Shown here piece by piece: positions 1 through 26,546 of a stretch of DNA of 26,546 nt; the first letter of the stretch is position 1, and the number at the start of each line of letters is the position of its first letter. The notes below the pieces were generated by a model. It saw nothing but the letters and a program-made list of their open reading frames with translations, ran no database searches and was not told the DNA's origin. The translations under genes and the position numbers were made by a program. This DNA comes from Microcoleaceae cyanobacterium (lineage in GTDB: Bacteria; Cyanobacteriota; Cyanobacteriia; Cyanobacteriales; Microcoleaceae), in contig JBOFUV010000011.1 of the NCBI GenBank assembly GCA_051652765.1, positions 1 to 26,546 of the forward strand, in the 5' to 3' direction.

Positions 1-130
1 GAATATTGTTCGTTTAGTCCATTGGTTACATGGAGTTCCTTTTTCCGCCACACGATGTTCTCATTTCGCTTCCCTTGCTCCCACAACTTTACTCCTGTAA
101 ACCAAGATTAAGTTCGCCAGCAGTATCAAC

Positions 131-165
131 CTTGGGGGATTTAGGGGGCAAGTGCGTAAGTCCTG
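131..165. repeat. Cyanobacterial REP/MITE-like dispersed repeat remnant (GGGGGATTTAGGGGGC plus terminal TGCGTAAGTCCTG)
   Basis: CTTGGGGGATTTAGGGGGCAAGTGCGTAAGTCCTG lies just past the CHAT stop codon. It resembles, from recall, intergenic repeats common in cyanobacteria. No second terminus is visible in the window. Confidence 0.5.
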
Positions 166-172
166 ACCCTCT

Positions 173-3037
173 CTAACGCCAATTTCCCACCAGAACGTAG
201 GCTGCCCAATAAATGGGAGCATCATAACGATCCCGATCCTGCAAAAACGCCAACTGAGCCTGACGCAGAGCTTCGGCTCTAGAGGCACCTTTGACCAAGT
301 GTTCATAGAAATGACCCACAAATTCAACGGCTGAGGCATCGTTCAAGCTCCACAGGGAAGCAATCGTACTCCTCGCCCCTGCCCGAACCGCCATGCCCGC
401 TAGTCCCAGAACTGCGCGATTATCTCCGGGAGCAGTTTCGCAAGCACTCAGAACCAAGAGGTCAATCGCTTGGGTTTGGTTTTGTTCCCGACTGCGAAAA
501 AGAGTGTCCAATTGGATAATATTAATTGGGCCATCTGAAGCTAGAATAAACGTCTTTTCGGCCTGGGAACTGAACTGACCATGAGTTGCCAAATGAACAA
601 TTTGAAAGGGGGCTGAATTAATTTGGGCGGTTAAAGCGGGAAGACTAAATGCTTCATTCAATAACTGTTTAGTTTCAACGCCTATAGTTTGAATTTTCCG
701 TAGTTCTTCAGGAACGTTAGGCAAGGTTGAAAATTGTGCCTGAAAAGCTGGAGGCGGATCGACCAAACCCGCACTTAGAATCTTTAGAGGTCGAGACATT
801 AACTTGGGATCAACCAGTTGTAAGCCCGGTTCAATGGCGATAGGATGTTTTTCAATTAAATAGTTTTTCCCGTCATAAAGGGCAGCCATCGGAATATTTC
901 GCAGTTCCCCATCTAACACGAATACCAGGGTTTCATCTCCTGTAAACTGGGATTCAACGGGCTGAATTAACCAGCGATAAACCTGTTGGGACAATTGCTG
1001 AATTTCTTGATAAGCGTAGGGTTTTTGCAGTTGAATTCTCAGTTGTCTGAGGACTTTAGTTAATTCTAGTTTTGACAGAGTCGTTCGGTAGTGAACCAGT
1101 TGAGCATCGGGCAAACTCGCAATCACTTCCAGACGGTCATCCAAGATAATTCCATAAATTACAACGGCTTCGGGATCAATTTCGTCAATCAATTGCGGTT
1201 TTGCCTCTAAACAAGCATCCCGAAAAAAGTTATCCAACTCCGCCAATTGCAACCCTTCAATCACTTGCCGTGCTCGTTTTAGATGCTCTTGAGAGGGAGT
1301 TTCAGGTTGTAACAACAGATCCACGAACTCTCGATAAACCGGTTCAACCCGATCGCGAAAGTCAAACTGGACATCCTGACTCACCGCCACCAAATCCCGC
1401 CGCAAGGATTGCAAGGTTTGAACAGCTTGATTGTAGGCTGCGATCGCCCCCGACAGATTTGCAGGTTCCTGATGGCGCAGAATCCGCCCCAATTGCCACT
1501 GCCATTGATAGGTAACCTCATCCGCCTGAATCGATTGCGCCAAGAGTAACGCCTCTTCCGTGTAGAGCCTAGCCCGTGGCCAAGCTTGGCGCTGTTCAAA
1601 CAGTTCTCCCAAATATCCCAAACCGTAGGACTGAGTTCGGCGATCGCCCAACCGGTTTGCTTGCTCCCAGGCAGTGGTTAGGATGCGCTCTGTATCTTGC
1701 ATCAGGGCAGGTTCCGACCTGGATAACTTCAATAGACTTTGAGCCAGATCCAACCTCGCATAAATTGCCGTTCGACCAGGGGGAAGTGTGGAAATTGCCG
1801 CTTCAAGTTCAGGCCAGTTGGCCATTTGTGAACTAATTTTGGCTTGAACTTGGCTAGCAAGTTCTGGGCTTTTGTGTTGATCCCAGGTTGCTGCAAGGTC
1901 TAGTAAGAAACTCAAGGTATTTAATCTTGCTCGAATTTGACTCGATACATTAGTAGAACTTGCAGCCTGTTGATAGCAAGTCAAGGCAGTCAGAGCCAAT
2001 TTCTGAGCCGTTTCCACGTTCCCCAACTCCTGTTCACGCTGATAGATTCCCTGGACAAGAGTTGCCAAACTCAATTGAGTTTCTTGAACAGTTACAACAG
2101 ATTTTAAGCGCTGAGCAATGTCTAAAGCTTGATGCAAAGCTAATCCTGCAGATAGATTAGAAGAATCCTGATTCAACTGGTGAGCAGTGTCTAAAATCTG
2201 ACAAGAAAATGGATCAAGATCATCTACATTACCCAACTTGCCCAACACCCGCAGAACATTTCCAAGATGATGAAATTGAGTAACTTTTAGCAGTGAATCT
2301 GGTCTTGATCGCAGTAATTTCTCGGCTTCAACTAGGGTTTGTTCAGCCCGAGGATATAACCCTAACCCCTGTAATGCTTGGGCTTGATTCACTAAACTTT
2401 GAGCAATGTCATCGGGTTGATTCAGAGTTCTGTAGTGAGTTTCTGATGCTTGCCAAGCGGCTAATGCCTCAGCAGATTCACCCAACGCAAACTGCAAGTT
2501 CCCGCGAATGGTTAACGCTTGAGCAAGGACGTTTGAAACCTCCATGTGATCTTGATCTAGAGAACTCAGTAATTCTAAGCTGTCCGCGATCGCCTGAGTT
2601 GCCTTGTTCCATGCGCCCAACTGTTGCCAACAGAGGGAAAGATTACCGAGAGAAACTGCCCGTCGGAGTGGATCTGATTCATGGTTTGCCAAGTCTTGCC
2701 ACACCCTCGCTGCTTCCTCAAAATTACCGACTTGGTAGAGGGTTTGACCCCGTTGCTCAAAGTCAATGTTAGACTTTGGGGTCTCAGCAATTAAACTGGG
2801 AGCAGTCGTAATTTCAGAGAAACTATTAATAGCTTGAGACTTCAAGTTGATGGTTTGAGATTGAAAGTTTGAAGACTTAAGGCTTAAAAATTCAAATCCA
2901 ATGGCTTGAGGTTGAATATGCAGCCCAAAGACAATCAGAAAACTCAGCAAGGCATACAAAATATGAGGAATAATGCGCCGTATAGACTGAGAAAGATGTG
3001 ATGCTATAGTAAAAATATTTTTAGGAGAAGCTCTCAT
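173..3037 (-). CDS. CHAT domain-containing protein with N-terminal TPR repeats (caspase/separase-like fold)
   Basis: 954 aa ORF with a hydrophobic N-terminal segment and TPR-like helices. The C-terminal CHAT motifs VHLATHG, LVLSACET, ASLWSLND and YWAAYVLVGNW are present, with His and Cys intact. Confidence 0.93.
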   Translation of the reverse strand: MRASPKNIFTIASHLSQSIRRIIPHILYALLSFLIVFGLHIQPQAIGFEFLSLKSSNFQSQTINLKSQAINSFSEITTAPSLIAETPKSNIDFEQRGQTLYQVGNFEEAARVWQDLANHESDPLRRAVSLGNLSLCWQQLGAWNKATQAIADSLELLSSLDQDHMEVSNVLAQALTIRGNLQFALGESAEALAAWQASETHYRTLNQPDDIAQSLVNQAQALQGLGLYPRAEQTLVEAEKLLRSRPDSLLKVTQFHHLGNVLRVLGKLGNVDDLDPFSCQILDTAHQLNQDSSNLSAGLALHQALDIAQRLKSVVTVQETQLSLATLVQGIYQREQELGNVETAQKLALTALTCYQQAASSTNVSSQIRARLNTLSFLLDLAATWDQHKSPELASQVQAKISSQMANWPELEAAISTLPPGRTAIYARLDLAQSLLKLSRSEPALMQDTERILTTAWEQANRLGDRRTQSYGLGYLGELFEQRQAWPRARLYTEEALLLAQSIQADEVTYQWQWQLGRILRHQEPANLSGAIAAYNQAVQTLQSLRRDLVAVSQDVQFDFRDRVEPVYREFVDLLLQPETPSQEHLKRARQVIEGLQLAELDNFFRDACLEAKPQLIDEIDPEAVVIYGIILDDRLEVIASLPDAQLVHYRTTLSKLELTKVLRQLRIQLQKPYAYQEIQQLSQQVYRWLIQPVESQFTGDETLVFVLDGELRNIPMAALYDGKNYLIEKHPIAIEPGLQLVDPKLMSRPLKILSAGLVDPPPAFQAQFSTLPNVPEELRKIQTIGVETKQLLNEAFSLPALTAQINSAPFQIVHLATHGQFSSQAEKTFILASDGPINIIQLDTLFRSREQNQTQAIDLLVLSACETAPGDNRAVLGLAGMAVRAGARSTIASLWSLNDASAVEFVGHFYEHLVKGASRAEALRQAQLAFLQDRDRYDAPIYWAAYVLVGNWR

Positions 3038-3122
3038 AAATTTGATGAAAAAGTATAGAGTGCTCGCTTTGATGCTTTGGAAAAAATTTTAGAAAAAAAG
3101 TAACCACTAGGAACATAACTGC

Positions 3123-3602
3123 ATGGCACATCTAAAAGTAACAGTCCCAGAAAATTCACAAAACATCCTAAGTATCGTCACCATCAACGCTCCGTTAGAA
3201 AAAGTATTCGAAGCGTATACCAAAGAGGAACTCTTTACGAGCTGGTGGTGTCGCGGCAATCTGATGAAAGTGTATCACTTTGATTGTAAAGACGGCGGGA
3301 GCTGGCACGTTGCTGAACAATCAGAAGACGGTAACGAGTATGAGTTTACTGGCTGTTTTCACGAAGTCGCTAAAAACAAACGGATTGTGCAGACGTTTGA
3401 ATTCTTGGGTATGCCGGAACGTGGACATGTCATGCTAGAAAAAGCCGAGTTTGTAGCGATTGACGAACATACGACTGAGATTCGTACACACAGCACCGCG
3501 ATGAGCCAAGCAGACCGTGACGGTATGGTCGCAAGCGGCATGGAAAGCGGCTGGAGCCAATCAGTTGAAGCCCTCGGCAAGCTTTTAGAATCAGCCAACT
3601 AG
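3123..3602 (+). CDS. SRPBCC/AHSA1 (START-like) domain protein
   Basis: 159 aa with INAPLEKVFEAYT...WW, GGSW, RIVQTFEF and GMESGW motifs typical of the CalC/Aha1-like SRPBCC family. AGGA SD-like sequence upstream. Confidence 0.9.
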   Translation: MAHLKVTVPENSQNILSIVTINAPLEKVFEAYTKEELFTSWWCRGNLMKVYHFDCKDGGSWHVAEQSEDGNEYEFTGCFHEVAKNKRIVQTFEFLGMPERGHVMLEKAEFVAIDEHTTEIRTHSTAMSQADRDGMVASGMESGWSQSVEALGKLLESAN

Positions 3603-3986
3603 TTAGCAAACGCTCACGTGAACCGTTATGCCGCTGGGTTGCTGGTTGTAATGCTCCTACCGAATTCATCCCTAAAATTAGCAACGCCGAACTTCAAAGC
3701 ACTGTCCTACCGATCCCTTGGCCTTACATTATCTGAATCTTAAACACGAATCGATAGCCTTCCGCTACGTTCCCATAGACAGCTTGAGCAGCCTAACAAT
3801 TGAGTTCACCCGCCGCTAACAGCTTCGGAATTAATCCGATTTTGGGCGATCGCCTACGTTCTCTCACTCAGAAAGTTCTAAACAACCATGAACAAAGTCT
3901 GATTACACCGCGTCTTGTGTTATCAAGGACTTAAGGTCTATTAAAAGACTCAAGGTTCCTCAGGTTTAGTCGCGCAGGAGTTTAGA

Positions 3987-5186
3987 ATGGGGTTTGGTGT
4001 TTCTCGGATGAATCACTGCACTCAAGTGCTAGCTGGGACTATCACCGTGGCAGCATTGGTGATGAACGCTCACAGTCAAGCCTGGGCAAAAACCGCTCAA
4101 CAAGTTGCCGAGATTGCAGCCCCGATTACTGTTCAAGTCAATAGTCTCCTCGGGGATGGTTCTGGGGTAATTATTGCTAAAGTTGGTAGAACCTATACGG
4201 TGTTGACCGTCAATCATGTTGTTGAAGATCCGAATACGGTTTACAGTATTCGCACGTCTGAGGGGGAGAGTTATCAAGCCACCCAAGTGCTCCGGCTTCA
4301 AACAGACAACACTGAACCCGATCTGGCCGTTGTTCAGTTTGAAAGTGAGCAAGACTATCCCGTTGCAACCCTGGGGGATTCAGAACAGGCTGTCATCGGC
4401 GCACAGATTTATGTCTACGGCTATCCCGCAACAGGGGGGTTAACCGGAGTTGAACGGGAGCCAGAACTTTCCCCTGGATTGGTAACCAGCCGTCCCAAGA
4501 GTCGTCCAGAAGGCTATAACCTACGCTACCAAGCCGTCACCTGGAGTGGCATGAGCGGTGGCCCGGTGTTTAATGTGGAAGGTCGATTGGTAGGTCTCCA
4601 TGGCCAGGGAGAGTTTGGTTTTGCTCAAACCAGTTCGGGGGATGTAGCCCCGATTAAAACGGGATTTAATGCGGCGATTCCGATTAATTTATTCACCAAC
4701 CAACTCTCAAAGGCGAAACTTAGCCTCGACTCCCTCAAGATTGACAAGACTCCTATTTTGGTTAGTCCTGTTTCCCTGGAAACTCCAACTGACGCTCAAG
4801 GGTTTTACTTCCAAGGGTTGACTTTTTTGGATCAAGGGGATGCCTGGGAGGCGATCGCCCAGTTTAATCAGGCGATCGCCCTAGACCCTAGTCTTCCCGA
4901 AGTGTATTTCAACCGAGGAATCGCTCGCACGTTGTTGGCGATGAATGAACCTACTCGCAGTCCCAATCCGATCGAAGACTATACTGAGGCGATCAAATTG
5001 AATCCGGGCTACGCCGATGCTTACTACAATCGAGGTCTCGTCTATGCAGGGTTAAACCAGTTTGCACAGGCGATCGCCGACTTTGAAACAGCCGCAGGAT
5101 TGTACCTCCAACTGGGACGGGAAGATGCTTACCGAGAAGCGATCCAACACATTGAAAAGCTTCGAGGGAATCGTTCGCTGAGGTGA
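3987..5186 (+). CDS. Trypsin-like serine protease with C-terminal TPR repeats
   Basis: Signal-peptide-like N-terminus. Triad motifs LTVNHVV, PDLAVV and SGMSGGP. TPRs at AYYNRG and VYFNRG. The true start may be the Met at 4008. Confidence 0.92.
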   Translation: MGFGVSRMNHCTQVLAGTITVAALVMNAHSQAWAKTAQQVAEIAAPITVQVNSLLGDGSGVIIAKVGRTYTVLTVNHVVEDPNTVYSIRTSEGESYQATQVLRLQTDNTEPDLAVVQFESEQDYPVATLGDSEQAVIGAQIYVYGYPATGGLTGVEREPELSPGLVTSRPKSRPEGYNLRYQAVTWSGMSGGPVFNVEGRLVGLHGQGEFGFAQTSSGDVAPIKTGFNAAIPINLFTNQLSKAKLSLDSLKIDKTPILVSPVSLETPTDAQGFYFQGLTFLDQGDAWEAIAQFNQAIALDPSLPEVYFNRGIARTLLAMNEPTRSPNPIEDYTEAIKLNPGYADAYYNRGLVYAGLNQFAQAIADFETAAGLYLQLGREDAYREAIQHIEKLRGNRSLR

Positions 5187-5218
5187 TTCTGCTAAGGTGA
5201 TTTTGAGCAGTCACGAAC

Positions 5219-5252
5219 TCCTGAAAGTTTCCTGAAAGTTTCCTGAAAGTTT
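5219..5252. repeat. Tandem repeat, 3 x 11 bp CCTGAAAGTTT
   Basis: Read directly from the sequence, between the protease and Crp genes. Confidence 0.9.
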
Positions 5253-5423
5253 GGAGAAATTAAATCTGAATTGATTCTGGATGTAACACACAGCATTTGA
5301 GATTCAAGTGAGTTTTTTTTTGAGATTATGTCAAGGGCAAATCAACTTGTGTCAGAATAAAAGGGGCTATTGGTTTAATAGTTTGCTAACTAAATTTACC
5401 TAGAATCTATCCACAAGAGTGAC

Positions 5424-6239
5424 ATGGCTAAACGAGCCAAACCTGTTGAAAATCAAGCTTGGTCACCTGAAAGTATTGACCCGGTAAAGTTGTTAGTACA
5501 GCATAATTTTCTGTTCAGAGGCTTAGATGAAACTTGTCTGATTCCTGATTTGCAACCCGAACAATTGCTGCGGGAAAAATTTTATTCCAATCGTCCCATC
5601 TATACCGCTTTCAGGCCCAGTATTTCTTTGGAATACCTCTATGCCCTTGTCGAAGGAGGGCCTGTCGTGATGCGAAGTACGCCTTTGGATCGAATTATTG
5701 CTATCACCTATCCAGGGGGATGCTTTGGAATGCAAAATCTGGCCTTTGAATATGGCAAGGTCGTGCGTGCCTTTCCTAGTTTAGTAGAGGCTCATAAAAC
5801 AACAGATGTCGTTAAGATTCCCTTGGCAGTTGTCCAAAAGCTCTATGAAACGAGTGAACTTTTTCGAGAGCGATATGGACTTCTATTTGAACTCCAGGAA
5901 AAGTTTCAATATCACCTGCTCAATTGCAGTACCTATCCTCCCCAAGCGGTTGCTGCATTATTTAGGGCGTTGATTTATCAAGAACGCACCTTAGGGAACC
6001 AACCCCAAGCGGATGGAACATTTGTGTTTGATTTGCCGATTGATATCATCGCTCGTGCCTGCCAATTGAACCATCGCACTGTTGAACAAGTGTTGAAAGG
6101 GATGATTCAGGTGGGCCTTCTCCAAGCCAGTAAATCATCTGAGATCCATGGGGATTTAGTTCAGGTTACTCATCCTGAAGAGCTAAAGTCGGTCTATGGC
6201 GCAACTCGAGATAAAGTTGCTTGGTGGCCTTTGCGGTAA
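5424..6239 (+). CDS. Crp/Fnr family transcriptional regulator (atypical)
   Basis: 271 aa. N-terminal cNMP-binding-like region (FLFRGLD...YPGGCFG) and C-terminal HTH (IARACQLNHRTVEQVLKGM). Confidence 0.8.
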   Translation: MAKRAKPVENQAWSPESIDPVKLLVQHNFLFRGLDETCLIPDLQPEQLLREKFYSNRPIYTAFRPSISLEYLYALVEGGPVVMRSTPLDRIIAITYPGGCFGMQNLAFEYGKVVRAFPSLVEAHKTTDVVKIPLAVVQKLYETSELFRERYGLLFELQEKFQYHLLNCSTYPPQAVAALFRALIYQERTLGNQPQADGTFVFDLPIDIIARACQLNHRTVEQVLKGMIQVGLLQASKSSEIHGDLVQVTHPEELKSVYGATRDKVAWWPLR

Positions 6240-6377
6240 GGGTTCAGTTAGCTCTGGCCCAGTACTCAAAGATCATGTTCAACCCCCTAAGATTCATTCT
6301 GATGTCGTAAGGTGTAATTGTTTTTAGTAGTGGAATTCCGACCACTCAAATGTTCTTTTTATTTCTGGTTACTGCCA

Positions 6378-8237
6378 ATGTGGCCAATCATTGGTTTTCT
6401 GTCTTTTGTACTTTGCCATCTGTTGTGGTTAGTTAATCCGGGGCTGTGGGTTTTGGGTCAAGAACCCAACTACACAACGGTGAATTTTTGGACAACCTCT
6501 GAAACGGCTACCATTCCAGTTCCCATTGCCCAACTCCCAACCTTGCCCTCCACGAGCAGCAACTTAACGCCCAGTGGCGTGGAGCGAGTGGGACTGTTAG
6601 AAGTAACAACCGTATATTTGGAGGGTCGGGCATTGTTCAAAATTGCTTCTCCGGCTGTGTTTGAACGCGGAAATCCTGGAGATCTGATTCCGGTTGAAAT
6701 TCGGGCTGGACAGATTGAGGCCAATTTGAACCGCTTGATCACTGCCGACAAATATCAGGAACGTAGTGATTCCCAAACCTATGTAACGGCTTTTGATCCG
6801 AAAACTACTCAGGTATTAATTGAAGTGATCAATGGACAACCTGTACTGCTGGCGAGGGATCAATACTCCGCTGCTCCATTAACATTGTTGACCGTTACCG
6901 ATACCGATGCTCAATACTACTCCGTGACCAAGGAGGTTTTAGCTAAACGTTGGCAACAAATTCTGCAAACGGAACTGACACGAGCCTTGAAAAACCGCCA
7001 ACCGGAAGTGTTTAAACAGGAGTTAAAGACTGTTATTGGAATCCTGCTGAGTAGTGCGTTCACTACATTTTTATTACTCAGTCTATGGAAGTTTTTGGGA
7101 TGGCGTAGAGTGGTTTTAGAAAGACAATATAAGTCTCAGCAGACAGCCTCGTTAATGGCAGAGTCTTTAACTAAATCTCATTCCCATGAACATCGTAGAT
7201 TAGAAGTGATCTTCCTTTTGCAACAAGAATTTACCCTTGAACGGCGGATTCAACTGGTGATTTTTCTGCGGTGGTTTGTGTTTTGGACGTTGGTATTTAC
7301 CTGGATTGCGGGAGTTTCTGCCTGTTTATATCGGTTTCCTCAAACTCGACAATTTGCCCAGAGGTTTGCCACAACCCCGATTTTGTTGCTGATTACCTGG
7401 TTTGTGGCTGGGCTGTTCAGTCGGTTGCTCAACCTAGCACTGGATCGGTTTGCTAAAGCCTGGGAAACAAATGAAATTAGTACTCTGGAAAATTTACAGC
7501 GCCGATCTCAGCGGATCTCGACCACGACTCGGGTGTTGAAAGGGCTAAAGACTGCCTCCATTTATTCAGTGGCATTGCTTTGGGCATTGCAACTCCTGAA
7601 CGTGACTCCAGCATCTGTGCTTGCATTTGGTGCGTTAGTTGCCTTAGCAGCTTCCTTTGCATCTCAAAGTTTAGTCAAAGATTTCGTCAATGGCTTTCTG
7701 ATTTTGTTAGAAGATCAGTTTGCGATTGGGGACTATATTGCCATTGGGAATACGGCGGGCTTGGTTGAAAATTTGAACCTGCGAATTACCCAACTCCGAA
7801 CTGATGATGGCCGCTTAGTGACTATTCCTAATAGCACCGTTGTAAAAGTCGAAAATTGGACACGAACCTGGTCACGGGCAGACTTCAGAATTGATGTGGC
7901 CTACGAGACAGATATTGATCAAGCCCTGAGGATTGTTGAGCAGGTCGCCGATCAAATGGCTCAAGATCCTGATTGGGGCCCCTCTATCCTGAACCCCAAG
8001 GAAATTTTGGGAATTGATCGCCTCTCCCATGAAGGCATTGGGATTCGGATCTGGATTCGAACCCAACCGCTCAAACATTGGTTAGTGGCCCGTGAGTTGC
8101 GCCGTCGCCTCAAAATCGCCTTTGATCAAGCTGGCATTCAAATCGGCATCCCCCAGCAGCGATTGAGCGGAACCGTCTCAGACCTTGACAAACCCAGCCT
8201 GAGTTTGAACAATCAAGACGTTCAGGATCAAAAATAA
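6378..8237 (+). CDS. MscS family mechanosensitive ion channel with large periplasmic N-terminal domain
   Basis: ASFASQSLVKDFVNGFLILLEDQFAIGDYI, GLVENLNLRITQLR and IPNS motifs. The ATG at 6378 is preferred over the TTG at 6318. Confidence 0.92.
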   Translation: MWPIIGFLSFVLCHLLWLVNPGLWVLGQEPNYTTVNFWTTSETATIPVPIAQLPTLPSTSSNLTPSGVERVGLLEVTTVYLEGRALFKIASPAVFERGNPGDLIPVEIRAGQIEANLNRLITADKYQERSDSQTYVTAFDPKTTQVLIEVINGQPVLLARDQYSAAPLTLLTVTDTDAQYYSVTKEVLAKRWQQILQTELTRALKNRQPEVFKQELKTVIGILLSSAFTTFLLLSLWKFLGWRRVVLERQYKSQQTASLMAESLTKSHSHEHRRLEVIFLLQQEFTLERRIQLVIFLRWFVFWTLVFTWIAGVSACLYRFPQTRQFAQRFATTPILLLITWFVAGLFSRLLNLALDRFAKAWETNEISTLENLQRRSQRISTTTRVLKGLKTASIYSVALLWALQLLNVTPASVLAFGALVALAASFASQSLVKDFVNGFLILLEDQFAIGDYIAIGNTAGLVENLNLRITQLRTDDGRLVTIPNSTVVKVENWTRTWSRADFRIDVAYETDIDQALRIVEQVADQMAQDPDWGPSILNPKEILGIDRLSHEGIGIRIWIRTQPLKHWLVARELRRRLKIAFDQAGIQIGIPQQRLSGTVSDLDKPSLSLNNQDVQDQK

Positions 8238-8992
8238 CTCAAAAATTCTTCAGGATCTCTTTCTTCAAAGTTAATCGGATTGGCGTTCAGCTTGCTAGCA
8301 GGTTCATCCAACTTTACAACAGACCCTCTTTGATTGGTACGGTAAATCCAGCGTTTGTTTCCACCTATAACCGTGACCTGCCATCCGGGTACAATCGCCA
8401 TTGTACACAAGACATCGGGCTCAGCTAGACCTAGACAGCCATTCGGCCACATTTGGGGTTTTGCCTCAACAATGTTTAAGTCAGTTGCGGCTAGCCCAGA
8501 TCGACGCACAACATCTTCTAGTACTGCCTCAGCTACCGGGGCAGGCAACTGACTCGAGGCTTGGGCAAAGTACTGTCCCGAAGTTTGGCGGCGGGTCTGT
8601 CCAACCTGAGCAGGCAAGTAACTGTTATGAACACTGTTATGAAATAGTTGAGACGTTTGAGCAGAGTATTGAATCAAAGTGAAAAGAACACCTTCTTTTG
8701 ACGGTGACTTTTGGGCTCTTTCAGAGAATAACTGATCTACTTGAGTGATTCCCGCGATCATCGGCGTTAGGGGGATGACCTCGGATTTAACATTCGATTT
8801 TAAATCCAACTTAAAATCCGATTTTAAATCGGATTTAAAATCAGAGCTTAAAAGAATGTTCAGACTGCCGGGATAGGCTTGAGTGGCTATAGCTCCAGTC
8901 AATAAAAACGCTAAAATTAGAGGCCGAGGCTGTTTCTCTTGCAAGCCACGATTGCTTGCTTTAGGTTTGGGAGAAAAAAAGTTATGTTTCAT
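8228..8992 (-). CDS. Secreted hypothetical protein with cyanobacterial WPxGCLGL...CT...VPGW domain
   Basis: 254 aa with a signal-like hydrophobic stretch and a recurrent two-Cys domain at the C-terminus. Overlaps the MscS 3' end by 10 bp. Confidence 0.8.
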   Translation of the reverse strand: MKHNFFSPKPKASNRGLQEKQPRPLILAFLLTGAIATQAYPGSLNILLSSDFKSDLKSDFKLDLKSNVKSEVIPLTPMIAGITQVDQLFSERAQKSPSKEGVLFTLIQYSAQTSQLFHNSVHNSYLPAQVGQTRRQTSGQYFAQASSQLPAPVAEAVLEDVVRRSGLAATDLNIVEAKPQMWPNGCLGLAEPDVLCTMAIVPGWQVTVIGGNKRWIYRTNQRGSVVKLDEPASKLNANPINFEERDPEEFLSYF

Positions 8993-9558
8993 CGGTAGCT
9001 TCCTTGTGAAAAGGATATCTTCAGCTTACGACTTGAAAGTTATGTACTCCTCAAAAGACGGCTCTGCCCTAACTCTTGTTTCCGGAGCCTCAAGCTCTGA
9101 ACAGGATGTTTTCTAAAAACCTGAGTCAAGCCTAACCAGTCAAATTCGACCCATTAAATTTTGAATAAATAACGTGTTACTATACCTCGCATTTTAACGT
9201 ATAAATTCTGCTGCGTCGAATCTTAAAAGGTGAAGTTTTAAAACTCTGACCCTTAAAATAGAGTGAATATTAGGTTAAGAATTCTTTAGAAGAAGAAGTA
9301 AAAAAGGTAATATATCTTATCGAAGTTGTATGGCTGAAGATTAAATCCTAGAATCCTGCAGGACAGTCATTCCGGTGGGCTAAGTCAGACAATCTGCCTG
9401 ATTCACAAGGTTCCAGAGGGTTTCAATGTAACGATGATAGTAATGATCTAATTTTTTGTGATTGATTTAGGATTGCTGTAGTCTCTAAAACGAGTGAAAG
9501 GCTAGTTGCTATTAATGACAACTAACCTTTCATTTTTGAATATTCATAGATTCAGAAT

Positions 9559-9840
9559 CTAAACAACAATCGGATTCATGGTTTTTCCAATTAAATTCAT
9601 CACCTCCAAATAGTTTCTAAAAAATCGATAGGACGTTAGGGTTGAATCAACCAGTGTTGGTAAAGATGGAGTTAGCATTAAAGTTGTCAGAAAGGTATAA
9701 ACCACTGACCCAAACAACACCAACCCCATGATTCCGAAAACCGGAATCAGTACCATATCACTGGACTTCAGGCACAAAAATGGAAACCAATCCATTCCGC
9801 CCGGAAGCGCAATCAGCGACAGGGGTATTTTGGGTGTCAT
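9559..9840 (-). CDS. Possible small membrane protein
   Basis: 93 aa ATG-started ORF with one clear hydrophobic helix in an otherwise AT-rich, stop-rich region. No recognisable family. Confidence 0.4.
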   Translation of the reverse strand: MTPKIPLSLIALPGGMDWFPFLCLKSSDMVLIPVFGIMGLVLFGSVVYTFLTTLMLTPSLPTLVDSTLTSYRFFRNYLEVMNLIGKTMNPIVV

Positions 9841-10449
9841 GGCAAACCAAATAGGTTCAAAGATAGGTAAATTAAGTCAGGCTTTTACCAACCAAGAAAA
9901 TTGAACTGACAATCTATCTAATGTTGAGTTAGAAAATTGACGCTTCAGCCTTTTCTCGCTGCCTACGGAACTAGACTCCGGACTGACAAGCAGAACTTTT
10001 AACATGCACTCAAAGTAAACCCTCTGAAGCAACTTTCTGCAAACCTTGCCCTAGCAGTCTAAGCTTTCCGTTCTAGCAATACTCTTTCCTTCATTCACTT
10101 AAAAAGTGTTTCCGGAAAATCTCGTAATTCTGCTAGATTTGGCTGTCTTTTTTCCTGCTTTTCTTTCCTTAATTCTAATATTTAGAAATATGAATCGTCA
10201 ACACTTTTTCCAAGGATTTTTCCAGAACTTAAAGTGTCTAGATCAAGGGCCATTTTTGCGCCAGACACTTCCGGTTGATGGCTCCCTCTGACCAGGCTCC
10301 GATCGCAGTTGAAGCAGAATTTTACAGGGCTTTCAAGCTCTCAGGTTTGAGAACTCAGATTGATTGAGCCTTGACACTCCTCTGCGCTAACAAAATGACC
10401 GGGACAGTTTTTCATCCGGCTTCTTCTCTTAAAGTACGACTTTACTTTC

Positions 10450-10458
10450 TGGTACAAT
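10450..10458 (+). promoter_or_regulatory. Putative extended -10 promoter (TGGTACAAT) of chlD
   Basis: TGn-TACAAT about 55 bp upstream of the chlD start. Confidence 0.45.
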
Positions 10459-10513
10459 TAAATTCCGTGTCTATTGCTTAGCATGTATAACTTAAGGTTT
10501 ACTGCATAAAACT

Positions 10514-12475
10514 ATGATTGCTTCCCCGATTGCCGCTTCAGCAACCTTTCCCCTGACCGCCGTGATCGGTCAGGAAGCAATCAAATTGGCGTTACTACTT
10601 GCGGCTGTTGATCCAGAATTGGGCGGGGTTGTCATTGCGGGTCGGCGAGGAACTGCAAAGTCAGTGATGGCTAGGGCTTTGCACTCTTTGTTACCTCCGA
10701 TTGAAGTGATCAAGGGTTCCATTGCCAACTTAAACCCAGAGGAGAACCCTGCAAATCTGCCAACGGAAGTTGTTCTAGCTCCTTTTGTTCAGATTCCCTT
10801 GGGAGTGACAGAGGATCGGCTCCTGGGTTCCGTCGATGTGGAGCAGTCCATCAAGCAAGGAGTAACGGTTTTCCAGCCCGGTCTATTGGCCACTGCCCAT
10901 CGAGGAATGTTGTATATTGATGAAATTAACCTGCTGGATGACAACATCACTAATCTATTGCTAACCGTTCTGACGGAAGGCCGCAATCAAATTGAACGGG
11001 AAGGGATGAGTATTTCTCACCCTTGTTGCCCCTTATTTATTGCGACTTACAACCCAGAAGAAGGGCCATTGCGAAGTCATTTACTGGATCGGGTGGCGAT
11101 CGCCCTATCTGCCGATGGAATTTTGAGTCTAGATCAGCGGGTGGCCGTCGTTGATCAAGTGTTAACCTATGCTCAATCTCCCGCAGCCTTTTTGCAACAC
11201 TACACCGAAGAAATTGACAATTTAAAGACGCAAATTTTGCTGGCGCGGGAATGGTTAAAGGATGTAACGATTCAGCCCGAACAAATTCTCTATCTGGTTG
11301 AAGAGGCCATTCGAGGTCGAGTGCAAGGACATCGGGCCGAGCTATTTGCAGTGCGAGTGGCAAAAGCCTCTGCCGCCCTAGAAGGTCGCACCGAAGTCAA
11401 TGCTGATGATCTGCGGCGAGCAGTGGAATTGGTAATTGTGCCTCGGGCTGTTTTTGTCGAACCCCCCGAAGATCAGCAACCGCCCCCACCGCCCCCTCCC
11501 CAAGAGCAATCCGAACAGGAACCCGAGGAGCCAGAAGACGAGGAGACTCCAGAACCCCCAGAGGAAGAGCAAACCAGTATTCCTGAGGAGTTCATTTTTG
11601 ATCCAGAGGGCGTGATTCTAGATGAAAGCGTCCTCTACTTTGCCCAGATGGCCAACCGTCAGGGCAAGTCTGGCAGTCGTACCCTGATTTTTTCGGAAGA
11701 CCGAGGTCGCTACGTCAAGCCCATGTTGCCCAAGGGTAAGGTAAAACGGATTGCCGTTGATGCCACCCTGAGAGCTGCTGCTCCCTACCAAAAGGCAAGA
11801 CGGCTGCGTCATCCAGAACGGCGAGTGATTGTCGAACAGGGGGATATTCGTTCCAAGCGACTGGCTCGCAAATCAGGCGCGTTAGTCGTCTTTGTGGTGG
11901 ATGCGTCGGGGTCAATGGCACTGAATCGAATGCAATCGGCCAAAGGTGCTGTCCTCCAGTTGCTGACCGAAGCCTACCAAAGTCGAGATCAGGTTGCCTT
12001 GATTCCCTTCCGAGGGGAACAGGCTGAGGTGTTGTTGCCGCCCACCCGTTCTATTACTGCTGCCCGACGACGGTTGGAACGAATGCCTTGCGGCGGCGGA
12101 TCTCCCCTAGCCCATGGCTTGACCCAAGCTGTTCGGGTGGGGGTTAATGCCCGTCAATCGGGTGATATTGGGCAAGTGGTTGTCGTCGCGATTACCGATG
12201 GACGCGGCAATATTCCCTTAGCGCGATCGCTGGGAGAACCCATTCTAGAGGGAGAAAAGCCTGACATTAAAGGGGAACTGTTGGAAATTGCGGCCAAAAT
12301 TCGCGGCCTGGGAATTAAGTTGTTGATGATTGATACGGAAAGCAAGTTCATTTCCACAGGGTTTGCCAAAGAATTGGCCCAGACTGCGGGAGGACGCTAT
12401 TATCACTTGCCCAAAGCCACGGATCAGGCGATCGCCGCCATGACTCAAAATGCCTTAAAGGAAGCTATGGGATGA
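10514..12475 (+). CDS. chlD: Magnesium chelatase subunit D
   Basis: AAA+ module ([17 protein letters not shown]), Pro/acidic linker (PPPPPPP...EEE) and VWA MIDAS motif DASGS. Confidence 0.97.
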
Positions 12476-12899
12476 AAGGAGCAGGGGTTTGGTCTAGGCC
12501 CGTTTGTCGGTTGGGTCGGGCAACTTGTGATTCTGTAGAGCAGTTCGAGGTGAAACTCAACCCGTTGTGGGAGCATTGTTTGAAGGTGTTAGGTCTCTCC
12601 AGATCGGTACTAACCTGTACCTTGCTACGAGCTTTCATCAATCATTGGGGATTACTACCCTTGAGGGTGCTTCAGCGAGAGGATGTTTACAAGTGGTGCT
12701 TACAAAGAAGTGTTTACAAGCTGTTTATAAAGAAATGTTTACAAAGTTATTGCGAAAATCCTACGTTTTAAACTTTTCTCTTGACTCTGTTCCACCAAAG
12801 TTCGATGATAAGTCCAATTTGTAAAAGTTTAAGTCCATTCTTAAACCCTTAAGATCAATTTTAATTGAATCAACCCCTTAAAGAATTAGGATCAGGCAC

Positions 12900-13934
12900 A
12901 TGGTAATGTCTCAAATTTCTGAAAAAATCGCTGCTTCATCGTCACCTCCTAGTGACTCCCAAACGAGGGTGAGTCAGTTCATGCAGCAGATTCAGGATGA
13001 GATTTGCACGGCCTTGGAACAGCTTGACGGGGGGAGCCTATTTCAGGAAGATTCCTGGGAACGCCCGGAAGGGGGCGGAGGTCGCTCTCGGGTACTACGG
13101 GATGGAGAGGTGTTTGAACAGGGAGGCGTGAACTTTTCAGAGGTTTGGGGTAAAGAACTCCCACCCAGTATTTTGGCCCATCGTCCAGAAGCAGAAGGAC
13201 ATGGATTCTACGCCACAGGCACCTCTATGGTGCTACATCCCCGTAGTCCCTACATTCCTACGGTTCACTTGAACTACCGCTACTTTGAAGCAGGGCCTGT
13301 GTGGTGGTTTGGCGGTGGAGCTGACCTAACGCCTTATTATCCGTTTGCGGAAGATGCGGTGCACTTTCATCAAACTTTGCAGGGGGCTTGTGATCGCCAT
13401 CATTCGGCATACTATCCTGTGTTCAAAAATTGGTGTGATGAATATTTTTATCTGAAGCACCGTCAAGAGTCTCGAGGGATTGGTGGGATCTTCTTTGACT
13501 ATCAAGACGGTCAAGGAGAACTCTATCGAGGCTCGAACCCTAACGGTGCTGCAGGGCAGTACAACCAGCAGGTTGGGACTTTGGAAGCCAGACATTGGGA
13601 AGATTTATTTGGCTTTGTTCAGGGGTGTGGACAGGCATTTTTGCCTGCTTATGAGCCAATTGTAGAGCGACGACGAGGGATAGCCTATGGCGATCGCGAG
13701 CGAAATTTCCAGCTCTACCGTCGGGGCCGCTATGTTGAATTTAATCTCGTCTATGATCGCGGGACTATTTTTGGATTACAAACGAATGGCCGCACTGAAT
13801 CAATCCTCATGTCTTTACCCCCTTTGGTAAGATGGGAGTATGGGTATCAGCCCGAGCTTGGAACGCCAGAGGCAGAACTTTATGAAGTCTTTCTCAAGCC
13901 TCAGGATTGGGCCAATTGGGCTATTTCCTCCTAA
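12900..13934 (+). CDS. hemF: Oxygen-dependent coproporphyrinogen III oxidase
   Basis: [29 protein letters not shown] and [16 protein letters not shown] motifs. Confidence 0.98.
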
Positions 13935-14004
13935 TGTATATCCGCTAAACTATTGATGAGGTAAAGTAGCTAGAAATAGATCAACAATTCTGAGGAAAAG
14001 GTCA

Positions 14005-14367
14005 GTGATTCATATCGATCAAAAGGAACACACAACCAAAGATGGCACAAAGGTTATTGTTTTAATTCCTTCGGGTCGTTTGGACATCACAACGGCATGG
14101 CAGTTTCGGCTGAAGTTGCAAGAATGTATTTCTAAGCTCAGTCGCCATGTAGTTGTCAACCTGGGCCAAGTCAATTTTATTGATAGCTCCGGCCTAACTT
14201 CCTTGGTTGCGGGAATGCGAGATGCCGATAAAGTCAAGGGCAGTTTTAGAATTTGTAATGTTCATCCAGAAGCCAAGTTAGTGTTTGAAGTGACCATGAT
14301 GGACTCTGTCTTTGAAATCTTTGACACAGAGCAAGAAGCACTTGATGGAGGAGTTCGAGCAAATTAG
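14005..14367 (+). CDS. STAS domain anti-sigma factor antagonist (SpoIIAA/RsbV-like)
   Basis: 120 aa, GTG start with GAGG upstream. GRLD and FIDSSGL (phospho-Ser) motifs. Confidence 0.93.
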   Translation: MIHIDQKEHTTKDGTKVIVLIPSGRLDITTAWQFRLKLQECISKLSRHVVVNLGQVNFIDSSGLTSLVAGMRDADKVKGSFRICNVHPEAKLVFEVTMMDSVFEIFDTEQEALDGGVRAN

Positions 14368-14648
14368 GGGTATGTTTTGTCATGGCCAGAACTGTTCTGA
14401 AACTGTACAGTAGGGCTTGTTAAAACAGAACTTTTATAGATATTGTTTAGGATTAAAATTCTCCAAGGTCATGACGTTGTTAGTAATCTCAAATCTCTGG
14501 GGATTTCCAGTATACTCAATGGCCAATTTATCGGCTTGTGTATCAGCTTTTTTTGGGTAAGAAGGGTCTAGGAACAGTTGATCTGTTACATTTTAAACTA
14601 ACTTATTCAAGCCAACTTGTTCAAACTGACTTTGGATCAGAACATTGA

Positions 14649-16718
14649 TTAGTCCCAAGGTAAGGTCTCATTTAAAAATATTTCTAATTTCTGGTTGTGA
14701 GGTCTAAAGAAATCAGATAGGGTTTGCTGCAGAGTTTCGGATAAAGGCTGATAGGAACCAGTTGTGTACTTAGAATAGTTTGATAACGAATAAGCAGGTA
14801 AATTCAAGAACTCAAACACACCATTCATCGTTTGCTCAGGTTCCGTGTACAAGGCTTTACTTTGAAGGATTAAAAACTGCTCTCTTGGCAAAATTGACAT
14901 CCATTTTTCTAGAAAATAAACATACATTCCTCGGAGTAAATACCCATATTGAGTACCCCAAAATTTTTCTCCAGCTAAAGTAACATCTGTGATTGTCTGA
15001 AGAATTTTTATTTCATCTTCAATGGCTTTTTCCAAAGAACGAGGTTCAGGATTAATCCATCGTTTGTGGTCTTGATATTGAGAAAAAGCTCTGTCAATTG
15101 GATTTCTCAGGAGCACAATTAATTTAATTTCCGGAAAGAAATTTTTGAGCTGTTGAGCAACTTTTAAATCAAGCATATAGCTCGGGCTTGCTTCTCCTGT
15201 GATCAAAGGCTGAGAAGGAAGAATGGGGGGGAAATGAGCTAGATACCAGTCCAATCCGTGATTTGTCTGCCAAACAAAAAAGTCGATTTCTTTTTGTAAA
15301 GGAGGTAAAACTTGAGGATGCTGACACAAGTATTCATATAGAGATGTTGTTCCAGATTTCTGGGCTCCAATAATAATAAAGTTAGGTTTTATGAAGTTAG
15401 GTTCTATAACGTTGGACGTTATCAGGTTGGATGTTGTAAAGTTGGATGTTGTAAAGTTGGACTTTTCAGAAATAGAAGCGTCCCAATATTGTCGAACAAA
15501 TTCAGGATGAGATTGGCTAAGTTTCTGAAAATTTCCCTGTTGATAAATGTTAATTGCTTCCTGCAATTTCCCTGCTGCTGTCAATAAATCTCCCAAGTTT
15601 ACATAGCTCTCAATACACCCCGGATCATCCTGAATGATTTTTTGATAAAAGGCAATTAAGGTTGCAATTTGATCGGGTTGAAACTGAACCAATTTATAGG
15701 TTTTGAGGTGTCTAAGTTTTAGATAAGCAATTGAATCAGTGGGATACAGTTGGATTGCTTTCAAATAATGATTCACTGCATCATTATTCGAGCCTTGAAT
15801 CAGGCAAACATCACCGAGTCTCAAGTGAGTTTCTGGTACATCAGAATTAATTTCTAGGGCTTGATTGTAGTATTTAATGGCTTCAGTAATTTGTCCTTGT
15901 TGAAATAAACAGTAGCCCAAATTAGAATGTGATCTGGAAAAATCTGGGTTAATTTCAATTGCATTTTGGTAAGCATTAATCGCCTCTTGCCACTGCTGCT
16001 TTTTTTGTAAAGCACAGCCCAATCCATAGTAAGCCCAGGAATAATCTGCTTGAACTTCAAGGGTTTGTTGATAAGCTTTAATAGCCGCATCCCAGTCCTG
16101 ACGTTGCAGCCAGTAATCCCCGTTTAATTGGTTAGAAGACACTAACGCTTTGAGCCGTATTTGAGCTTCTGAATGATCGGGATTTAGGGCGATCGCTTGA
16201 CGATAAACGGCAATCGCCTCCTCCCGTTCTCCCAATTTTAATAAGGCTTCTCCCAGATGAAAATGTGACCAATAAAAGTTGGGATTTAACTGAATATCTT
16301 GACGGTAGATAGCAATAGCTTCTGAATATCTGGACTGTTCTAGTAATGCCAGCCCTAAATGGGTATAAGACCAAGAAAAATCGGGATTTAATGCAATCGC
16401 TATTTGATAAGCTTGAATGGCTTGATTCCACTGTGTTAATCCTGCTAATGCTCGACCCCAGCCAACGTAATAAATAAAGACATTGGGATTTAGTTGAATC
16501 GATTGTTGATAGGCTAATCTAGCATTTTGAAATTGCTTTTCTGCTAAAAATGCTTCCCCTAATTTGAAGTGGGCATGGGCTAACTGGGGGTTTATTGCCA
16601 ATACCTGAGTCAGCAGAGTAATTGCATCTTGATACTTTCCCTGAGTTAGACAATCATCTGCCTGTTGTTGTAGGGCATCAATTAGGGCATCAATTCTGGA
16701 TTCAGGTATTTCTATCAT
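14649..16718 (-). CDS. TPR repeat protein fused to a sulfotransferase domain
   Basis: Multiple TPRs, followed by PAPS-binding motifs IIGAQKSGTTSL and LRNPIDRAFS, and KEIDFF. Confidence 0.93.
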   Translation of the reverse strand: MIEIPESRIDALIDALQQQADDCLTQGKYQDAITLLTQVLAINPQLAHAHFKLGEAFLAEKQFQNARLAYQQSIQLNPNVFIYYVGWGRALAGLTQWNQAIQAYQIAIALNPDFSWSYTHLGLALLEQSRYSEAIAIYRQDIQLNPNFYWSHFHLGEALLKLGEREEAIAVYRQAIALNPDHSEAQIRLKALVSSNQLNGDYWLQRQDWDAAIKAYQQTLEVQADYSWAYYGLGCALQKKQQWQEAINAYQNAIEINPDFSRSHSNLGYCLFQQGQITEAIKYYNQALEINSDVPETHLRLGDVCLIQGSNNDAVNHYLKAIQLYPTDSIAYLKLRHLKTYKLVQFQPDQIATLIAFYQKIIQDDPGCIESYVNLGDLLTAAGKLQEAINIYQQGNFQKLSQSHPEFVRQYWDASISEKSNFTTSNFTTSNLITSNVIEPNFIKPNFIIIGAQKSGTTSLYEYLCQHPQVLPPLQKEIDFFVWQTNHGLDWYLAHFPPILPSQPLITGEASPSYMLDLKVAQQLKNFFPEIKLIVLLRNPIDRAFSQYQDHKRWINPEPRSLEKAIEDEIKILQTITDVTLAGEKFWGTQYGYLLRGMYVYFLEKWMSILPREQFLILQSKALYTEPEQTMNGVFEFLNLPAYSLSNYSKYTTGSYQPLSETLQQTLSDFFRPHNQKLEIFLNETLPWD

Positions 16719-16938
16719 GGTTCAAGTTTCAACCGTTTTTTATTCTAAAATAATCTTGCTTACTGAGTATACCTACAGCAGTTTTCAAATCGGTTTTCAA
16801 ATCAGTTCTGAAGTCAGTGAGGAACAGCTCTGCCACTCAAGCCTCCCTTTTTCTAGATGTGCAGCGGCTTCTCATTAGAGTAGGGAGATTTGGGGAAATT
16901 CTCTGGATCAAATCCAAACAAAAACAGCTACAGTTAAT

Positions 16939-18285
16939 TTAAGAAGGTTTATTCCGAATGCTTTTAAATCGTTCTTTAGCTGACTCAAAAGACTCTTTCA
17001 TCACTGCTTGAATTCTCTGCGGATCGGGTTTTTTGCCCCCCATTAAATCTCCGAAATAGACACAGGCCCCTTCCCCTAATGCCCCAGTATAGGCCGCAGC
17101 CCAAGACGCGGCAATCACACTTCCAAATCCAGGGATAAACTTAACCAACTCCCGACCAATCGCTTGGGCCAGAAATCCTCCAGCGATCGCACTGACTAAT
17201 CCTCCTGCCTGGGATGGGGTCAAAGTCTGGCCGTACAGATTCCCCAGCAATCCCACCATTGAAACTTGTAGGGCGGTCAGTACCGGCATAGTTGCAAAGG
17301 GCAGGGGCACAGCGGCTAGAGTTGCGGCAATCAGAGAAAAGGCCAAAATATAGCGCCGCCCCACATCTCGATACAGGTTACCTAGGGTTTCTCCAGCAGT
17401 TTGGTCGAGTAACGCATAAATCGTTCGGGCTTCAGCCTCCGGCAGCAAGTTGCCCAGGGAATCTCGAAAGGTTTCCAGGCCATAAAACACTGGAGTATAG
17501 CCATCTTCTTCCAGGGTAAAGTCCACTATCACAGCGCTGTCATAGAATCCTTTGAAGGTCGCTTGAATTGAGGCAAAGGCGCGGTTAATGTCCTCAAAGT
17601 TGGGTGGGTAGGGCGGATGATCGGTGGCCTCGGCGGGATAGAGTTCATGCAGACAAGTAACCGCTAATAAACAGGGGACTGTTGGATATTGCCGCCGCAG
17701 ATCTTGGGCAACCTGACGCAGAGTGTCGGTGGCAAAATCGTTAATCTTGATCGTGAGAATCAAAATCCTAGCGCGATCGCTGTCTTGCTGAAGTTCGCCG
17801 AGAAGCTCATCAATAATCGTCTGGGTGTTCCGGTTGATATCCCCTAGCCCTACCGTATCCGTGAAGATTAACAGGGGCAGATCCTCGGAGGGATAGGCGT
17901 AGCGTCCCGTATTCTGAGTGTGGGGCCGGAACCCTTGACCAATAATCTCTGCGGATACCCCCGTTAAACCCCGCACAATTGAGCTTTTTCCGGCTTGGGG
18001 CTTGCCAATTAAGAGGGCCTCTGTGGTAGGAAGTTCTGCCCGAACCGTAGCCAGAATCTGAGCAATTTGATGCTCATCGACGCTGAACCACTGGATTACT
18101 TTCTGAGCGATTTGATCCGTTGGCAGAATCTTCTCAAACAATGCCTTGGCATCACTCCAGTTACCCAAAAGTGCAGCCCGCTGAAATTTGGCAATCGACT
18201 CAGGGCTAACAGGTTCAGCCGGTTGATTTTCCTGAGAGAGTTCAAGGGAAGTTTGATCTGGATCAGGTTGCTCACGTTTTTCCAT
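16939..18285 (-). CDS. YcjF/DUF697-type GTPase with C-terminal membrane domain
   Basis: G1 GKPQAGKS and G3 DTVG. C-terminal hydrophobic region AVPLPFA...LYG...KFIPGFGS. Confidence 0.88.
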   Translation of the reverse strand: MEKREQPDPDQTSLELSQENQPAEPVSPESIAKFQRAALLGNWSDAKALFEKILPTDQIAQKVIQWFSVDEHQIAQILATVRAELPTTEALLIGKPQAGKSSIVRGLTGVSAEIIGQGFRPHTQNTGRYAYPSEDLPLLIFTDTVGLGDINRNTQTIIDELLGELQQDSDRARILILTIKINDFATDTLRQVAQDLRRQYPTVPCLLAVTCLHELYPAEATDHPPYPPNFEDINRAFASIQATFKGFYDSAVIVDFTLEEDGYTPVFYGLETFRDSLGNLLPEAEARTIYALLDQTAGETLGNLYRDVGRRYILAFSLIAATLAAVPLPFATMPVLTALQVSMVGLLGNLYGQTLTPSQAGGLVSAIAGGFLAQAIGRELVKFIPGFGSVIAASWAAAYTGALGEGACVYFGDLMGGKKPDPQRIQAVMKESFESAKERFKSIRNKPS

Positions 18286-18296
18286 AGGAACCCCCC

Positions 18297-18965
18297 TTAA
18301 AGCTTTTGTTCTGGAGACAATAGTCGCAGCGAGTTGAAAAAGTCCTCAGTGACTTGACGAGTCTGTTCTTCGGTTCCCAGTTGATCAACCGCCAAGATGT
18401 AGATTCGTCGATTCACTAAATACAGCCTGCATTCTAGCCGCTGACTTGCTCCCGCAAAGCTTAACGCCAAGCCGGGATTGTTTTCAAGGGTAATGGGGCG
18501 ATCGCTCACCTGCTCTAAACCCACATTAGCCTGAAAAGCATCCCGCACTTGATCAAGTAATACTTGAGGGTCACGGATTTGTTCTGGTGTTAAAGGCCGA
18601 GAGTAGGCAATCCCTAGGCGAAACAAAGGCTGATCCGGGTCAATCGTTGCAAGGATTTGAAGCTCAATTGTTCCTAAGGGAATCTCAAAAGCGGCATTCT
18701 CCCGCTTTTGCCATTGGAGTTGAACCGTTGAAATAGCCACATCCTCAGAAAGCTGAAGGAGTTGCTCGCCGTTCAAGTCATCATCGATTGTGAGCACAGG
18801 TTGAGGATCGGAGGATTGACGATTGAGGCGATCTACTTCCTGCTCAAATTGCCGTTCTCCTTCCTCAAAAAAGGTGGGCCGATCAGGCCGAAACTGAGCA
18901 ACAACCGTTCCCAGGATATTGAAGCACCCCCAAAACCCAATCGCAGTCAGGGCAACTTGGTTCAT
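18297..18965 (-). CDS. Secreted hypothetical protein (possible PsbP/DcrB-like fold)
   Basis: Signal peptide ending VVA-Q and C-terminal RLYLVNRRIYIL...FFNSLRLL pattern. Tightly spaced with its neighbours. Confidence 0.75.
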   Translation of the reverse strand: MNQVALTAIGFWGCFNILGTVVAQFRPDRPTFFEEGERQFEQEVDRLNRQSSDPQPVLTIDDDLNGEQLLQLSEDVAISTVQLQWQKRENAAFEIPLGTIELQILATIDPDQPLFRLGIAYSRPLTPEQIRDPQVLLDQVRDAFQANVGLEQVSDRPITLENNPGLALSFAGASQRLECRLYLVNRRIYILAVDQLGTEEQTRQVTEDFFNSLRLLSPEQKL

Positions 18966-18980
18966 TAACTTCTTTCCCAG

Positions 18981-19280
18981 TTACATATCCTTCTGAAATT
19001 CTTCTAAGCAGTTCATCAGATCACCAAAGCTAGCCGCAGGAACAAGGTCACTCAGAGGAACAGTGAGTTTTCCGCCCCCAAGCTTGACACCTATTCCCTG
19101 AAGTACCTTCTGAATTTGGCTTTCTTCCGGGCTACCCGCCTCAAGCAAAGGATAAACCTGTTCAGCGACTGACATCTGCAAGTTCGCATCGGAGAGATAA
19201 AGCCGCCATTTTGAAACGTCTATGTAAGTATGTTTGCCAATTTCATCTGCAAGCTTTTCAATTTCAGGTGTAATGCTCAT
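18981..19280 (-). CDS. DUF3181 family protein
   Basis: IEKLADEIG...YIDVSKWRLYL...LGGGK...PLSDL, a typical cyanobacterial small protein. Confidence 0.85.
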   Translation of the reverse strand: MSITPEIEKLADEIGKHTYIDVSKWRLYLSDANLQMSVAEQVYPLLEAGSPEESQIQKVLQGIGVKLGGGKLTVPLSDLVPAASFGDLMNCLEEFQKDM

Positions 19281-19308
19281 AAAAAACCTAAATAAGAGTT
19301 CTCAAGAT

Positions 19309-19373
19309 TAACTTTCAAAAGTAACTTTCAAAAGTAACTTTCAAAAGTAACTTTCAAAAGTAACTTTCAAGAT
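19309..19373. repeat. Tandem repeat, 5 x 13 bp TAACTTTCAAAAG
   Basis: Four perfect copies and one variant, read directly. They fill most of the 2TM-DUF3181 spacer. Confidence 0.95.
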
Positions 19374-19379
19374 TAACGG

Positions 19380-19646
19380 TCAAGATTGATTCTGCTGATT
19401 TGGGGCCACAGGAGCATAATTTGCGATCGCAAAAATGTAGATTCCATGGGCCAAAAGAACCCCTGCCCAAATTCCCGTAACCCAAACAGCCCACGGCCAA
19501 GAGGCCCGATTAACTTGCTGAAAAAACCAGATCCCTGAGTTACAGGCAGCAAACAGAGCAACATGAACTGCAAAAGTCATGCGGTCATCTAGCTTGCGAT
19601 AGGCATGATCTTTTCGATCAGGCTGACGAGGCCAACGTGGGGGCAT
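19380..19646 (-). CDS. 2TM domain-containing protein
   Basis: MPPRWPRQPDR...DDRMTFAVHVA with two hydrophobic helices. GGAG SD upstream. Confidence 0.88.
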   Translation of the reverse strand: MPPRWPRQPDRKDHAYRKLDDRMTFAVHVALFAACNSGIWFFQQVNRASWPWAVWVTGIWAGVLLAHGIYIFAIANYAPVAPNQQNQS

Positions 19647-19725
19647 ATGCTTTTACTCCTGAGCCACTCCGCTTTTATTCTAAAGGGTGTTGAAACTTTC
19701 AGTGCCTAATTTTTATTTCTCTAAA

Positions 19726-20247
19726 TTATTTCTCTAGGGACTCAAAGGGTTCCCCGTGATAATCTCCTGATTTTCCCCCTGTTTTTTGCAGGAGACGAAT
19801 GGATTCGATCTGAATTGACTTTTCCAAGGCTTTGGCCATGTCATACAAGGTTAACGCGGCTACGGAAACGGCGGTCAGGGCTTCCATTTCCACGCCCGTC
19901 TCCGCTTTGGTGACGACCTCAGCCTGAATTTGATATCCCGGCAACTGCGGATCGGGGGTGAGTTGCACGTTCACTTTGCTCAAAGGTAAGGGATGACACA
20001 GAGGAATTAAGTGGGCGGTTTGCTTGGCAGCCATGATGCCAGCCAGTTTGGCTGTTCCTAATACATCTCCCTTGGGGGCATTTCCCGCCTCAATGGCCAC
20101 AAAGGTTGCCATTGACATCCGAACTTGACCGACGGCGATCGCCTGTCGTCGAGTACTGGCCTTTTCGGAGACATCCACCATTTGAGCCTCTCCTTGAGCA
20201 TTCAGATGGGTTAAAGATGGAGGATCGGTTGCCGAAAAATTTGTCAT
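19726..20247 (-). CDS. moaC: Cyclic pyranopterin monophosphate synthase MoaC
   Basis: LTHL...[31 protein letters not shown] and KTGGKSG motifs. Confidence 0.97.
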
Positions 20248-20347
20248 TCAGTTGAAATATGCTATAGTGGTAACTTAGGCAATAAAAAGCTTGACTCTAA
20301 ACTTCAGCAACTTAACGTTTGAGTTGGATAGGTTTGTAGAGATTCAA

Positions 20348-20421
20348 GGGCTTGTAGCTCAGTGGACTAGAGCACGTGGCTACGGACCACGGTGTCGGGG
20401 GTTCGAATCCCTCCTAGCCCG
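20348..20421 (+). tRNA. trnR: tRNA-Arg (anticodon ACG)
   Basis: GGGCTTG acceptor, TAGCTCAGTGG D-arm, CGTGG-CTACGGA-CCACG anticodon arm and GGTTCGAATCC T-arm. CCA is not encoded. Confidence 0.97.
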
Positions 20422-20439
20422 TTTTACAAATGAATGGCT

Positions 20440-21732
20440 TTAGCTGTCTAGACGATATATGTCGTCAGCTTGACCGAGTGCGAACTTGAATGAGAGTCTA
20501 ACCGTCTTGCTCGACTGCAGCACAAACACAGCAATGGCTAGGAATGCAAGTCCTGCATTGATTATGTACATGTTGCGGTAGCCCATCTGTTCAGCCACTA
20601 AGGCAAATATGGGGCCAGCCAGAGCAATTCCCAAGTCAAACCCACCAATACAGAGTGAGAAAAACTTACCGCGCTCATGGGGAGGACAGCGGTCTGCAAT
20701 TAGGGCCAACATAGTGGGGACAACAATTCCAGCTCCTGTTCCTTCTAGTACAGCCGCAAAGAGCAAATCTGCTTTATCCTGAGCTATTCCGAGGACGAAC
20801 ATTGCTATGAGGTAACAGATTAAACCCAGGGTAATGAACAACCCTCGGCCATGGCGATCTGAAGCTCGACCCACAAAAAATCGTGAACTAAAACTAGCGA
20901 TCGCCGCCGCCGAGTAGAACAATCCAGCATTCAAGTTCAGTCCTGACTCTTGAATATACAGCGGCAGAAACGTGACGATTGTCCCAAAAATCAGGCCGAT
21001 GCTGAACATGACAAAGGTTGGGGCTCGGAGGGGTAGACTCCAGAGCAGTTGCAAATACTCTTTGCTAATTTGTTGGAGGTTTAGGCGAAAGGTTGAGGGT
21101 TGAGTGGAAGGTTGATCCAGAATCTTGACGTTTTGCGGAGGTTCCCAAACTTGTGAAACCCCTAGAAATGCCAAGAGTCCGAAGGCAGCACTCGTGAGAA
21201 ACAGGGGGGGATACCCTGCTGCTTCTTGAATAAATCCGCCAATTGCTGGGCCGACAGCCATACCAATTGGCACGACTAAACCCATGTATCCAATGATTTC
21301 TCCCCGCCGATGGACGGGGGCCAAGTCTGCTACCAATGCACTAAACCCAATTGTGAAAGCAGCAACACTAATTCCGTGAAACGCGCGAACCGCAAACAGA
21401 GGGGGAATAGAGTGGACAAACAAGTAACCAATCGGAGCGATCGCTGCCACAAGTGTGCCAATTATCAGCACGAGTTTGCGGCCTTTGATATCTGCGAGAG
21501 GCCCTAATCCAAGGCGGGAGGGCAAAAGACCGATGGCAAATGCCCCCATGACCCAGCCAATCTGTTGTTTGGTGCCTCCAATTGCCTGGATGTAAAGGGG
21601 CAAGGTTGGGAGTAACGTCGTGATACTTGACCAGAAACATAATCCGATCAGAAACAAGATCGGTAGACTAAATCGTTGTTGAAATTGTTGGCTCAATTGT
21701 TGTTTAGAAGCTGTGTCAGGAGAGTCTATCAA
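20440..21732 (-). CDS. MFS transporter
   Basis: About 12 hydrophobic segments, with MFS motif A in both halves (GPLADIKGRK and GRASDRHGR). Confidence 0.93.
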   Translation of the reverse strand: MIDSPDTASKQQLSQQFQQRFSLPILFLIGLCFWSSITTLLPTLPLYIQAIGGTKQQIGWVMGAFAIGLLPSRLGLGPLADIKGRKLVLIIGTLVAAIAPIGYLFVHSIPPLFAVRAFHGISVAAFTIGFSALVADLAPVHRRGEIIGYMGLVVPIGMAVGPAIGGFIQEAAGYPPLFLTSAAFGLLAFLGVSQVWEPPQNVKILDQPSTQPSTFRLNLQQISKEYLQLLWSLPLRAPTFVMFSIGLIFGTIVTFLPLYIQESGLNLNAGLFYSAAAIASFSSRFFVGRASDRHGRGLFITLGLICYLIAMFVLGIAQDKADLLFAAVLEGTGAGIVVPTMLALIADRCPPHERGKFFSLCIGGFDLGIALAGPIFALVAEQMGYRNMYIINAGLAFLAIAVFVLQSSKTVRLSFKFALGQADDIYRLDS

Positions 21733-21892
21733 AATCTAAAGTCCTTTGAAGCAGATGCAACTATCGCACTACTAGTCTGCCACAGTAATTTCGATGGATT
21801 GGAACAAGGTACTGCGCTCCTGCCTAAGGATTTGGCATTTAACATCTTGTCAAATGCATTTGTTAAGTCAGTAGGCATGATTCAGTAGAAGA

Positions 21893-21941
21893 CCCCCTGT
21901 AGTCTCCCTTGGTCAGGGGGATGGCGATCGCCGGGGGTTAG
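21893..21941. repeat. GC-rich REP-like hairpin (CCCCCTG...CAGGGGG) with adjacent HIP1
   Basis: 7-bp inverted repeat at 21893-21899 and 21914-21920, downstream of the sugar-binding protein gene. Confidence 0.5.
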
Positions 21942-22003
21942 GCAAAGGCTTGATATTCAAATTGATTGATTCCACCTACTGAGTCGATTTATTAGTGAAT
22001 TGA

Positions 22004-23410
22004 TTAAAAGTCAGAAACTCTTAGTTGCTGTTCTGAAGTGGGCTGTCCGGCTGCAGGCCAGCTCTGGTCAATACCCGTGAGGATTGTCTTGAGGTCTCCC
22101 CCTTCAACATAGTCTACTACTCCAAACCAGAAGCTTCCAGTTCCTACCGTTCCGGGCATCATATCTGAAGCATCAAACCGAACGATATCCGCATTCCGCA
22201 AAAGTTCAGCTTGCGTTCTGCTCACCGGATCGGGGTAAGTAGTCAGCTTGACCTGTTTATGCGGGGAGAGATAGCCTCCCAGTCTTGCCCAAGTTTCATG
22301 GGGGGTAACAGTAGTCATGTACTGGATTAACTTACGGGCAGCAGGAGTATCATTGAACATTGCAATGAAGTCACCTCCGACTAACAGCGGTGTCCCAAAC
22401 TCTGGCTGAATTGGGGGCAGAGGGAAAAGATCAATATCCTGACCCAAGATTACTCCCTTAGGAAAAAAGTTAGTAATAAAACTAGCCTGACGATGGAGAT
22501 AACAACTGGGTGGGTCAGAAAACAGTCCGTTTGGAGAGTCGCTAAAGGAGGTATTGATCACACCAATGGTTCCCCCGACTACGAATTTAGGATCGAGGAC
22601 AATCCGACCAAATTGTTCAAAGGCTTGTTGAATTGGAGGACTTGTGAAAGGAATCTCTCCCTTAACCCACTGATCGTAAACTTCTGGGCCAGAGGTACGC
22701 AGGAGAATATCTTCAATCCAGTCTGTGCCCACCCATCCGGTCGCATCTCCACTTTCAATCCCTAAACACCAGGGAACACGACCATCGGTCACAATTCGTT
22801 CTGAGAGAGCTTCCAGTTCTTCCCAAGTTTTTGGAACTTGATACCCTGCGGTCTGAAATGCTTTCGGGCTATACCAAACTAAGCTCTTCACTGAAACGCG
22901 ATACCAAATTCCATAGACTTCCCCGTTCACACTCCCCAATTTGATCCATTCCGGATCATAAGCTTGAGTGAGTTGAGAGCTATCAATAAAGCGATCGAGT
23001 GGAACCAATAACCCTCTACGGGCAAATTCGGCAATCAGTCCGGGTTGGGGAAAAATCACAATATCTGGCTTATGACCTTCCTCTACCCTCACGGGCAATA
23101 GGGTCGTAAACGCTTCTGTTCCTTGATAGATGACTTCAATTCCGGTGGATTCAACAAACGGAGTCAACGCTGCTTCTAGCTTCTGCTGTTGTTCTCCTGT
23201 AATTGCCCCTAAAATTGTGACCGTATTCCCTTCAGAGGGGGTTTGAGTACCCTGGCTTTCCTTGGGTTTATCTCGCTCATGGCTACAGGCCCCAAGCAAC
23301 ATCAAGCCCGTAAGTAGACCCAAGTAAAGGATTGGACTACGGATTTGAAAAGGGACATGCCAAAACTGTTCGGCATTACCTAGAACTGATCTAATCTTAG
23401 GAAACGACAT
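22004..23410 (-). CDS. Carbohydrate ABC transporter substrate-binding lipoprotein (GgtB/AglE alpha-glucoside-binding-like)
   Basis: Lipobox LLGAC. PQPG, KSLVWY, PWCLGIESGDATGWVGTDWIED, LHRQASF and RFDASDMMP motifs. Confidence 0.9.
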   Translation of the reverse strand: MSFPKIRSVLGNAEQFWHVPFQIRSPILYLGLLTGLMLLGACSHERDKPKESQGTQTPSEGNTVTILGAITGEQQQKLEAALTPFVESTGIEVIYQGTEAFTTLLPVRVEEGHKPDIVIFPQPGLIAEFARRGLLVPLDRFIDSSQLTQAYDPEWIKLGSVNGEVYGIWYRVSVKSLVWYSPKAFQTAGYQVPKTWEELEALSERIVTDGRVPWCLGIESGDATGWVGTDWIEDILLRTSGPEVYDQWVKGEIPFTSPPIQQAFEQFGRIVLDPKFVVGGTIGVINTSFSDSPNGLFSDPPSCYLHRQASFITNFFPKGVILGQDIDLFPLPPIQPEFGTPLLVGGDFIAMFNDTPAARKLIQYMTTVTPHETWARLGGYLSPHKQVKLTTYPDPVSRTQAELLRNADIVRFDASDMMPGTVGTGSFWFGVVDYVEGGDLKTILTGIDQSWPAAGQPTSEQQLRVSDF

Positions 23411-23432
23411 CTAGACCTGAATCTGAATTTTA

Positions 23433-23512
23433 AAGACTTAAACCTGAAGATTTAAACCTGAAGACTTAAACCTGAAGACTTAAACCTGAAGACTTAAACT
23501 TGAAGATTTAAA
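23433..23512. repeat. Tandem repeat, ~5.7 x 14 bp AAGACTTAAACCTG
   Basis: Read directly. It begins 22 bp upstream of the sugar-binding protein start codon. Confidence 0.95.
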
Positions 23513-23555
23513 TTCTCTCCTGACTAGACTTTAGCCATTCAGCCGTTAAACAGCA

Positions 23556-23614
23556 ACAAAAAACACCGCATCTCGTTCGAGAGCGGTGCATAGGGGGTGT
23601 TATGGGTGTTACAT
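23556..23614 (-). ncRNA. Putative small RNA, copy 1 (~58 nt)
   Basis: Extended -10 TGCTATTCT at 23628-23620, C-rich 5' part UAACACCCAUAACACCCCC, then hairpin CACCGC-UCUC-GAAC-GAGA-U-GCGGUG plus U6. Confidence 0.6.
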
Positions 23615-23674
23615 ATGCAAGAATAGCAGAAATTGACCCACTGACAAGCGATAGTGTGTGCAACTTGTGAAAGT

Positions 23675-23690
23675 GTCACAAAATTGTCAC
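23675..23690. promoter_or_regulatory. 11-bp-period direct repeat GTCACA-N5-GTCAC (OmpR/PhoB-type site), copy 1
   Basis: GTCACAAAATTGTCAC, with the same motif upstream of copy 2. Confidence 0.5.
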
Positions 23691-23715
23691 GAATACAGCC
23701 AACCGTTAAACAGCA

Positions 23716-23774
23716 ACAAAAAACACCGCATCTCGTTTGAGAGCGGTGCATAGGGGGTGTTATGGGTGTTATGT
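23716..23774 (-). ncRNA. Putative small RNA, copy 2 (~58 nt)
   Basis: 69-bp core identical to copy 1 except one hairpin-loop base. It has its own extended -10, TGCTATCGT, at 23788-23780. Confidence 0.6.
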
Positions 23775-23823
23775 TTACAACGATAGCAGAGGGTAAAGCC
23801 AGTTCTGATCTCCCCATGTGATA

Positions 23824-23840
23824 GTCACAAAACTGTCACA
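23824..23840. promoter_or_regulatory. 11-bp-period direct repeat GTCACA-N5-GTCACA, copy 2
   Basis: GTCACAAAACTGTCACA. Confidence 0.5.
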
Positions 23841-23932
23841 AATTCCAGCGAATCGATTCTTTTTCACAAGATGCCGGAAAGGATTCATTTGATGCCAGAA
23901 TAAGTTACAACCGCTTGAGAGAAGAAATAACC

Positions 23933-24820
23933 ATGACGTTCAGCTTGTTTGATCTCTTCTGGGTTTTTCTGCTGATCACCTCAATTCAACCCATTCTGCA
24001 GAAACGGACTGTTGAGACCCGTCGAGTGAAGGCGATTCAGGAGTTTGAGCAGCAACGCCAAAGTCGGGTGATTCTTTTGATCCATCGGCAAGAATCTATC
24101 AACTTGTTTGGGATTCCGTTGTCTCGTTATATTAGTATCGAAGATTCTGAACAGGTGCTTCGGGCCATTCGTCTCACACCGCCCGATGTTCCGATTGATT
24201 TAATTCTTCACACTCCCGGAGGGCTAGTTCTGGCAACGGAACAGATTGCCCGTGCTTTAATTCGGCATCAAGCCAAAGTCACTGTGTTTGTGCCTCACTA
24301 TGCCATGAGTGGCGGGACAATGCTGGCTCTGGCAGCAGACGAGATTGTGATGGATGAAAATGCGGTTCTGGGGCCTGTTGATCCCCAACTTGGGAATTTT
24401 CCAGCCGCCAGTATTCTCAAGGTGATCGAAGACAAGCCAATTGGAGAAATTGATGACCAGACCTTGATTATGGCGGATATCTCTCGTAAAGCGATTAGCC
24501 AAGTGCAAAAATTCGTCAGAACCCTGTTACAAGATAGTATTCCTGAACAAAAAATTTCCAGCGACAAGGTGGATGGGGTGATTGAAGCGTTGACGACGGG
24601 TCGCATTACTCATGATTGTCCAATTACGGTGGAAGAAGCAGCACTGTTGGGACTACCTGCGATTCCGGGTTTGCCCAAGGCGATCTATTACTTAATGGAT
24701 TTGTATCCTCAGTCCATGGGAGGCCGACCAACGGTTCAGTATATTCCGATGCCTTACAATCGACCTCTTCCTGTATCCGAGGGACAGGGCAAGACGGAGA
24801 GTTTTGCCTCAAAGCGTTAG
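23933..24820 (+). CDS. SDH_sah (DUF114) family ClpP-fold serine protease
   Basis: N-terminal TM. IHRQE, LILHTPGG, VPHYAMSGGT, LGPVDPQ and THDCPI motifs. The ATG at 23933 is preferred over the TTG at 23915. Confidence 0.9.
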   Translation: MTFSLFDLFWVFLLITSIQPILQKRTVETRRVKAIQEFEQQRQSRVILLIHRQESINLFGIPLSRYISIEDSEQVLRAIRLTPPDVPIDLILHTPGGLVLATEQIARALIRHQAKVTVFVPHYAMSGGTMLALAADEIVMDENAVLGPVDPQLGNFPAASILKVIEDKPIGEIDDQTLIMADISRKAISQVQKFVRTLLQDSIPEQKISSDKVDGVIEALTTGRITHDCPITVEEAALLGLPAIPGLPKAIYYLMDLYPQSMGGRPTVQYIPMPYNRPLPVSEGQGKTESFASKR

Positions 24821-24865
24821 GCTGAATGCTGTTTGAACTAAACCTATTATTTTGGAGCGAAGTGA

Positions 24866-26546
24866 ATGTTTGACAATGGGCCTCTGACCTATCCCCTCAC
24901 ACGACAAGAAGAACAGGCCGATGACTACTACGGCACTCGTGTTTTAGACTCCTATCGTTGGCTGGAGGCTAGTAACGCTGAGGAGACCCAGGCTTGGATT
25001 GCAGCTCAGAACCAAGTCACGTTTGCTTATCTTCAGGACATTCCAATTCGGGAACCCCTAAAGCAACGCCTAACCCAACTTTGGGATTTTGAAAAGTACA
25101 GTATTCCGTTCAAGCAGGGCGACCGACTGCAAAACGCTGCGACCCAACGGTATTTTTACTTTAAGAACAATGGTTTACAAAATCAGAGTGTTCTCTATGT
25201 TTTAGAAACCCTAGAAGCTGAACCCGAAGTATTACTTGATCCCAATACTTTGTCTGAAGATGGCACCGTTGCCTTGTCAGGAATTTCTATTAGTGAAGAT
25301 GGAAATCTTTTGGCCTATGGGTTGTCTAGTTCGGGTTCCGATTGGCAAGACTGGAAGGTTCGGGATATCAGTACCAAAACCGACTTGGATGATCACTTAA
25401 AGTGGATTAAATTCTCGGGTGCTTCCTGGACTCATGACCACAACGGTTTTTTTTATAGTCGCTATGATGAACCTCAAGAACAAACTCAATTTGAGGACGC
25501 AAACTACTATCAAAAATTGTTTTATCATCAGTTGGGAACGCCTCAGTCAGAAGACTCATTGATCTACGAACGCCCCGATCAAAAAGAGTGGGGGTTTAGT
25601 GGGGGAATTACGGAAGATGGTGAAATGTTAATCATCTCCGTTTGGCGGGGGACAGATCCTAAAAACTTGATTTTTTACAAAGACTTAACCCAGCCAAATT
25701 CCCCTGTCATTGAGTTAATTCAGGAGTTTGAAGCCCAATATAGTTTTATTGATCGGGAGGGGCCTTGGTTCTGGTTTCAAACGGATTTAAATGCTCCTAA
25801 GGGTAAAGTCATTCGCATCAATATTGAAACAGGAGAACGCACAGAAATCATTCCTGAAGCTGAAGAAACCCTAGAAGGAATTGACGTTCTCAACCACCAG
25901 TTTGTTGCTTCCTATTTGAAAGATGCTCGCACCCAGATCAAACTTTTTACCCTTGAAGGTCACTTTGTCCGGGAGGTAGAATTGCCTGGAATTGGATCGG
26001 CGGGGGGGTTCGGTGGCAAACGCACTGACACTGAGACATTTTATGCTTACACCAGTTTTACAACACCAACCACCATCTATCGCTACAACATGGTGACGGG
26101 GGAAAGCTCGCTTTATCGTCAACCTTGTGTTGATTTTATACCCACTGAATACGAAACCCAACAGGTCTTTTACTCTAGCAAAGATGGCACTCGAGTGCCC
26201 ATGTTTATTACTTACAAAAAAGGTCTAGATCTAGATGGAAATAACCCCACGATTCTGTATGGATACGGCGGGTTCGGCATATCTTTGACCCCTAGTTTTT
26301 CCATTGGTCGAATTGTTTGGTTGGAGATGGGGGGAGTGTATGCGATTCCCAACCTGCGCGGAGGAGGTGAGTATGGAGAGGATTGGCATCAAGCGGGAAC
26401 AAAACTGCAGAAACAAAATGTGTTTGATGATTTTATCGCAGCCGCAGAATGGTTAATTGAGCAGCGCTACACATCCCCTCAGAAATTGGCAATTTCAGGG
26501 GGAAGTAATGGCGGATTGCTGGTTGGAGCTTGTATGACTCAACGGC
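24866..26546 (+). CDS. Prolyl oligopeptidase (S9A), 3'-truncated by the window end
   Basis: Manual translation: MFDNGPLTYP...DSYRWLE...LLDPN...GSDW...LYGYGGF...NLRGGGEYG...GGSNGGLLVGA. The same frame holds to the window end. GGAG SD at 24854. Absent from the ORF track because the stop codon is outside the window. Confidence 0.95.
   Translation, partial: MFDNGPLTYPLTRQEEQADDYYGTRVLDSYRWLEASNAEETQAWIAAQNQVTFAYLQDIPIREPLKQRLTQLWDFEKYSIPFKQGDRLQNAATQRYFYFKNNGLQNQSVLYVLETLEAEPEVLLDPNTLSEDGTVALSGISISEDGNLLAYGLSSSGSDWQDWKVRDISTKTDLDDHLKWIKFSGASWTHDHNGFFYSRYDEPQEQTQFEDANYYQKLFYHQLGTPQSEDSLIYERPDQKEWGFSGGITEDGEMLIISVWRGTDPKNLIFYKDLTQPNSPVIELIQEFEAQYSFIDREGPWFWFQTDLNAPKGKVIRINIETGERTEIIPEAEETLEGIDVLNHQFVASYLKDARTQIKLFTLEGHFVREVELPGIGSAGGFGGKRTDTETFYAYTSFTTPTTIYRYNMVTGESSLYRQPCVDFIPTEYETQQVFYSSKDGTRVPMFITYKKGLDLDGNNPTILYGYGGFGISLTPSFSIGRIVWLEMGGVYAIPNLRGGGEYGEDWHQAGTKLQKQNVFDDFIAAAEWLIEQRYTSPQKLAISGGSNGGLLVGACMTQR

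Follow-up and report, generated by a model that had tools for sequence, protein, structure and literature searches.

Two tandem units on the minus strand of a contig of a Microcoleaceae cyanobacterium (JBOFUV010000011.1 of assembly GCA_051652765.1) are likely to be genes for small regulatory RNAs some 55 letters long. Judged from sequence, they belong to a real, conserved and apparently undescribed family of putative small-RNA genes, of a kind (sibling sRNAs) that is already known. The window analysed is the whole stretch of 26,546 nucleotides. Each unit looks like a complete predicted minus-strand gene, with an operator, an extended −10 box, an RNA of ~55 nt and a terminator (Table 1). In the reading that we prefer, to which we give a probability of roughly 0.6, each copy is a free-standing sRNA gene that is activated by a factor at a 24-bp palindrome, and the seed of its RNA blocks translation at the ribosome-binding site and start codon of mRNA. 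A predicted transcription factor would bind the palindrome and activate each unit, and each would be transcribed into its ~55-nt RNA. The unpaired C-rich seed would then pair with mRNA over the ribosome-binding site and start codon, and the second copy would raise or tune the dose. Activation is preferred to repression because the palindrome is located upstream of the −35 region, 29–31 nt before the −10 box.

Table 1. Predicted features of the tandem locus and its neighbours, in window coordinates
Feature	Position	Strand	Basis
Carbohydrate ABC substrate-binding lipoprotein (SBP_bac_1), downstream neighbour	22004..23410	-	domain match
Predicted promoter of the sugar-binding-protein gene	23528..23556	-	conserved before orthologue, three genera
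Predicted ~55-nt RNA, copy B	23558..23612	-	RNA model 76.6 bits; fold
Intrinsic terminator hairpin and U6 tract, copy B	23558..23589	-	fold; homologue alignment
Seed AUAACACCCCC, copy B	23593..23603	-	conservation
Extended −10, copy B, TGC TATTCT	23620..23628	-	homologue conservation
Operator, copy B: 24-bp palindrome	23657..23680	-	matrix, homologue conservation
15-nt tail behind copy A, same as copy B tail	23703..23717	-	identity; G002 comparison
Predicted ~55-nt RNA, copy A	23718..23772	-	RNA model 76.4 bits; fold
Intrinsic terminator hairpin and U6 tract, copy A	23718..23749	-	fold; homologue alignment
Seed AUAACACCCCC, copy A	23753..23763	-	unpaired; conservation
Extended −10, copy A, TGC TATCGT	23780..23788	-	homologue conservation
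Operator, copy A: imperfect 24-bp palindrome, at around −68 to −45 relative to the predicted start	23817..23840	-	matrix; homologues
SDH-family Clp-fold serine proteinase, divergent neighbour	23933..24820	+	NCBIfam NF047768, 410 bits (cut-off 250)

Both units are read on the minus strand, copy A being the upstream and copy B the downstream unit. BLASTN and the coordinates bear out the tandem pair described in an earlier note on this DNA: 23543–23611 and 23703–23771 are alike over 69 bp with a period of 160 bp, and their sole mismatch (23578/23738) is at the base that opens the minus-strand hairpin loop. A BLASTN search of the 5.04-Mb genome with the 69-bp core (E = 1.5e-28) gives no third copy, and a covariance model of the RNA built from 27 homologues likewise finds only the two, the next best match having E = 0.6. 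The 5′ ends of the RNAs are placed near 23612 and 23772 from the position of the −10 boxes (± 2 nt), from which the length of 55 nt follows.

The minus-strand 59-mer of each unit folds as an unpaired 5′ part followed by one 3′ hairpin (−17 kcal/mol) and then six U, in agreement with the terminator hairpin claimed in the note. The stability of the hairpins corresponds to z = −4.7 and −4.4, and 0 of 200 shuffles are as good. A terminator scan listed no hit at the hairpin of either unit, probably on account of the bulge that it contains. Among the homologues 92.9% of the cells of the hairpin are paired. Five of the nine base pairs vary one-sidedly, by G–U wobble, which fits the minus strand as the RNA strand; covariation in the hairpin is not above the shuffled control (94/500 shuffles as high). 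The homologue alignment comprises four conserved islands, i.e. the 24-bp site, the extended −10, the seed and the terminator, with free spacers between them. The joint conservation of these elements while the spacers drift upholds the view that each unit is its own small-RNA gene.

The C-rich seed AUAACACCCCC is conserved at 95–100% per position, and its unpaired probability over 56 distinct RNA bodies has a mean of 0.94 and a minimum of 0.55. The C-rich UAACACCC was claimed to be doubled, and this is so in many copies, but not throughout the family; near-invariance is limited to the longer second motif. The first repeat varies: Microcoleus-type copies have it in altered form, and three genomes lack it. 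Of the pairs seen, that of genome G001 has diverged furthest: both repeats of its downstream copy have the same A-to-U change, and the first repeat of the other copy is degenerate, a possible case of seed specialization. At two loci where the first repeat is lost, a short stretch 3′ of the terminator complements the 5′ end of the Microcoleus type, probably by chance.

The plus strand at the same position reads AGGGGG-TGTT-ATG and opens short frames, and in principle a small protein could have its ribosome-binding site and start codon here. Yet these frames range from 4 to 134 codons with unrelated products (122 of 127 copies have the ATG), and the promoter and terminator point the opposite way. 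This explanation, taken together with that of a repeat without function, against which stands the presence of only two copies in the genome, is very improbable.

The extended −10 box lies at an equal offset in the two units, as the note had stated. Of 111 distinct candidate copies, 110 have a box of the TGnTAnnnT type at 29–31 nt from the operator, and the one that lacks it is a weak non-homologous match. To avoid circularity, a set of 39 distinct copies was located by the model of the RNA body alone, and operator and extended −10 are both present in every one. The upstream GTCAC direct repeat, proposed as the operator, does exist (23675–23690 and 23824–23839), but the two are 149 bp apart rather than 160; GTCAC as the conserved upstream element is given up, since it is the 24-bp palindrome that relatives keep, exactly in the 160-bp register. 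The operator of copy B has an additional half-repeat immediately upstream (to 23691), and this is the source of the GTCAC repeat. The operator of copy A is the best match to the matrix in the genome, the site itself belonging to the training set.

The identity of the two cores extends 15 nt beyond the U-tract (23543–23557), outside any RNA body. Purifying selection had been put forward for the near-identity, and the islands are indeed conserved; yet 68/69 identity is not due to selection alone, since a piece of the predicted promoter of the neighbouring gene is duplicated behind the other unit. The predicted −35 box in the promoter of the sugar-binding-protein gene, a box whose proper place is behind copy B, recurs in the tail of copy A, while G002, of the same genus, has a different flank behind its copy A. 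From these sequence comparisons the tail of copy A is likely to be a gene-conversion tract, and conversion from B to A would be the simplest reading of the shared tail. Loop letters are common to the copies within each genome and do not follow copy position, and stem variants are common to both copies within each genus; both gene conversion and selection have probably kept the copies alike. With respect to one versus two duplications, cross-genus promoter identities lie at 0.58–0.64 in all four pairings of the two paired genera. The tandem pair would be a small but clear illustration of conversion between the genes of sibling sRNAs.

The homologue search in cyanobacteria that had been suggested returned a family that is restricted to the Microcoleaceae among the genomes searched. 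The RNA model has matches at E ≤ 0.01 in 112 of 144 Microcoleaceae genomes, and in 108 the match is strong (E < 1e-7); three of the four weak matches were inspected and all are without the operator, and four genera of the family have no match (0/12, 0/7, 0/2 and 0/2 genomes). A pattern scan with one genome per species gives 93 loci, including a few records with other or vague labels. Named carriers are Microcoleus, Tychonema, Kamptonema, Lyngbya, Limnoraphis, Capilliphycus and Planktothrix, together with unclassified relatives. The tandem pair occurs in 10 genomes of two genera with a spacing of 157–168 bp, and the remaining carriers have a single copy. In 151 genomes of the order strong matches are confined to this family; 11 weak matches at the level of the order were inspected, all being without the operator and one Yfr1-like. 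At 29 loci in other orders that contain the sugar-binding-protein gene, neither RNA nor operator is present, and viral contigs give 0 matches to the RNA. These negative results hold for the genomes searched, with filters that lose weak matches. Strong homologues make up 23 of 98 metagenome loci with a loose match. The note had named as the contrary case many dispersed copies without the promoter, i.e. a repeat of the REP/MITE type; this is rejected, there being two copies here and one or two at a single locus in relatives, all with promoter elements.

The sugar-binding-protein gene that follows copy B has a predicted promoter of its own, with a −35 box TTGCTG (23551–23556) and a −10 box TAAAGT (23528–23533) separated by 17 nt; the distance from these boxes to the RNA varies among the three genera. 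Two unrelated types of sugar-binding protein (27% identity over 135 aa) are encoded downstream of the RNA. The type in the window is AcbH-like, and the other is trehalose/maltose-like and located within an ABC operon in four other genera. The repeated link of the RNA with such genes is suggestive, and since they lie on the same strand the RNA might be a leader or actuaton, with the sugar ABC transporter genes behind it driven by partial read-through or by antitermination. The accessible text of PMC6596454 describes actuatons from cyanobacteria. Against this, a sugar-binding-protein gene is the next gene downstream at 8 of 17 mapped loci (10–15 kb each), the other nine having a different gene, one of them convergent. 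Moreover, the stretch between RNA and gene is not conserved and can reach about 450 nt, and no alternative fold competes with the terminator. An actuaton in the sense of a fixed link to a promoterless downstream gene is rejected in view of the varied neighbours and the promoter-like boxes of the downstream gene. A leader is therefore improbable, and the free-standing gene is the likelier form because the transporter gene has its own conserved boxes and the RNA persists without that gene.

In the sugar-binding-protein gene, a 14-bp tandem repeat of 5.7 copies (23433–23512) separates both the predicted promoter and the ribosome-binding site from the start codon, and may alter the translation of this protein. 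G002 is without the repeat, and there the ribosome-binding site directly precedes the same start.

The note assigned the RNA to no known family, and this stands: Rfam gave only a tRNA over the whole window at the gathering score, and scans of the locus and five homologous loci to E ≤ 10 gave chance matches only. Nor is it NsiR1, Yfr1 or Yfr2, none of which the note had recognized in it; there is no Rfam match to these, and the genome contains separate NsiR1-family and Yfr1-like loci. The RNA scores below the gathering cut-off of NsiR1 (RF02399), while two other loci in the genome score above it. Both of these have TCCGGA upstream (L703:1501-1552 and L704:1501-1554), which we take to be the letters of the DIF1 promoter motif. 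In 33 of 33 relatives, too, NsiR1-family RNAs score above the Rfam cut-off, and arrays of them are frequent; Microcoleaceae, which are not known to form heterocysts, are among these relatives. The DIF1 promoter motif of NsiR1 is named in the accessible text of PMC9045159, where NsiR1.4 is described as repressing by binding over a start codon, and the part of a published table that is available marks NsiR1 homologues in some Oscillatoriales (PMC4734099).

NsiR1 and the RNA described here are alike in their length of ~60 nt, their tandem copies with individual promoters and their 3′ terminator. They differ in that the present RNA has no DIF1 motif, occurs as one or two copies instead of arrays and is not beside hetF, its neighbours being the sugar-binding protein and the SDH protease. 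The shared size and layout could reflect a diverged offshoot of NsiR1 that has come under a different regulator while keeping an NsiR1-like role in pairing, and some Planktothrix-type copies do start GUAGAU-AA-CACCC, near the 5′ end of NsiR1 (rows of the PMC4734099 table; Rfam consensus). But this start is not conserved in the family, there is no NsiR1 match to E = 10 here or at the five homologous loci, TCCGGA is absent from 23450–23900, and the true NsiR1-family loci are elsewhere in the genome. Descent from NsiR1 is thus quite improbable, more so than a leader.

Like the RNA, Yfr1 is a short sRNA of cyanobacteria in which an unpaired C/A-rich motif precedes the terminator. The Yfr1 motif ACUCCUCACAC is absent from both units. 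It is present at a Yfr1-like locus (G000:C65 near 27760-27850) that closely matches the published Nostoc row. The RNA is restricted to one family, whereas Yfr1 is marked in all 89 genomes of the table, as far as its available part extends (PMC4734099). For Yfr2 there is no Rfam match at the locus, and its conserved motif is absent there. NsiR4 is also a short sRNA, and pairs around the ribosome-binding site according to the accessible text of PMC9196836; it is NtcA-activated, in contrast to the present RNA, which has no GTA-N8-TAC box in 23450–23900, so that the two are set apart by promoter.

In organization the units correspond to sibling sRNAs. There are at least two similar copies, each with a predicted promoter, regulator site and terminator, and a conserved unpaired seed complementary to a G-rich site and AUG. 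OmrA/OmrB of enterobacteria and LhrC1-5 of Listeria are tandem sibling sRNAs of this kind, each with regulator box, seed and terminator; they belong to other phyla with other regulators, and there is no Rfam sequence match to them. The CiaR-dependent csRNAs (ccnA-E) of pneumococcus likewise have several similar copies under one regulator, and complementarity to ribosome-binding site and AUG; in the accessible text of PMC4507080 they pair with these sites, two are in tandem, and their action is additive. The csRNAs differ in being from another phylum, in their length of 87–151 nt, and in having a known regulator and targets, as against ~55 nt and a palindromic operator here; Rfam gives no match to them either.

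No description of the RNA was found in the literature searched, which excluded subscription papers. Those supplement rows of PMC4734099 that hold the letters of the motif are unrelated, in the available part of a table that is built on Nostoc start sites. PMC12873609, in its accessible text, screened 202 genomes, of which 29 are Oscillatoriales, and may list the present hairpin among its terminator-overlapping structures.

The reverse complement of the 5′ part of the RNA reads AGGGGG-UGUU-AUGGG, so that the complement of the seed is a G-rich site, four bases and AUG. Since the seed thereby mirrors a ribosome-binding site and start codon, blocking of translation is the likeliest mechanism. Duplexes were ranked over a crude set of ~4,000 genes (77% of the genome; crude gene caller, accessibility left out), and the best start-region duplex (−26.7 kcal/mol) is no better than that of the coding-region control (−27.5). 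Three target candidates were followed in 29 genomes. Two of them, lpxD and a polysaccharide deacetylase, are rejected, as their pairing sites are not conserved. For the third, a kinase-family gene that we take to be pyrH, the site forms a duplex of −15 or better in 9 of 20 carriers of the RNA and also in 2 of 8 non-carriers. Seed footprinting covered ten genomes and the present one (170 fetched loci, a subset of the listed sites). Counts of the seed complement do not exceed those of controls, and the 40 candidate start regions contain one recurring orthologous group, weak at −12. Within the reach of the ranking and footprinting, with their crude gene caller, there is no convincing conserved mRNA target. 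The only recurring target candidate, and a weak one, is a conserved hypothetical protein of ~75 aa, whose ribosome-binding site is both strong and conserved across three genera.

The outcome of the target search would suit an RNA that binds or titrates a protein recognizing single-stranded (A/U)CACCC, for which an extra copy adds binding sites. The doubling of the motif in many copies, the parallel A-to-U change in G001 and the inability of a pure C tract to pair with the A of the canonical AGGAGG point the same way. But just one motif is near-invariant, the first repeat being altered or lost in several lineages. In addition, Csr/Rsm sponges display their motifs in loops, which is not the case for the (A/U)CACCC motifs here. 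Titration of a protein is on balance unlikely, if the most serious of the rivals, and we retain antisense pairing of the seed as the probable mode of action.

The operator also marks other genes. The refined consensus TRTGMCASTT-N4-AASTGKCAYA gives 27, 19 and 25 matches in three sets of five genomes, against 10, 4 and 5 for a reversed-pattern control (palindromic sites being counted twice, and a few matches being a recurrent repeat). A matrix trained on the RNA promoters gives little coherent signal in the own genome alone, and pattern searches in relatives reveal orthologous palindrome sites. Of 30 orthologues of P0122, a hypothetical membrane protein of 258 aa, 24 have an upstream operator score of at least 10, with further families of the order represented; for P0121, a hypothetical protein of 110 aa, the same holds for 22 of 30 homologues, compared with 4 of 29 and 0 of 28 for control genes. 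The two proteins were chosen because sites had already been seen at some orthologues, and the sites first seen are part of the counts. A −10-like hexamer comes after the palindrome, at a similar spacing, in many of these promoters. Atlas look-ups of the two proteins returned hypothetical proteins only. The presence of the palindrome at two unrelated protein genes points to an uncharacterized regulon, and its occurrence in genomes and families without the RNA indicates that the predicted factor is older or more widespread than the RNA. The same palindrome lies upstream of genes at G000:C67:7167-7943 and G000:C7:8203-8565 and at three further loci (L184, L179 and L180), and two of these genes have strong cross-genus conservation.

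Genes near further palindrome sites encode pectate-lyase-like, DUF2157, GFO/IDH/MocA, TPS-domain, DUF4347 and MshEN-type proteins, and one unnamed protein gene has a nearby site in three genomes. They have a loose, unproven theme of surface and carbohydrate. From the neighbours and the co-regulated genes the inducing signal is probably, if on slender grounds, tied to carbohydrate uptake or the cell surface. It is conceivable, and we advance it tentatively, that the RNA is the repressing arm of an undescribed palindrome-marked regulon for disaccharide uptake and surface polysaccharide in mat-, crust- and bloom-forming Microcoleaceae, and may act via a C-rich-RNA-binding protein and not by base pairing.

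As to the factor, the palindrome is presumably unlike the NtcA, CRP, RpaB HLR1, RcaC L-box, NrrA and Pho boxes in spacing or symmetry; for CRP we assume a spacer of 6 nt in the operator, compared with 14 here. A literature search with the motif gave nothing relevant by title. In two genera a multi-receiver OmpR-type regulator is encoded two genes further down from the RNA (L250:3972-6458 and L253:6641-8494), and these regulators are weak candidates for the operator-binding factor.

Work on cyanobacterial sRNAs centres on Synechocystis and Nostoc, and among the genomes searched this RNA has no strong match beyond its own family. It hardly differs among Microcoleus, Planktothrix and Lyngbya/Limnoraphis, which are dominant in soil crusts, freshwater blooms and mats. 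What is new is a putative sRNA family and its operator, delineated here; the kind of system is already known, and the surprise is moderate. The operator is sharply defined and marks other conserved genes as well, which makes the factor and its inducing signal directly testable. Elsewhere in the window there is a tRNA gene (20348–20421), and short intergenic tandem repeats are located at 5219–5252, 8781–8842, 12683–12746 and 19302–19377; several such repeats are typical of these genomes.
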